64,000 nucleotides of DNA from a virus. Below are positions 1 through 64,000 of the stretch, piece by piece. The notes under the pieces were generated by a model, which did no database searches, was not told the DNA's origin, and worked only from the letters and a program-made list of their open reading frames with translations. Position numbers and translations under genes: made by a program. The DNA lies in IMG/VR virus record IMGVR_UViG_3300025018_000111, positions 49,941 to 113,940 of that record. One strand, 5' to 3'. The first letter of the stretch is position 1. Every line of letters begins with the position of its first letter.

Positions 1-240
1 TATGACAGTATTATTCAATTAGATAGAAACGGGAACAAGGTGAGATTCGCTAACGCGAACGAGGTGTCCAAATTGTATCGAGATTTAAAAAGAGATGAAG
101 AAAGCGGTTTGAAAAGTTTGATAAATGATTACAAAAGGAATCGAACCAAACCTATTCAAGTTTCTGGAGATGATGTATTTGAATACAACGGGACAATTTC
201 AAACGATACTATAAGATCAATATACGGAGGTTCAGATTGA
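1..240 (+). CDS. 5'-truncated virion (head-tail adaptor-like) protein
   Basis: Frame 1 is open from position 1 (YDSIIQLDRNGNKVRFAN...). It lies just upstream of the neck/tail genes, so the function is positional only. Confidence 0.5.
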   Translation, partial: YDSIIQLDRNGNKVRFANANEVSKLYRDLKRDEESGLKSLINDYKRNRTKPIQVSGDDVFEYNGTISNDTIRSIYGGSD

Positions 241-698
241 GTGCTTTAGTATCCAGTTCATTGAAAACTCGAATCCAAACTAAGATGGACGAATTGTTTG
301 ATACATTCGTTGATCCAGAACAAGGTGGTGAGGAAATTACTGTCAACAAACAACCTAAAAGGATCTCGTCTTTAATTTCATCTAAAAATTATGCTGGATA
401 TGGTCCGTCTTCAAACCTACAGAATTATACATTTCTGCCAGTTTCAGAAACATTTCCCGCTATTGTAACTTATCAGCAAGATCAAAAATTTGAAACCTTA
501 GATGAAGTTGGATTGAAACTAGAAGACGGAGAATGTTTGATCGAGGTGAAATCAGACTGTAGAGACTATATTGAAAATGGAGTATTGACAGAGAATATCG
601 TTATAGATTCTAGGACTTTCAATATTATTTCAGAGGCAGTAGAGGATAAGTTTTTTGGGTCTCTTAGATATATTTACAGGCTCAAGGAGGTTAAGTAA
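237..698 (+). CDS. putative head-closure/neck protein
   Basis: 153 aa, beta-rich C-terminus (IVIDSRTFNII...YIYRLKE), coupled to neighbours; position in morphogenesis module. Confidence 0.45.
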   Translation: MSALVSSSLKTRIQTKMDELFDTFVDPEQGGEEITVNKQPKRISSLISSKNYAGYGPSSNLQNYTFLPVSETFPAIVTYQQDQKFETLDEVGLKLEDGECLIEVKSDCRDYIENGVLTENIVIDSRTFNIISEAVEDKFFGSLRYIYRLKEVK

Positions 699-1327
699 TG
701 AGCAAGGTGACCGTAGGATTAAATGCCGACATATTCAGGAAGAGTATGATGACAACTCTTCCTCAGTTGAGAGCCTTAGGAGCTGCGAATATCCAAAGAA
801 AATTTGATGCAGGAGTAAATGATTCTATCAAAACATTAGATTCCCACTCTGTTACTCAAGAATTGATAGAATCAGCCTCAAATCCTCAAGGAGCAAACTC
901 CAGACTCATAGAGGGGTCCAGCATCTATGCGAACCTTTTTAACGTATTGGGATTTAATCGCAGAGAAGATCCAGTGTCTAGCTTGAGGGAATTTTTAAGA
1001 TTAGAGGCTTTCTATTTTGATAAAACCAAAGTCTCTGCTGCATCATTAGGAAACTCGAAGGTCATATTAGACTATTTTATTTCATTCTCAGATTTAAAAG
1101 ATACGGACAATTATGAGCAATTCTTATTAGAATGGAATGGTAAGTCGTGGTTGAGATTGATAGAGGAGGGAGTGAATAACGTAGAATTTTTCCTCCAAAA
1201 AGATAATTACGGGAGAAGCCAAGGAGGGATTCAACTTCCTCATAAGGTAAACGAAATGGCTAAATTCATTCCTGAGAAATATTACTCTCTAATGATTGAA
1301 GCGTTTTTGAGAAGGTTTAAGTTATGA
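698..1327 (+). CDS. putative neck/tail-completion protein
   Basis: 209 aa; TAATG coupling; synteny only. Confidence 0.4.
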   Translation: MSKVTVGLNADIFRKSMMTTLPQLRALGAANIQRKFDAGVNDSIKTLDSHSVTQELIESASNPQGANSRLIEGSSIYANLFNVLGFNRREDPVSSLREFLRLEAFYFDKTKVSAASLGNSKVILDYFISFSDLKDTDNYEQFLLEWNGKSWLRLIEEGVNNVEFFLQKDNYGRSQGGIQLPHKVNEMAKFIPEKYYSLMIEAFLRRFKL

Positions 1328-2190
1328 TGCAACCGCAATTCAGTAATAAATTAAACAGCAGTCTTTATCTTTTCATAGACCACGAGTTATTGAACAGTGG
1401 AGAAGCATATTCCACGATATCTTCTCTATTCTATGATCAAACAAGTTCTCAAGATAGAAACTTTGGACTTTTCACTTATTCTTCTCCATACCAAGGATTT
1501 GTTTACGACTCAAGCATCACTGGAGCCTCTGTTCCAACAGGATTGTATGTAGGAGGCGTTTTCACGCCCATAGGGGGCGGAGGACTAGAGGCAATCAACT
1601 ATGAACGTGGAGAGTGTTATTTCTCATCGGCTCCGGCGGGAGAAGTTAGCGGGGATTTCTCTACTAAAGATTTTAATCTTGAATTGACATCTCTTCCTGA
1701 AATGACCTTATTGTTTGAGACCAAATACGAAATAACCCCAAGAACAACTCAAACACTATCTTACAATGATCCAGATTCTAGGACGATGCCTATTATTTTC
1801 ATTAAACCTAGAAAAAGCTATAATGAAGAAGTGGCTATGGGAGGATTTGAGGAAAGTATGGATGTTTATAGGCTTTTCGTTTTTACAGACAATCAATTCC
1901 ATTTAGATGCAACTTGTTCGATTTTGAGAGACAGTGTAAGGAAGCATTTCGGTCACTTTGAATTATCAGAAATGCCTTTCAATAGCTTAGGAGGACTAAA
2001 CGATAACTCTTTCAACTACGACTCAGTTGTTGCGACAAAAAATGGGCAGGATATAAGCAGAATTGAAAAAGTAGAGGTGATCCACAATTCTCAAGAATTG
2101 TTTAGGAGAAATTCGGATAAAATCAATTACCAAATTTTCACAGCGATAGTTGATCTAACTGTTTCATCGTTCAGACACCCACGTTTATAA
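1324..2190 (+). CDS. putative tail terminator-like protein
   Basis: 288 aa; C-terminal PIIFI...MGG...YRLFVFTD...LDATCSILRD pattern resembles tail terminators; directly before a tube paralog. Confidence 0.45.
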   Translation: MMQPQFSNKLNSSLYLFIDHELLNSGEAYSTISSLFYDQTSSQDRNFGLFTYSSPYQGFVYDSSITGASVPTGLYVGGVFTPIGGGGLEAINYERGECYFSSAPAGEVSGDFSTKDFNLELTSLPEMTLLFETKYEITPRTTQTLSYNDPDSRTMPIIFIKPRKSYNEEVAMGGFEESMDVYRLFVFTDNQFHLDATCSILRDSVRKHFGHFELSEMPFNSLGGLNDNSFNYDSVVATKNGQDISRIEKVEVIHNSQELFRRNSDKINYQIFTAIVDLTVSSFRHPRL

Positions 2191-2191
2191 A

Positions 2192-3841
2192 ATGAGAAGG
2201 AGAATCCATTATCCAAATGATAGCGTTTACATTGGTCCAAGTCCTGCCAGTGGATATCATTTTAGTGTTAATGGGACAGGTGTTTCTACAGAAGATTTAG
2301 CCACGGTCCAGTCTGAGCTAAACAATTCGTCCTTAGATAAATCTGATATTACTAATCTTGTATCGCAAGTCTTTGGAGTACAATCTTATTATTATCAGAT
2401 CAGAGAGAATGTTATTCCGGTCGGTGGATATGGAACAATGGGTCCACTTGGATATTTAAAAGCGGCTCCATCTCAGATTGAGTTCGGATTTGATTATATA
2501 ATAAACAGCTTCCAAAATGAATATAACTTCGGGTTCAAATGTTCTGGAGAGAACAATATCTTGTCAAGCCTGATAGATTATTCCGAAGATTCTCACAACT
2601 TTTTTATCAAAACAGTAAAAGAAGGATATGACTCTATAGATTATACCGATAATGAAGATACATCTATCATATCTTTCAGTAATTGTCAGATAAACTCGTA
2701 TTCATTTGCCTATAATGTTAATTCCCTTCCCGTTGCTAGAGCATCATTCGTTTCGGACAATATACAAGTAAACATTGACTCCTTGACTGGGATACAATCC
2801 CCATATATCGATAAAACCACTAATCAAAAATCTGATTATTACTTTTCTATTCCAACGGGGAGAAGTTTTCCAGATGAAACTGGGAACGATAAAGTATCTG
2901 TTCTGAGGAATGGGGATGTATCTATAGATGTTTATGAAAAATTATACCAAGGAAGGAGAATAGGTCTTTTAAATATAAACGACACCCCATCTTTTCTTGG
3001 TCAAAAAATCCAAAGTGCGACAATCCAATCTTTCGACTGTAATCTCAATATTTTCAGAGACGAAACTCCTGCTTTAGGATCTAAGATACTCAAGAGCAGA
3101 TCAATTGTTAGTCCATTATATGCCGAATTATCCGTTTCGGCAATATGTAATGATTACAATACAGGATCTTTCATAGATTCATTAGAGGAAAATCGTGTTT
3201 ACAAAATAGACCTATCTGTTAAGAAGCCGTCCTGTTATCCAGAGTCTAGGGAAGATTTCGTAAGATACTATTTCAATGATTGTTATTTGCAGGAAAAGTC
3301 TTATTCTCTCGGTATCGGATCTAACAAAACCGTAGATTATAAATTCGTCGCTCCCATTTACTCCGAAGATAATGATAATTACGGGATGAAGATTAGCGGG
3401 TATTATAATCCTACTAAACAAACACTATCTTCAACGGGAATTCAAGAAGAAATTCAAAATACTTCTTTTACAGGGTTGGCGTCAGACGATTTCGAGACTT
3501 ATTCACTTGGATATTTTAGTACGGGAGATGTTTATTCCTCCTTGAATGACGGACAAGGGTTTTATAGAGGCTGGAATATTTACAAGCATTTGTCGGGAGA
3601 ACAAGTTTGGTTTGATGCGTCTGAATACGACGTTCAAGAAATTGCCGCTGAAACAATCTCTATATCAAGAGGATATGATACAAGTTTAACATTTTTACCA
3701 TCTCAATTTGGGATGCAAGGGAACGAGACTTTCTCTAGTTACTCTCCTTTCAGTGGATACGGGGTGACTGGAAATCTTGTCGCAGGAACATTGTGGACAG
3801 GGACTTGGGGATTTTTAGATACTCCTAGCGGGAGTTATTGA
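2192..3841 (+). CDS. tail tube protein paralog with C-terminal extension
   Basis: Collinear similarity to 6060..7259 (RRIHYPNDSVYIGPSP vs RRFFQGDNLYVGPTP; SLGIGSNKTVDYKF vs SMGIGDNQTVNMQF). Confidence 0.65.
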   Translation: MRRRIHYPNDSVYIGPSPASGYHFSVNGTGVSTEDLATVQSELNNSSLDKSDITNLVSQVFGVQSYYYQIRENVIPVGGYGTMGPLGYLKAAPSQIEFGFDYIINSFQNEYNFGFKCSGENNILSSLIDYSEDSHNFFIKTVKEGYDSIDYTDNEDTSIISFSNCQINSYSFAYNVNSLPVARASFVSDNIQVNIDSLTGIQSPYIDKTTNQKSDYYFSIPTGRSFPDETGNDKVSVLRNGDVSIDVYEKLYQGRRIGLLNINDTPSFLGQKIQSATIQSFDCNLNIFRDETPALGSKILKSRSIVSPLYAELSVSAICNDYNTGSFIDSLEENRVYKIDLSVKKPSCYPESREDFVRYYFNDCYLQEKSYSLGIGSNKTVDYKFVAPIYSEDNDNYGMKISGYYNPTKQTLSSTGIQEEIQNTSFTGLASDDFETYSLGYFSTGDVYSSLNDGQGFYRGWNIYKHLSGEQVWFDASEYDVQEIAAETISISRGYDTSLTFLPSQFGMQGNETFSSYSPFSGYGVTGNLVAGTLWTGTWGFLDTPSGSY

Positions 3842-3843
3842 TC

Positions 3844-4545
3844 ATGAGCGTATCTATACAAGAAATAATAATCGGTTCAGAATCTGACTGGAGTTTATGT
3901 TTAGAGAACTCTTCCGCAGTCATAGGAATGCCCCTAGAAGATACGTCGTGGACTAAGATGAGGATAGGAATGTCTTTATCTATATATAGTCCATCTCATG
4001 CCACGATAAGTTCATCTCCAAAATTAGCGGTTGGTCTTGGAAACAACATGGAAATGAGTATGTACGGAGCAGATACGGTTCAAAACTGGATAGGACTTGT
4101 TTGCACTCCAGTCTCATTCGTGTGGAACGCTACTTATAATCATTACGATGCTTCTTCGACTAATGGTAATTTAAAAAAGGTGGTGAACTCTGTAGAATCT
4201 AGCGCAAGCAGTATATTAAACAACTGGGACATTGGATCTACTACCAATCCAGCAGATGCAAATGACATAAGGACGGGGATATTTATAGATATAGAAAAAT
4301 CTGGAACTACATACACTTTCAGAGTTTTTACTAAAACGTCTTCAGTGAGCACCGATCTTTCTAATTCCGACTTTAATGACCTGATGGAATTTCCATATCA
4401 GTTATGCGTTAAATCTGGATATTCTTATTATACTGCCAGAAGTACTACTCTGGACGAAAGTGTATATCCATTAAATAGTTTGTCTATATATTGGAATAAA
4501 CAGGAAACCTTAGCCATTCATAGATTGGCGTATTCGTTTTTGTAA
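3844..4545 (+). CDS. virion protein, paralog 1 of tandem triplet
   Basis: Shares W..(M/I)RIG, (IF/LF).(D/E/Q)I.K...Y.FR.F and C-terminal (D/N)E...W.K...Y with the next two ORFs; ATG 3844 preferred. Confidence 0.6.
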   Translation: MSVSIQEIIIGSESDWSLCLENSSAVIGMPLEDTSWTKMRIGMSLSIYSPSHATISSSPKLAVGLGNNMEMSMYGADTVQNWIGLVCTPVSFVWNATYNHYDASSTNGNLKKVVNSVESSASSILNNWDIGSTTNPADANDIRTGIFIDIEKSGTTYTFRVFTKTSSVSTDLSNSDFNDLMEFPYQLCVKSGYSYYTARSTTLDESVYPLNSLSIYWNKQETLAIHRLAYSFL

Positions 4546-4549
4546 CATC

Positions 4550-5236
4550 ATGGAAATCGAACAACGATCAATTGTATCCCCTAGTGTCTCTGACATTGTA
4601 ATGAGCTTGGACAATGAGCAAGCTACTAGAGAGATGGATATTGATACGAATTGGAATACCATCAGAATAGGAGCAAGAGTCCACATTTATTATAAGTTTG
4701 GATCTAATTTAAATATTCTTCATGATCCCAAATTTTTCATGGGAGTAAGTTCTAGTTCGGGAGTTTGGGATAATAGCGCACATTTTGTAGGATTATCTTA
4801 TATTGCAGCAGATTTGCCATATGACTCTGGTTCAAATTCTTACAAAGACAAAACATCTGGAAGCGAAATGTATTTTAATGTTGTAGAATCTGGGCAGCAA
4901 GTATCTAGCGAAACAGCAGGTCAGGGATATTATTTTGGAGCCGGTCTAGAAAAAAGATTAGGATTGTTCCTTGAGATACAAAAAAATTTGCCATATGATT
5001 TTAGATTTTTTCGAGCATCATCTGGATCTGCTACTGATATTTCGGATTCAGAATTCAATTCAGTTATGGAGGCGGAATTTGAGTCGGCATCATTGTCTAA
5101 TTATAGTTACGGGGATTCCAGATCCTACAATGTAAATGAAGCGACGCATGGAGATTTAGATCATTTGTGCTTTGCTTGGAATAAAAGTTTTATGAGCGTT
5201 GAATTTTCCAAAATAGCATATTACAAAATAGATTGA
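4550..5236 (+). CDS. virion protein, paralog 2 of tandem triplet
   Basis: WNTIRIG, HFVGL, LFLEIQK..YDFRFFR, VNEATHGDLD...WNKS. Confidence 0.6.
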   Translation: MEIEQRSIVSPSVSDIVMSLDNEQATREMDIDTNWNTIRIGARVHIYYKFGSNLNILHDPKFFMGVSSSSGVWDNSAHFVGLSYIAADLPYDSGSNSYKDKTSGSEMYFNVVESGQQVSSETAGQGYYFGAGLEKRLGLFLEIQKNLPYDFRFFRASSGSATDISDSEFNSVMEAEFESASLSNYSYGDSRSYNVNEATHGDLDHLCFAWNKSFMSVEFSKIAYYKID

Positions 5237-5238
5237 TC

Positions 5239-5288
5239 ATCGGTTGCCCGATATCAATGACGAGGTTTCCTTTCACAAAAAAAATATG
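5239..5288 (+). repeat. IS200/IS605-end-like palindromic repeat, copy 1
   Basis: cggttgcccgatatcaatgacgaggtttcctttcacaaaaaaaatATG resembles the copies at 52306 and 53748. Confidence 0.6.
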
Positions 5289-6011
5289 ACAAAAGAGATC
5301 GTACAAAGAACCATACTGTCTGTGGATACTAAACTATTGTCTATAGCTTCTGGAGCCATTTCTATACCAATAGAGGGGGAGTGGAATAGTATAACGTTGG
5401 GGATATTGGGAGGATTATACTCTGATTCTCCTCAAAATTTAGCTTATGTTGGATCTTTATTTAAAATGGGATTATTTGATTCTGAGGATAGTATAAATTC
5501 CGACAATTCGTTATCGTCCCATTTTGTAGGCATGGAATTAGAAGGAGCTATTGATTACGATGCAACATACGATTATTACAAAAATTCAGCATCTGGTTCG
5601 CAAGAAATGAAAATGAGGATTCTCCAAAGCGGATCATCTGTTTACTATCAAGATTTTGGGTTGGGCAACTATTTTGGATCTATCCCAAACAAAAAATTAG
5701 CTCTTTTCTTGCAGATTAAAAAAGGTGCCAGCTTCTACAGTTTTAGATTCTTCAGATCCAATCTTTCTTCAACTCCATCCACTAATTTTGAGGATTTTTT
5801 AATAAATATGCAGGCTAACTTCCCAGTTAGTATATCGGGCGGGATGTATGATACTCCTTTGAACGATTCTTATGGATACTCCTATGGAGATTCACTAGGA
5901 AGCGCAGTAGACGAAAGTACTTACGGAGCATTAAATACTTTCGGAGTTCTTTGGGCCAAAAGCGAGCCGAGACTAGAAATAGAAAAAATGTCTTACTGCA
6001 TTATTGATTAA
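5286..6011 (+). CDS. virion protein, paralog 3 of tandem triplet
   Basis: ATG 5286 (MTKEIVQRTI) aligns with paralog 2 start (MEIEQRSI); HFVGM, LFLQIKK..YSFRFFR, VDESTYGALN...WAKS. Confidence 0.6.
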   Translation: MTKEIVQRTILSVDTKLLSIASGAISIPIEGEWNSITLGILGGLYSDSPQNLAYVGSLFKMGLFDSEDSINSDNSLSSHFVGMELEGAIDYDATYDYYKNSASGSQEMKMRILQSGSSVYYQDFGLGNYFGSIPNKKLALFLQIKKGASFYSFRFFRSNLSSTPSTNFEDFLINMQANFPVSISGGMYDTPLNDSYGYSYGDSLGSAVDESTYGALNTFGVLWAKSEPRLEIEKMSYCIID

Positions 6012-6012
6012 T

Positions 6013-6020
6013 AGTGTATT
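6013..6020 (+). promoter_or_regulatory. AGTGTATT candidate phage promoter motif
   Basis: Intergenic, upstream of the major tail gene; recurs upstream of several genes. Confidence 0.55.
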
Positions 6021-6059
6021 AAATTAAGAGAAACCTAATAAAACCTTTCAGAACATATT

Positions 6060-7259
6060 ATGTCAGTAACAAGAAATAGACGATTTTTCCAAGGTGATAA
6101 TTTATACGTCGGACCTACTCCTAGCACCGGCAATTTTTTCACCGATATTGATGGAAACAAAATCAACGATGCTACAGGTAATAACCTGATCGAACAACTT
6201 TACAGGGTCCAAAGCTACAGCTACGACTTTAACAGTCCTAAAGAAATGGTCGGCCAGTTCGGAGAATTGGAAGAAATCGACCAAGTGACACTGACCACGC
6301 CAACGGTCAATTTGAATTTCAATTATCTTCTAGCGAATTTTGAGAATGAAAGACGATTGGGATTCACAATAGATGGATCTACAACATGCGTCAAAAATAT
6401 TCTTGATAAAACTCAAGACGACAAATGCTATTTCATCCGATCAGCTCCACAAGGAATTGATGGAGTAGGTGATACCACGAGTGACAGTACAGTTTCCATC
6501 CTTGGATTTGGGAATGGATATATCACATCTTATTCCACAGAAGGAAGCGTTGGGTCTATGCCGACCGTGAGCGTTTCCGTTGAAGGATTGAACGCTGTTT
6601 TCTCAGAGATGGGAACTAGTGGATATTCCCCTTCTATCAACACTGATTCAGGATTGAGATTGACTGATACGATCTTTAATCTCCCTACCGCAACAACAAA
6701 CGCAACCGGAACTGGGGATACGAGAACTATCAGTGTATTGAGACCTCAAGATATTACGGTCACAATTACTCAGGCGGATTCTCCTTTGAATTCTCTCCCT
6801 ACTGGAGCCAAATCTACTTATTCCACAATGGGGGCAAATCTGGCTACTGCTAGGGTTCAAAGCTACTCTCTTGGATTTGATTTGTCCAGAACGGCAATCG
6901 AAGGTCTCGGATCTCGTTATGCTTTCGATAGAGAAGTTACTTATCCATCCACAGTCACATTTACAATTGATGCGTTGGCCGGAGATTTGAATACAGGATC
7001 TTGGAACGATCTTGTTGAATGCACAAAGGTTTATGATGTTCAGGTTGATTTGAAAGATCCTTCTTGCGATCCTTCTACTCGCGAAGTTGTTGCTCAATAC
7101 AAATTGAAAAACACAAGAATGATCTCCTACTCTTCCTCTATGGGAATCGGAGACAACCAAACTGTTAATATGCAATTCCAATCTAGCTTGGCAGGACATA
7201 AAACAAGCGGTTCTACTACTAGCAAGGGATTATACATGAGCGGGATTGTAGAGGCTTAA
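6060..7259 (+). CDS. major tail tube protein (internally duplicated)
   Basis: 399 aa, S/T/G-rich, upstream of chaperones and tape measure; internal repeat RVQSYSYDF...VGQFG / RVQSYSLGF...IEGLG. Confidence 0.7.
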   Translation: MSVTRNRRFFQGDNLYVGPTPSTGNFFTDIDGNKINDATGNNLIEQLYRVQSYSYDFNSPKEMVGQFGELEEIDQVTLTTPTVNLNFNYLLANFENERRLGFTIDGSTTCVKNILDKTQDDKCYFIRSAPQGIDGVGDTTSDSTVSILGFGNGYITSYSTEGSVGSMPTVSVSVEGLNAVFSEMGTSGYSPSINTDSGLRLTDTIFNLPTATTNATGTGDTRTISVLRPQDITVTITQADSPLNSLPTGAKSTYSTMGANLATARVQSYSLGFDLSRTAIEGLGSRYAFDREVTYPSTVTFTIDALAGDLNTGSWNDLVECTKVYDVQVDLKDPSCDPSTREVVAQYKLKNTRMISYSSSMGIGDNQTVNMQFQSSLAGHKTSGSTTSKGLYMSGIVEA

Positions 7260-7264
7260 TCATT

Positions 7265-7678
7265 ATGGCTACTCAAACAATATACGAGAATAATCCGAGT
7301 ATTCCAATGATCCAAATGGTGACTTGGAATTCTCAGGAACAGAGATATGAAGTATTAGATACTAAAAACCTTGCCGTTGCAAGCGGGGGCGGGGTATCAG
7401 TAGATTCTTCAGACTTCTTTTCCGTAACAACTAGCTCTGCTGGAACCGGATGGGAAACTTTGACCGGAATAAGTTGTGACAGTGTATTGATTGATAATGA
7501 CACTAGTTATCAAATCGAAATCCGCAAGAACACTGGTAATATGGTAGCAAAAACTATCGAACCATCTTCGGTTTTCAGAGTTCAAGCCATCACCAATGCT
7601 AACGAGATTGACGTTAGAAGGGTTGACCAAAGCACGACTCAACTGTCGATGGTTTGGGAATGGGAGAAGTATCAGTAA
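7265..7678 (+). CDS. hypothetical virion-associated protein
   Basis: 137 aa, beta-rich, in tail operon. Confidence 0.5.
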   Translation: MATQTIYENNPSIPMIQMVTWNSQEQRYEVLDTKNLAVASGGGVSVDSSDFFSVTTSSAGTGWETLTGISCDSVLIDNDTSYQIEIRKNTGNMVAKTIEPSSVFRVQAITNANEIDVRRVDQSTTQLSMVWEWEKYQ

Positions 7679-7700
7679 TTTAGGAATATAATAAAGGAAT

Positions 7701-10700
7701 ATGGCATACGATTTCTCGAAAGGTTTAAAAAGGTACGGAAAAATAGGTTCTGTAAATAGAGGCGACGGATTGAGTGGGATCAAAAGTGGTCCCAACTCTC
7801 CGTTCGTTCCTCGTAAAAATCCTCATCTGTTAGCGGAATATTTTGAGTCCGAATCGACAGGTGGAGACAGTTCCAGATTGTTGGATACGTCAAGATTCGG
7901 CACGCGCAGGACGGGGCAGGAGGGCAGGGGGTACCTTTATGACGGGGTAGATGATTACTCGGTTATGGATTCAGAGATTACTCTGAGTGGGGATTTCAGT
8001 ATTTCATGGCATCAAAAAGCGACTTCGTTTGCTGCTCCGTTTCACGTTTTCTACAAAGCAAGTACGGATAGAATTTATTTTAATGGGTCTAACAGCTTTA
8101 GGTTTGTTGCAAATAATTTGCAGTCTATTATTACTATTTCTCCATCATTAGTCGCCGGAACTGATTATCATTTAGTGTTAGTCAGATCGTCTGGGCAGGT
8201 TACGTTATACATCGACGGAGTCGCGCAGGCGGACGTTGAGACAAACGCAAATGATTTTGACATGCTTCAAGTCAGTAGATCTGATACTGATAAATTAAAC
8301 GCCAAGGTTTTCGATATCAGAATTTTCGATTTTGCTCTAACTCAAACCGAGATTGATTTTGTCAGGACGTTCGGCAGATCAGGCACTGACTCTGGATTAC
8401 CAATCCATTGGTGGAAATGCGACGAGCAAGCAGGGGTCATTGGTTACGACTCCGTGGGTGGGAACAACCTGACTCATAACAGCATTACGACAGCGACGTT
8501 CCACTCCACACAAGACATTTACAGTTTTCAGAATCAGGTGGGTTACAATGAAGGAAGGAATTTGGTTCAGAGTTCTTTAACGTTAGGTACAGGATGGGGT
8601 AAACTGAATATAACCATCACGTCAGGCATATCTGACCCAGAAGGTGGGACTAACGCGCATAAAGTTGAAGCGACAAGCACCTCCTCAACCTCGTTCACCC
8701 AAGTAGTCCCATCGCTGGCGAAATTCAGCGGATATTATGTGTATAGCTGTTACATTAAAAAAGGATCAAGCGCGACAGATTTCGGATATTTAAATTTAAG
8801 AATTAATTCAGGCCCGAGAACTGGAAATATAGCAACAGGGGTTATCAACTTTGATACCGGCGTTTTAAATGTGACAGGGAACGCTAACGCTGGCGGTCAA
8901 GCAACTATCGTTGGGGATGGTTGGTATTTGGTCGAAATTTACGACGACACTATTGTAGCTGGCGATGCTGCAAGAATTTACATTGCTACTGGTGGAGGCT
9001 CATCTAACTCAGGGATATTTGCTTATTTTTACGCTCCTCAGCTAGAGGCGGGAACACAAAGAGGTTTAACGCAGCTAACTGGTGTTTATTATATCACCGA
9101 AGACACTATTCTACCCAGCGACGAATCCGACCCAACAAAAGACGTACTCGGAAACCCGTTGACCTACACAGGACGACGACCAAACGACGCGGCTTTGATT
9201 AACTCAAATTGCGTCACGATCAACGGCACTAACCAAATCGTCCTTGTACCTCATTCGTCGGATTTAGATATTTCTGACAATTTAACGGTTAGCGTTTGGG
9301 CGAAAAACAACGACTCAGCTCTCAGTGGGGCTGTTGAGTATTTATTGTCAAGGTATGCAACAACGTCCAGCAAAAGGATTTGGGGGCTAGCCGTGATTAG
9401 TGCAGGAAACTATTTATCGGCGCAGATAGGCAACTCGGCCGGAACTAGTGCTACCACTCAAGTTTCTACCAACGCAGTGGTCCCTGATGCGTGGAATCAC
9501 TATGCTTTTACGTTTTCTGGAGGCGTTGTTAAATTGTACAATAACGGCGCGCTGCTAAGCTCTGCTGGCGCGGGGCACATGGTAACGCTGTATGATACTG
9601 ATGTAGATTTGAGTCTTGGAAGTAGTTTTAGCATTGAACCGGCAACTACAAACAGATGGGACGGCCAAATCTTTGACGCTAGAATTTACGCAGGGGACTC
9701 AACAGTTTTAACCGATGCTCAAATCCTATCAATCTACGAAAATCCGACAGGAAATATAAACTTTGACGGCCAGACATTAGCAGCTCATTACAAACTGGCT
9801 GAGGGGGCGGGAGTGACTTGCTACGACTCCAGCGGTAACGGAAATCACGGGACTATAACTAAAGCGGTTAATAACTGGGGAGTGACTCAGGATCTTGTTC
9901 ATTCAAATTTGCTCAACGGGTTCAGTCTCTACGAACACGCCAGCTCTGATCCTATCCGAGTTCCGTTTGATTCCACAGGCAATCCGATTTCAATTACGCC
10001 GCCAACAGGCTACACATTGACAGGCCATTTCCCATCAGGCTCCTACCACAACAACGCAGAGGCTGAGATTGATTTTAACCCAGACTCAACGCCAGAGATG
10101 ACGAATATTTACACCGAGTCAGTATTCAATGGAACGTCGTCCCATGCGTATGTCACTAACAATTCTGTATTAAACTTCACGGATAATCTCTCCGTCTCTT
10201 GCTGGGCAAAACATGATTCTCAAGATATTTCTACTCAATCTGACACTCTAGTTTCTATGTATGAAAATACCGGAAACCTACAAGTCTGGAGAATGGAAAT
10301 AACAACTGACCAATTATTCAGATTCATGATTGGGAACAGTGCAGGATCTGGAATGACCAACGAAACCGCAGATGTTGCACACCCAATTGATTCTTGGAAT
10401 CATTATTTGGCAACATTCGATGAAGGAGTTGTAAAACTCTATATTAACGGGGAACTTCAATCATCTACAACAAGTTCGGCTCACGCGGCTTCTTTGAATG
10501 GTCGGTCTGGCCCATTAGTATTAGGGGCATTTAATTGGTCCGCTGGAGGAGGAAGCCAGCAAGGATGGGATGGTTCTATTAGGAATATCAGGATCTATAA
10601 GGGTGACTCCTCACCGCTTTCATCCTCTCAAATTAGTCGAGACATGATGGAAACCGAGTCTCAGCCTAGATTTGACGATCAAACTGTTATTGCATCTTAT

Positions 10701-11537
10701 GATCTGGTCAAAGACACCTTAGACAGAAGCGGAAATTCTTTAAATGCCACGAACAATGGTATCACATTCACTCAAAAAACCCTCCCGTCCGCTTATTCTT
10801 TCGGCACTGATTTAGGATCGGATGGAATCATAAGTAAAACATCAAAGTTTGAAGGCAATGAATGGGGGGCTGTATTTGACGCAAATTCTTATATTAATAT
10901 TGGCGATCGAAAAAAACTAAAGATCACTATAGAACCTTTCGAGATTGAAGCTACTATCAGACTAACTGGAACTGGAGCTTACGACATATTCTCAAAATAT
11001 CAAACCGCATCCAATAAGAGATGTTATAGGTTTTACGTGTCGAATGGAGAACTGTTTTTTACAACAACCTCAAACGGATCTACGACTGCAACATTGATAG
11101 GGTCTGTGAGTGTGAATGATGGTGAGTGGCACAAAGTAAAAGCCGTGAGAGAAACTGCGTCTTCAACAACTGTAAAATTGTATATAGACTCGGTCGAGGA
11201 TACCGGAACTGCTGGAGCAATTGATTCGTCAATTTTCGATTCTAATAGCTTCGCAAGTATCGGGGCTTACAATTTGGACGCAACTCCTGCTGGAGAGTTC
11301 GATGGGAATATTCGGGATTTAAAAGTCACTGTGGGAGGAGTTGTTGTCGGACATTGGGAATTAAGTAAAGATACGAGAGATTCTTCTCCAAATGATTATC
11401 ACGGAGAGAATACGGGCGTTACTTTTTATTCTCCAATCTCAGAATATTCGATGAATATTTTTAGTCAAGATCCTTTCAGTAAGTATTCTCAATTCGGTAA
11501 AAAATATAACAAATCAAGGTTATACGAAAATTTCTAA
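7701..11537 (+). CDS. multi-LamG/concanavalin-like domain fibre or decoration protein
   Basis: Four LamG-like repeats (YHLVLVR..VTLYIDG; WNHYAFTF..VKLYNNG; WNHYLATF..VKLYING; WHKVKAVR..VKLYIDS) plus a spike-fibre-like domain (NLVQSS...GDGWYLV...APQLEAG). Confidence 0.8.
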   Translation: MAYDFSKGLKRYGKIGSVNRGDGLSGIKSGPNSPFVPRKNPHLLAEYFESESTGGDSSRLLDTSRFGTRRTGQEGRGYLYDGVDDYSVMDSEITLSGDFSISWHQKATSFAAPFHVFYKASTDRIYFNGSNSFRFVANNLQSIITISPSLVAGTDYHLVLVRSSGQVTLYIDGVAQADVETNANDFDMLQVSRSDTDKLNAKVFDIRIFDFALTQTEIDFVRTFGRSGTDSGLPIHWWKCDEQAGVIGYDSVGGNNLTHNSITTATFHSTQDIYSFQNQVGYNEGRNLVQSSLTLGTGWGKLNITITSGISDPEGGTNAHKVEATSTSSTSFTQVVPSLAKFSGYYVYSCYIKKGSSATDFGYLNLRINSGPRTGNIATGVINFDTGVLNVTGNANAGGQATIVGDGWYLVEIYDDTIVAGDAARIYIATGGGSSNSGIFAYFYAPQLEAGTQRGLTQLTGVYYITEDTILPSDESDPTKDVLGNPLTYTGRRPNDAALINSNCVTINGTNQIVLVPHSSDLDISDNLTVSVWAKNNDSALSGAVEYLLSRYATTSSKRIWGLAVISAGNYLSAQIGNSAGTSATTQVSTNAVVPDAWNHYAFTFSGGVVKLYNNGALLSSAGAGHMVTLYDTDVDLSLGSSFSIEPATTNRWDGQIFDARIYAGDSTVLTDAQILSIYENPTGNINFDGQTLAAHYKLAEGAGVTCYDSSGNGNHGTITKAVNNWGVTQDLVHSNLLNGFSLYEHASSDPIRVPFDSTGNPISITPPTGYTLTGHFPSGSYHNNAEAEIDFNPDSTPEMTNIYTESVFNGTSSHAYVTNNSVLNFTDNLSVSCWAKHDSQDISTQSDTLVSMYENTGNLQVWRMEITTDQLFRFMIGNSAGSGMTNETADVAHPIDSWNHYLATFDEGVVKLYINGELQSSTTSSAHAASLNGRSGPLVLGAFNWSAGGGSQQGWDGSIRNIRIYKGDSSPLSSSQISRDMMETESQPRFDDQTVIASYDLVKDTLDRSGNSLNATNNGITFTQKTLPSAYSFGTDLGSDGIISKTSKFEGNEWGAVFDANSYINIGDRKKLKITIEPFEIEATIRLTGTGAYDIFSKYQTASNKRCYRFYVSNGELFFTTTSNGSTTATLIGSVSVNDGEWHKVKAVRETASSTTVKLYIDSVEDTGTAGAIDSSIFDSNSFASIGAYNLDATPAGEFDGNIRDLKVTVGGVVVGHWELSKDTRDSSPNDYHGENTGVTFYSPISEYSMNIFSQDPFSKYSQFGKKYNKSRLYENF

Positions 11538-11540
11538 AAT

Positions 11541-12140
11541 ATGAAAACAATTAAGGTAACAGGTCCACACGTTTTATTTTCTAGATCAAGCCCATTTTAT
11601 GATGACTTAGTAGAACTTTCTACAAGAGATTCCACGAACAGACTTCATCCAAGAGATAGGCATTTTACTCTGCCCAATGGATCGAAAGTAAAAGTTGAAG
11701 TCTATAACAAAGTCTATAAGCACGGAGACTTTTCCGTGGCATATTTAGACGGAGAATCATCGTTCTCGATGAATGACATGACAGGATGGAGCAACAGTCA
11801 CCCAATGGCGAATGTTTACGATGCGCCGGTATTTATCAGCTTGTCACAAGACGAATATAATAATTCCTCGGTTCCGAGTGGAGTATATAATTATAATCAA
11901 GAACTTCTGGACGACGAATCAAATGTCACAGGTTATGAAACTAAAACTTGGGGACAATGGATTTCAGGAATGCCGAATCGTTATCCACAAAATCTTCAAG
12001 ATGATAAAATCGGATTCGCTCTCAGTACACAAACTGATTATCTCGACGGAAAGCAAATTTATACAATCGCAAGCGCGGGATTCACGGTCTTGAAACAAGA
12101 AGATTATCAGAACGCTCAGATAATTTCAAATCAAATATAA
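11541..12140 (+). CDS. hypothetical protein
   Basis: 199-aa ORF directly after the fibre gene. Confidence 0.6.
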   Translation: MKTIKVTGPHVLFSRSSPFYDDLVELSTRDSTNRLHPRDRHFTLPNGSKVKVEVYNKVYKHGDFSVAYLDGESSFSMNDMTGWSNSHPMANVYDAPVFISLSQDEYNNSSVPSGVYNYNQELLDDESNVTGYETKTWGQWISGMPNRYPQNLQDDKIGFALSTQTDYLDGKQIYTIASAGFTVLKQEDYQNAQIISNQI

Positions 12141-12149
12141 TATAAAATT

Positions 12150-12368
12150 ATGGAAAAAGGAAACGGGTCAAAAGATTATGTCAAATTCCACATTTTGAGA
12201 AGCAATACTCTACTATACAAAAGTTTTTTAGAAATACTGGAGGATATTAGAGATTCCAAATCTCCATTATCTGATAATGATTATCAAAGATATAGGAAAA
12301 GAATCTTAGACAAAGGAAATGATTGTGCAAGAGATTCAAATTCAGTGATAGAAGATTTTCTTAATTGA
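12150..12368 (+). CDS. hypothetical protein
   Basis: 72-aa helical ORF filling the gap. Confidence 0.55.
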   Translation: MEKGNGSKDYVKFHILRSNTLLYKSFLEILEDIRDSKSPLSDNDYQRYRKRILDKGNDCARDSNSVIEDFLN

Positions 12369-12412
12369 TTTTTAAGAAAATGTGTATAATAATTTAAGGA
12401 AAAAGGCAAAAA

Positions 12413-13213
12413 ATGAAAAAACTATATTCGTTCACTCACGATCTTGTTAAAGAAGTAAAAGTCCCTGAAAAAAAGGGAGATCAGGAAATTCTTGTTAAAA
12501 AGGAAGAAAAAGTTCCACACAAATTTATTCTTCGTAAACCTTCTCGAACAATGATTGACGATTCCGAATTCTTTCAAAAGAAAGAGTTTAACAAATGTGT
12601 CAAATCTGGAATCTTGACTTCGGCTCAAGTTACTCGCGATGTTAATAATGACGGAGGAATCTTTTCCGAAAATCAAAAGAAAAAAATCGAAGAGGTAACT
12701 CAGACTATCAAGTCCCTCTCTGAAAGGAAAGAGGAATTGGATAAGAAAGAGAAAAAGACAAAGAAAGAAGAGGAGGAACTGAAAGAAATCCTAGAAAAGA
12801 TGAACAAAAATATTGATGAGATTGAGAATATTCAGTCTTTGTCTTATCGTGTTTTCGATAATACCGCAGAAATCTATACTCGAAACAAATTGATTAACTG
12901 GTGGTTGGTTCATCTGTTGTACGAAGAAGTGGATGGAAAAATGGTTCCTTTCTTCGGAGATGGGAACGAGGATGACAAGTTTAAAAAATATGATGAACTC
13001 GAAGAAGAGGAAGAAGAATCTTTTTCCGAATTTTTTGAATCCATGATTAAGAGAGTCGTTTCTTTAGTTGTGTTCTGGTATATGAGCGAAGAAACCCCAG
13101 ACCAAAAAACATTCGAGATCATTGATCCGGCGTTAGAAAAAAAGAAGGAAGACGGGAAGGCAAAGAACAAGAAAAAAGACGAGGAGAATGAACAAAAAAA
13201 CAGCGAATCTTAA
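12413..13213 (+). CDS. putative tail assembly chaperone
   Basis: Charged, coiled-coil 266 aa between tube and tape measure genes; TGTGTATA motif variant at 12381. Confidence 0.5.
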   Translation: MKKLYSFTHDLVKEVKVPEKKGDQEILVKKEEKVPHKFILRKPSRTMIDDSEFFQKKEFNKCVKSGILTSAQVTRDVNNDGGIFSENQKKKIEEVTQTIKSLSERKEELDKKEKKTKKEEEELKEILEKMNKNIDEIENIQSLSYRVFDNTAEIYTRNKLINWWLVHLLYEEVDGKMVPFFGDGNEDDKFKKYDELEEEEEESFSEFFESMIKRVVSLVVFWYMSEETPDQKTFEIIDPALEKKKEDGKAKNKKKDEENEQKNSES

Positions 13214-14150
13214 AAAGATTTTCTCTGAGATTTTGTTTGGATATTCCTCGTGTAACTACAAAGACCGAAAATTTAAAATAAGACATCTAACTCCAAAAGA
13301 AGATATGGAGTTAGATTTTTATTATCAGTGTGTAGAGGACGAGGCGGAGGAGAAAGGATACCCAACAGAAGAGGAGAAAGTTGAGGAATTGATTTCGGTC
13401 GGCTCTTGGTCTAAAGAAAAAGACGAGGAAATTAAAAGGGATCAAGAACATCTAAAAGGAATCATCAAAACTAAGGAAAAATTGTTCCAAAAAAGAATGA
13501 TTGAGGAATTGGAAAAGAGTGAGGAAAAGGTCAAAAAGAAAATCCAAGATCTTCAGCTTGAAAGATATAATTTATTGTATCCTACAAGAGAGGACTATAT
13601 TAACAAAAGAATAAACGACTATTATATTTTCTTATCATTAGTAGATTATGATGGGAGCCAGATTTTTGAGTCATTTTCAGAATTTGACGAAGAAGATGAT
13701 GATGTAATTATCAATTATAGAGACCTGTTTTTAGACGTTTATAGAAGGATCAGCTATGATAATATTAAGAAAATATCCGTATCTCAATTTTTTCTAGAAC
13801 TTTTCATTTGTTGCGGTGACAATCCGATGACTTTTTACGGAGAAAGCGTGAAAAATCTCACTAATTTCCAAGTCTTGTTATTCAACACGGGTAAAAAATA
13901 CAAAGATTTGATCCAGAATAGCGATTCAGAAATTCCTCAAGAGTATTTTGAAGATCCCGACAAGTTAATCGCCTTTGTTAATAAGTCCAAAAATGAACAA
14001 GAGGCAGAATCTAAAAACAAATTTGATAACAGAGGAATTATGGACGATGGATTAGACTCTGAATTTAATAAAAAGATGAGAGAAAAAGCCAAAGCGAACG
14101 GGGGTCAACTCGGAATGGAAGAGTTGATGAAAATGCACTCTGGATTCTAG
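13188..14150 (+). CDS. putative second tail assembly chaperone
   Basis: 320 aa immediately before the tape measure gene; GAGGAG just upstream of its ATG. Confidence 0.5.
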   Translation: MNKKTANLKKIFSEILFGYSSCNYKDRKFKIRHLTPKEDMELDFYYQCVEDEAEEKGYPTEEEKVEELISVGSWSKEKDEEIKRDQEHLKGIIKTKEKLFQKRMIEELEKSEEKVKKKIQDLQLERYNLLYPTREDYINKRINDYYIFLSLVDYDGSQIFESFSEFDEEDDDVIINYRDLFLDVYRRISYDNIKKISVSQFFLELFICCGDNPMTFYGESVKNLTNFQVLLFNTGKKYKDLIQNSDSEIPQEYFEDPDKLIAFVNKSKNEQEAESKNKFDNRGIMDDGLDSEFNKKMREKAKANGGQLGMEELMKMHSGF

Positions 14151-14153
14151 AAT

Positions 14154-14161
14154 AGTGTATT
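14154..14161 (+). promoter_or_regulatory. AGTGTATT candidate phage promoter motif
   Basis: Intergenic, upstream of the tape measure gene. Confidence 0.55.
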
Positions 14162-14204
14162 TTAAGGTATAATTCTTTTTTTTAATTTTTAGGCATAGGG
14201 TAAT

Positions 14205-17200
14205 ATGAGCCAACAGTCAGAAACTTTCAATATTAAGGCTATCGCCGACTTTTCTCAACCATTGAGAGAAGCGGAACGAGTGAGGAGCAAACTGGATAAG
14301 GAGATTGGCTCTGCGTTCAGGAATATGGAAAGGGGATTTGCTCAACCATTAGGGCATATTACTGGACGTGTTGACCAATTCTCATCTTCTTTAGAAGCGT
14401 CTAATGCTCGTGTTTTGGCGTTTGGAGCTTCTGCTGGTATTATTTTTCAAGTATCCAAGGCTTTCAAGGAATTGTTTAAAAATACAATTCAAGTTGAAAA
14501 GTCAATGGCCGATATCCAAGTTGTGATGAACGCCAATGTTAGAGAACTTGAAAATTATAGATCCAATATCTTTAAGATAGCCAAACAGACTGGGCAAAGT
14601 TTCTTCGAGGTCTCAAAAGCGGCAACAGAGTTGGCTCGCCAAGGTTTAACAACAGAGAAGACTCTTGTAAGGCTCAAGGATGCCCTTGTATTGAGCAGAT
14701 TGAGTGGTATGGACACAATGGATGCCGTGGATGCCTTAACTGCTGCTATCAACGGATTTGGGGAAGCAGTGGTCAATTCTACGAGATTGGTAGATAAGTT
14801 TGCCGAGGTTGATCAAAAATTTGCTGTAAGCTCCAAGGATTTAGCAGAAGCATTTAAACGAGTAGGAAGTACTGCTGTTGACGCAGGAGTAAATATCGAC
14901 GAATTGATTGCTCTCGTAACGACTGCCCAACAAGTTACGGCGCGTGGGGGAAGTGTTATTGGTAACAGTTTAAAAACCATTTTTACCAGATCCCAACGTC
15001 CTCAAGTTTTGGACGATTTAGAAAAAGCCGGAATCCAAACTAAAAAATTCTCTGGAGAATCTTTAAGCGCAATTGATGTTCTAAAAAATCTCGCCAACAC
15101 TTATGATAAATTAACATCATCTAATAAAAGTTTTGTCTCTGAAACGGTGGGAGGAGTTTTCCAAATCAACGTCTTGAAAGCATTGCTGAAAGATATGGGT
15201 GGGGAATTTAGTAACTACGAAAGCGCGTTAAAAACTTCCGAGAATGCTGCTGGAGCTGCTGCTAAAAAGAATGAGCTTCTCAATAAAACCTTATCATCTT
15301 TAATCAACGTTTCTGTTGAAAACTTTAGAGAACTTTCAGTAGTGATCGGCGAATTTGCTGTTAAACCAATAGTAGAAAAAACCCTCGGTTCGATCAACTC
15401 TATTGTAGAAACGATTATCAGCAAGAAAAATGAATTTGCTTCAGTATTTGACAGTATAGGGAAGTTCTTATCTGGACCAGTTTTGGGTTTGGTAATTGGG
15501 TCTGTTTCTAAATTATTGTGGACATTCGCCTCTTTTTCTCTAAAAGCTGCTTCAGATATTATAGGTCTCACGAAAAGGTCTGGTGATCTTGCTAAGATAA
15601 CAAGCGTTATATCAGCAACGCTTGAGTCTCAACCCCAGCTTTATCAAAGAATATTGAGTGGGGTGATCAGTGTCCAACAAGCTGAGAGACAAGTATTAGA
15701 TATTCTAAGACAACAGACTGCTGAAAAGGCAAAACTAATGGCATTTTCTTCAGGTGCGGCTTCTTCGGCCTTTGCGTCTGGTGTTAGAGTCGACGCAACC
15801 AAAAGGGTACTAACTGGAAAGGGATTCTCAAAAATACCAAGGTTTGCAGACCCTATAAGGGAGGCGGTTCAGAGAGAAGTTAGATCGGGCGTTCCTGCAT
15901 CATCGGTTAAGATCGGAGTAGATTCTAGGCTTCAATCTCCAATGAATCCCAGAGGGATCGGAGTCTATAATACTATAGACGAGCCAATGGGAATTGGTCA
16001 GGGGATCAATCGAGCCAAGTCTATGGGAATGAATCCTAAGACTCACGGGATTCCGAATTTCGCTACAAGCAAAAAAAACATCTATAACTCCAAAACCGGA
16101 CAAGCTTCTGAAAATGTTTTGTATGGCAAGGGATTAAGAAGAGATCCACTCATGTTGCCTATGGCAAATCTAGGTGGTAATATCTTACAAACTAAGGCCG
16201 ATATAGACAAATATATATCTCAAGAACTAGAAAGAAGACAGGTTTTAACTAAATCCAAGGGAAAATCTCGAGACTTGCATCAGGAATATGTCCAATCGTT
16301 AGATCCTAAATTTAAGTTCCCAGTAAATATTTCTAAAGAAAACGAATCTAATCGTTTAGCTCAAATAGCCGAAGCAGATAGGCAAAAGATGCTGAGGATC
16401 ATGTCCGAAGCATTGCCAGAGGGAGCCTTACTAGGGCCTCCACCGTCTAAGCCTTCTATAAACCCATTGGCCGATTTGGGTCCGGCTATATTTAGGAGCA
16501 AAAGAAAGTCCTCCGAATCTGGATATGTTTTAGGAGGATCTCAAGAGGGATCTGGATTAATACTAAGACCTAATTCCAATGTGGGTCAGGTTCAAGGTCC
16601 AGTTCAGGGACTTTATATTCCAGAAGGAAAACAACAATCTCGTAGATTCTTTGATGAATTCAGAAAGGTTTTACTAGATCCATCTGTTGCCAAGTCAGAG
16701 AAGAAAACAATGATTGATGCGGTCTCTAAGGGAATAGAAAAGGGAAGTGTTTTCTCCATCAATTCCATAGATGAGAAAAAGCTGGGGGAAAAGTATTCCG
16801 TCAAATCGTTTCAAAACTTCTTGAAAGATTTTAAGGGAGAAACTGGCCAATTTAATAAATCCCAGAGGGATGAATTAAAAGACATTATCTATAATCAAGG
16901 ATTGAGTGGGGGGGGAACTTCTCCTCTCTTAAAGGCAGGAGGTTTGAGTTTTAGGGAAAGAAAAAATAATTTTTCCGTAGCCGAAGATGTTGGAAAGATA
17001 AACGAATCTAGAAGCAAAATCCCAGAGTTTGAAACTCCAGAAGAATATAAGAAGAGAGTAAATAGCAAAGATCAGGGTTTTTATGCTAAAAGCCGAAGAA
17101 CTGGCAAAACAATACCTATTAGCGAAACGAGAGCGAACCAGTTAAGGGATGCTTTGGCGAATAGAGAGAGAAGGATAAAAAGAGGAGAATCCCCCTTCGT

Positions 17201-20200
17201 TCCCGTTACTATATCATCCCCATCCGAATTAGCATCTAGAGCAAGAGTAGGGGCAAGAAATCCGAATTCTGGATCTGGCTCCACCACTTCGTTTAGGCAA
17301 GAACTTATTCGCCAAATCCGATCACTAGATCCAAACATCACGTTTTCCTCTGCCGCAAGACTCGCAGATGAACAACTTAGAGCCGGAAGAATGGGAACGG
17401 GTGAAGATGTTATTGGCGCCTACAGAGAAGAACTAAACTCCAAAAGAAGTATTAGTCAGAATTCGGCTGGAATGCCACTGAGAGCGGATCTATCTTCAAA
17501 TAAAAGATACAGATATTCTGAACCGACTGGATCAAGGATATTTTCTGAAAGAATGCCAACATTCGGAAGGGCATCGTCTTATATCGGATCTAAAGTCGGG
17601 TTGTCTTATACTAAATTGAGGAACATGGACCTAATGAACAAGATGATGTCATTGGGAGGGACTGGATCAAGGATATTTTCTGAAAGAATGCCAACATTCG
17701 GAAGGGCATCGTCTTATATCGGATCTAAAGTCGGGTTGTCTTATACTAAATTGAGGAACATGGACCCAATGAACAAGATGATGTTATTGGGAGGGGTCGG
17801 AATGTTGAGTTCAGTAGGGGGAGCAGCATTTGACTCTTCAACTGCATCGAACAATCGGTTGTCAGAAATGGAAAAATCGAATAGGAATCTCATATCGGGT
17901 GGGGTTCAAAATACGATGACTGGCGCGATGATCGGAGCATCATTAACCGCAGGAACGGGATTAGGAATGCTGGGAGGGGCTGCAATCGGAGGTCTTACCG
18001 CCGCAGCATTTTCCATATCGAAAATATTTAAAGAATGGAATGATATTCTTCCAGAGTTTGAAAAAAATCTTTCCGCAACTTATGGCAAGATACAAGGATT
18101 AAACAATGCGTCTCAAGGGATGAACAAAGTTTTGTTTGATCTAGAAAACCCGCCGGAATTTAAAACACCAGAAGAAAGAACCCAATACGCCAAAGAAAAA
18201 ACCAGAGAATTTAAAAATTCCTTAGCCAATACTAGCATATCCCCATCCGCTAAGAAGAAAATATTGGATGCTATGGGTGAGTCTAGAAATTCAGCAGAAT
18301 TGAGACAGACAATATCTGATGTAATAAGCGGAGATATGGCGTCCATCGAACCAAAAAAGAGTTTGGAAGAAGCCATTACTTCTATAACCAAGTACGGGCG
18401 TGGAGAAATGGATACTGTTCCAAATTTGGTTCCAATGTTATCTGGAATTTCCTCTAAATTTGGCACACTCGGTCAGGCTGGGTCTAAACTAACTCCAGAA
18501 CAATTAGAAACCGTTCGCATCAAACTTCAAAATTCTTTAGGAAGAATTGGGGATATAAGGAATAAAACGGCTGCACTTACTCTCCCCCCAGTATTGAGGG
18601 AGTTGGGTCGCGACAGGACTGGCAAAGAGGAAAGTCCTGAAAAGAGAGTATCTAATATAATAGATACTCAGATTTCAGATGTTCTTCAGATAATGGGAGT
18701 AAATAAAACTTCTAACGAGTATCAGAGTCTTATGAAGGCTTTGAGGAATACTCTTAAAAATGGAGTTGATGGGGCTGAAGTGATGGTCAAAGATCTAAAA
18801 TCTATCGCCGAAACGTCCCAGCAAATGGATTCCAAATTTACTGAGTTTCTAGGAGTTGTAGAAAAGGTAGATATTTACGCTCCAAGAGAGGCATTTATCG
18901 AACAACAGAGGGTCGCGAGGGACTTAAGGATCGGTACATCAAGAAATAGATATGAAAATGAGAGATCTATTCGAGATAAACAATTCGCCGAATCATTCTC
19001 TATCGCGGGGCTGTCTGAGAGCGTAATGACTCCGACCGGTAGGCAAATTAGAGAACTTCAACTAAAAAGAAACACCGAAAGGGGTATAGCTCCAATTAGA
19101 GAAAGAATTTTAAAAGATGATCTTTCTGCTGAAATCCAAAATCAGAAAAAGGGATATATTGAATCTATCGGACAAGATGATTCTGAATTTTCTAAACCTA
19201 TTTTAGAAAGATATGACAATTTATTAAATGAAGTAAAAGAAGGAACAGTTAAAAAGGCAGGAGAGTATATAGATTCAGCGTTGTCTGATATAGAAAAATT
19301 ATATAAAGAAACAGAAAGAGGTCAATCCAAGGCAGGAATAGAGTCGTTTGGCAAAATTTCAGAAGCGTTTGAATCATTGCGGCAGCAAGTGGAAAGAACA
19401 AATGACGCTATAGCTGAAAACGAGGCATTAAGTAAACAAAGAGAAGATCTTTTAAGAAAAAGATTAAATCCGTATTTTAGTACTGGGGATATTTTCAGAT
19501 CAGAATCCGCATCAAGTAATGCTACGAGAAGAACCAGTATGGGGTCTGACCCTCAAACAGAGATCAAATCTTCCATGAGAGCGTTTCGTGAAGAAATGGG
19601 TTATACAACTAATGATTTCTACACAGATTTTGAAAATAGTTCCAGAGACGCGGCTCAAACATTCAAAAGCGAATTCAAATCTGCGTTCCAAGATTTTAGA
19701 AGAGGAACTGTTTCGGCGGGTGAAGCGTTGAGGCAGATGGCAATGAACATCCTAGACAGGATTGCCACGAATACCTCAAGTATGGCTATTGACGGATTGA
19801 TGAGCGCCGCTTTCGGAGGTGCCTCTAATATCTTCGCGAGTGTCTCTAAAAATAGGTCCGGCGGAATGATTAGAAAGAGATATGCCACAGGAGGAATGGT
19901 TACTGGAGGCTCAGGGGTCATAGACGACGTTCCAGCATTATTGACGGACGGAGAGATGGTTATCAATAGAGAAGCGGTTAGAACCTATGGTGCGGACTAT
20001 TTCAATAAGATCAACCAAAATCGGGGGGTAACTGGATCTCTGGAAAATCGTTATATATATTTGGATGCGAATGGAAATCCTAGTGCGAATCCAACTCAAG
20101 GACAATCTCGAATAAGCGCAGCACTGTCTAATATTGGAGCAACCAACGATTTGATGAGAGCGAATACCACAAGAATGGATCGTGAGCAAAGATTGGTCAA

Positions 20201-20924
20201 TTATATAACTCAGAGAAGAAGCTACGATTACCAAAAGTCCCAAGCGATGAAAAAGTATAATCGCGGGATTAGGCAACAAGCGATTGGGGCTGGAATTTCT
20301 GCTGGAATCGGAATCGGAGGAGGAATGTTGGGGAGTTATATGAGTTCTTATTCTCCTCCTCCTTCGTCCGCTGGAACGATGGGCGTGCCTATGGGAACGG
20401 GGTCAAATTATTCTAATGTAGCCAATTCTGGAGCAATAGTCCCGAGGTCTGGAGCATCCAATAGAGACTCTTATCCCTACACTCTTACAGGAGGAGAGGG
20501 GGTCCTCAGAAAAGAAGCGGTGAATATGTACGGTCCCCAAATTGTTAATGACTTAAATAATGGTCGAGTCAAAACAATGAGGTTTGGAGGATCTGATTCA
20601 GAGTCGTCTATATCGGAAATCAGAGGACTTCCATCGTCTATTGATCGTTTGTCTAGTGCGATTACAAGTCTTCAGAACAAATCCAACGGATCTGATTCCG
20701 AGGGGAAAGTCAACAATAATTTCAATTTTAATATTGAAGTAAGAACTGATAACGGGCAAGTGTCGGTGAATGAAAGTAAATCGTCTAATCAATCCCAAGA
20801 CAGCCAGAGTCAAACTGATAATAATAAAAAGATCGGAGAAGCTGTAAAGATAGTAGCGCAACAAGCTATTATTGACGGACTGAGAACCGGAGGATTGATT
20901 TACAACGCAATAAGGAGAGGCTAG
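14205..20924 (+). CDS. tail tape measure protein (TP901-type N-terminal domain)
   Basis: 2239 aa; AATELARQG...AVDALTAAINGF...IGNSLKTIFTR; C-terminal YATGGMVTGGSG..DDVPALLTDGEMVI motif. Confidence 0.92.
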   Translation: MSQQSETFNIKAIADFSQPLREAERVRSKLDKEIGSAFRNMERGFAQPLGHITGRVDQFSSSLEASNARVLAFGASAGIIFQVSKAFKELFKNTIQVEKSMADIQVVMNANVRELENYRSNIFKIAKQTGQSFFEVSKAATELARQGLTTEKTLVRLKDALVLSRLSGMDTMDAVDALTAAINGFGEAVVNSTRLVDKFAEVDQKFAVSSKDLAEAFKRVGSTAVDAGVNIDELIALVTTAQQVTARGGSVIGNSLKTIFTRSQRPQVLDDLEKAGIQTKKFSGESLSAIDVLKNLANTYDKLTSSNKSFVSETVGGVFQINVLKALLKDMGGEFSNYESALKTSENAAGAAAKKNELLNKTLSSLINVSVENFRELSVVIGEFAVKPIVEKTLGSINSIVETIISKKNEFASVFDSIGKFLSGPVLGLVIGSVSKLLWTFASFSLKAASDIIGLTKRSGDLAKITSVISATLESQPQLYQRILSGVISVQQAERQVLDILRQQTAEKAKLMAFSSGAASSAFASGVRVDATKRVLTGKGFSKIPRFADPIREAVQREVRSGVPASSVKIGVDSRLQSPMNPRGIGVYNTIDEPMGIGQGINRAKSMGMNPKTHGIPNFATSKKNIYNSKTGQASENVLYGKGLRRDPLMLPMANLGGNILQTKADIDKYISQELERRQVLTKSKGKSRDLHQEYVQSLDPKFKFPVNISKENESNRLAQIAEADRQKMLRIMSEALPEGALLGPPPSKPSINPLADLGPAIFRSKRKSSESGYVLGGSQEGSGLILRPNSNVGQVQGPVQGLYIPEGKQQSRRFFDEFRKVLLDPSVAKSEKKTMIDAVSKGIEKGSVFSINSIDEKKLGEKYSVKSFQNFLKDFKGETGQFNKSQRDELKDIIYNQGLSGGGTSPLLKAGGLSFRERKNNFSVAEDVGKINESRSKIPEFETPEEYKKRVNSKDQGFYAKSRRTGKTIPISETRANQLRDALANRERRIKRGESPFVPVTISSPSELASRARVGARNPNSGSGSTTSFRQELIRQIRSLDPNITFSSAARLADEQLRAGRMGTGEDVIGAYREELNSKRSISQNSAGMPLRADLSSNKRYRYSEPTGSRIFSERMPTFGRASSYIGSKVGLSYTKLRNMDLMNKMMSLGGTGSRIFSERMPTFGRASSYIGSKVGLSYTKLRNMDPMNKMMLLGGVGMLSSVGGAAFDSSTASNNRLSEMEKSNRNLISGGVQNTMTGAMIGASLTAGTGLGMLGGAAIGGLTAAAFSISKIFKEWNDILPEFEKNLSATYGKIQGLNNASQGMNKVLFDLENPPEFKTPEERTQYAKEKTREFKNSLANTSISPSAKKKILDAMGESRNSAELRQTISDVISGDMASIEPKKSLEEAITSITKYGRGEMDTVPNLVPMLSGISSKFGTLGQAGSKLTPEQLETVRIKLQNSLGRIGDIRNKTAALTLPPVLRELGRDRTGKEESPEKRVSNIIDTQISDVLQIMGVNKTSNEYQSLMKALRNTLKNGVDGAEVMVKDLKSIAETSQQMDSKFTEFLGVVEKVDIYAPREAFIEQQRVARDLRIGTSRNRYENERSIRDKQFAESFSIAGLSESVMTPTGRQIRELQLKRNTERGIAPIRERILKDDLSAEIQNQKKGYIESIGQDDSEFSKPILERYDNLLNEVKEGTVKKAGEYIDSALSDIEKLYKETERGQSKAGIESFGKISEAFESLRQQVERTNDAIAENEALSKQREDLLRKRLNPYFSTGDIFRSESASSNATRRTSMGSDPQTEIKSSMRAFREEMGYTTNDFYTDFENSSRDAAQTFKSEFKSAFQDFRRGTVSAGEALRQMAMNILDRIATNTSSMAIDGLMSAAFGGASNIFASVSKNRSGGMIRKRYATGGMVTGGSGVIDDVPALLTDGEMVINREAVRTYGADYFNKINQNRGVTGSLENRYIYLDANGNPSANPTQGQSRISAALSNIGATNDLMRANTTRMDREQRLVNYITQRRSYDYQKSQAMKKYNRGIRQQAIGAGISAGIGIGGGMLGSYMSSYSPPPSSAGTMGVPMGTGSNYSNVANSGAIVPRSGASNRDSYPYTLTGGEGVLRKEAVNMYGPQIVNDLNNGRVKTMRFGGSDSESSISEIRGLPSSIDRLSSAITSLQNKSNGSDSEGKVNNNFNFNIEVRTDNGQVSVNESKSSNQSQDSQSQTDNNKKIGEAVKIVAQQAIIDGLRTGGLIYNAIRRG
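17526..17795 (+). repeat. 135-bp in-frame tandem duplication in tape measure gene
   Basis: 17526-17660 and 17661-17795 differ at only 2 positions; TGSRIFSERMPTFGRASSYIGSKVGLSYTKLRNMD occurs twice. Confidence 0.95.
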
Positions 20925-20925
20925 A

Positions 20926-21804
20926 TTATGGTTTGTTTTCTAATTCTTTTATCCTCTTTTCTAAAAGATAAAATTGCTTGTCGATAAGACTCACACTCTG
21001 ATTGAAGACGAACTCCAAGTTCTGAGAGTTCGGAGAGGCAAAAGGGAGTCTATAATTAGGAGTAAAATCCCTGATTATTTCATGGTTTGCCGAATCATTG
21101 GAAACTCCGACATAATCAGTTTCTAAGATTATTTTTTGTTTCGAGATAGTAAGAACTCCTGACGTTTGATTGTCTGGAATATTAGAATCTAAAATTAAGA
21201 TAATTCCATTGTCGGATATGATTTTATCTATTATCTCTCTTCTTATTACTGTTCTATCCGATTTAGATTTATATTCTATCTTAAACTCAGCTCCCCTTCC
21301 TTCTCCATCCATAAAGACGGGATTCGTTTCACTAGGTAAAACAGAATATCTTCCCGAGTTTTTGAGTCTGATCATTTTAATTTGACCTTTGGACCCAACT
21401 CCTGTTACCTCAAAAGATGCTCGATTATCTTCGGTTTCAGAGAAAGACTCTACTGGTTTTCCTCCATACAGATAAACAACGTCCCCTTTCTTGTATCCAG
21501 ATCCAGCCTCTACAATATTCTCAACCTCGAAAACCTCGTACTCTTTAAAAACTAGTTCGCATTCGTCTCCATCGAGAATATAAGAAGAAACAGATTCGTC
21601 TTCTATGACTAAGTTTCTATTGTTTTTGATATAGAACTTTTCTGATATTTTAAAGTCTTCAATTGATTTTATAGAATAAGAGATTCCATCTTTTTGTATT
21701 CGTATATAACACCTATCGGAAACTCCATTCCAATTTGTTCCAGATTGAGCAACTACTTCTCTTGACCCATTGATTACGGAAACTTTGAAATTGTATGGTT
21801 TCAT
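20926..21804 (-). CDS. putative virion/tail protein
   Basis: 292 aa; GSGYKKGD...F.VT.V...G.I motif seen in phage structural proteins; last gene of the tip operon. Confidence 0.5.
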   Translation of the reverse strand: MKPYNFKVSVINGSREVVAQSGTNWNGVSDRCYIRIQKDGISYSIKSIEDFKISEKFYIKNNRNLVIEDESVSSYILDGDECELVFKEYEVFEVENIVEAGSGYKKGDVVYLYGGKPVESFSETEDNRASFEVTGVGSKGQIKMIRLKNSGRYSVLPSETNPVFMDGEGRGAEFKIEYKSKSDRTVIRREIIDKIISDNGIILILDSNIPDNQTSGVLTISKQKIILETDYVGVSNDSANHEIIRDFTPNYRLPFASPNSQNLEFVFNQSVSLIDKQFYLLEKRIKELENKP

Positions 21805-21818
21805 ATTTTTTTATATTA

Positions 21819-24800
21819 TCAGGAATTTAGAATGCTTGCAAGAGTTTTGTACGCTATTCCATTTCTCATTAAAACAATATAATCTCCAACTCCAGTCCCA
21901 CTTCCGGCGTCAAGTTCATCCAAATCATGAGGATTAAAATCTATATAAACATTGGAAGAGTCTGTTCTTATAGAAACTCCAGACCCTCCCGTCAAAGTGC
22001 GACTATTGGGCAAATCTCCGGCTGAGGAAAGTAAAACATATTCATTGCCGGTAGCAGCACCGACTCCCCTTCTGGATATTTCGACAGTATTGCTCATTCC
22101 GATTCCAGTTCTGTGTCCCTCGTTCCCTGCGCTAATAGCAAAAGAGTCGAATCTATCCATTAGGCTGATGCTAATATATTGAGAATTCACAGTGTCGGAC
22201 AATTTTGCATCTGCGGTATAAACATTTCCAAATCCAAAAGACTCGGCATCTAATGGAACTTCCACATATCCGATTCCAGTATCCCCAGAATAAGCATTTC
22301 CGCTTGTAAAATCCGACGCGCTGTAATAGACAAACGCTCCATACATATCCCTCATATTTTGCGGAAGCTCTGTCAGTCCAGAAGAACCACTAACGATAGA
22401 GAATTTTATGCTTCCATCTGTCGATATCCACTGATCTGTTGCTATTTGAGATCCATAAGCGTTGATTGATACCTCAGTCGTTTCCCCAGCTGCTCGATCT
22501 GTCAATCTGTATCCGGTTATAGGATAATTATTGACTTCTAAAATATCGTATCCGTTACTGTTTGACCAAGTTTCTGAAGAAACGTGAGGATAACTGATAT
22601 TTGGGTCTAATTGGTTCCCTGCCGACGTTTTATAGTCTGTCGGGTTATATGACTCTACAACAACGTCATAATGCCTGTGTGGACCTCCTATGCTGTTTAA
22701 GCTGTTTACAGTCATATTGTAAACGTAACTAGGAGACGTATCCGACAAAAATGGAGACTGAAATCCAGTTTCCTGATAATAGATAGTAGAACTAGGAGTA
22801 TTTGAACTGCTTGGTTCTCTGATGGAAATTCTGTATGTATTATTTCTTTGAATCAAAGAACTTGTATAACCTACTTGCCAACTAAAAGCTGGGGATTCTG
22901 AAACATATTCCTCAAAAAGAGTTGTTCCACTATCGTTGTAAAAATCCGTATTTTTTAAGATTGTAGATGGATCAATTTGTAGAGAGCTAATGATCGTGCT
23001 TTCGACTGGAGTAATCCCAGATACAGTGATAGAAGAAGAAGTGTAAGAAGAGCTTCTGGCACCCTCTATTGATACCGAATAAACCCTAAAATAATAAACA
23101 CCATTTTCTATCGTACTATAAACTCCAGACGTTGTAGTTTTCGACAATATGATACTCGCCTCATCGGACGACGGATTAGGTTCCGATCCTATTTTTACGA
23201 AAACCTCGTAATGACTCAGTAATGATGATGAAATTGCGTCAAATTCAAAACTAATATCTCTAGAAACGGGGTCGTAAGATAATGACAGGTTATTCGGTCC
23301 ATTTAATATTGAATTTTGAACAGTCTCAGAGTATTCGGGGGTGATCTCAGAGGAAATTGTGTCAAATTTATTTTCCAGATATTCCAATCCCATTATCTCA
23401 TACTTATGATCCTCAGTTTGTGATATATTCGCACAAGTATAATAAGAGTATTGATTGGTCTCTAGTCCAATATCTTCCGAACCATAAGATTCCCCAGATG
23501 CCAAATTAACTGTCCAGATATTGTTATTCGTAAACAGATCGTAATTGTTAAAGTCAAAAACTCCGCTAGAAGGAAATGTTATTCTGGTTCTTCCGTCAGA
23601 AAGAGATGAAAAGTACGAATCATTCACATCCGCAGTCTGGATATAGTTCCTTTTTATGTTAGAATAATCGGATGACGATTCGATATTAACAAGGACTGGA
23701 TCGTATTTAAATGTTGATCCTAAAACTTTGATTTCATAATTCTTCCCGCTTGCGTAAGATAATTGTCTGTCAAGATCGAGAACCAGTCCTGTTCCAGTGG
23801 TGAAGCATTGTAAGATCCTTCCAGCCTCATAAAATCCCTTTCTATTAGAATCATGTACTTGAAACAAATCCCCAATTCTGAGAGTCTGCGCCTCTAGTCC
23901 TGCTACAAAACTCACAGTTTCTTTTTGCTTACTAGATTCAAGAGTCCATCTCCCCGCTCTTATAGCCTGCCCTCTACTTGTTGTTGCAAAACTTGTTAGT
24001 TCAACCTCTTGGATTCCGTATCTTTTGATCCCGTCCGTATCCTCGATATATTCAAAGTTTGGTCGATAATAGTTGTTCTTATCGCTATATCTTACTATCG
24101 CGGTGGTATATCTATTCTTTTTGCTAGTAGAAAAGTATTTGAAATTTCCATCCTCAACATTAGCATTAGTAAAGGTATAAACAGGATCTCCCTTGTATCT
24201 ATCTTGAGAAAAGAATATTGATCCACCTTGATAATAGGGAATCCCGTTAAAAACACTTGAAAGATCGTTGATGACCTTATACGCCTCCTCTTTTGATCCG
24301 ATATAACTATTACAAGCGAATCTAGGCTCTAATCCTCCCTCTCCATCCGAAACCAAGGTGTCACAATTTTTAGCTATTTGATATAAGTCCCATTTGCTTG
24401 CCGAAAGATCAGATTCGGAAATTCTTCTTCCAAGTCCGTATGTCTTATCGGTCATTATATCATAAACGACCCACGCTGGATTATTTGAGTACTCCTTGTC
24501 CGTTTTAAACTCTCCGTTCCAATAGTCAGAACCTTGTGTTCCGGTTGTTGTGGACAAGGTTGAATCTCCATAAGACCTTAATTCTGGATCGTAGTTGTTC
24601 GGAACCTTGATCTTTTTGAGTCTCATGTGATAGTATCTACTCGGAATACCGTTAAACTCTCTTGCGTCAAACTTTGTTCTTGCTACGCTACACTTTGGAT
24701 ATAAAAAGTTATTCTCATAAATTTCAGTAATAGCCTCGACAAAACTCTTATTTTGAAGGTATGTGCTTGTACTATCTTCCGTTTCTCTAATGATCTTAAT

Positions 24801-25628
24801 TTCCCAAGCGACAAAATCCGATTCATTAGTGAAAGAAGAGAAGTCGATTCTAGATCTTCTTATATAGTCGGTATTAATATTTCCTTCTATCTTTTCCTCT
24901 TTAGCAAGAACGAATTCTTTGATTTTGTTTGGATTTGCGTAGATAGCTCTGTAGTAAATAGAATAGATTATCTCAGTTGCATAAGTGTTAAGTTCTGTTG
25001 AAACGACTTGTTTGTAAAGAGCCGGAACCCTTATATCAACATAGCATGAGGAAACGTCCCTGTTCGTGATCCTATAAGTCTTTGCATAATCATCACTATA
25101 CGGATTTACTCTGCTAACAATAGGATTTGATGCCGCTCTAAGTCTTTCCCCTATAGGCCGCGTAATTGTTATTTCATTGTTAGAGCTACTGTCTGTTAGA
25201 AGGTATCCATCGTCAGTTCCTCTGCTTACTGAAACGTTAAAACTTGAAAAATTATATTTACCATCACTATCTACCAAGGGAATTTCGTTCCAAAAGATAG
25301 ACCTAAGCCAAGGAACATCTGCTAGTCCGCTTGGAGTAGAATAAGGGGTGAAACTTTTAGATGACCAACCAATATTCCCTTCTGTTCCAGAGTAGGAATA
25401 GTAACCACTCACAAGTCCATGAACCTCCCCTTCTGATATTAGGTCATAAGTCTCTATAGAGCTGAATGATAATGCGGATACAGATTCCTCCAAACCTCCT
25501 CTGTCAAAAGAATAACGCTGACCCAATGTTGGAATTGCTGGACCGCGCTCAGGTACCGGCGGAGAAAAAACAAAAGATCCTCCGTCGTAGTCTTGATAAA
25601 TTCCCTCTGTAGCCGTAAATCCTGCCAT
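21819..25628 (-). CDS. tail tip attachment / host specificity protein (lambda gpJ-like)
   Basis: DLISEGEVHGL, KIKVPNNYDP, WNGEFK..YSNNPAWVVYD, EPRFACN, FTNANVEDGNFKY, TSRGQAIRAGRW; Fn3-like segment. Confidence 0.93.
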   Translation of the reverse strand: MAGFTATEGIYQDYDGGSFVFSPPVPERGPAIPTLGQRYSFDRGGLEESVSALSFSSIETYDLISEGEVHGLVSGYYSYSGTEGNIGWSSKSFTPYSTPSGLADVPWLRSIFWNEIPLVDSDGKYNFSSFNVSVSRGTDDGYLLTDSSSNNEITITRPIGERLRAASNPIVSRVNPYSDDYAKTYRITNRDVSSCYVDIRVPALYKQVVSTELNTYATEIIYSIYYRAIYANPNKIKEFVLAKEEKIEGNINTDYIRRSRIDFSSFTNESDFVAWEIKIIRETEDSTSTYLQNKSFVEAITEIYENNFLYPKCSVARTKFDAREFNGIPSRYYHMRLKKIKVPNNYDPELRSYGDSTLSTTTGTQGSDYWNGEFKTDKEYSNNPAWVVYDIMTDKTYGLGRRISESDLSASKWDLYQIAKNCDTLVSDGEGGLEPRFACNSYIGSKEEAYKVINDLSSVFNGIPYYQGGSIFFSQDRYKGDPVYTFTNANVEDGNFKYFSTSKKNRYTTAIVRYSDKNNYYRPNFEYIEDTDGIKRYGIQEVELTSFATTSRGQAIRAGRWTLESSKQKETVSFVAGLEAQTLRIGDLFQVHDSNRKGFYEAGRILQCFTTGTGLVLDLDRQLSYASGKNYEIKVLGSTFKYDPVLVNIESSSDYSNIKRNYIQTADVNDSYFSSLSDGRTRITFPSSGVFDFNNYDLFTNNNIWTVNLASGESYGSEDIGLETNQYSYYTCANISQTEDHKYEIMGLEYLENKFDTISSEITPEYSETVQNSILNGPNNLSLSYDPVSRDISFEFDAISSSLLSHYEVFVKIGSEPNPSSDEASIILSKTTTSGVYSTIENGVYYFRVYSVSIEGARSSSYTSSSITVSGITPVESTIISSLQIDPSTILKNTDFYNDSGTTLFEEYVSESPAFSWQVGYTSSLIQRNNTYRISIREPSSSNTPSSTIYYQETGFQSPFLSDTSPSYVYNMTVNSLNSIGGPHRHYDVVVESYNPTDYKTSAGNQLDPNISYPHVSSETWSNSNGYDILEVNNYPITGYRLTDRAAGETTEVSINAYGSQIATDQWISTDGSIKFSIVSGSSGLTELPQNMRDMYGAFVYYSASDFTSGNAYSGDTGIGYVEVPLDAESFGFGNVYTADAKLSDTVNSQYISISLMDRFDSFAISAGNEGHRTGIGMSNTVEISRRGVGAATGNEYVLLSSAGDLPNSRTLTGGSGVSIRTDSSNVYIDFNPHDLDELDAGSGTGVGDYIVLMRNGIAYKTLASILNS

Positions 25629-25631
25629 ATC

Positions 25632-26585
25632 TTAACCTTGCAATGTCGCTGAGTATTGTGCCGGAGAGTCTGACGCTAAAAATGATGACATCTGCTGTTG
25701 AACCTGATACCAATAGATGAAATATTTAGAGAAATATAAGTTGTGATACTGTTGCTTTCTATAATTATCTGGATGAACCATCCAATAAGGGATTCTCAAA
25801 AACTGATCGTACCAAACTAAATCCGATTGATATTCTTCGGACGCTAAGTAATTGACGGCCCAATCGTACTGACTCGCCTTATCCACGATTATAATTCCAG
25901 AATCGGTTTTGTTAAAATCATTATCATCTCTCAAGATATAGTCTCTTACCTGCAAATTTTGAGCAATGACATTCGATCCCACGATTAACTCTCCATATCC
26001 CAATGGAACCGGCCCCCCCTCTGAAACCGTATTAACCGGACCTCCAAATAGATAACTATCTCTTTGTGAACTTTCAATATCTCCAAATGGCTCAAACTTT
26101 GGAGGCTTGCTCAGAAGTATCATCGCTCCAGCGGCAGCAAGTCCTAATCCCGCTACAATCAAAGTTCCCGATGTGAGTCCAAATCCCAATGTTATCGCGC
26201 CAGCGGCAGCTCCAACTCCCGTTGCAATTAAAGCTACAGCAGCCACAATTAAAACTATCCCCAATATATTTTTATCTGATCCACTGAGAGATGGAATAAT
26301 ATCTATCGTTTCCAACGATTCGTAACTCATCATCAGTTCAGAATTTTTAATATCCTCAACCTCTTTAATATCTCTAGGAGGATTGATATTCTTCTCGTTA
26401 ACCAGAACCTCATACTCTTTGGATGTGTTCTTTTCGTCACCTAAATATTTAAACAATTTTCCGCCAGACATGATATCAATAGCCCTAATAGCCTCAGCAG
26501 CAGAATTAACTTTCAATTCCCAAACTTTTCTTCCTAAAAATTCCCCGAGAGAATCATGGAGATTAACTTTTACCAAATTGTTCAT
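25632..26585 (-). CDS. tail assembly protein (lambda gpI-like)
   Basis: Ubiquitin-like N-terminus (SAAEAIRAI...IDIIPSLSGS), hydrophobic Gly/Ala stretch, SYLFGGPVNT..GGPVPLGYGELIVGS. Confidence 0.88.
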   Translation of the reverse strand: MNNLVKVNLHDSLGEFLGRKVWELKVNSAAEAIRAIDIMSGGKLFKYLGDEKNTSKEYEVLVNEKNINPPRDIKEVEDIKNSELMMSYESLETIDIIPSLSGSDKNILGIVLIVAAVALIATGVGAAAGAITLGFGLTSGTLIVAGLGLAAAGAMILLSKPPKFEPFGDIESSQRDSYLFGGPVNTVSEGGPVPLGYGELIVGSNVIAQNLQVRDYILRDDNDFNKTDSGIIIVDKASQYDWAVNYLASEEYQSDLVWYDQFLRIPYWMVHPDNYRKQQYHNLYFSKYFIYWYQVQQQMSSFLASDSPAQYSATLQG

Positions 26586-27282
26586 GCCTTAAAAAAATCT
26601 TAGATAATTTCCTGTAATCGTCAGAGTATATCTGAATACACGATTGAGTATTGTTCGGATGATGAAGGATCTCGTTATTCCCAAGGTAAATCATCAAGTG
26701 GCAAGGAATATTCGTTTTTGGATCTTCAATCACTATTATATCATGTTTTCTCAACTCGTTTGACGTTATTTCGTAAAATCCCTCTTTTTTAAAATTATCA
26801 GTGATTAGATGAGGATCATTCGATTTCCAAAATTTATTTCGAGAATAGTCTTTGATTTTGATAGCAAACTCATTGAAAAAATAATCTCTGACTAGAGAAA
26901 AGCAGTCATTATATCCAATATTAAAGTTTTTACCGATATAGTCTGATACTATATTTTTCGGATCATAATAGGAAAAGTCCTTGGATTTAACCGAGTATAT
27001 TAGAAACTTATAACTACAACTGTCACTTTTCTGTTTGTCCAATTCAGAAGGTGCGCTGTCAGATACGATATGAGAATGAACAACATACAATATCTTTGAT
27101 TCTACTTTCACTTTAAGAAAATCCCTAGTTCTTATCTTAAATTGAAAATCGTCTGGACTTACATTCTTGCACTTTTTAAACTTTACAGAACCTTCTGATA
27201 AAACCACAAATCCGCAAATCTCTCTGTCAGGAGAAGATTCACTATATTCTTTAATTTGGTCTAGTATGGATTGTTCGAGCAT
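26563..27282 (-). CDS. tail tip protein with JAB + NlpC/P60 domains (lambda gpK-like)
   Basis: EICG...VVHSH...PSELD (JAB); DCFSLVRDYF...CHLMIYLG..ILHH (NlpC/P60). Confidence 0.92.
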   Translation of the reverse strand: MLEQSILDQIKEYSESSPDREICGFVVLSEGSVKFKKCKNVSPDDFQFKIRTRDFLKVKVESKILYVVHSHIVSDSAPSELDKQKSDSCSYKFLIYSVKSKDFSYYDPKNIVSDYIGKNFNIGYNDCFSLVRDYFFNEFAIKIKDYSRNKFWKSNDPHLITDNFKKEGFYEITSNELRKHDIIVIEDPKTNIPCHLMIYLGNNEILHHPNNTQSCIQIYSDDYRKLSKIFLRHEQFGKS

Positions 27283-28349
27283 TATCTGATCCTGTTAACT
27301 CCTTTAAAAGATCCGATTGGCAAATTGCCATTTTTGACTTCGGCCCCATCGGCTCCGGCCCCATACCTTAATTTACAACCAGATATTTTTTGAGAACACA
27401 AATCGGCAATCCAGTAAGTAGAGTTTGGCGGGATTTTCCCAGTTGGTACTGTGATCTTGGCGACGAAATAGTAATTTATACCATTTTTACTAATATAAAC
27501 TTGATCTCCTTTGGAATACCCAAGAGTTGACGACCATTTTCCTCTGTCGGTGATCCCAACATAAGACGGATCAGAGGGGAGAATATCATCGTTTAATAGA
27601 AGTAAGATAGACTCGTCGTTCCTATTGGCTACCGAGATGGCCCTAGACGGAAGAGTCGCTGTTCCATGTTCATCAGTGTTTTTTCTAGAACTATACTCAT
27701 AAACACACCCACATCCTCTATATTGAAATCGGCAATAATCATTAGTAATGATACTATTGGGAAGATAAACATGTTCAAAATCTAAAGGAGAACTCAACTC
27801 AAATCCAAGAGTATATTTGTCTTCGCTTGTTTTTCTCTCAACATAAAAAACCTCTCTGGACAATTCGCAATTTTCATCAGGATCAAAGTCGGGAGGAGTC
27901 CCATTTGGAAAATTGACTAAAGGAAGTTTGTTGGCAAAAGTCCTATATCTTGTCACTTTCGCTCCGGCTAAGTCCCCAATAATGTTTAAGTTAGTTTTAA
28001 ACGAAGAAAAAGCTGCCAACCCAGACTCAGAAACAGTCATTGTTAGTTGAGGCTTGGGGAGAGTCCCATCTCCTTTCTGCGCAAAGTCTGTGGCGTTTAT
28101 AGGAAGAGGATAATAGACTTTATTTCTCCAGACGATATTTTGACCAATTAACTTTGGATTATTGTGGAACCTAAAAAAACTAGACCCATCTATGGAAGTG
28201 TCTATGGATTCAATTATATTCAAGTCGAAAAGAATATCGGAAATGTCAATCTCAAACAAATCTACAATGCTCTGTACTTCTAAAGATTGGCTAATTTTAG
28301 ATGCTGATTTTAAGGAAGATTCTGATTGGGACTTGGATATAGTGGACAT
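27282..28349 (-). CDS. minor tail protein (lambda gpL-like)
   Basis: LFEID, PKPQLT, GAKVTRYRTF, FELSSPLD, CRFQYRGCGC...DLCSQKISGCKLRY (conserved Fe-S cysteines). Confidence 0.9.
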   Translation of the reverse strand: MSTISKSQSESSLKSASKISQSLEVQSIVDLFEIDISDILFDLNIIESIDTSIDGSSFFRFHNNPKLIGQNIVWRNKVYYPLPINATDFAQKGDGTLPKPQLTMTVSESGLAAFSSFKTNLNIIGDLAGAKVTRYRTFANKLPLVNFPNGTPPDFDPDENCELSREVFYVERKTSEDKYTLGFELSSPLDFEHVYLPNSIITNDYCRFQYRGCGCVYEYSSRKNTDEHGTATLPSRAISVANRNDESILLLLNDDILPSDPSYVGITDRGKWSSTLGYSKGDQVYISKNGINYYFVAKITVPTGKIPPNSTYWIADLCSQKISGCKLRYGAGADGAEVKNGNLPIGSFKGVNRIR

Positions 28350-28352
28350 ATT

Positions 28353-28865
28353 TTAGATTACAACCTCTTCAAATGTCGCAGATACGTTAAAATTATCATA
28401 AAAAACAGGAGACGATGTATAATTTCTACAAACAAAGAGTTTTTCCGAATCGTAAGGAGCATTTCCTATGAAGATAAAACTTATATAGCCTTTCATTCTA
28501 AACAAAAAGTTGAGAATTGCCTCGGTTTCATACAAATCTCTCGAATTAAATGACAAATCTATATTTAACAATTCATTATTTATTCCATCCTGAGTTCTTT
28601 GCTCATATCCATCTCCAAATTTAATGGCCTTGCTCTTAGGAGAATGATTTACGCTCTTATTATAACTAGGAATCCAAATAAATTTAGGTTTTTCTTGACC
28701 AGTTTTTGAAAAAGTTGCGTATCCTCCCCATTTGTCAGTCTCGAAAGAGGATGTGGAAGTGTGAGATACTAGAGAATAGTAACTCTTAGAATTGTAGATG
28801 ACTCTACCGTTCTTTTGATAATATGTTGATTGCGCCCAACTAGACGGAGTTGAATCGTAGCTCAT
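28353..28865 (-). CDS. minor tail protein (lambda gpM-like) with N-terminal CBM-like motif
   Basis: FIWIPS...KFGDGYEQRTQDGIN...SATFEEV; ATG 28865 preferred over GTG 28892. Confidence 0.88.
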   Translation of the reverse strand: MSYDSTPSSWAQSTYYQKNGRVIYNSKSYYSLVSHTSTSSFETDKWGGYATFSKTGQEKPKFIWIPSYNKSVNHSPKSKAIKFGDGYEQRTQDGINNELLNIDLSFNSRDLYETEAILNFLFRMKGYISFIFIGNAPYDSEKLFVCRNYTSSPVFYDNFNVSATFEEVVI

Positions 28866-28883
28866 TTCCTTGTTCCTACAAAT

Positions 28884-28909
28884 AAAATACACTAAGAATA
28901 GTGTATTTT
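28884..28909. promoter_or_regulatory. palindromic divergent promoter pair (AAAATACACT-N6-AGTGTATTTT)
   Basis: Back-to-back AGTGTATT motifs between divergent ATGs at 28865 (-) and 28919 (+). Confidence 0.65.
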
Positions 28910-28918
28910 CAAGGAGAG

Positions 28919-29764
28919 ATGAGCAAGGTTACTGAAAAATATAAGATAGAAAAAGACAATCAGTATGTATTTTTGAACTCTTTAAAATTAAAAGGGGTTC
29001 AAAATGTCTCAGCCTCTTATCAAAAAAATTTATCTTTGGCGGACTATTTTGGTAACAATGAGATCATCCAGCTTCCAAACGAAGAGCCGAATGGCCAATG
29101 TTCAATCAACAGCCTCTATATAACTTCAGATCCGTACATTCAATATACTGGGGATATTGGGACTAGCTTTTCGATATTAAGATCAGTTGGGAGTTATGAA
29201 AATAATTTTTCATTTACTTCTGGTTTTATGGTATCGTATTCTCAGCAATGTGGAATAGGAGAGATTCCGTCAATTTCTACCACTTGGAATTCTTACGGAG
29301 ATATAGGAGGGTTAAGTACAGGAGAAAATATAAATCTATCCACAATCACATCTGGAGATTATTTAGAATTGTCTCAAAATATAGTTGGATACAATGGAAT
29401 TGGGATCTCTATAGATGATTTTACAACCAACAGAGTGATGCAGTATTCCCTGTCTATTCAGTGTCCGAGAAACCCTAAATATGTAGTAGGTCAAATTAGG
29501 CCGAGATATGTTTTACAAACTACTCCGATTCAGATCGACATATCTTTCGAGTACGAAATCGACAATTACGAATTAGATTCTCTGAGACAAGATCCATGCA
29601 ATCCCACTTCTAAGAATATAACTATAACCGCTAAGAATTACCAAACTAAGAATACCATATTGTCATATTCATTTTCGGATATGAAATTGATTTCGGAAGA
29701 TTATTCTTCCAACACTGAATCCTACGTGACCGTTTCTGCTAACTACAGAACTTTTTTAAACTAA
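28919..29764 (+). CDS. tail tube-like paralog
   Basis: GVQNVSASY, GFMVSYS..CGIGEIPSI, VMQYSLSI...VGQ..P pattern shared with 6060; SD AAGGAGAG before ATG 28919. Confidence 0.6.
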   Translation: MSKVTEKYKIEKDNQYVFLNSLKLKGVQNVSASYQKNLSLADYFGNNEIIQLPNEEPNGQCSINSLYITSDPYIQYTGDIGTSFSILRSVGSYENNFSFTSGFMVSYSQQCGIGEIPSISTTWNSYGDIGGLSTGENINLSTITSGDYLELSQNIVGYNGIGISIDDFTTNRVMQYSLSIQCPRNPKYVVGQIRPRYVLQTTPIQIDISFEYEIDNYELDSLRQDPCNPTSKNITITAKNYQTKNTILSYSFSDMKLISEDYSSNTESYVTVSANYRTFLN

Positions 29765-30618
29765 TGCTAGAAGCGAAGAATTGCAATATATCTATCAATA
29801 ATACAGGAATTATGGCACAATCGGTGTCTATAAACTCCTCTAATTCCACTTTTCCGGTTCAGAGCATCGGAAAAAAAGGGTTTTCTAGATATATAGCAAA
29901 TGGCCCGATAACTCATTCCGTTTCAATTGACTATATTTTGAAAACGGATGACGAGCCGAATTACAATATTTTTAACTCAATAAAGTCCCACATTAACTCA
30001 AGCTCATTTCAAAAATGCGATATAGTTATGGGAGGAATATCCGGCTCATTTTATTTGGACTCATATTCTGTAAGTTCCTCCCCTAATAATCTGACGACTG
30101 CTAAAGCAACTTATATTTCATTTGAAGAATCTCTTAGTGGATACTTAAACGATTCTAAAATAACAGACGGAAGTTTGAATTATGTTGGATCTACAACCGG
30201 ATTTTCAAACGGATGGAGTACATACTTTTACGAAAACGAAGAGTTGTCACAAAGCTCGGTTTATGATTTCTCCTATTCATTTAGAGCGTCTTGGGAGCCT
30301 TCTTATGTCATGGGATCTAGGGTTCCGTCTCAGGTTGATTTAATGGAATACTCAGAGTCTATTTCGGTAGTCAGAGACATATATACCAAACCCGTTTTCT
30401 CTGGAGATCCATTATACTTCTCTCAAGATATTAGTGGGAATTTTAATGGAACTAATAGAAATTCCGAACTCAGAGTGTATGGATTGTGGAAGCTTTGTGG
30501 TGGAGATGGTAGTTTCTTAAATTTTTCCCTATCTGGATCAAGCATCACATCTTCCACGGTTAGTTATTCTCTTGGCGATACAATTCTAACAGAAACGACT
30601 GCCTTTAATATCGGATAA
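29764..30618 (+). CDS. tail tube-like paralog
   Basis: AQSVSI...VQSIG, YLDSYSV, DFSYSF...YVMGSRVP two-domain pattern. Confidence 0.55.
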   Translation: MLEAKNCNISINNTGIMAQSVSINSSNSTFPVQSIGKKGFSRYIANGPITHSVSIDYILKTDDEPNYNIFNSIKSHINSSSFQKCDIVMGGISGSFYLDSYSVSSSPNNLTTAKATYISFEESLSGYLNDSKITDGSLNYVGSTTGFSNGWSTYFYENEELSQSSVYDFSYSFRASWEPSYVMGSRVPSQVDLMEYSESISVVRDIYTKPVFSGDPLYFSQDISGNFNGTNRNSELRVYGLWKLCGGDGSFLNFSLSGSSITSSTVSYSLGDTILTETTAFNIG

Positions 30619-30620
30619 TT

Positions 30621-32720
30621 ATGTTCTATACTTTCAAGAATGCAAAAATATCCTTAAACGGAAGAGATTTAATAGCAGAGTCGGCGACTTTATCTCATTC
30701 CGCTTCTGTAGAATCATTTTATCAAGAAGACGAAAGAAATAGCTCTAGATATACCAGTAATAACGGAATAAACGGATCGTTTAGAGTCAGTTACTTTTTA
30801 ACCGGAGAAGACTTTTTAAAGGATTATATAAGTAACGAACTCTCCTTATCTGGAAATTTTGGAGGAATGTATTTTACATCTGGATACCTGCAGTCTTATA
30901 GTATCCAAGGATCTCCCAACTCTCCTTTAAAGGTGGATATAGATGGAGTATTTTTCGATGATATCGAAGGATCTTTTTCTCCTACTTACGAGGACATATC
31001 CAAAACAATTGATTTTTACAATAATTCAGACACCTCTATATCTTTGACTGTAAACGGAATAGGATCTATATCTGAGATAACTTCTTATTCTTATTCAGTA
31101 AACAATGATATTTCTCCAGTATTTTACGAAAACTCCACCGTTCCAGATAGAATATATTTTGGGAGAAGGTCAGTAGAAGCCTCATTCTCCTCATCTAATT
31201 TGTCCACATTATTGGGATTAACTGGAAATGGATGCGAAGCGAGTCTCACATTCTCTAATCAAAACGGAAATTTAGAGTCGTATTCTATAAACGGGATCAT
31301 GTCGTCTAAGGATTATTCCTCCTCAGTAGGAGGGAAGCTATCTTCCAATATAACTATATTGTCTGAAAACTATCAAGATTCCCCTTTTATAACCTCGTTC
31401 TCGCCAGATCCATCTGCTCTATCAGCAGGAGATTCTGTCATTATAAACGGAACGAACCTCTTGAACACAAGAAGACTGGTTTTAGAGGATAGAGAATTTT
31501 CCAGCTACTCTATAACAAATGATTCTGAGATTGTTGCGAGTATTCCATCGGATGCGGTTAGCGGGAATTTTACATTATATACTTACGGTGGATCTTTTAC
31601 CACCGGATTCGCTATGCCAGATGCGTCTATAACTATTTCATCGGTTTATCCGTCTAGCGGAGTGGAAGGAGGGAGTTTCTCGATAAGTGGCGATAATCTC
31701 TATAGAATTTCGAGGGTTAAATTATCGGCGGATTCTTATTCAACAGAATGTGATTTTGAAATTCTAAACGCATCTACTATCAACGCTATTGTTCCAGCAG
31801 ACTTTGGAGGGTACGGACTGTCTGTAGATCTTTATAGTTCTGGATTAGGAAGGGGAGATATATCTGGAAGTTTGGCAAATTCTTTCAATATTCTTCCAGA
31901 GATTGTGGACTTCACCTCTTCGGGATATCCGAATTCTTTGATAGTTATAGTTACCAATGGTCATCAGGGATTCAACAAGATCGTTTTCAACGATGGTCCA
32001 TATTATGAAAATGCTGGAAACATAACTTACGACGAGTTGAGCGGAATTATACCAGAAGGAGATACTTACGGGAAGATCAAGCTATATAATACCGGAGAGA
32101 ATGCGTTTGTTGAATCTCTTGCTAATTTTTATCCAATTGTAAATCCAAGTGGAATCAACCCTACTAGCGGTCAAGTTGGAACTGCGTTTTCAATCACTGG
32201 CCAAAATTTTAATACGGGATTGATGTACAATACCAGTCCCAGTAATTATCTCGTGGACTTTAACGGTGTCACTGGCGAAATGGGATGGGTATCTAATTCA
32301 GGACTAAGTGGGAACATGGTAGATATGCAAACGAGTGGGCCGATTAGGATTTTCTCGAATGACGGAGTAACACTTTATCCAAATAGTGTATCATTTGATT
32401 TTATTCCGCCCGATATAAATCTGACAGGTATAGACAGTTTAACTCTGAGCGGTGACGCATCATCTAACAATAAAATCAGAGTTTTGGGAGAAAATCTCAG
32501 ATATGTCGATTCAGTGTATTTAACTAAAACTAACAATCCGTCGATTGGAGCTAATTATAATATTTTATCAGGAAACGGGACTGGAATAGGAGTCGGATTA
32601 CTTGGAAATACTGTTAGCTTTTATATAAGTGGAGCCGATTTGATGCCAACTGGAACTTATTCTATCTCAGCTTCTGATCCATACTCCTCGGACTCGATCT
32701 CCACATATATACTATATTAA
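30621..32720 (+). CDS. tail tube-like protein with C-terminal IPT/TIG (Ig-like) repeats
   Basis: N-terminal tube-like pattern; PFITSFSP...VIINGTNL, ISSVYPSSG..FSISGDNL, GINPTSG..FSITGQNF repeats. Confidence 0.7.
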   Translation: MFYTFKNAKISLNGRDLIAESATLSHSASVESFYQEDERNSSRYTSNNGINGSFRVSYFLTGEDFLKDYISNELSLSGNFGGMYFTSGYLQSYSIQGSPNSPLKVDIDGVFFDDIEGSFSPTYEDISKTIDFYNNSDTSISLTVNGIGSISEITSYSYSVNNDISPVFYENSTVPDRIYFGRRSVEASFSSSNLSTLLGLTGNGCEASLTFSNQNGNLESYSINGIMSSKDYSSSVGGKLSSNITILSENYQDSPFITSFSPDPSALSAGDSVIINGTNLLNTRRLVLEDREFSSYSITNDSEIVASIPSDAVSGNFTLYTYGGSFTTGFAMPDASITISSVYPSSGVEGGSFSISGDNLYRISRVKLSADSYSTECDFEILNASTINAIVPADFGGYGLSVDLYSSGLGRGDISGSLANSFNILPEIVDFTSSGYPNSLIVIVTNGHQGFNKIVFNDGPYYENAGNITYDELSGIIPEGDTYGKIKLYNTGENAFVESLANFYPIVNPSGINPTSGQVGTAFSITGQNFNTGLMYNTSPSNYLVDFNGVTGEMGWVSNSGLSGNMVDMQTSGPIRIFSNDGVTLYPNSVSFDFIPPDINLTGIDSLTLSGDASSNNKIRVLGENLRYVDSVYLTKTNNPSIGANYNILSGNGTGIGVGLLGNTVSFYISGADLMPTGTYSISASDPYSSDSISTYILY

Positions 32721-32753
32721 AAACCCATCTTTTGGAAGAGGGATTTAGCGAAG

Positions 32754-33485
32754 CTACTTGTTGATCTTTTTCTTGAGCCTTCCCAAGAGTTTAACCCCCA
32801 AGGTGGGCTTCTGAGAATGAAGTTCGTTTAAGTTTTCGGGGTCTTTTTCAAAAACCTCCCCTTCTTTTTTCAATGTCTCAAGGATAAAGGAAAAACTATA
32901 TCCAAGCTTATTCATACAATCTTCAATCATTTGAACAATATTAGAAGAACCGTATTCTTTCTTTACGTGCTTCTTTGCTTTCAGCTTATTGGAGCTATTC
33001 TCTGGAGCGATTTCATCCTTACCACAAACATTGATTTCCAAGAATGTCCTAACGGCACGAGAAAACGCTCGATTCTCCGCACAAGTAGCAAGATACTGGC
33101 CCATAAAGTCATCAGTATTATCGAGATTCGCATCAGCAGTACTTGTATGAACGATTGGTCTTCCTTCCGTTTCAAAGTTTCCAATCCAAGAAATTTCACA
33201 GCTCATAGAAGAGAAGTCTTCTCCTGTGTTGATAATTGGATATTTGATACTATCGTATCCGCGAATCTTCGCTAACCACTTGAAACCAGCAAGATAGATC
33301 AACAACTTATTATCAGGAAGATTGTCGATATCCTCTCCTTGCAAATCAGTATCTTTCACATAGAAAAATTTCTTGGGAAGAGTTTTCCTCCAGTCAATCT
33401 TCCCATATTCATCGAAAACATATTCGATTCCTTTTACAAGTCCGTTTTCGTCCCTTTCTACTTTCTTAATCTTTAATTCTTTCAT
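32754..33485 (-). CDS. putative Rad52-fold single-strand annealing protein
   Basis: IYLAGFKWLAKIRG...TADAN...LATCAENRAFSRAVRTFLEI...DEI resembles Rad52/Sak/Erf-type SSAP core. Confidence 0.55.
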   Translation of the reverse strand: MKELKIKKVERDENGLVKGIEYVFDEYGKIDWRKTLPKKFFYVKDTDLQGEDIDNLPDNKLLIYLAGFKWLAKIRGYDSIKYPIINTGEDFSSMSCEISWIGNFETEGRPIVHTSTADANLDNTDDFMGQYLATCAENRAFSRAVRTFLEINVCGKDEIAPENSSNKLKAKKHVKKEYGSSNIVQMIEDCMNKLGYSFSFILETLKKEGEVFEKDPENLNELHSQKPTLGVKLLGRLKKKINK

Positions 33486-34614
33486 ACAAGGTATAATGTT
33501 CTATATCTTTCCAAAACTCTTTTGTTTTTTTAATTGGCTTGATTTCTTTTGCAAGACCACTCGGCTCAGAATCCAAGTAATGCTGTTCTGATAAGTATAA
33601 TTTTCCTGCGGAAAAAGTCAACTTTTTAGTTTTGAAAAATAGGTCTTTCTTGGTTGGAATTTTTTCTGGAACACCTTTCCATTCAATAATCGGACCATAA
33701 TCAATATACTTCAACTTAGTTTTCTTTAGATCATCCCCAGAAGAAGAGGAGATAAGAAAAACAGTTAGTCCTAATTCAAAACAACTTTTCGCAAATTCCA
33801 TATCGCAGAAATCAACGTGAATTGCCATCTCTCTAATTCTAATCCTGTTTCTCTCAAGCATATCAAGATTGATAGCTTTTTTCGTTACAATACAACAGTT
33901 TCCAACCGCCAGTTGTTTCTCAAGAACGATTTCGTCATGTTCAAGATCCATCCTAACAACAATTGCGTCAATTCTGAGTTTATCAATATCGACGGTCATA
34001 TTGGGAACCATCTCTACAGATTTATTAACGTACCTTTTGCCAACTTGGACTTCTTTAAATGGAAATGTGTTCTCAATATTGAGAAGTTCTAAAACATTGT
34101 CGCTAATCTGAGTAGGAAGTATTTTATTGATAGTCATTTCTTGGTCGGACATTCCGAAAGAACATTTTTTTCCAACCTTGATTTTCCTATAGTTCTTTTG
34201 ACTGCCAAAATACTTTCCAGAATAGCAAGCGTCACTATCCGAAAACAATTGGACAAAATTCTTATCATATCGACCGACAATTTGACACATAAATTCGGAA
34301 GTAGATATCACGAGCATACTGTTTTTTACAAGATATGAAATCTGTCCTATTGACAAATTGCCAAGCAGAATAATCGTATTATCCAATCTTTCGCATCTTT
34401 CATCCCCCATTTGAACAACCTTAATATTGTATTTTTCCAAAGTGGGAACAATTATATCAATAACATCCTGATAGTATGAATAAGATCTGATAGGATCACT
34501 CTCCATGTGAAGAATAATATATTTATCGAAAGGTAACGGAAACAACTCTTCCAAAAGGAAGGGATCTCCAACGGCTATATTGCAGTTGTCTGAAATTTTA
34601 TCTATTAAGTGCAT
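33466..34614 (-). CDS. glycosyltransferase family 9-like protein
   Basis: KYIILH...RSYSYYQDVI...KVVQMG...LSIGQISYLVKNSMLVI...VQLF resembles GT9 C-terminal domain. Confidence 0.6.
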   Translation of the reverse strand: MHLIDKISDNCNIAVGDPFLLEELFPLPFDKYIILHMESDPIRSYSYYQDVIDIIVPTLEKYNIKVVQMGDERCERLDNTIILLGNLSIGQISYLVKNSMLVISTSEFMCQIVGRYDKNFVQLFSDSDACYSGKYFGSQKNYRKIKVGKKCSFGMSDQEMTINKILPTQISDNVLELLNIENTFPFKEVQVGKRYVNKSVEMVPNMTVDIDKLRIDAIVVRMDLEHDEIVLEKQLAVGNCCIVTKKAINLDMLERNRIRIREMAIHVDFCDMEFAKSCFELGLTVFLISSSSGDDLKKTKLKYIDYGPIIEWKGVPEKIPTKKDLFFKTKKLTFSAGKLYLSEQHYLDSEPSGLAKEIKPIKKTKEFWKDIEHYTLYERIKD

Positions 34615-34616
34615 TT

Positions 34617-36545
34617 TTAAAAATCGTTGTCGTTATGAAGATATGTCTTGTCATCCAATCCCTCATCAATTTGGAAAGAGATATCGAAAAGTTTATCATC
34701 AGTTAGATACCCTTCTAACCAAACATTGTTCCTCATCTCCTCAATAAATGGGATAACTTTCTTGATATACGGATTTCCGTTAAAAACATTACTATGTTCT
34801 TTAGGGCAGCTAACATAAATATCATACCCATCGTATTTTTCAGAACAGTTTTTCAACAGAGACGTAACCGCAATCACGTTTTCCAATCCGTGAGACACTA
34901 CTAAAAGAATTCTATAGTCATTTTTAGAATCTTTTAAGAAACTTTTGATATAGTCATCTTTGGATATATTTTCCTTTTCAGATCCTTTGGACGCTGTTTG
35001 TCTAAAGTATGTTTCGATTTCAGCTCTCGGAACTCCCTGATTGATCTTGGTCATCCAGTGGAGCATTCCATCATCGTTAGGGCTAATAATTTGTCCGAGA
35101 ATATTCTCATAAAGACTCATTAACCATTTTTGATTATCTTCAATTTCTGGAACGAAACAATTAGGATTGTGTTTGTCTAAATCTTTAGTAGTGATTCTTT
35201 TTTTAATCAAAGGCATTTTATCAAATTCTGCTAATACCTTTTTCATTACATTATCTGTAGAATAATTTTCATGAACCCATTTCTTAGACTTTTCAACGAG
35301 GGAGTTTTTAAACTCATCACTCATAGAATAAACCTCCATCAATTTTTCAACAATGGATCTAGGATTTGTCGCGGCTTTTGTAAAATTAGACTTAGGCTCA
35401 AACGTGGGAGTCCAGTCTATGCTAATCGTCCCAGAGTCGGGATCTGAACACATTTCCTCGCCACAACTATAATTGGACACCAGAGTAATCAAGCCAGCGT
35501 ACTTTGCCTCCTGAATTGGAATTTCCTGCCCTCCGCTAGTGAATGGGTGACAATAAACGTCCATGACATTGTAAATTTCATTTAGTTGAAATTCGGAAAC
35601 TCCATTCGCAATATTGATCGTATTCTTACTCCCTTTCGCCCCACAGTAAGAACAATCCTGATTTGGCCCATGATAACTTGAGATTTCGTATTTTCTGCAA
35701 ACTGGGCAATAGTAAGTGCAGAGAACATTTTGAGGATTGATTCCGAACTCTTCCATATAAAAAAGAATGTCCCAACCATTTCCTCCAAAATTAGAACCCT
35801 CCTCAAAACAAGTGTGAAGCAGAAGCTTTGACTTTGGAACAATCTTTTGAAATTCTGCGAAAGCCATCAATAACTGAGGAACGCTTTTTCTCAATTGATT
35901 CCTAAAAACAAAACCAATAACATAATCATCGTCAATATTGAATTTTTTGCGAAGTTCGGTTCTTTTTTCTTTTTCTATCGGATAGAATTTGGAATGGTCA
36001 ATCATTCCGTGCATTGTCTTAACATGAGTATGACCAAGACGATGAAGCTCCTTTTCTGCGAAGTTACTCCAAACCCAAAAGTTTGGGATATCCTTTGCTC
36101 TCATTTTGGCGGTTCTGTGAATAGGAAGAGAGTCCAGCGTAGTCCAGATCACGCTATTGATTTCCCTGAACCAACTTTTATCAATCGTATAATCGACTCC
36201 CCAAATGTCCTCAACGCCAACGTAGATATCGGGTTTGAATTCCTTGATTACTTTATCAATAGAGAACCATCCATATCGAATAAGGTCGATAAACCCTTGT
36301 CTATTTTTCTGGTTTTGTCTATTCAAAAATTCATCTACCTCTTGTTTGTTGTCCGGCAATGTTCCAGCACATTTCCAAGGAAGTCTTTTTAACGATGGAT
36401 CGCTATATTTTAATCCAGAGGCGAATTCCATGACCTCGTATTCGCCAGTGGATTCAAGATACTTCAAAACCTCTTTAGCATTCCTACTAAATCCAGTTTT
36501 CAGCATTGAATAAGCGGAATGATATAAAATTCTTTTCTTTCGCAT
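34617..36545 (-). CDS. GT4-like glycosyltransferase with Zn-ribbon insert, DUF4214-like segment and GT9-like C-terminus
   Basis: TGFSR, RNQLRK, CPVC/CSYC, IYNVMDVY..PFTSGGQEIPIQEA, LYENILG...DDGMLHW...GVPRAEI, NPYIKKVI. Confidence 0.8.
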   Translation of the reverse strand: MRKKRILYHSAYSMLKTGFSRNAKEVLKYLESTGEYEVMEFASGLKYSDPSLKRLPWKCAGTLPDNKQEVDEFLNRQNQKNRQGFIDLIRYGWFSIDKVIKEFKPDIYVGVEDIWGVDYTIDKSWFREINSVIWTTLDSLPIHRTAKMRAKDIPNFWVWSNFAEKELHRLGHTHVKTMHGMIDHSKFYPIEKEKRTELRKKFNIDDDYVIGFVFRNQLRKSVPQLLMAFAEFQKIVPKSKLLLHTCFEEGSNFGGNGWDILFYMEEFGINPQNVLCTYYCPVCRKYEISSYHGPNQDCSYCGAKGSKNTINIANGVSEFQLNEIYNVMDVYCHPFTSGGQEIPIQEAKYAGLITLVSNYSCGEEMCSDPDSGTISIDWTPTFEPKSNFTKAATNPRSIVEKLMEVYSMSDEFKNSLVEKSKKWVHENYSTDNVMKKVLAEFDKMPLIKKRITTKDLDKHNPNCFVPEIEDNQKWLMSLYENILGQIISPNDDGMLHWMTKINQGVPRAEIETYFRQTASKGSEKENISKDDYIKSFLKDSKNDYRILLVVSHGLENVIAVTSLLKNCSEKYDGYDIYVSCPKEHSNVFNGNPYIKKVIPFIEEMRNNVWLEGYLTDDKLFDISFQIDEGLDDKTYLHNDNDF

Positions 36546-36569
36546 TTGAATTATTATATCCCAAAATAC

Positions 36570-36607
36570 AAAAAAAAACCGAATTTCTTTCCAGAAAAAC
36601 GGCTTTT
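36570..36607 (-). terminator. putative intrinsic terminator
   Basis: gccgtttttc-loop-gaaattcggt followed by a long T run on the minus strand. Confidence 0.5.
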
Positions 36608-36632
36608 GATTTTTTATATCTTTTAAGTTGAT

Positions 36633-36803
36633 TTAATCTCCTAGCAACTTGTCTCTCTTGTTTGCAAACTGCGTATATGCGCGAGACAAAAGATTCAATT
36701 GCTTTCGCTGCTCGTCATCCCTCAATTCCTGAGAAACCGATTCAGCTTCCTTAAGGATGTTAGAGATGATTTTGTTTAATTGCTCAATTTCGTTGGTCTC
36801 CAT
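36633..36803 (-). CDS. small hypothetical coiled-coil protein (56 aa; not in ORF track)
   Basis: METNEIEQLNKIISNILKEAESVSQELRDDEQRKQLNLLSRAYTQFANKRDKLLGD; fills the gap; TATAAT just upstream. Confidence 0.6.
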   Translation of the reverse strand: METNEIEQLNKIISNILKEAESVSQELRDDEQRKQLNLLSRAYTQFANKRDKLLGD

Positions 36804-36826
36804 GTTTTTCTATATTATATTTTGAA

Positions 36827-37603
36827 TCAAAATGGCACATCCTCGTCTTCGTTATCAGAAGATCCGGTATCAAATTCGTCATCATCGTAAGGAGGATTAT
36901 TGGTTCCTTCTTCCGCTTTCTCTGGAGCCGGAACAGTATTTCTCTGAGTCTTTTGCGCAGGTTGATGCTCACCCTTCCTTCGATTACCCTCTTCTCGACC
37001 GTTAGAATCACTGAATCTATTTCCATTGGAGTTTTTCACGCTACTTGCCAACGACGCTTGGATTTGAGAATCAAAATGAGCGTGAAGAACAGCTTCCAGA
37101 GCTTTCTCTAAAAGCATTACCTCACTTGCTTCAAGAGTCATCGCTACATAGTTCTTGTCTCCAATATCTAATAATTGGAGAGTGAATTGTCCGAATTTGC
37201 AATTCTCGTGTTTTGGATAAAACTTTAAAGACTTTTGAGAGGATGGCGTTTTGTGATAAAAGTTAGCATCATAAGATGTTTTCATCACTGAATCCTTATC
37301 CGTATAATCAATTTTTATATGCTTGATCGCACGTTTTTCTCGAATGCAAGAAAGAATTTCTGCTACTTCGTTTTCATTCAGCATCAACGTGATATTCTTA
37401 GTTTTATCTTCAAAACTATCTTTAAAATACCCTTTATTGTTTTCTTCGTCCCAAGAAGATTGCTTTGTTAATTGAACGAAAACTCCTCCGCTGGCATCAG
37501 GAAGAGTAACCCTCCGTCCATCTTTCATGAAGCTTCGATTTACAGGATTTATAGATAGAGCGGAACCTGAATTATATTTATTTGGTTTGTATAATTTAAT
37601 CAT
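36827..37603 (-). CDS. putative single-stranded DNA-binding protein
   Basis: Low-complexity linker and acidic tail ending DEDVPF; directly after dnaE-C. Confidence 0.7.
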   Translation of the reverse strand: MIKLYKPNKYNSGSALSINPVNRSFMKDGRRVTLPDASGGVFVQLTKQSSWDEENNKGYFKDSFEDKTKNITLMLNENEVAEILSCIREKRAIKHIKIDYTDKDSVMKTSYDANFYHKTPSSQKSLKFYPKHENCKFGQFTLQLLDIGDKNYVAMTLEASEVMLLEKALEAVLHAHFDSQIQASLASSVKNSNGNRFSDSNGREEGNRRKGEHQPAQKTQRNTVPAPEKAEEGTNNPPYDDDEFDTGSSDNEDEDVPF

Positions 37604-37613
37604 CTTTTTTAAT

Positions 37614-38777
37614 TTACTTTACTTGACTTGTTTTTGTCAACACTTTATTTGGAATAATTCCGATATTCTCACAGAACATCGATGTTCTTTCTTTATTCGG
37701 AGATCCTTTGACCACAACTATGTCACCTTTATCTGGAAGTTTCCCATTGTTGGTTTCGCAATTGGATATTTCGTCCTCTCCAACCAACATAATAGTGAAA
37801 GTTCCAAAATCATCGGCGACCTTATATCGTAGATACTTATTGTCTCTTTTTGAAATTCCTATGAATGGCTTCTCAACGATTTCGCATCCGAGTCTGATTT
37901 TCTCACCATTCCCGAATTTCGCTTTCTTGATTTCTGGTATATTATAGACAGATTGATATTTTTTTTCAAGAATTTTCTTCAAAGTATTTGAGAAAGAATA
38001 TCCGAGATAGTGTCTCTCAAAATACCAATTAGAATATCCCTCGTGCTTAGAATTGATTTCCATCATCTTCTTATACTTAAAAGTATTCTTCCTGATCGTG
38101 TCCATTCTACTGGGAGCAACTAGAGGTTTTCCGTTATCCCCTATCTTTTGGGAAATCTTTTCTAGGGCAATATCTATCCTTTCGTCAATATTGTATTGAA
38201 TCAGAAGGTTTTTTTCCTTTGTGAGTTTATTCCAATATTGAATCTCAAAAGAAAATTCATTCCTAGATTTGATGAAATCATCAAAAAATCCACATCTGGT
38301 TAAACTTATGAGAGTGGTGACATCTAGTTTTGCCTCGTTCGCATTCAGAAGAATCTCATATTTGGAGTCAAAGTTTTCTAAAAGTTTATCTAGTTTTTGT
38401 TTCTTTTCTTGTTTGATTCCACGAACGCAAGCAATTCCATGACGGATATTTTTGTCCTCAAGTGAAAAATCAATCTGACTTTTCCCAATGCAAGGAGGAA
38501 GCAATTCTATATTTTCCCCGACCATTTCTCTTTGGATGCTTCCAACTTCGGACTGTTGTTCTCCTTTGTTATTGGTCATTTTTAGATTCCCAAGAAAAAA
38601 CTGAGTTGGGAACTTGTATTTTAAATAGATGGTGATTGCGGTAAGAGCGGAATAAGCGATACTGTGACTGTTGCTCGCCACCAATCCGTTCGCCAACACA
38701 AAATTGTGACAAGGATTATCTACCTCTATATCAATAAGATCCCTCTCTTCGAGTTCTGTGGATTTAATGATTCTCAT
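37614..38777 (-). CDS. dnaE: DNA polymerase III alpha C-terminal half preceded by split-intein IntC
   Basis: IntC MRIIK...HNFVLANGLVASN then SHSIAYS...YLKYKFPTQFF, LLPPCI, IRHGIACVRGI, ERHYLGY, OB fold; true start ATG 38777. Confidence 0.92.
   Translation of the reverse strand: MRIIKSTELEERDLIDIEVDNPCHNFVLANGLVASNSHSIAYSALTAITIYLKYKFPTQFFLGNLKMTNNKGEQQSEVGSIQREMVGENIELLPPCIGKSQIDFSLEDKNIRHGIACVRGIKQEKKQKLDKLLENFDSKYEILLNANEAKLDVTTLISLTRCGFFDDFIKSRNEFSFEIQYWNKLTKEKNLLIQYNIDERIDIALEKISQKIGDNGKPLVAPSRMDTIRKNTFKYKKMMEINSKHEGYSNWYFERHYLGYSFSNTLKKILEKKYQSVYNIPEIKKAKFGNGEKIRLGCEIVEKPFIGISKRDNKYLRYKVADDFGTFTIMLVGEDEISNCETNNGKLPDKGDIVVVKGSPNKERTSMFCENIGIIPNKVLTKTSQVK
38670..38777 (-). mobile_element. 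split intein C-fragment (36 aa)
   Basis: DIEVDNPCHNFVLANGLVASN|S: intein blocks F/G, terminal Asn, +1 Ser. Confidence 0.92.
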
Positions 38778-39876
38778 TTTTGACTTTCTTCCATATCCAT
38801 ATTGGTTCACCAAATTTTCCAGCTTTATCAGATTTACTATTTGGCCTTTTCCCCATTTCCAATCCCCAACAACCTTGATACTCGGAATTTTCCAAAGTGT
38901 CAATGAATTTGTTCATCGGATCGCAAATTTTATTTATCCGATGATGACAATAAACATCACTAATATTGATAGCGAGAGTTCCATTTTCGTCTAAACTATC
39001 CCAACTATTTTTAATACTTCTGAAAAGAAAATTTTCCAACCATTCTTCAAAAACCTTATATTTTACCCAACTCTGAGATTCGTCATAACTGTATCTTTCA
39101 ATATCGTAATAAGGGGGAGACGTAAAAATAAAATCAAAATTTTGACTGTACTTATATTCTTCAGCCTGACCGACATTCATGTTGACAAACTTTGATCCGT
39201 TATCAAAAATCTGAATCTGCTTATTGTAACCGTCAACTAGTTTTTCATTGGGATCTAATCCAAAATAAGAAACCCCAGTGTTTGAAGCTAAAAATCCACT
39301 CAGCCTATCCCCCCAACCAGAGGAAAAGTCAAGAATTTTCTTAGCCTCAAAATGATCGTACAAGACTTTCGCCACAGATGGTCTAAATTGGCTCGCAATG
39401 TACTTTCTAAGCGATATTAGAGTCCTGATAGTATCAGAGTTAAGGGACATAATTTTAAGAGTCCACAAACCGTTTAAAAGAGTATTTAAAAACTTCGCAT
39501 TATTCCAAACTCTTTCGGGACTCGGACTGTTGATAGAATTTGTTTTCCACCGATTATATTGGTGAAAATAATTGCTTGATTTATTCCCAACGTTGAGAGA
39601 TTTTAAAAGAATGTCCTTTCTCTCAAATTCATAATCATACCGAGTGTTCCATTTTGATTCGATTAAAACATCAGATACTTTTACTCTGGTTAATTTGTCA
39701 AAATCTTCTTTTGCATCTTGCTCGGTTATTTTGAGATAAGGAAGAGGAGGATCTTTCATCATTATCTCCTCTATTATTCTGTGCTTAATATCTCCTTTAG
39801 AGAATCTTTCGTTTATTTGTTTCCAGTCTCGTTCTGATACGTTGAACTCTCCGTTTTTTATAAATTCCCTAAGCAT
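38764..39876 (-). CDS. DNA amino-methyltransferase (N4-C/N6-A type)
   Basis: Motif I ILDFSSGWGDR, motif IV FDFIFTSPPYY, LAINISD. Confidence 0.85.
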   Translation of the reverse strand: MLREFIKNGEFNVSERDWKQINERFSKGDIKHRIIEEIMMKDPPLPYLKITEQDAKEDFDKLTRVKVSDVLIESKWNTRYDYEFERKDILLKSLNVGNKSSNYFHQYNRWKTNSINSPSPERVWNNAKFLNTLLNGLWTLKIMSLNSDTIRTLISLRKYIASQFRPSVAKVLYDHFEAKKILDFSSGWGDRLSGFLASNTGVSYFGLDPNEKLVDGYNKQIQIFDNGSKFVNMNVGQAEEYKYSQNFDFIFTSPPYYDIERYSYDESQSWVKYKVFEEWLENFLFRSIKNSWDSLDENGTLAINISDVYCHHRINKICDPMNKFIDTLENSEYQGCWGLEMGKRPNSKSDKAGKFGEPIWIWKKVKNENH

Positions 39877-40520
39877 TCGATATAGTCGTTTGATTTATTT
39901 AAAGATTCAACAGAATTTATCTCTTTAAAATGTTTTTCTGTCAATTCAAAAGGATTCAGATATTTGTACTTCAAATTAGCAGAATTGCATCTTACTTCCA
40001 TCCTGTTCCATCCATCAGTTTTCCCCTTTTTGAGACATTTTATATTTTCATGAGAAAAATATTCGTCTTTTCCTATCCAGCCAATTAGCCACGCTTTTTT
40101 GAAATCCTTATGGACTCTCATAAAAACATATTTGTCGCAATCCATTCCTTTAGAATAAAAAGGTACGCTGGCATCAAATGCTTCTGATTTTCCCACGATT
40201 GGATCAACATCCACCCCTTGAGTCTTAGTTTTAACATCATAATTTACTTTTCCATTTTTACTAATAAAATCATAATCATATACAACATTCCCAACATATT
40301 TTAGTTTATTCCTGAATATTTGAAAAAATAAATATTCACCTAAGATTCCAGATGAATTCCTATTTCCCTCCATAAAGGATCTATTATTGAGCTTCCCCAT
40401 CGATTCGGCAATTTCGCGCAATCGATCAATCGTACTTGGAATATCGAAGTTTAATTCATAACATCCTGAATCTAACTTACTTATACATATTTCCCCATCT
40501 TGAACTTTTAATCTAAACAT
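39858..40520 (-). CDS. putative PD-(D/E)XK endonuclease
   Basis: GILGE...YDYDF...YDVKTK...CDKYVF; ATG 40520 overlaps the dnaE-N stop. Confidence 0.65.
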   Translation of the reverse strand: MFRLKVQDGEICISKLDSGCYELNFDIPSTIDRLREIAESMGKLNNRSFMEGNRNSSGILGEYLFFQIFRNKLKYVGNVVYDYDFISKNGKVNYDVKTKTQGVDVDPIVGKSEAFDASVPFYSKGMDCDKYVFMRVHKDFKKAWLIGWIGKDEYFSHENIKCLKKGKTDGWNRMEVRCNSANLKYKYLNPFELTEKHFKEINSVESLNKSNDYIECLGNL

Positions 40521-42768
40521 ATTTAAAGTCACATTGGAAATCATCTAACGATTTAATCGGAATCATTCTCCCACTCCTTTGCTCCATAAATTTGTGAGAT
40601 TTGGACGAAACTACTTTCGCTCCAGAGTCAAATTTGTATTCGACTGCCGGTTTGTTAGAACGATAAGTTTGAGTAACAGTAGATTCTACAATTTCATCAA
40701 TCTCGAAATCGTAACTATAAACTTTATCCCCGATATTCAAATCACCGATTCTTTTGCTCCCATAAGGAGTTTCAACCTCTGTGTCTGGATCTAAGCACTT
40801 GTTAAAACTATAGCTCGCGGAATCGTGCAATAATTTCCAGTAAATCTCAAAAACTTCTGGATCATAACCCCTCTCCTCCCCAGCTTTTCTAAGAACCGGC
40901 TCGAACTTGTCAATAATTTCCTTTTTCTTCTTACCGACTCCTCTTCGGATTTGCTCTCCATCTTCTAAAGATAATCCGAAAACTTTACTGGCAATTCTCA
41001 TCAGTTGCTCCTGATATATAAGCATGTTGCCACTTTCTTTTAAGTAAGGATCAAGGACTGGGTGAAGAGAGGGCGGAGTTCCTGAAGCTGTGTATTTGCT
41101 GTAGGGTTCGATGAATTGCAAAGCGCCCGGTCTCGCGATAGCCAACACCGCACTCAAATCCTCAATATTCCTCGGTTTAATAGCCCTAGTAGTCTTATAC
41201 GCAGTATCTTCGCTAATTTGGAACAATCCGTACCTAGAATCCAAATCCTGACAAATCTGATAGATATAAGGATCTTCAATATCAATATCGTCAATATCTA
41301 ATCCCACAATCTTACAAACCTCATCAACAACACTAAGAGTTTTCACCCCTAGTAGGTCTAGTTTAATGGTTAAAAGTTCTACCACGTTCTTATTATAAGA
41401 ACTCACAAGATTCCCCTCTTTCGTCAATTCTACTGGAAGAGTTTTATCTAAAGAGTGTTTGCTTACAATGATTCCGCTCGCATGAACTCCTTTGTTTCTA
41501 GGGAGTCCATTCAATTTTTGAGCAACCTTAAATGCCCTCTCATTTTCCTTACACCAGTTATCGAACTTTTGACTTTTAGCTCTCGTATCTTCCAGAGAAT
41601 CAACATTCCCGAATTGAGATTCAATGAAACTCGAAATCTTCGTCATTTCTTGATCACTTTTAGCAGCAACGATCTTTCCACACTCTTTTATCAGGATTTT
41701 ACTGGTAAGAGTATTAACATTTAGAATATGACAAACTTTTCCTTTATATTTTTCGGAAACATAATTGATAACCTCTGGTCGTCGATAATAATCAATGTCA
41801 ATATCAACGTCACACATTAAAGATCCGTCAAGATATGTGATTCCATCTATGACTGTTTTTTTGGCTCTTGCTCTGCTGACAAATCTCTCGAAGTAAAGTT
41901 CATATCGAATAGGATCAATCTTTGTAACATTGATTAGGAATAAGATTAACGATCCGCAAGCCGAATTGTGAACAGTATAATTTTCAGTCGAATAAGAGGG
42001 GGAATCACCGCTCATTGTTAGATCATAAACTTTTTTATATTTATTTTTAACAATTTCGGTCGATTGGACGATTTGAAAACTAGGATAATATTCTATGCCG
42101 TCATATCTGACTAGAACATCCCCAATTTTAATATTCTCAGATTTTACCCATTTCGTTTCTGGAATACTTGGGTAATCACTATCATAAATATAAGAATCAT
42201 CAACAATGAGAACCTCGTGGTCTTTTGTTAATGAAACGGATTCATCTTTAACTTCTAAAAGATTTATCTTAACCAAATCTTCATCGCAATCGTATTCGTG
42301 TTTAGCCCTAACATTGCTCCACTTACCGAATCCATTCAGGATAATGTCTCCTTTTTGAATGTCTTTGATATATTTTAATCCATCTTTAGTTCTGATTTTA
42401 GAATACGGATGAAGACATCCCCTTCCGTGACCAAGCAATATCCCTTTTTCTCTACAAAAATTGCAAACATCCCAAATCAAAAGAAAATAATCGGTGAAAG
42501 ACAATTCTTCAATAAGATCCAATTCGTAATCAAGTCTGTCTTGATATTCTTTCTTTTTTGATTCCGGTTTATCTGAGATATATTCTCTAAGAGAATTATC
42601 ACAAAGAGATTTTAAAAAATCAAAGTTTTTGAAGTTTTTTGGAAGATTATATTTTTCTACATACTTTCGATCAATTTCAATTTCAGGGAGTTCTACCCCT
42701 TTACTGGTTTTATCCAAAGAGGAAAACTGTTTTAGAAACTCTTTTTCAGTAAAATTTTTAATATCCAT
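40513..42768 (-). CDS. dnaE: DNA polymerase III alpha N-terminal half (no PHP core) with mini-intein and C-terminal split-intein IntN
   Basis: YQDRLDYEL, DYFLLIWD, GHGRG|intein|SACGS, FERF, DVDIDID, GVHASG, KLDLLG, IYQEQLM, YSFNK|CLDPD; ATG 42768 preferred. Confidence 0.93.
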   Translation of the reverse strand: MDIKNFTEKEFLKQFSSLDKTSKGVELPEIEIDRKYVEKYNLPKNFKNFDFLKSLCDNSLREYISDKPESKKKEYQDRLDYELDLIEELSFTDYFLLIWDVCNFCREKGILLGHGRGCLHPYSKIRTKDGLKYIKDIQKGDIILNGFGKWSNVRAKHEYDCDEDLVKINLLEVKDESVSLTKDHEVLIVDDSYIYDSDYPSIPETKWVKSENIKIGDVLVRYDGIEYYPSFQIVQSTEIVKNKYKKVYDLTMSGDSPSYSTENYTVHNSACGSLILFLINVTKIDPIRYELYFERFVSRARAKKTVIDGITYLDGSLMCDVDIDIDYYRRPEVINYVSEKYKGKVCHILNVNTLTSKILIKECGKIVAAKSDQEMTKISSFIESQFGNVDSLEDTRAKSQKFDNWCKENERAFKVAQKLNGLPRNKGVHASGIIVSKHSLDKTLPVELTKEGNLVSSYNKNVVELLTIKLDLLGVKTLSVVDEVCKIVGLDIDDIDIEDPYIYQICQDLDSRYGLFQISEDTAYKTTRAIKPRNIEDLSAVLAIARPGALQFIEPYSKYTASGTPPSLHPVLDPYLKESGNMLIYQEQLMRIASKVFGLSLEDGEQIRRGVGKKKKEIIDKFEPVLRKAGEERGYDPEVFEIYWKLLHDSASYSFNKCLDPDTEVETPYGSKRIGDLNIGDKVYSYDFEIDEIVESTVTQTYRSNKPAVEYKFDSGAKVVSSKSHKFMEQRSGRMIPIKSLDDFQCDFKYV
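40516..40797 (-). mobile_element. split intein N-fragment (94 aa)
   Basis: CLDPDTEVETPYGSKRIGDLNIGDKVYSYD (block A) ... VVSSKSHKF (block B), then a stop. Confidence 0.92.
41965..42417 (-). mobile_element. contiguous mini-intein (151 aa, no endonuclease) in the dnaE GRGS motif
   Basis: GRG|CLHPYSKIRTKDG...LTKDH...VYDLT...YTVHN|SACGS. Confidence 0.93.
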
Positions 42769-43069
42769 TTTTTTTATATTCGTCTTCGTCTTCGTCGTCG
42801 TCATCACCTTCATCTACCGTATATCCCAATTCTTCCAGATCAATATCGTTTTCCTCGGCAACCTCAAACAACTTTTCACTAATGACTTCTATCGATGCTA
42901 TGAATGTTTTAAGAGCGTCATTATCACTTCTGTCTATCTTCACAAAAGATTCTATACAAGCCCTATCATTTTCATCTTCTGTCGCAGTGTTAGTCGGAAT
43001 CAAGAGAATATAATCTTGTTTGTTCTTATCCAATCCGTCTAATAGGTCATAAATAAAATCTTTAGTCAT
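42758..43069 (-). CDS. hypothetical acidic protein
   Basis: 103 aa with D/E-rich tail; AGTGTATT motif at 43077-43084 upstream. Confidence 0.6.
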   Translation of the reverse strand: MTKDFIYDLLDGLDKNKQDYILLIPTNTATEDENDRACIESFVKIDRSDNDALKTFIASIEVISEKLFEVAEENDIDLEELGYTVDEGDDDDEDEDEYKKNGY

Positions 43070-43084
43070 AAAAAAGAATACACT

Positions 43085-43720
43085 TTAGAGCTTTGCCTCA
43101 TGCTTAAGATGATTCCAGATCTTCCAATTCAATCTAATATCATCCAGTGCGTCGTGAAGCTTTTCGGAGTCATATTCTATGTTAAAATGTTTTGCCAAAT
43201 ATTCCAAGTTAGACTTCACTCCTCTGACTCTTGTGTTTTTAACTCGATATTGATATTCGAGGAATGTTTCGTTCTCTGGATTAAACTTCATTCCATAAAA
43301 AATTCCTCTAGCAATACAGTTCGTGTCGATTGCTTTGTCGGGAAGGTGTCTCCATTCCTTCCCATACATCCGATAACACTCTTTTAAGAGAGGTAAGTCA
43401 AATCCGAGTATGTTGTGTCCCATGATATAATCACAGTCCTCTATGACAGGATAAATGAGATTGAACACCTCTTCGCTAGGTCTTGCGAGTCTCATCACCT
43501 CCTCATGATTGTATTTAGTGACATAAGCAGCCCCTTTTCCTATTCTCAGATCAGAGTCCCATTTCAGGTAATAATCTTTTTCATCAACGAGTTTGTCTCC
43601 AACGAAAGATAGGTAGGCAAATTGCCAGAAACGATTGCAGTGAAAACTCAGATTGAGTGAAAATGTTTCCTCGTCAAAAACACAAATTTTTGCATTATTA
43701 TCGAATCTTAGGTTCTGCAT
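43085..43720 (-). CDS. DEDDh 3'-5' exonuclease (Pol III epsilon-like)
   Basis: VFDEET, GHNILGFD, IDT, LHDALDD; ATG 43720 preferred. Confidence 0.88.
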   Translation of the reverse strand: MQNLRFDNNAKICVFDEETFSLNLSFHCNRFWQFAYLSFVGDKLVDEKDYYLKWDSDLRIGKGAAYVTKYNHEEVMRLARPSEEVFNLIYPVIEDCDYIMGHNILGFDLPLLKECYRMYGKEWRHLPDKAIDTNCIARGIFYGMKFNPENETFLEYQYRVKNTRVRGVKSNLEYLAKHFNIEYDSEKLHDALDDIRLNWKIWNHLKHEAKL

Positions 43721-43724
43721 AATA

Positions 43725-43925
43725 TTATTTCCCCTCTTCAAGAGATTTTTTTATTTCGGCCAATTTTTGCAGGATAACGTTCTTATCCAAGAACGCTGAA
43801 AACTTAATATCCGAAATCAATGAGTTCAATTTCCGATATGTTTCTCTCGGCTTTGTCCGCTCGAATTCAGATATTGAACCGATGGAATATGTATCCTGAT
43901 CTTCTATGTTGTTATTTGTTTCCAT
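43725..43925 (-). CDS. hypothetical protein
   Basis: 66-aa ORF overlapping the upstream stop. Confidence 0.55.
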   Translation of the reverse strand: METNNNIEDQDTYSIGSISEFERTKPRETYRKLNSLISDIKFSAFLDKNVILQKLAEIKKSLEEGK

Positions 43926-44655
43926 TTTTTTCTAAAAAACTTTCCCAACAAAAACTATCACTAGTCATGTCGTTTAATTCTGGTTTTTCTAACGTAGATC
44001 TATTCTGAATACAGCGATTTGTCAAGTAAGAAGTGAAATCACTCCTCTTTTTGTAATAGATACTCTTTATTTCAAGAGTCGGGAATCCCGAACTCTCACA
44101 ATAATCAACGACTCTTTTTCTCAGAATATCATCGAAAAGCAAATCATTATCCTCTAAAAAGAATACCGGATTCAACCCAGAAAAATCCAGATAAATTTTT
44201 GAGTTTTTGAGTCGGTTATTGTGGATGAAACTATCATAAAACGGAACGCATAGAACGAATAGATCTTGGTTCTGAATCATAAATTCTTTCAGATCCTCAA
44301 AAGAGATTCTAGGATTCTTATAATCTGATGTAAAGATTTTGCTACTTATTTGAATTAGCTTTTCTTCACTGTCGTTGGATTTCGACAAAAGTACAAATTT
44401 GGACTGAGAAGAGGGGTCGTCGTCTCCACAGTCGAACCTCAGTCCGAATGTTAGTTTAATGTCGTTTTCCTTACAAGACATTTTGGCCTCTTCATAACAG
44501 CCCATCGTATCATCGACAATAAAAATATGGTCAAGGTTGTTTTCCTTACTAATACTTATAATAGAGTCTGGACCGTTCTCCTGCGTTTTATCAGGATGTT
44601 TCAGAGTCAAAATACTCTTGCCGAAACTGTAAGATGTTTTAAAAATTGGTATCAT
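43912..44655 (-). CDS. stand-alone degenerate PHP domain of DNA Pol III alpha
   Basis: PIFKTSYSFGKSIL...IFIVDD...IKLTFGL...FVLLSK...LIQISS...PRISFEDL follows the DnaE PHP layout, with metal histidines lost. Confidence 0.75.
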   Translation of the reverse strand: MIPIFKTSYSFGKSILTLKHPDKTQENGPDSIISISKENNLDHIFIVDDTMGCYEEAKMSCKENDIKLTFGLRFDCGDDDPSSQSKFVLLSKSNDSEEKLIQISSKIFTSDYKNPRISFEDLKEFMIQNQDLFVLCVPFYDSFIHNNRLKNSKIYLDFSGLNPVFFLEDNDLLFDDILRKRVVDYCESSGFPTLEIKSIYYKKRSDFTSYLTNRCIQNRSTLEKPELNDMTSDSFCWESFLEKNGNK

Positions 44656-44682
44656 AATTTTCTCGCAAAAGGAAACCCCGTT
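44653..44682 (-). repeat. IS200/IS605-end-like repeat, partial copy 2
   Basis: aacggggtttccttttgcgagaaaattATG. Confidence 0.5.
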
Positions 44683-44684
44683 TC

Positions 44685-45674
44685 TTAATTGTTAAACTTC
44701 GGACAACCTGAATATTTGTGTTTCTTTTGATAAAACTGCTCTTGAATATTTTCAAAAGGAGTTTTTTGCGTCTTAATTACCTTTCCGTCCTTATTATACA
44801 GGCAGTAATAGTCGAATGCAAACTTATAACCACAATAATACATGGGAGATTTGTCTTTTTTCTTCTGTCCAATGAATCTGGCAAAGCCGCAACATAGGTT
44901 TCCCTCAAAAACATCTTTTCTCGGTTTAATATCAGCGGCGAATTTTCTATAAGCGTCTTTTTCCTCAAAGTTTTCAAACTTTTCCTGATAGTCTGCCAAA
45001 ACATATTCAAAGCCTTCCATCTCTTCCTCGGAAAGAGTGGTTCCCTTTTCGATAGGACTGTCTGGATGGTCAAGGTATTGAAATTCTGTTCTTATAGGGC
45101 GAGTTTCCCCTTCTTTCTTCAAAGCGAGATCGTAAATTATGCTTTGAATATTGAATAGTTTTTCTTCTTGACTTGGCTTTCTTTTCCCACATTTGTAATC
45201 CCGAATCACAACCTCATCCGCATATCTCATGCAGGCATCAATATATCCTAGAATATTGTAACGAGGATTTTCGTTTTTATGCTGGAACTTTTTCTCAGGG
45301 GGAAGGATTTCAGCTCCTTCTTTCCCAAAGAATCCCAAAGAAAATGCAGTTAAGACCAGATCGTTGATTAGATCCCATTCTATATTCTCCAATCCGTGCA
45401 GAGTGGACAACATCCTTACGAATCGAGTCATGGGTTTGTAAGAGTAAATATCCTTGCTCTTAAGAATAGATTCTACATCGTCTCTTCTTTTGTCACAGAG
45501 CATAGATTCCAAAATGCTGTGGACAACATTTCCGATCATAGTCCTTTGATAAGTGACATCAGGAATCTTTAAATGATATTTGGCCCAATATGCCCAAGAA
45601 CATTTTTCATACTGGTCAATCCTGCTCTTGCTGAGGTAAACCTCTTTCTTCTCTTTGTTTTCTTTCTCTTTCAT
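44685..45674 (-). CDS. PD-(D/E)XK exonuclease, Cas4/AddB/RecB-like
   Basis: LSKSRIDQYEKC, GNVVHSILE, GYID, IRDYK, QSIIY, C-terminal cysteines. Confidence 0.85.
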   Translation of the reverse strand: MKEKENKEKKEVYLSKSRIDQYEKCSWAYWAKYHLKIPDVTYQRTMIGNVVHSILESMLCDKRRDDVESILKSKDIYSYKPMTRFVRMLSTLHGLENIEWDLINDLVLTAFSLGFFGKEGAEILPPEKKFQHKNENPRYNILGYIDACMRYADEVVIRDYKCGKRKPSQEEKLFNIQSIIYDLALKKEGETRPIRTEFQYLDHPDSPIEKGTTLSEEEMEGFEYVLADYQEKFENFEEKDAYRKFAADIKPRKDVFEGNLCCGFARFIGQKKKDKSPMYYCGYKFAFDYYCLYNKDGKVIKTQKTPFENIQEQFYQKKHKYSGCPKFNN

Positions 45675-45678
45675 AATA

Positions 45679-46578
45679 TTAAAATCCTAAAAATTTCATT
45701 ATACTTTTTTTTCCAGATTCTACCAACATTTCATTATAATCATTTTTCGTTGGACATTTGATGATAACATTAGAAAAAAAATTGTCTAACCTTTTCTTAA
45801 TCTTAACCATTCCATCCTGTCCCCTGTTATTTTCGTCATTGTTTAAAGAAATGATGATCTGTTTTGGATTTAATCTGATTAGATTGTAAAAAACCATACT
45901 GCTCATATCCAGAGAAAAACATGGTACACAATTGTATATCCCACATTCCATTAAACTCAACATATCCCCGATACTTTCGACAAGGATGATGGTCCCCTCT
46001 TCCATTTCCGAATCATTAAATCGCGGGAAATACCAACTATTTTTCTTGCCAATCTTTTTCCACTTGTGTCTATTTTTATATTTCTCAGATTTGCCATTTA
46101 TAATATCTCTTCCGTCTAGTCCAATAATTCTGTTTCTTGATGAATATATTCTAAAAACAAACCTTCCCCATAGTTCTCCAAAATCGCAAACGCCGCAATC
46201 AAATTTATCTAAAACATCATCCGATATTCCCCTCTTATTCCAATAAGAGTAGTCCCTTTTTAATTCGTGGATCATTGATTTGGGAAGAGGGTTTTCTTTA
46301 TTTCTGATTTCCGATTCCTTTTGTTTTGAAAAGGATACGTTTATTTTCTTAACCCATTCTTCAGCGTCTTCGATCTTTAGTCCTTTCGTCAGACTGATAA
46401 GATATTTGAAACTAAATGATTTTCCTAAGACAAAATCTCTACATGATCCAGTGGATAGATTAACACTTAATGCTCTGTCGTTATCTGAGTCTCGGTAAAG
46501 TGGGCGCATACTCGCCCAACCATTACAAGAACTAGTAATCCTGTATCCGAGACTCTCTAGACATTCTTTCACGTCCAT
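45679..46578 (-). CDS. dnaG: DNA primase (TOPRIM)
   Basis: YWNKRGISD, RFVFRI...IGLDGR, ILVESIGD, SLNND...G, DYNEM; zinc-finger ligands degenerate. Confidence 0.82.
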   Translation of the reverse strand: MDVKECLESLGYRITSSCNGWASMRPLYRDSDNDRALSVNLSTGSCRDFVLGKSFSFKYLISLTKGLKIEDAEEWVKKINVSFSKQKESEIRNKENPLPKSMIHELKRDYSYWNKRGISDDVLDKFDCGVCDFGELWGRFVFRIYSSRNRIIGLDGRDIINGKSEKYKNRHKWKKIGKKNSWYFPRFNDSEMEEGTIILVESIGDMLSLMECGIYNCVPCFSLDMSSMVFYNLIRLNPKQIIISLNNDENNRGQDGMVKIKKRLDNFFSNVIIKCPTKNDYNEMLVESGKKSIMKFLGF

Positions 46579-46611
46579 TTTAAAAATTTAGACTAATTTT
46601 ATTTACCTCAT

Positions 46612-46640
46612 AGTATGAAGGATTACAAAAAAGCCGTCAA
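46612..46640 (-). promoter_or_regulatory. sigma70-type promoter for primase/polymerase operon
   Basis: TTGACG-N17-CATACT, overlapping the terminator below. Confidence 0.55.
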
Positions 46641-46664
46641 CAATTTTATTTTGCTGACGGTTTT
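46627..46664 (-). terminator. intrinsic terminator
   Basis: accgtcagcaa-loop-ttgttgacggc followed by T6. Confidence 0.7.
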
Positions 46665-46703
46665 GATTGAATTTTTTCTAATATAGATATAGTTAGTCAG
46701 TTA

Positions 46704-47624
46704 CTAATATACAGTCACACTAGCTTTATCGGAATCTTGATACAGTCCACCGCTTTTTGTCGTCCAAGCCTCAATATAATCAGGCTTCACAACCGAAACC
46801 GGAGGATCAGAAGGAATCCAAGTTTGAATAGCACCGACGTTGATTTGATATTTGAACTGAAGCCCATTCACAATATCATCAGTTGAAAATGTAGCATACC
46901 TATTCCCACCAGTATTTGTTAAAGAGATAGTGGGGGTGAGAAGTTTGACTTCGGAATCTTGTTCGTGAATATCAGAGTCCCAATATCCATCCCTCACAGC
47001 AATTGCTTGAATTACTACATTTGGAGCGAGAGGCAAACGAGGAAGTGTTGAATCATATTCAGTCCACAACGGATCGGTATTCCACGAGACAGCACCACCG
47101 CTTCCATCTTTTAACTTACCAACTCTCCAATAGATAGTAGCGTTAGAGTCGGAGCAACTGATCGTGAATTTACCATATCTATCCGTAGAAATTACTGGGG
47201 TTGGCACTTTGGAATAGTCAGAATAAGATCCAACCATCCATTGAAAAGATGCTCCGTATCCACAATTCCAGAATGATAGAAAGTAGTTTCCACTTGATAA
47301 TCCTGTTAATTCAAGAATCCCCGTTCTCGAATAACCATGCACTACCAGATCATCAAAAGACGCTGACGAGCTGCTACAAATTGCAATTCCGGCATTAAAA
47401 TTTTCGTTCGGGTTCTGTGCAACAACCGTCAACTCTGTCTCTCCCGCTAAAAGAGATGCTAACGCCCAAGCGGGATTATATTTGTCATCCGAATCAATCG
47501 TTAAGTCGTTACCGTTGTCTCTGTAAATGCTGTCAAGAACAGCGTTCTCGGACGTTTGAGTTGAACTGCCAAACGTGTTGTAGATTTGTCCGCTTGTGTA
47601 TCCTCTAACTGGTGCTCCACCCAT
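46704..47624 (-). CDS. Fn3-associated/chitobiase-C-like domain protein (moron-like insertion)
   Basis: VPTPVIS...FTISCSDSNATIYW...WTEY...IQAIAVRDGYWDSD and a second LLTPTIS repeat; own promoter and terminator. Confidence 0.7.
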   Translation of the reverse strand: MGGAPVRGYTSGQIYNTFGSSTQTSENAVLDSIYRDNGNDLTIDSDDKYNPAWALASLLAGETELTVVAQNPNENFNAGIAICSSSSASFDDLVVHGYSRTGILELTGLSSGNYFLSFWNCGYGASFQWMVGSYSDYSKVPTPVISTDRYGKFTISCSDSNATIYWRVGKLKDGSGGAVSWNTDPLWTEYDSTLPRLPLAPNVVIQAIAVRDGYWDSDIHEQDSEVKLLTPTISLTNTGGNRYATFSTDDIVNGLQFKYQINVGAIQTWIPSDPPVSVVKPDYIEAWTTKSGGLYQDSDKASVTVY

Positions 47625-47696
47625 AATATTTTATTTCTAATTTAATTTAACTTTATTCTAAAGAAAATCTGCCTTATAGATTCTCCTATCTTGAAT

Positions 47697-47725
47697 ATAT
47701 TAACCGAATCTGATATTTATGTCAA
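47697..47725 (-). promoter_or_regulatory. sigma70-type promoter
   Basis: TTGACA-N17-TAATAT upstream of 47624. Confidence 0.6.
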
Positions 47726-47779
47726 CATTTTTTTTATTTTTGTATGATTCAACTTTGAGAACGATCCGAGCGGAAAATT

Positions 47780-49246
47780 CTAATTACCCAAATCATCTCT
47801 CAGCTCATAATTTTCTTTCATTCCCTCAAACATATCTTCGGCAGTATTTCTTTCTTCGACTTTGAAATCATCAATATGAAAGTTGATAAAATTCCTAACA
47901 TATTTACCTTTGGCATTTTTGACATAGTCGAACCAATGTTTCAGTTTTTTCCCGCCATATCTTGTAAAAATCGGTTTGAGCTTATGAGTTCCAGAATTTT
48001 TACCTTCTTCGGAAATTTCTTCCCTAGTCTTCTTGGATAATAGCGCGACGAACCCAGCAAACCATGATATTCTATCAGATTGAGCTATACTCCTGCTATC
48101 GTCAACCCCATTTTCAGCGTCCCTATTCAATTGACAAGGGGCTAAGACTGGGCATTTGATAGATTCAGCAACTTTTTTGAGTTTATTAACCTTTTCTCCG
48201 ATGATTTGGTATTCCTGTTTATTAGATCCTTCGTCTCCGGTAATTTTGAGATAATCATAAACAAGAATTTTATTGGTGTCTCTTCCAGCAACGTGAAGAT
48301 TCCATTGTCTAACGAATGTTACAATTTGATCAATATTCATATCGGCAACATGCTTATGAGAACACACTCCCGTCATTTTTGTGATCAACTCTCTACACTG
48401 CCTCAAACGCTTCACATACTCTTCCACTCTGCTAAATTGACCAGTTTCCAAATCGTACATTGGAATTCCAGTGATGCTGGATGCTACCCTATAACGAATA
48501 TCACTCGTATTCATTTCTGTATCGAGTAATAAAACCTTCGTATTCGGATTCATCATCGCTGTACGGATGCTAAAATCATTCATGAAAGTAGTTTTACCCG
48601 TCTTGGGTCTAGCGCAAATGCTATAAACATTTTCGTTTCTCAATCCACCGAAATATTCTTCAAGAAGAGGATATGGAAGTTTGAATCCTATTCTTTCAAC
48701 AGGCTCTTTGCCTTTATTGATTAACTCTTCGTAAAGATCCAAAAACAAATCGTCTGATTTATCTACTTCAAGAATATTGATCTCCCCATAGAGCTTGTCG
48801 GCCCCGTCCATCAGTCTTTTCATTGTCTTGACTTCTGGATCAATCGCATAATCTTGAATCTTTTTGGAAATTTCAAAAACTTGCCTCTTTTTAGATAAGA
48901 ATACCAATTGTTTGGCAGAATTAACACAAGTCTTCGCCGAACATTTTATGTGACTAATTCCCTCTATATAATCATAAGCCTCAATATTTTCCCCAAGAAC
49001 AACTCCGAGATTTTTAAGTTTGGAACTAATCAGAATAGGATCTGGATCTTCATCTCTGTAGATACATTCTCTGACAATATTGAAAATATTTCTGTTGGCA
49101 ACACTAACGAAATGGCCCGCATTCATGAAAGGATCTATGTCGGCCAAAACCTTTGGATGTTTCATCAATCCAGAGATAACAGCCCTTTCTGTTTCGGGGG
49201 AAAGAAAACTCCTACTACCGTTATAATTCGATTCCATATAATTCAA
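47780..49246 (-). CDS. dnaB: replicative DNA helicase
   Basis: ETERAVISGL N-domain; ARPKTGKT, DTEM, VYDYL, PCQLNR. Confidence 0.93.
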   Translation of the reverse strand: MNYMESNYNGSRSFLSPETERAVISGLMKHPKVLADIDPFMNAGHFVSVANRNIFNIVRECIYRDEDPDPILISSKLKNLGVVLGENIEAYDYIEGISHIKCSAKTCVNSAKQLVFLSKKRQVFEISKKIQDYAIDPEVKTMKRLMDGADKLYGEINILEVDKSDDLFLDLYEELINKGKEPVERIGFKLPYPLLEEYFGGLRNENVYSICARPKTGKTTFMNDFSIRTAMMNPNTKVLLLDTEMNTSDIRYRVASSITGIPMYDLETGQFSRVEEYVKRLRQCRELITKMTGVCSHKHVADMNIDQIVTFVRQWNLHVAGRDTNKILVYDYLKITGDEGSNKQEYQIIGEKVNKLKKVAESIKCPVLAPCQLNRDAENGVDDSRSIAQSDRISWFAGFVALLSKKTREEISEEGKNSGTHKLKPIFTRYGGKKLKHWFDYVKNAKGKYVRNFINFHIDDFKVEERNTAEDMFEGMKENYELRDDLGN

Positions 49247-49646
49247 AAATACTTTCTTTCGATAGATTCTTAATGTCTTTAGGATATATCTCTATCAGTT
49301 TATATCCATTCTTTTCTAACCAATCATCTTTCTTTCTGTCTCTTCCGCAGTGTTCTAAAAAACCATTGAGGTTTTTATGAAAATGGGGAACAAACTTATC
49401 GTGTTGATCCCCATTCGCTTCTACAGCTATCTTGTCCGTTATGTTTAAAAAGTCAATCCTTAATCTAGTTCTAGGGATTTTAAATTCTTCAAGAACTTTT
49501 TTATACTTCCAAAATTCTTCGAGGAATTCTTTTACCTGCGTTTGAAGATTACTGCAAGAAGATCTGTCCCAGTCAATCTTATATTTATTGATATTAACTT
49601 TAACTATCTTCTTATTTAAATCATAAAACGGCATCAACAAAGCCAT
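49221..49646 (-). CDS. DUF559/Vsr-like endonuclease
   Basis: EEF...RIDF...IAVEANGDQH...RDRKKDDWLEKNGYKLIEI. Confidence 0.75.
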   Translation of the reverse strand: MALLMPFYDLNKKIVKVNINKYKIDWDRSSCSNLQTQVKEFLEEFWKYKKVLEEFKIPRTRLRIDFLNITDKIAVEANGDQHDKFVPHFHKNLNGFLEHCGRDRKKDDWLEKNGYKLIEIYPKDIKNLSKESIFELYGIEL

Positions 49647-49650
49647 GATA

Positions 49651-50820
49651 TTAGCTGTACATTTCTACAATAGAATCTCTAATCATCTTATATAGATAAT
49701 CACGCACTATAGGATTTTGTTCTAAAATTTCTAAAAATGAGTCCTGATTTTTAGGCTTAGTGTCGTGGCTAAGAAGATTCGGAATCTCAATATTCTGACC
49801 CTGCATTTGTTTCAACACATCTTCGTGAATTTGGAATTTAGCTTGGACTGGTTCGGATATGAAGCCAAGATACAATCCGACTTCCAGAATTTCTTTTTCT
49901 TTCCAGATGCTATTTCCGTTTTTTTGGTGGTATCTAACAGGGTATGTGACTGTAGTATCAGAAGTTTCGTCCATGCTTTTGATAATCTTCACCTTACATT
50001 CTTTCGACATGATTTTATTAGTGAAGAAATCAGAGTCTTTCTTATCAGTTTCTCGATCAAAACTCTTTTGATAATTTTCTTCATATTGAAGAATAATGTC
50101 AGCATAGTGTCTTACGGCATTTCCTCCTGCTGCCTTCATTTTTGGCGGAGGAGCATGTCCATGACCGGTTTGAATGGAAGCCACGCGCTCTTGGGAAATG
50201 AGCGCGATGTGATGCCCAGCCCTTTCTGTAACAAGGCCAACGTGCTTGAAAAACAAACTCATCAACACCGGACCTCCAGAAACTTTTGTAGCCTCATCGA
50301 ATCCCTTGCTCAGATCATTCTGGAGAATCAATGCGTCAATACTGTCAACAATAAAAAAATACTGAATCTCTTCTTTATTATTGGCCATCAATTCTTTGAT
50401 AAAAGTTAGAACAATCTCAAAAACATTAGAATGAAAAATAAAGCAAGTTCCAATATCCCAATTCTCAACATCTTCGGTAAATGTAATACCGGACCTTTTT
50501 TTCATACTATTCTTGAGACGACCCTCGGCTGGAATACAGAAACCTTTGCTGTTAGGATTGTCTCTCAGAAAGATTCTCATCATTTCTAAAGCTTGGGAGG
50601 TCTTCCCGCTTCCGCTAGTGCCAATAAGTCTCGAAGTTCCATTCCTAAATCCTCCCCCGAGAGCAATGTCTAATTTCAAACTGCCAGTAGAAATCAAAAA
50701 CTCTCTCTGAGCTGTAAAGTTGTAGTGGTTTTTCTTATATTCTTTTAACAAAAGAGCAACTTGGCTCTTTGAATGACTTTCCTCTTGGACATTTTCCTCT
50801 ACCTGCTTATTCTTCTTCAT
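49651..50820 (-). CDS. recA: RecA/UvsX-like recombinase
   Basis: ISTGSLKLDIALGGG, GTSGSGKT, IVDSIDAL, ISQER, AAGGNAVRHYA. Confidence 0.92.
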   Translation of the reverse strand: MKKNKQVEENVQEESHSKSQVALLLKEYKKNHYNFTAQREFLISTGSLKLDIALGGGFRNGTSRLIGTSGSGKTSQALEMMRIFLRDNPNSKGFCIPAEGRLKNSMKKRSGITFTEDVENWDIGTCFIFHSNVFEIVLTFIKELMANNKEEIQYFFIVDSIDALILQNDLSKGFDEATKVSGGPVLMSLFFKHVGLVTERAGHHIALISQERVASIQTGHGHAPPPKMKAAGGNAVRHYADIILQYEENYQKSFDRETDKKDSDFFTNKIMSKECKVKIIKSMDETSDTTVTYPVRYHQKNGNSIWKEKEILEVGLYLGFISEPVQAKFQIHEDVLKQMQGQNIEIPNLLSHDTKPKNQDSFLEILEQNPIVRDYLYKMIRDSIVEMYS

Positions 50821-51211
50821 CTTTTAAAAATTCTAATTCTGTTTTTGGTTTTATTATAAATGATTCCTCATCTTTCAAGAAGTTTTCATCAGAATACTCA
50901 ACTAGCTTTGGTTTTTCCTGATCGAATTTCGACAACTCGAACTCTCTTTTGTATTTTGGGATTCTTGCCACATAATATCTCAAACTAGAAAGAGTGAAAT
51001 ACGTGGGACTCTCAATAGAGAGAAAAAAATCAACGCTAGTTTCGTTGATTATTTGTTTAGCGTATCTCCTCTCAACTGTCCAGAATATTTTCGCATCTGG
51101 ATTTGTGATTAACTTGGAAATCTGATCTCTAATCTGAATCTCTCTTGACAGCTTTTTCTTTTTCGCTGGTTTCTTTTTTCTTGGAGTCCTCGGTTTCTTC
51201 TGTTTTTCCAT
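50807..51211 (-). CDS. hypothetical protein
   Basis: Basic N-terminus; ATG 51211 preferred. Confidence 0.55.
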   Translation of the reverse strand: MEKQKKPRTPRKKKPAKKKKLSREIQIRDQISKLITNPDAKIFWTVERRYAKQIINETSVDFFLSIESPTYFTLSSLRYYVARIPKYKREFELSKFDQEKPKLVEYSDENFLKDEESFIIKPKTELEFLKDEEE

Positions 51212-51581
51212 GATCTCTGGGATTGGTATCAACTTCGGGTTCTCTACTGGAGTTCTTATAGCCTTCTTCTATTAATGCGAGAATATCTTCTAGACAAGAT
51301 ATTTTTTTCGTATTTCCATTATAACCAGCCTTGAATTCTTTCTTTCCACACTCGTTATCATAAATGTACCAATTTAACCAATCGTGAGTATCATCGAGCA
51401 TTAAACTAATGAGTTCGATACAAGAATCGAGCATTCCATAACATCCGTCATACAATTTTGAGTCAATCACTCCGACGCCAAAGATAGAAAAAATATCCTC
51501 GAAACTATCTTCCATCTTTTCGTATCTCTCTATAAATTTCTTTACGATATTTTTCTGATTAGTTGTTATTTTTTTATCCAT
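51129..51581 (-). CDS. hypothetical protein
   Basis: DWLNWYIYDNECGK; ATG 51581 follows an AGTGTATT motif (51595-51602). Confidence 0.55.
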   Translation of the reverse strand: MDKKITTNQKNIVKKFIERYEKMEDSFEDIFSIFGVGVIDSKLYDGCYGMLDSCIELISLMLDDTHDWLNWYIYDNECGKKEFKAGYNGNTKKISCLEDILALIEEGYKNSSREPEVDTNPRDHGKTEETEDSKKKETSEKEKAVKRDSD

Positions 51582-51600
51582 GATCTTTTCTAAAAATACA

Positions 51601-52308
51601 CTATCCAATTAAAATCTTTTTTAATCCCTCGTCCGCCTTTATATAGGATGGACTTTTCATAACCTTGCCATTTTTGTCTTTCACTGCATATTTATTTTCT
51701 CCAACTTTTGTCACTTCCCACGATTCGTCGAGAGATCCGATTTCGTTTTCTTTGAACAATTTGCTCATATTACTTTCGTGGACAACATCCCACGCTTTAT
51801 CAAGGAATTCTTCCATTTTCCCGCTGAATCTACTATGGATAGAATAAATGATATGGCAAAACATCTTATGGATAGAATGTCTGGAAAATTCAAAAGACTT
51901 GTCAAGATCTTCCTCTGAATATTTTTCCATCTTAAATTCATCGGATTGGCAATACGGATTCTTTTTCAAGACTTCTAAAATCGAAAGAATGTGATCCTCG
52001 TCATACGGAACCATTTCTCTTAATGGATTTTCGTCGATATAAGGACAAACAAAGTCCAGTTCGGTCAGTTGCCGTCTCAGTCCCAGACTAGCGAAAGATC
52101 CATACGCAACATAAAGAGTGTCAACGCATCCATCTAGATATTCAAGATAAGATTTCGCATTTTTAGTTTCTGTCAGTTCCTCCTCATTGAGAGAAATTCT
52201 GAATCCAAGATTGTTATACTTTGGAGATTCGAGAATTGGTTGCTGAAAACTTCTCATAAAATCCTCAACATCCTTGATTTGTTTATTTATTTTTTCTACA
52301 TTTATCAT
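51601..52308 (-). CDS. MazG-like / PRA-PH family NTP pyrophosphohydrolase
   Basis: LNEEELTE...LDGCVDTLYVAYG...VHESNMSK...GKVMKSPSY; ATG 52308 preferred. Confidence 0.82.
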   Translation of the reverse strand: MINVEKINKQIKDVEDFMRSFQQPILESPKYNNLGFRISLNEEELTETKNAKSYLEYLDGCVDTLYVAYGSFASLGLRRQLTELDFVCPYIDENPLREMVPYDEDHILSILEVLKKNPYCQSDEFKMEKYSEEDLDKSFEFSRHSIHKMFCHIIYSIHSRFSGKMEEFLDKAWDVVHESNMSKLFKENEIGSLDESWEVTKVGENKYAVKDKNGKVMKSPSYIKADEGLKKILIG

Positions 52309-52356
52309 ATTTTTCTTACAAAAGGAAACTCCGTCATTCGTGTCGGGGTAACTGAC
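52306..52356 (-). repeat. IS200/IS605-end-like palindromic repeat, copy 3
   Basis: gtcagttaccccgacacgaatgacggagtttccttttgtaagaaaaatATG; 47/51 identical to copy 4. Confidence 0.85.
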
Positions 52357-52360
52357 ATTT

Positions 52361-52681
52361 TTAATAATCTCCACTTTTCGCCAATCTACATTCAAATTCT
52401 CTAATGATTTCCAACTTATTTGAAACATCCTCTTTCCAAAGAGGAAGAATCTTCTGATGTTCCCCATCACAGCCGGAGTGTTTCAACCAAGCCGGACAGT
52501 GATAAACTGGAATCCCTAATAAGTCCTCATCGCAGTCATACCAATCATTGTCAGGAAAGTTTCCTTCATTCTCCCCCAGATAAATCCAAGCATCAGGCCA
52601 GTTCCCCTTAAACGCTTTAGATGCTTCTCTAACTTCTTCGGTCAAATCTATTAACCACTGAGGTTTTTGATTCGTGCTCAT
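52361..52681 (-). CDS. hypothetical protein
   Basis: 106-aa ORF. Confidence 0.6.
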   Translation of the reverse strand: MSTNQKPQWLIDLTEEVREASKAFKGNWPDAWIYLGENEGNFPDNDWYDCDEDLLGIPVYHCPAWLKHSGCDGEHQKILPLWKEDVSNKLEIIREFECRLAKSGDY

Positions 52682-52699
52682 ATTTCTTTGATTTTAATT

Positions 52700-53461
52700 T
52701 TAAGAATATTCCAACAATCCTTCTACTTTCTCAATTTTTAGATTGTACTTGAGAACGGGAATCTTGTCAAACACTAATTCTGCAATCTGGTTAAAAACCA
52801 ATCGAATTTCCTCTTCCGCGTGTCTTGAAGTTCTGCGAACAAGGATTTCTCGGAATGCTCTCAGATTCATTGTGAATCCGACCGTTTCGGTGGCTCCAAG
52901 AGGTTTTAGTCGTCTAGCGCAACTGGTGGCCTTCTTTTTATCGTCGAACGATACGAGGCCATCTGTGAGAGAATTTAAGAACTCAACATAAATCTCCTCA
53001 ATCTTTCTCTGAGATTCTATGTACATATTGATATATTTTTCCCCTCTTTCTCTTAGGTAATTCGGAACCCATACTAACATTTCTGGTTGAATAGTGTATC
53101 TTCCGCTTTCTATGGAATAGTTGTTGTGGCGATGTCGAATAAGTTCAGTATGAAAGATTCTTGAAACATTCTCGCAGACAAAGTTCAAATGAGAGTGTTC
53201 TAACACACTCCCATGACCACTATCAATAATTCCTTTGATATTACTCTCAATATCTCTGGTTCTTGAAATGTTCCGATTCTTTCCGAGACTCAAACTTTTG
53301 TAGCAGAGTTTTGCATAAAAGCTGCAAATGTCCATCTGGTCACAACCGGTTAGAATATCGAGGAATTCTTCATTTTCGGTCTCAATTAGATATTGCTCTA
53401 GCTGAGGTTTCAGAAATTGAGTAGATCCGATTAGGTATGTTTTAGGTGTTGTAAGTTTCAT
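52700..53461 (-). CDS. thyX: FAD-dependent thymidylate synthase
   Basis: GHGSVLEH, ELIRHR...SIESGRY (RHRx7SxRY), NLRA..R...HAEEEIR. Confidence 0.93.
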   Translation of the reverse strand: MKLTTPKTYLIGSTQFLKPQLEQYLIETENEEFLDILTGCDQMDICSFYAKLCYKSLSLGKNRNISRTRDIESNIKGIIDSGHGSVLEHSHLNFVCENVSRIFHTELIRHRHNNYSIESGRYTIQPEMLVWVPNYLRERGEKYINMYIESQRKIEEIYVEFLNSLTDGLVSFDDKKKATSCARRLKPLGATETVGFTMNLRAFREILVRRTSRHAEEEIRLVFNQIAELVFDKIPVLKYNLKIEKVEGLLEYS

Positions 53462-53750
53462 TTTTTTTATTTTCTATTTTATCTTTAAGATTTTTATATT
53501 CAATTGATTCAGTTTTTGCAGCGATAAAAAATGGAGGAAGACCTTCTGTTTCTAAACTAAACCATTCTTTTAAAAAATCTTCTTTTGATACCCCATATTC
53601 GATTTGCATAAAACTAACTTTTGTTTTTGGATCTATTATTTCATGCCAATAGCTGTTTAATTTCGCGGAAAAATCCCACGAAATTTCATATCCAAGGTCT
53701 AAAAACATTTTAATGAGATCATCCTGTTTTTCTTTAGAGTTATTTTTCAT
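53442..53750 (-). CDS. hypothetical protein
   Basis: 102-aa ORF. Confidence 0.6.
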   Translation of the reverse strand: MKNNSKEKQDDLIKMFLDLGYEISWDFSAKLNSYWHEIIDPKTKVSFMQIEYGVSKEDFLKEWFSLETEGLPPFFIAAKTESIEYKNLKDKIENKKNETYNT

Positions 53751-53798
53751 ATTTTTCTTACAAAAGGAAACTCTGTCATTCGTGTCTGGACAACTGAC
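53748..53798 (-). repeat. IS200/IS605-end-like palindromic repeat, copy 4
   Basis: gtcagttgtccagacacgaatgacagagtttccttttgtaagaaaaatATG; supplies the TGA stop of the CCA gene. Confidence 0.85.
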
Positions 53799-55203
53799 TC
53801 TTCAGCTTCTCTTCTACGATTTCTAATGCTTCGTTCCTTGTGATATTAGGATTTTCCAACCATTTGTCAATAACCAAATTCAATAATTCCTTAAACAATT
53901 TGCTAGGTTTTAATCCCAATTCGATCAAATCGTTTCCGTCAATAGGAATGTTAGGCCGATCATCTTTTGTGGGATAATAAAGAGTCTCAAATCTTTTTCT
54001 CAAACTTGGGATCTGATCTGGAAGAGATGATTCAATACTATGACTAATGTTATCGGAGTTCATCAGGTCCAGAATATTCTCTAACTGATCCCCAACATCA
54101 ATTGAAAACTTTCTCAAAGATTTGTCTGAGAATTTAGAACCGTCCGATCCAGAACTTTTCAATCTCATGTGATTAGAAACGGCGAGTTTAACCTTGTCTA
54201 TAGTTATATTTGGGTATTTCAGCCGACGCATGATCTTCTCCGCCATTTCTGCTCCTACTTTTTCGTGCTGATAGAAATGAACCTCATTATCCTCTCCAAC
54301 GGTTCGAGTTACGGGTTTGGCAATATCATGAAAAAGACACATCAATCGAACATCCAGTATAAGAGGGGAATTGTCAATAACATCCAATATATGACCAAAA
54401 ACATCTTTGTCGTGATGTTTTCCTTGGGTAACTCCATAACAATTGTCAAGTTCTGGAAGAAAATAATACAAGAGTCCAGTTTCTCTCATCAGTTCCAATG
54501 CTTTTGAACAATTCTGGCAAACTAAGATTTTATCAAACTCTTCTCGAATTCTTTCCTGACTGATGTTTTTGATTTTGAAATTGTTCCTACTCAGAGATGT
54601 TAGGATCTCATCGTCTAAACGAAATCCGTATTGGAAAGAAAATCTAATTGCCCGAAAGATTCTCAACGGATCTTCTGAAAAGATCAAATCGGGATCAGAA
54701 GTTGTTCTAATTATCTTGTTTTTAATATCAGAAACTCCGAGTCCTGTTAGGTCCAATAATTTCCCGCTCGTGAGATTTATTAGCAAACTATTGATTGTAA
54801 AATCTCTTCTATAAACATCTTCTAAAAGAGTTGCGGATGATACTTCCGGTTTTCTAGAGTTGTTAGAGTATTTCTCTCCTCTCGTGGCAACGCATTCCAC
54901 TTCAACGTTATCCAGATCGATAGAATCGGAAACTATCCCATTTAATTGAAACATTGCGGTCCCATAAGTTCTGAAAACAACAGGATTTGAATTTTCCTTA
55001 TAGATTCCGAATCTTTTTGTGACATATTCCGCGAATTCGATTCCTGAGTTTAAATCTCCAGTTATGACAACGTCAACATCCTTGGGATCTAAGCCAAGTT
55101 GAATATCTCTGACTGCTCCACCTGCGAGATAGACTCTGTTTTTAAAAGGTCCGTCTTTAACAACGTCACAAAGAAACCATATGGTTGTTTTAATCTTGTT
55201 CAT
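53776..55203 (-). CDS. cca: tRNA nucleotidyltransferase (CCA-adding class II) with HD domain
   Basis: GGAVRD...DVD, RRDFTIN, EDPLRIFRAIRF, SQERIREE, LFHDIAK. Confidence 0.9.
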   Translation of the reverse strand: MNKIKTTIWFLCDVVKDGPFKNRVYLAGGAVRDIQLGLDPKDVDVVITGDLNSGIEFAEYVTKRFGIYKENSNPVVFRTYGTAMFQLNGIVSDSIDLDNVEVECVATRGEKYSNNSRKPEVSSATLLEDVYRRDFTINSLLINLTSGKLLDLTGLGVSDIKNKIIRTTSDPDLIFSEDPLRIFRAIRFSFQYGFRLDDEILTSLSRNNFKIKNISQERIREEFDKILVCQNCSKALELMRETGLLYYFLPELDNCYGVTQGKHHDKDVFGHILDVIDNSPLILDVRLMCLFHDIAKPVTRTVGEDNEVHFYQHEKVGAEMAEKIMRRLKYPNITIDKVKLAVSNHMRLKSSGSDGSKFSDKSLRKFSIDVGDQLENILDLMNSDNISHSIESSLPDQIPSLRKRFETLYYPTKDDRPNIPIDGNDLIELGLKPSKLFKELLNLVIDKWLENPNITRNEALEIVEEKLKSQLSRHE

Positions 55204-55375
55204 TTTTCAAAAAATCTGGAATTAGTCTTCCATCTTCCAATCTGCGCATACCGAAAGTTTCGTCGGGATAAGGAGATTCTAGTACCATCCCAACTCCGTC
55301 AATATAGTTCCAATTCCAACCGCTTTCAACTAATTTTTCAATCTTTGAATTTAATTTTTGCAAACAATTGTCCAT
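55190..55375 (-). CDS. hypothetical protein
   Basis: 61-aa ORF overlapping neighbours. Confidence 0.5.
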   Translation of the reverse strand: MDNCLQKLNSKIEKLVESGWNWNYIDGVGMVLESPYPDETFGMRRLEDGRLIPDFLKNEQD

Positions 55376-55808
55376 TTTTTGTTTTTATCGAATTTTGCCA
55401 CAATCCATTAAACGAGGATTTGTCCTGATGTTTTTGGTATGAGACTGAGGCGTTAATACCCCCAACGATTAACTCAAGAGCGTTTGAGTTAATTACACTT
55501 ATCTCGATCTGAGAGTCGTTTAAGGGATAATATCCGAGGATCATCAATCCTTTTTTCGCGAGACCATAATCTAAGACGATTTCAAGAATATTCTCAGGTT
55601 TGACATCAAAAGTGAGGGATATTGGCTTTAATGGAACGAAATTTGTTGGGACTTCTAGAAACAAGTTTTCAAAATGAGAAGGACATGTCACTTGTTTTGA
55701 CTCCCTTGTTAAACTCATCAAATCCTTATCTCCGCAAATAGGGCAAAGGATTCTTCCGCAATCCCCGTCTCCATTTGTGTCTCTGGGACAATTTTTAAAC
55801 TTATTCAT
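55338..55808 (-). CDS. hypothetical protein (N-terminal Cys motif CPRDTNGDGDC...CPIC)
   Basis: 156-aa ORF. Confidence 0.55.
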   Translation of the reverse strand: MNKFKNCPRDTNGDGDCGRILCPICGDKDLMSLTRESKQVTCPSHFENLFLEVPTNFVPLKPISLTFDVKPENILEIVLDYGLAKKGLMILGYYPLNDSQIEISVINSNALELIVGGINASVSYQKHQDKSSFNGLWQNSIKTKNGQLFAKIKFKD

Positions 55809-55851
55809 CTTTCTTAAATTTTGACATTTTTAAATTCCATTCCCATGTTTC

Positions 55852-56154
55852 CTAGAAATCCTCCCCTTTTTCGCTCTTCAAACGAGATTCCGTTATTAAG
55901 ATTTCGGAATCTTCTTTTTCTAAGATATAGCAGTCTTCCATCTTGCTGTCAATGAGAACTACAGGCGTCGCCCAAGTTGAAGAAAGATGACTATAACTGT
56001 TATCTACTATCAATCCCTTTTCTTTCGAGAAAATCTTAATTCTTGTATCCAAGAAATCTTCTCTAAACCCAGCAAAAACATCCTCAGATATTTGAGATTC
56101 TTCAATTAACCTAATTGCCTTATGAATATCAAGAGTCTTATTCATTTTCAACAA
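55852..56154 (-). CDS. hypothetical protein
   Basis: 100-aa ORF (AGFRED...SSTWATPV). Confidence 0.6.
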   Translation of the reverse strand: MLKMNKTLDIHKAIRLIEESQISEDVFAGFREDFLDTRIKIFSKEKGLIVDNSYSHLSSTWATPVVLIDSKMEDCYILEKEDSEILITESRLKSEKGEDF

Positions 56155-57658
56155 AATTTTGATTCAACTCATTTTTAGTTCTAGTAGCGGCTACATACAA
56201 CATGTTGATTTCCTCTAAAATAGGGAGAATATTATCATAATCCTGTTTTTCCAGAGAAGAAAGTGAATCAAAAGACTTGTTGAGCATCTCCATATCCCTA
56301 AAATCGTTCAACAATGTCACTCTGTCATATTCCAGACCTTTCGCCTTGTGGACAGTTGAAAAGATAACATCTGCTTTTTCTTTAGAGTCGCATTGAACGG
56401 ATTCCAACTCTTTGATGATGCTGTAAAGCTTCGGTCCATAACTGTCAACAACTTTTATCATTACTTTCAGATCGTTTTCTCCAGACTTCTTCGCATATTG
56501 TTGGAAATCTTTAAAAGAATCGAAGTTTTTCATAAAATGATTCTTGATGTTTCCTTTCTTTCCGTCTTTAAGAGAAACAATATCGAAGATATGAATATTA
56601 TTATCAGATTTGAGAAGAGAATTTAATCCTCCCTCAAAATAAGGTTTTTCTCCAGATTTGTTCTCAATGATTCGTGTAACAATATCGCAAAAGATTTCGC
56701 TATTGGATCTTCCGATAACACAGTGAGAGTCTAGTTTCTCGCTATTTCCGATCCCATCAATATTTGGAACTCGATATTCTGGATCGAAGTCACATTTCCA
56801 CGACAAGATTTCCTTTCCAATTTTGGCTATACGACTAGGGTAACGAAAACTGAGACTTAGACTCATTTCTTCAAAATCAATAGTCCTGAGAGCGTTCATG
56901 GCCTTTCTGAACCCATAGATTGCTTGATTTGAATCTCCAACAAAAGTCTTAGTGGCCTTGTTTTGGTTCAAAATAGAACTCAACATCACAGGACTAGCAT
57001 CTTGCGCTTCGTCGAAGATAATCTGAGGATAAGGAAGTTGTTTTCCCGTCAAATGGAACTCTTTCAAGTAAAAATCATGAGTGCAGTCAATCTCCTTGCT
57101 CTTCATCATTGCATAGAGTTTTTGACCATAATTCTCAATCTTATCGAGATTAGAAAGAGCAAAATCATAGCTGTCTTTTTCAGAGATGGCTAAATCTTTA
57201 ATATAGTTATATTTCTCGAAAGAGGCGCTGGAGGAATTGCAAAAGTAAGAAAAATACTTAGAGACATGATTAGTCATCACGTATTTTGTGAACCCATTGT
57301 ATTCGTTGATTTTCAATATCTTGACCAACTCATAGGCCGAATAGTTGTTTTTGATATTGAGCTTTCTTGGAATAGCAATTGTTCTGTAGGCTAGACTATG
57401 GGCAGTGTCGATTTGGATCTTGGATATGCCCATTTTTTCCACAAGATGCTTGGCATGATCTTTCGCAGCTCGGTTGTAAACAACATATAATGTCTTGTGT
57501 TTTGAAGACATCATTTTGTCTCCCAGTCTGTCGGCCTTGAGTAGACTAGTTGTTGTTTTGGAAGATCCGGCTGTAGCCTCGACCTTAATATTCTCAGTAG
57601 AATCAATGATGGATTCTTGCTCTTCTGTTAGTTTGAATTTTAGTTTTTTCAAAATCAA
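56138..57658 (-). CDS. UvrD/Rep-like SF1 DNA helicase
   Basis: LTEEQ, ATAGSSKTT (variant Walker A), FDEAQD, VGDSNQAIYGFR, STVHKAKGLEYD, LYVAATR. Confidence 0.9.
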   Translation of the reverse strand: MILKKLKFKLTEEQESIIDSTENIKVEATAGSSKTTTSLLKADRLGDKMMSSKHKTLYVVYNRAAKDHAKHLVEKMGISKIQIDTAHSLAYRTIAIPRKLNIKNNYSAYELVKILKINEYNGFTKYVMTNHVSKYFSYFCNSSSASFEKYNYIKDLAISEKDSYDFALSNLDKIENYGQKLYAMMKSKEIDCTHDFYLKEFHLTGKQLPYPQIIFDEAQDASPVMLSSILNQNKATKTFVGDSNQAIYGFRKAMNALRTIDFEEMSLSLSFRYPSRIAKIGKEILSWKCDFDPEYRVPNIDGIGNSEKLDSHCVIGRSNSEIFCDIVTRIIENKSGEKPYFEGGLNSLLKSDNNIHIFDIVSLKDGKKGNIKNHFMKNFDSFKDFQQYAKKSGENDLKVMIKVVDSYGPKLYSIIKELESVQCDSKEKADVIFSTVHKAKGLEYDRVTLLNDFRDMEMLNKSFDSLSSLEKQDYDNILPILEEINMLYVAATRTKNELNQNFVENE

Positions 57659-57680
57659 ATTTCTGTTAAATTAAGACAAT

Positions 57681-57708
57681 ATTATATCAAAAAACCAAGG
57701 AATGTCAA
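57681..57708 (-). promoter_or_regulatory. consensus sigma70 promoter
   Basis: TTGACA-N16-TATAAT upstream of the helicase. Confidence 0.75.
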
Positions 57709-58082
57709 GGACGATAATTGAAAACGTCGAATATTTTAGAGTCGATACCGTAGGCGAATATTGACCATTTGTGGATAGCCTCATTTAGGTGGCATTGGCT
57801 AAAAACGCGGAATGGTTTGATGGTCACAAAGATTTTGAATCGTTTTCCACGAGGTTCAATGGAAAAAATCAAAACTCTTTTGTTCTTAAATTTTTCGGAA
57901 TCAGGTTTTCCAAGAACAACCTTGTATCCAAAAGATTTTGAATACGATGTCGGATCTGTACATTTTTGGAACTCAAAATATTTTGAGAATTTTTCAGAAT
58001 CCTCTTCTGAGAACCACCTAGATTTTGAAGGATTTTCTATTTTAAGTACATTTTTAATTTTCCGATTCTTTTTCCTAGTCAT
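57705..58082 (-). CDS. hypothetical basic protein
   Basis: 125 aa; first gene of the minus-strand block, with its own promoter. Confidence 0.55.
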   Translation of the reverse strand: MTRKKNRKIKNVLKIENPSKSRWFSEEDSEKFSKYFEFQKCTDPTSYSKSFGYKVVLGKPDSEKFKNKRVLIFSIEPRGKRFKIFVTIKPFRVFSQCHLNEAIHKWSIFAYGIDSKIFDVFNYRP

Positions 58083-58088
58083 TGGAAG

Positions 58089-58117
58089 AATTTAAGAGAA
58101 AGCCGGAACCTTGTCAA
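58089..58117 (-). promoter_or_regulatory. sigma70-type promoter (likely leaderless transcript)
   Basis: TTGACA-N17-TAAATT; ATG 6 nt downstream. Confidence 0.6.
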
Positions 58118-59220
58118 CCGCTTATTCGTTACTAACCGATATTTGATTGGAGAAAATCCTCGTTTGTTTAGAGGATATTCCATTTGATAATTGTCGAATA
58201 TTGTCGGATTTTCCATGAGAATCGGCAAAATAACCGAATAATTGATTGATCCAAATATTGAATCGAACAGGGGTCAATCTAGGTTGTTTCAGAACAAAAA
58301 GTAGAGAAATATTTAATTTTCAAGTTTTCTTTTCTTCCTCAATTTGACCAGAAACAATATTTAAGAACAAGAAATCAAACAAAGAAATTCCTAATATTAC
58401 TTTCTTAGAGCCGCGAGGCGATATCCCTGTTATCATGGTAAAAATATGAGGGAAAAGAGTAGAACAATCGTGAGATTTTTGGACGTTTGCAAATCTACAG
58501 AATATTAATTTTAACAATGTTGAAAAATGATGCAAACTCCAAAATAACTCTACTCAACATATCGAATATTGTTGGAAGTTGTTGAAGAGAATAATCTCAA
58601 AATTCTCCATATTTTTAGGGTAACTATCCATAATATTCCAAAACTTTCGCTATCGCTCAAATTTTAGAATATTATATTGATTTATTGAATTTTGAGGGAG
58701 AATATTGGATTTTCAATTTTCCAATTCTCAACGAATTAGAGTTCTATAGATAGAAAATGACTCCTTTTCTTTTTTAATGTTGCTTTCCCGTTTTTTAAAC
58801 AAAGTTTAGTCATTTTCAAAAGCGTAATGAATCGATAGATTGGAGGGGTTTTGCGCTAATCTGTCGAGCACAAACGCTTAACCTGGTTCAAGTAATAGCG
58901 CAAAAAGACTAACGCGCTACCGCTTGTTGAAAAATTCCACTACGTTACATTTTTCTTGGTTTAGAAATTTTAGTTAAAAAATACATTATTTGAATTTATC
59001 TCTTAAAGGCCCCTCTAAGCGATTTTAACATGTGGTCTGCTATGTTGACACTAGTACCACAGCAAAAGTCGCTTAGAGAGCCTATTAGGCCCCAAAGAAT
59101 TGATCTCACTATCGTTCAATCAATCCATTGGAACCTTCGGAGTTAAATTGTACTCCAAAACTTCAAAAATAAACTTTTTCTTTTATTAATTTTCTTTTTT
59201 TCGTTTCACTCAAAACGAAA

Positions 59221-59373
59221 ATTATATTTAAATATTATATTATATTATATTCTTATATTACATTATATTACATTATATTACATTATATCACTATATTCCT
59301 ATATTCCTATATTGCTATATTATATTACTATATTATTATATTATATATATTCCTATATAATATATATAATATA
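59221..59373. repeat. AT-rich (T/C)ATTA pentamer repeat tract
   Basis: attatattatattatattc...cattatattacattatattacattatatc; nearly pure A/T. Confidence 0.85.
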
Positions 59374-59386
59374 AGAAGGGGAATTC

Positions 59387-59526
59387 GTCTAAGAGCTACG
59401 CTCTTAGACAGTAAAAAGAAACTACGTTTCTTTTTACTATTAATATTTATATTATATATATTATATAATATAAATATAGTCTAAAGGCAAAGCCTTTAGA
59501 CGGAAAAGAGGCGGGGCCTCTTTTCC
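59387..59526. repeat. array of five perfect inverted repeats with 3-nt loops
   Basis: 59387-59409, 59410-59438, 59443-59477, 59479-59501, 59502-59526. Confidence 0.9.
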
Positions 59527-59820
59527 TCAGAAAAGAAAATTATATAAAAGAAAAGAGTAAGAGTCAAGAAAAAAAAGAAAAAAAGATCGTGACTCGTAAA
59601 AATTAAAATTTTTCCTTGTGGAGACAAACTCTTTCCTTAATCCCCAATACCCCCTTGATCCCCTAACTTTCCTTTAATCCCCCCTATAGTCCCCCCTTGA
59701 TTGGTTTTCTTTCCCCTTATCCCCCTTTTCCCCTAATGGTTTTCTCTCAGGGGACTTGAACCTGAAGAAAAATGTCCGAAAACAATGTTGCGACATGATC
59801 CCAAACGAGAGATCGACGCT

Positions 59821-60185
59821 AAGGGGCCAAATTTGACTTCTAAGAGGTTTTCTTGGTCTTGGTGGTATGAACAGACGTCCTTGACCTTAAAACCGCGTCA
59901 CAAGTCAAATTTGAGTGTTTTTGAGATATTGCCCAAAGTGGACTTCAGTTCAGATGGAAATTCCGTCAGAGCAGATCTGATCCGCCTTTGAAAAACAGAA
60001 TTTCCCTTGAGCATTGTCGAAATTCGGCGAAGAGATATTCCTCAAACCTCTAGTCGTCGAGACAGTATTCCAGATTCCGACGATAAGGGGTCAAATTTCG
60101 TCTCTGCCTCTGTTTTAGAATGTTGGAGGTATGAACAGACGTTTCAATGACAAAATAGCGTTAGAACTCAAATTTGAGCGTTTTT
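59821..60185. repeat. two ~100-bp imperfect direct repeats (59821-59922, 60085-60185)
   Basis: aagggg.caaattt...ggtatgaacagacgt...tcaaatttgag.gttttt in both. Confidence 0.75.
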
Positions 60186-60401
60186 CTCAACGAGGACAGA
60201 ATTCTGGCTCTTGGATAGGAATTTCCATTAAAATTCGAGGTTGTCGAAAACTTGAACCAGAATTCGTTTCAGATTTTTTGGACCTTAAACGGAAGAAGTT
60301 GAAAATAGTACGTATACGTACTTTATAGCCTTTTTTAAATATAATACACAGGTTTTCTGAAATATTCCAACATTTTTAAAAAAAATTTTTATATAAAACA
60401 G

Positions 60402-60430
60402 TTGACAAGAAATTCAAAAGTTGTTACAAT
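60402..60430 (+). promoter_or_regulatory. sigma70 promoter (likely leaderless transcript)
   Basis: TTGACA-N17-TACAAT; ATG 6 nt downstream. Confidence 0.75.
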
Positions 60431-60436
60431 CGCCTA

Positions 60437-61006
60437 ATGGGAAAAATAATAGGATTATCAGGATATGCGAGATCTGGGAAAGATGAATTTTTCAAAATAA
60501 CATCTAGGTTATTTCCAGAAATGAAAATTCTAAGACTCGGATTTGCCGATGGGTTGAAAAGTTACTTAGATGATTTTTTGATTGAGGAAACTGGATTCTC
60601 TGCATTCACAGACAACGAAGAAGAAAAAAAGACCATTCGACCCTACTTGGTTTTAATCGCGAATTATTACCGATTCAAAACTGGAGGAAAATTCTGGATC
60701 GACAATTGGGAAAAGGAGAGAAAGAAAATTTCAAATGATTATGATTTTCTGTTTGTTCCAGATGTTAGATTCATGAATGAGTTGGTTTTTCTCAAAAATG
60801 AGAAAAGATCAACAAACATCGATGTGAATTTAACATTGAATGGAATATCCAACCCTCCGGCAAACATCAGTGAGGCGAACCAAACATCATCGACAAAGAA
60901 TTTTTGTGACTTAAAATTCTCTTGGGAAAAATCTGACGATGAAGATTATAAAATGAAAACTGTTCAAAATTTTTATGAAATTTACGAAGGAATCTTTTTT
61001 AAGTAG
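60437..61006 (+). CDS. deoxynucleoside monophosphate kinase-like P-loop protein
   Basis: IIGLSGYARSGKD, GFADGLK, FWID, VPDVRFMNE. Confidence 0.8.
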   Translation: MGKIIGLSGYARSGKDEFFKITSRLFPEMKILRLGFADGLKSYLDDFLIEETGFSAFTDNEEEKKTIRPYLVLIANYYRFKTGGKFWIDNWEKERKKISNDYDFLFVPDVRFMNELVFLKNEKRSTNIDVNLTLNGISNPPANISEANQTSSTKNFCDLKFSWEKSDDEDYKMKTVQNFYEIYEGIFFK

Positions 61007-61418
61007 AATACAAGACGATTTATATTCTTTTCCTAGACATTCTGACAACGAAGATTCAAAAAGGATATTTTCTATTTATACAACAGGAATACTTCCTGAT
61101 ATTTGTTTTAAAAATGAAGAAGATAATCCGAAATGTTCTGGAACAATATTGTTAGAATGTCTAAAAAATGAAAAGTATAAAAACTTTATTCTTGTGTTTA
61201 TTTTTGAAGATCCTGATTCTGGATATACATTAGATGATTATTTCACTTTTGATCAATACGAAGCGGATCAAGTGTGGGAAAGTTCTTGTGCGTTGTTGAA
61301 GTCACTCAACGAAAGAGGACCAATCCACATTCTATCCGTGAGCGGCGATCTACAAAACGAGGAAAAATATGGAGTATTATTTGACGCATGGAGAGGAGAA
61401 ATTGAAAATGCTAAATGA
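60975..61418 (+). CDS. hypothetical protein
   Basis: 147-aa ORF overlapping neighbours. Confidence 0.55.
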   Translation: MKFTKESFLSRIQDDLYSFPRHSDNEDSKRIFSIYTTGILPDICFKNEEDNPKCSGTILLECLKNEKYKNFILVFIFEDPDSGYTLDDYFTFDQYEADQVWESSCALLKSLNERGPIHILSVSGDLQNEEKYGVLFDAWRGEIENAK

Positions 61419-62019
61419 AACAGACCTTATAGAAAATGTTCTACTTAAAAGAGATTCAGATTCTTATCTAATTTTAAAATCTAAATACGAAAATTGTTTT
61501 TATGATATTTATCATAAATATAGGGGAAGATTGTACGAGTCAGGAGTTTCCCCAGAAGATTCTTTGACGGATGTTGATTTTATCTTGATAAAGAGCATCA
61601 ATGACTTTGACCCTAGCTTAAATGTTAAGTTTTCGACATTCTTTACCGGAAGGTCTATTTTCCATTTTAAAACATTAACCAGCGGGAAAAGGAGCGTCCA
61701 ATACAAAAAGACATCTAATCTGGAAACAGAAATATATGAGAATTTCGAGGATGAAAGTATTTATTCACCCGTGGATCATGCTCGGTTTTCGGATTGTTTG
61801 GAACTAGTTTCTGAAATAATTGATCGAGATATTTTTTCAGAGAAAAAGAAGAGTATCCTTAGACTAAAGTTTCTTTCAGAAGAAGGGATCGTTCCAACAA
61901 AAGACGTTGCCCGTAGACTTGGATTAAAATACGGATCTGTTTCTCTTGTGATCAAGGAATCAATGAAGAAAATAAAGAAAATACTACTTTCTGAAAAAAA
62001 GTTGTCTACATTTTTTTGA
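61408..62019 (+). CDS. phage sigma70-family RNA polymerase sigma factor
   Basis: Region 2 LIKSINDFDPSLNVKFSTF; region 4 ILRLKF...TKDVARRLGLKYGSV; ATG 61408 with GGAGAGGAG upstream. Confidence 0.82.
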   Translation: MLNETDLIENVLLKRDSDSYLILKSKYENCFYDIYHKYRGRLYESGVSPEDSLTDVDFILIKSINDFDPSLNVKFSTFFTGRSIFHFKTLTSGKRSVQYKKTSNLETEIYENFEDESIYSPVDHARFSDCLELVSEIIDRDIFSEKKKSILRLKFLSEEGIVPTKDVARRLGLKYGSVSLVIKESMKKIKKILLSEKKLSTFF

Positions 62020-62046
62020 TTCTTTGGATTATAAAAATAATAAGAG

Positions 62047-63168
62047 ATGATTAACTTAAATTTACCGATAAATAATACAAGTTTTGGGCAAGTTTCGTGG
62101 GGGATTCTTCGACACTTGTATGAGACCGGAGAAAACCCCAACGTGTTTCCAAGAGGAGATAAGCACGATATTTCCTCTCAAGCGTTTGATCCTAGTTTTA
62201 ATCAGTGGCTTCAGGGATGTATTAACAAAGGGTTATTTTATTTGGATTTCGATTCTCAGAAAACTTTTTCGCTTTGGCATCTTTTCGACAGTTTCACGAA
62301 ATACACAAAGGAAAATTATCTCTTCTCATTTTATGAACTAGACTCTCCGACTCCTTTAGAATTAAATGCAGTAAGAAACACAACAAAAACTTTCTTTTCT
62401 AGCGAATATAGTGTAAAGACATTTAAAGAGTTTGGGATTGATAATGTTGATTATCTCCCATTATTTTTCGATAAATGGAATTTCCATCAAAAGAAAGATA
62501 AAGAATATTTCTCTGATGGTAGGATTGTTTTTAATATTGTTGGAAAGTTCGAGCATCGTAAAAATCACGCAAAAGTTTTGAAAGCATGGGCCAAAAAATA
62601 TGGCCGAAAGACCGGAGATGGAAAAGGAGCATTCAAATATTTCCTTCAATGTGCCCTAATGAATCCTTGGTTGGGAAGAGATAAGATGATTGGGATTGTA
62701 AATTCGGTTTTTGAAGGACAAAAATATGATAATATTACGATCCTCGATCACATGGACGAGAATTTGACCTACAACGACTTCTTAAATTCTGGGAACATCG
62801 TATTAGGAATGAGCGGTGGAGAAGGGTGGGGGCTTCCTGAGTTCCAAAGCGTTGCAGTCGGAAAACATTCTGTTATTATGAACGCTCACTCTTATAAAGG
62901 GTGGGCAAATTCTGAAAATAGTGTAATGGTAAATTCTTCTGGAAAGTTTGAATCTCACGATGGATTATTTTTCCAAAATGGAGATATAAAAAACCAAGGA
63001 AAGTTCTTTGATTTTAAGGAAGACGATTTCATCCTAGGATGCGAAGAGGCAGTGAAAAGAGTCGAAAAGAACCCTATGAATGAAATTGGATTAAAATTAC
63101 AAGAAAAGTTTAGTGTAGAGAAATTCTTCGACAATTTAAACAGATTATGCAATTCATCAACAAAATAG
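62047..63168 (+). CDS. GT4-like glycosyltransferase
   Basis: TSFGQVS, FYELD, FNIVGKFEHRKNH, SGGEGWGLPEFQSVAVGK. Confidence 0.85.
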   Translation: MINLNLPINNTSFGQVSWGILRHLYETGENPNVFPRGDKHDISSQAFDPSFNQWLQGCINKGLFYLDFDSQKTFSLWHLFDSFTKYTKENYLFSFYELDSPTPLELNAVRNTTKTFFSSEYSVKTFKEFGIDNVDYLPLFFDKWNFHQKKDKEYFSDGRIVFNIVGKFEHRKNHAKVLKAWAKKYGRKTGDGKGAFKYFLQCALMNPWLGRDKMIGIVNSVFEGQKYDNITILDHMDENLTYNDFLNSGNIVLGMSGGEGWGLPEFQSVAVGKHSVIMNAHSYKGWANSENSVMVNSSGKFESHDGLFFQNGDIKNQGKFFDFKEDDFILGCEEAVKRVEKNPMNEIGLKLQEKFSVEKFFDNLNRLCNSSTK

Positions 63169-63425
63169 AAAAGAAGTGGTATGAGTTTTGGAAAAACGAC
63201 TTGTCCGTGACGTTATATGGAATGAGCCTTCCAGACAACGAGTTCGTTAGACATTTAAGAACCTACACTAACGAATTTCCCAAAAATAAAAAGAATTTTT
63301 CAATGGAACTCGTTTTAGAAAATAATGCGAATGTGGAAATAGGAGTAGAATCAAAGAATTTTCTGAAAGATAGATTTTCCGAATTCGCATTTATCTTCGT
63401 GAGCTACAAGAATTCGGACCTGTGA
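63147..63425 (+). CDS. hypothetical protein
   Basis: 92-aa ORF. Confidence 0.5.
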   Translation: MQFINKIEKKWYEFWKNDLSVTLYGMSLPDNEFVRHLRTYTNEFPKNKKNFSMELVLENNANVEIGVESKNFLKDRFSEFAFIFVSYKNSDL

Positions 63426-63429
63426 ATTT

Positions 63430-63825
63430 ATGCCGATTTATTTATTTCAAAATCCTAACACTGGAGAAATAAAAGAGGTCGTTCAGAAGATGAATGATCT
63501 CCATGTTTACAAAGAGGATGGATTGTTGTGGAACAGACTGTTTACCATTCCTCAAGCCAGCATTGATACTGATATTGATCCATTGAGTCAAAATAGCTGG
63601 AACGAGAAAACTAGAAATAAAACTGGGACTATGGGGGATTTAATTGACAAAAGCAGAGAGTTGAGCGATAAAAGGGAAAAAATAATAGGCAAAGATCCTA
63701 TAAGAGAAAAGTATTTTGATGATTTCCGAAAAACTAGTAAAGGAGCGTATCATCAAGATGATCCGAGAAAAAAACAAGAAGCGGACAAAAGGTTGAAAAA
63801 GTTAGGAGTTTATTTTGAAGACTAA
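63430..63825 (+). CDS. FmdB-like protein lacking Zn-ribbon cysteines
   Basis: MPIYLFQNPNTGEIKEVVQKMND matches the MPxYxYxC..CG..FE pattern but without Cys. Confidence 0.5.
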   Translation: MPIYLFQNPNTGEIKEVVQKMNDLHVYKEDGLLWNRLFTIPQASIDTDIDPLSQNSWNEKTRNKTGTMGDLIDKSRELSDKREKIIGKDPIREKYFDDFRKTSKGAYHQDDPRKKQEADKRLKKLGVYFED

Positions 63826-63884
63826 TGTAAGAAACATGGAATATAAAGAGATTGGGAATAGGAAGATATTTTATTACCAATTTT

Positions 63885-63926
63885 TCAAAAGAAAGCCCCG
63901 TCATTCATGTCGGGGATGAATTTTGA
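63885..63926 (-). repeat. IS200/IS605-end-like palindromic repeat, copy 5 (best-preserved hairpin)
   Basis: tcaaaattcatccccgacatgaatgacggggctttcttttga. Confidence 0.7.
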
Positions 63927-63953
63927 TCTTTTTTTGAAAAACTTGTTTGAAAC

Positions 63954-63961
63954 AGTGTATT
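63954..63961 (+). promoter_or_regulatory. AGTGTATT candidate phage promoter motif
   Basis: Intergenic, 10 nt before an ATG at 63972. Confidence 0.45.
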
Positions 63962-64000
63962 CTATAATAGAATGATGATACAAAATAGACATAAAAAGTA

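Follow-up and report, generated by a model that had tools for sequence, protein, structure and literature searches.

A fractured phage dnaE with split-intein parts and a nuclease–methyltransferase gene pair between its halves

The dnaE gene of an uncultured marine phage is found in two pieces, and judged by its sequence the locus is a fractured DnaE-type polymerase, the halves of which carry complementary class-1 split-intein parts with intact catalytic residues. Between the halves lie two whole genes, for a predicted PD-(D/E)xK nuclease and a methyltransferase. We read the arrangement as a fractured gene bridged by a split intein, with a gap occupied by a homing-type nuclease and a recruited methyltransferase that are inherited together within a clade, and put the probability of this reading at about 0.75. 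It draws on computed gene anatomy, homology, intact motifs and conservation. The locus spans 37614-42768 on the minus strand of the window, that is, the whole stretch of 64,000 nucleotides analysed here, part of a 113.9 kb phage record (IMG/VR IMGVR_UViG_3300025018_000111); related contigs reach 158–171 kb. All elements were found there (Table 1). An earlier, sequence-only reading had described a 94-aa IntN after SFNK, a C-half beginning at ATG 38777 with a 36-aa IntC, two whole genes between the halves and overlaps at all of the start/stop junctions, and this layout was recovered, the two genes being ORFs 39858-40544 and 38764-39876.

Table 1. Features of the fractured dnaE locus (positions in the window)
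Feature	Coordinates	Strand	Description
dnaE N-part gene	40513..42768	-	PolIII-alpha-like palm and finger domains, two intein elements inside
Contiguous mini-intein, 151 aa	41965..42417	-	GRG/C...VHN/SACGS, within palm motif GRGSAAGS of the dnaE N-part
IntN, 94 aa	40516..40797	-	Cys1, block B S-K-S-H; stop codon next (40513-40515)
Nuclease gene, 220 aa	39858..40520	-	predicted PD-(D/E)xK fold; alternative start 40544
Methyltransferase gene, 370 aa	38764..39876	-	class I SAM-dependent amino-methyltransferase, SPPY
IntC, 36 aa	38670..38777	-	block F DLIDIEV..HNF, terminal ...ASN, then +1 Ser
dnaE C-extein	37614..38669	-	starts SHSIAYS; helix-hairpin-helix domain and C-terminal region

The ORF of the N-part extends to an in-frame ATG at 42813 (40513-42813, 766 aa) and ends ...ASYSFNK/CLDPDTEV...SKSHKF...FKYV (slashes mark splice junctions), but M16 (42768) is the start in relatives and in the database copy, giving 751 aa. 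The nuclease ORF is likewise 228 aa long from its alternative start, and its homologues begin at M9 (40520; 220 aa). The C-part gene (37614-38777) specifies MRIIK...HNFVLANGLVASN/SHSIAYS. The N-part stop and the nuclease start overlap by 8 nt (ATGTTTAG), the nuclease and methyltransferase genes by 19 nt, and the methyltransferase and C-part genes by 14 nt; the two genes in the gap are probably co-transcribed. Sites resembling promoters or terminators occur no more often than in shuffled sequence, and the flanks of the insert carry no meaningful repeats. No Rfam family was matched, so a group I intron is not indicated at the locus.

IntN begins with the nucleophile Cys directly after SFNK, and its block B keeps the His while Ser replaces Thr (SxxH vs TxxH). 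IntC ends in ...LVASN/SHS, with a terminal Asn, a +1 Ser and, as penultimate residue, Ser instead of the common His; the SxxH block B and penultimate Ser are family-wide, contiguous forms included. In four relatives (P0010, P0028, P0040 and P0041) a contiguous mini-intein occupies exactly the FNK/SHS site, and IntN and IntC align with the N- and C-parts of these inteins, respectively. IntC, which is acidic (net charge -4), also matches the IntC of two split relatives (L003 and L010, tblastn), and a phmmer search of the PDB with IntN retrieved the DnaE intein 7qil (6e-5), Npu DnaE 4lx3 (8e-4) and gp41-1 6qaz (1e-3). Unsplit relatives (P0042, P0056 and L019) align across the junction without a gap (...SANYSFNKSHS...); the insertion is in frame at a conserved site, and intein-less homologues close it exactly. 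The earlier proposals that complementary intein parts sit on the two halves, that splicing would restore the FNKSH motif exactly, and that the site lies four residues after the cyanobacterial one (Y/CFNKSH) all hold up against these alignments. What had been overlooked is the second mini-intein, within the N-part, which is contiguous and has no endonuclease domain. It matches Pfam PT-HINT (3.8e-7, aa 140-268), keeps Cys1, a TKDH block B, terminal HN and a +1 Ser, and corresponds to a gap in all relatives of alignment A1 except P0002.

The polymerase domains of family C (palm, finger and HhH) are all present across the two halves: the N-part matches Pfam DNA_pol3_alpha (9e-56, two stretches) and DNA_pol3_finger (4.5e-29), and the C-part matches HHH_6 (2e-11) and PHROG 405 DNA polymerase (3e-22). 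As in every relative, the PHP domain has a gene of its own (43912-44655). Exteins are well conserved among the N-part relatives (P0001-P0008), and the clade of the window is monophyletic (SH-aLRT 100). A single-protein scan of IMG/VR and a megablast search against cultured phages retrieved no close relative, and the best DnaE matches among cultured phages share less than 33% identity.

Comparison with related phages, which the sequence-only reading had suggested, revealed intact dnaE genes, contiguous inteins at the same site and different inserts. The extein parts are contiguous in 70 of 80 IMG/VR relatives, while in others (L001-L010, L025 and L037) dnaE is split at the FNK/SHS site with other endonucleases or none, the gap genes being homing endonucleases of the GIY-YIG, Vsr-like or HNH type. 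L001-L003 show the classical fracture with a single endonuclease, and L008, fractured independently at this site, holds an HNH gene and a gene for an MT-A70 methylase, the latter with an in-frame TAG. Two relatives (L001 and L021) have flanks that are 96.6% identical and differ by a 1254-nt indel exactly at the dnaE site, and L003 and L080 form a second pair of occupied and empty alleles; such units therefore come and go.

The nuclease gave no matches in Pfam, PHROG, NCBIfam or PADLOC, and in the protein atlas it falls within unnamed viral clusters only. Its AF2 model (pLDDT 75.8) has an alpha/beta core with acidic residues and a D-x-K motif, and this predicted structure places it in the PD-(D/E)xK superfamily. 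The putative catalytic residues are E62, D84 and D95-V-K97 (numbered from the Met at 40520), of which D84 and D95-V-K97 are invariant in alignment A3. The top fold matches are all PD-(D/E)xK enzymes (VIA Z: NhoI 7.0, DpnI 6.9, D212 5.8, I-Ssp6803I 5.7, Hjc 4.8), although these scores (Z 4.8–7.0) are middling, and Foldseek reached E 0.02, with no match at E <= 0.001. Among the top folds, NhoI, DpnI and Eco15I are methylation-dependent enzymes, at Z scores too low to build on.

Close homologues of the nuclease (P0121-P0127) were retrieved, and shorter relatives (130–180 aa, 26–32% identity) lie upstream of dnaE, between the PHP and exonuclease genes, at more than 60 metagenome loci; other relatives are found in unrelated gene contexts. 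Of 76 IMG/VR relatives, 46 have nothing at the PHP–exonuclease junction, and others carry unrelated small nuclease-like ORFs there. In the window this junction has no nuclease gene, and the entire record carries a single copy, which has about 65 additional residues at its ends. With a family HMM, just 3 of 80 unbiased relatives prove to have a member, in varied contexts, and this rules out a universal core gene. Taken with the mostly empty junction, it marks the gene as dispensable. No two near-identical genomes were found that differ in the presence of the PHP-junction nuclease. We read the protein as the putative homing-type endonuclease of the element, drawn from a patchy, free-standing phage nuclease family.

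In the methyltransferase, motif I (FSSGWGD, aa 184-190) precedes motif IV (TSPPY, aa 252-256) and both are intact, while an N-terminal domain particular to the family takes up the first ~160 aa. The Pfam N6_N4_Mtase score of 25.7 bits is just below the cut-off (26.7), and the same family is matched on most relatives; PADLOC assigns MTase_II (6.8e-8), and a profile search of the PDB gave marginal matches only. Its AF2 model is confident (pLDDT 94.6), and the best folds are TrmN (Z 16.0) and aTrm11 (Z 15.6), both tRNA m2G enzymes, with a slight lead only over generic class I methyltransferases (Z 15–16 vs 13–15). There are 5065 relatives, and across 80 loci they are mostly orphan genes beside those for the clamp loader or PolB, in T4-like replication modules. 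Three large related phage records lack the family, which was found in the phage's own record as a positive control. Two of the six best representative matches (P0129 and P0133) are single-ORF fusions with a LAGLIDADG endonuclease. As part of the reading given above, and at the same overall probability, the gene is best explained as a recruit from a family of orphan methyltransferases that is widespread among phages.

The fractured N-part, nuclease and methyltransferase genes occur together on at least eight independent contigs (5470, 19396, 4305, 4951, 9138, 9803, 2413 and 16981 bp), with protein identities of 67–95%; linkage and gene order on these contigs were deduced from equal length in bp and the same source. 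The 5470-bp contig has similar values for all three proteins (N-part 75%, nuclease 69%, methyltransferase 68%). Because the trio recurs on independent contigs, mis-assembly or chance is ruled out as the origin of the insert. Outside the clade of the window the two families are nearly always apart: nuclease relatives have no methyltransferase neighbour in about 80 loci, and the 134 neighbours of methyltransferase relatives (80 loci) include one PDDEXK_1 and one UvdE protein as the only nucleases. As pairing is not the normal state of either family, their history gives no reason to expect coupling. Given this and the tRNA m2G enzymes as nearest folds of the methyltransferase, the description of the insert as a restriction-modification (R-M)-like cassette, which the sequence-only reading had inferred, is not supported as it was stated. 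A hint of a real nuclease–methyltransferase coupling comes from the HNH and MT-A70 genes in the same-site fracture of L008 and from the LAGLIDADG–methyltransferase fusions.

In the reading we favour, the catalytic subunit of a DnaE-type replicase would be made from two co-directional genes, broken in the finger domain at FNK/SHS. The halves would associate after translation, and the split intein would excise itself while the exteins are ligated by protein trans-splicing, restoring FNKSH; the second mini-intein must also cis-splice. The nuclease would take the place of the usual homing endonuclease in the gap, and the pair would pass on with the fracture throughout the clade. Splicing, nuclease activity, a methylation target and functional coupling are what we infer here. 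That the halves remain unspliced, their intein parts serving only to dock non-covalently, or that the polymerase gene is dead, is very improbable. There is a precedent in a phage nrdA that a homing endonuclease gene divides and whose product reassembles without splicing (PMC3045599), and the penultimate Ser of IntC might be seen in the same light, but Cys1, the block B His, the terminal Asn and the +1 Ser are kept throughout a clade of 75–92% identity with well-conserved exteins, and also in contiguous relatives that must splice to function.

Shielding of the phage's own DNA from the nuclease is the leading but unproven role for the methyltransferase. The two genes might then form a cognate, self-protecting R-M-like module, whose nuclease cuts a fairly short unmethylated site, a serious possibility to which we give somewhat less than even odds. 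The targets would be the host chromosome, dnaE alleles that lack the intein, or co-infecting phages without the cassette; the phage's own copies of the site would be modified by the methyltransferase, and breaks in rivals would be repaired from the cassette-bearing genome, so that the module spreads with the split intein. Strict co-occurrence and overlapping frames across the clade argue for such a module, as do the absence of the methyltransferase from related phages without the cassette, the L008 fracture, the LAGLIDADG fusions, and Type II restriction enzymes as the best folds of the nuclease. It is harder to reconcile with the solitary state of both families elsewhere, with an ambiguous substrate class (tRNA m2G folds barely above generic ones) and with the in-frame TAG in the MT-A70 gene of L008. 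We suggest tentatively, with the odds leaning against it, that a self-protecting homing module of this kind replaces the classical homing endonuclease and that nuclease–methyltransferase pairing is recurrent in marine phages (L008, P0129 and P0133). The two genes could also be unrelated passengers, a possible but not a probable case, in which a homing endonuclease with a long target needs no protection and an orphan anti-restriction methyltransferase, guarding phage DNA against host R-M systems, has hitch-hiked into an insertion-tolerant spot. The many solitary members of the methyltransferase family in phage replication modules, the free-standing relatives of the nuclease and the many different inserts accepted at the fracture site would fit this well, but tight co-inheritance, translational overlap and the recurrence of endonuclease–methyltransferase linkage elsewhere would not. 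It is unlikely that the nuclease is instead a housekeeping enzyme of replication or recombination, such as an Hjc-like junction resolvase, relocated from its place between PHP and exonuclease and not involved in homing. The fixed place of its relatives there, the vacant junction and single copy in this phage, and the folds of Hjc and D212 point that way, but the gene is dispensable, its relatives also occur in unrelated contexts, and the version in the window has extra terminal residues.

Quite apart from the role of the pair, one dnaE site in this phage group displays every stage, from empty to contiguous mini-intein, split without a gap gene, and split with an insert (GIY-YIG, Vsr-like, HNH or PD-(D/E)xK). 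With all stages and near-identical empty and occupied pairs at hand, the group is a good natural system for studying gene fracturing. Should the pair be cognate, it would combine restriction-modification and intein homing in one hybrid, in which a homing nuclease becomes tolerable despite a short or promiscuous target by bringing its own methylase, and an R-M-like homing module would link two classes of selfish DNA that are usually handled separately. With its Cys1, +1 Ser, terminal Ser-Asn and acidic IntC, the split intein is also a candidate for an orthogonal protein-ligation tool.

Type II R-M systems act as selfish mobile units, and virus-encoded R-M exists, for example in chloroviruses; no R-M system is known inside a split-intein fracture. 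The locus resembles these systems in that a mobile viral stretch carries a PD-(D/E)xK nuclease next to an amino-methyltransferase, and differs in that both families are usually alone elsewhere. With I-Ssp6803I the nuclease shares a small PD-(D/E)xK fold, by its predicted structure (Z 5.7, rmsd 3.5, 110 residues), and a location inside a mobile intervening element, but sequence similarity is not detectable, the I-Ssp6803I gene lies in a cyanobacterial tRNA group I intron, and homing by the nuclease is putative. As in cyanobacterial Ssp and Npu DnaE, a class-1 split intein lies in the PolIII-alpha finger region, with similar half lengths and weak resemblance of IntN (4lx3 and 4qfq, E about 8e-4). 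Unlike those inteins, the +1 residue is Ser rather than Cys, the penultimate residue is Ser rather than His, the site is four residues later, and the halves are adjacent instead of at distant loci; a further difference is that the Npu IntC is basic and that described here acidic. The gp41-1 intein shares a phage, metagenome-derived origin, a +1 Ser, an acidic IntC and a block F of the ...ELIDIEV... type, but belongs to another host gene, has distant sequence similarity only (6qaz, 1e-3) and ends in HN, not SN.

The closest described arrangement is that of Dassa, London, Stoddard, Schueler-Furman and Pietrokovski (2009), who reported fractured genes, including three DnaE loci, from ocean metagenomes (PMC2677866). 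As there, a phage-type DNA-metabolism gene is broken by a split intein, its halves are neighbours on one strand and enclose a free-standing, here predicted, endonuclease-type gene, and an extra intein is present, as at one of their DnaE loci (PMC2677866). The gap in those loci is occupied by one endonuclease gene of the GIY-YIG or Vsr-like type, often accompanied by control elements of its own, and the article text makes no mention of a methyltransferase (PMC2677866). Thus, the suggestion in the sequence-only reading that the arrangement had not been described stands in part: a fractured phage dnaE with a split intein is already known, and what is new is the gap content, not a single GIY-YIG or Vsr-like gene but two tightly overlapping genes, for a PD-(D/E)xK nuclease and a methyltransferase, with zero intergenic DNA.

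The dnaE gene lies in a minus-strand replication block together with primase, exonuclease and PHP-domain genes, on an IMG/VR virus record of 113,940 bp that is estimated to be 68% complete and of which the window is the final 64 kb. It is broken into two parts. The upstream part (N-part) ends in ...SFNK and a Hint-like tail of 94 aa, and two ORFs of 228 and 370 aa occupy the gap before the downstream part (C-part), which confirms the nuclease-methyltransferase pair between the halves. The first of these ORFs is 220 aa long from the start common to all homologues. An in-frame ATG at 42813, upstream of the N-part, is probably not the start used, because relatives and the database copy of the protein (P0001) begin at M16. 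The four genes overlap at their junctions by 8, 19 and 14 nt and, therefore, what the sequence-only reading had observed at this locus was right in every detail.

Positions of the dnaE parts and neighbouring replication features in the window
Feature	Position (nt)	Strand	Remarks
Primase	45679-46578	-	replication block
RecB-like exonuclease	44685-45674	-	replication block
Free PHP-domain gene	43912-44655	-	replication block
Epsilon-like DEDD exonuclease	43085-43741	-	replication block
PHP-exonuclease junction	43085-44655	-	
66-aa ORF	43725-43925		at the PHP-exonuclease junction
dnaE N-part	40513-42768	-	Pfam DNA_pol3_alpha 9e-56 (two stretches), DNA_pol3_finger 4.5e-29
Mini-intein, 151 aa	41965-42417	-	contiguous, in dnaE N-part; GRG/C...VHN/SACGS
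dnaE C-part	37614-38777	-	start ATG 38777; opens with 36 residues (last ...LVASN), followed by SHSIAYS and an HHH_6 domain

A search of 5.8 billion proteins returned thousands of N-part relatives, in marine metagenomes, and their alignment (A1) distinguishes several length classes. Relatives of about 850 aa read ...SANYSFNKSHS... without an insert, those of about 1000 aa (P0010, P0028, P0040 and P0041) have a mini-intein of 132-142 aa that is contiguous and interrupts the sequence precisely at the K-S junction, and those of about 590-600 aa end some 90 residues past FNK/C (slashes mark intein junctions). The unsplit relatives close the gap as FNKSHS, which is the product that joining of the window's two halves had been predicted to restore. 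The 94-aa tail (IntN) and the 36 residues opening the C-part (IntC) align to the N- and C-terminal ends of the inteins that are contiguous at FNK/SHS, with Cys1, the His of block B, block F and the last Asn in register, and IntN by itself matches DnaE and gp41-1 inteins of solved structure (E 6e-5 to 1e-3), so that the proposed intein identity of both fragments held up. Two deviations, SxxH instead of TxxH and a penultimate Ser instead of His, are common to the whole intein family and are also found in the contiguous forms, which must splice. Judged from comparison with relatives, the split intein at FNK/SHS is real and at a live homing site, and assembly of the replicase by protein trans-splicing is well supported.

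The state of this site was surveyed in 80 IMG/VR loci fetched with a DnaE profile. In 70 of them dnaE is unsplit; the rest are split at the same site, with differing contents: a GIY-YIG gene on the opposite strand (L001, L002, L010), a Vsr-like gene (L003, L007, L025, L037), an HNH endonuclease fused in frame to IntN (L005, L008), or an empty gap (L004). Comparison with relatives turned up each of the anticipated states, namely intact dnaE, a contiguous intein at the site and different inserts. In two pairs of near-identical phage genomes, the members differ by a complete unit of split intein and endonuclease at FNK/SHS. In the first, L001 (11487-12740) and the unsplit L021, the flanks are 96.6% identical and the indel, of 1254 nt, falls exactly at this site. 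In the second, L003 (9146-10481) and L080, identity rises to 97.7% over 1.47 kb upstream, compared with 78-92% elsewhere, a pattern that resembles a co-conversion tract. The intein halves of P0040 (contiguous) and L025 (split, with the Vsr-like gene) are near-identical, and the two relatives fall in one clade. In L004 (5022-5795), where the gap holds no gene, a stop at 5504 is followed by the next ATG about 28 nt on. From their sequences, L004 and the P0040/L025 pair resemble stages at which an endonuclease gene is gained or lost. Intein states are scattered over a quick ML tree of the extein cores, in which a long stem leads to the window's clade and its monophyly has an SH-aLRT of 100.

The N-part carries a second intein of 151 aa, which is present in P0002 (92% identical) and precisely absent from P0003 (91% identical), and is a presence/absence polymorphism among very close relatives. 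Two relatives in the same alignment, P0077 and P0052, have LAGLIDADG-containing inteins at two more polymerase sites (TGGV/C...HN/C and RR/C...HN/CVGKK); with the two sites of the window, the dnaE family of these phages has four or more sites at which inteins are found.

The nuclease matched nothing in any profile library searched. Its AlphaFold model (pLDDT 75.8, from an input alignment of nine sequences) gave weak Foldseek hits (NhoI at E 0.02), and in an all-against-all structural scan the top places went to PD-(D/E)xK enzymes only: NhoI (Z 7.0), DpnI (6.9), Eco15I (6.0), D212 (5.8), I-Ssp6803I (5.7) and Hjc (4.8). Columns E62, D84 and D95-x-K97 are invariant in the nuclease alignment.

The methyltransferase model (pLDDT 94.6) shows a Rossmann fold of class I, in which motif I lies ahead of motif IV (TSPPY), and an additional N-terminal domain, about 160 aa long, that is specific to the family. 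The closest solved structures are the tRNA m2G enzymes TrmN (Z 16.0) and aTrm11 (Z 15.6), scores that barely exceed those of generic methyltransferases. It falls just below the cut-off for Pfam N6_N4_Mtase, with which most relatives are recorded, and matches in cultured phages (about 30% identity, confined to the catalytic half) carry DNA methylase annotations; the putative target is likely DNA. The family is large (5065 representatives), and its neighbours in 80 IMG/VR loci are clamp loaders, PolB, GNAT enzymes and other methylases but almost never nucleases, so that in phages this methyltransferase normally occurs as an orphan. A profile that detects the gene in the window's own record found no member in three large records of related phages, of which one is 100% complete. 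In L162 (6138-7463), the closest IMG/VR relative (51% identity), and in L241 (6079-7404), a 442-aa ORF follows the methyltransferase. That of L162 has several HTH motifs in its first 160 residues, as in phage homing endonucleases, and past residue 160 no family was found when the ORF was scanned on its own.

Whether the two inserted genes belong together was weighed on their company in other loci. Tentatively, with a probability of about 0.4, we read them as a cognate, self-protecting module. Their frames overlap, and the pair and the fracture occur together on at least eight independent contigs (sharing of a contig being inferred from matched contig size and source), on one of which the identities of nuclease (69%) and methyltransferase (68%) are near that of the N-part (75%). 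In L008 (11354-13000), fractured at the same site, IntN is in frame with a NUMOD4-HNH endonuclease followed by an MT-A70 (DPPW) methyltransferase, although the frame of the latter is interrupted by a TAG at a codon that would be Trp (TGG) in relatives. Single-ORF fusions to LAGLIDADG endonucleases account for two of the methyltransferase's six top representative matches; in P0129 (732 aa), P0133 (631 aa) and P0257 (756 aa), a homing-type endonuclease with HTH and LAGLIDADG parts is joined to a complete methyltransferase of the window's family, at 42-50% identity. We know of no described LAGLIDADG-methyltransferase fusion.

Against a cognate module, each of the two families otherwise occurs alone, and the genes may instead be independent passengers, a possibility that we rate only slightly lower. 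Overlapping with it is an unlikely reading in which the nuclease is a housekeeping enzyme. Close nuclease homologues (67-95% identity) occur only on contigs also bearing the fractured dnaE; distant ones (26-39% identity, 130-180 aa) are free-standing, and more than 60 metagenome loci have one at the PHP-exonuclease junction, whereas in others they adjoin unrelated genes. A nuclease-family HMM found members in just 3 of 80 unbiased loci. The PHP-exonuclease junction, surveyed in loci L012-L079 and L084-L161, is empty in 46 of 76 IMG/VR relatives, and other relatives have small ORFs there, of at least five unrelated kinds, whose motifs are D...(D/E)xK-like; in the window it contains no nuclease-family gene, only the 66-aa ORF, and the family is single copy in the virus record. 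We read the family as accessory, homing-type nucleases.

Fractured genes were defined from ocean metagenomes by Dassa et al. 2009 (PMC2677866), whose examples include three DnaE loci that all combine a split intein with a free-standing GIY-YIG or Vsr-like endonuclease, one of them having an additional intein; the PolIII-alpha finger domain is an intein hot spot (Novikova et al., PMC4760082). Neither paper mentions a methyltransferase in a fractured-gene gap, and literature searches found none. The sequence-only reading had not recognised the arrangement as described, and this stands for the gap content but not for the class. Whereas the gaps of the 2009 DnaE loci hold a GIY-YIG or Vsr-like endonuclease, that of the window holds a nuclease and a methyltransferase, and is a new variant of the known fractured-gene arrangement.
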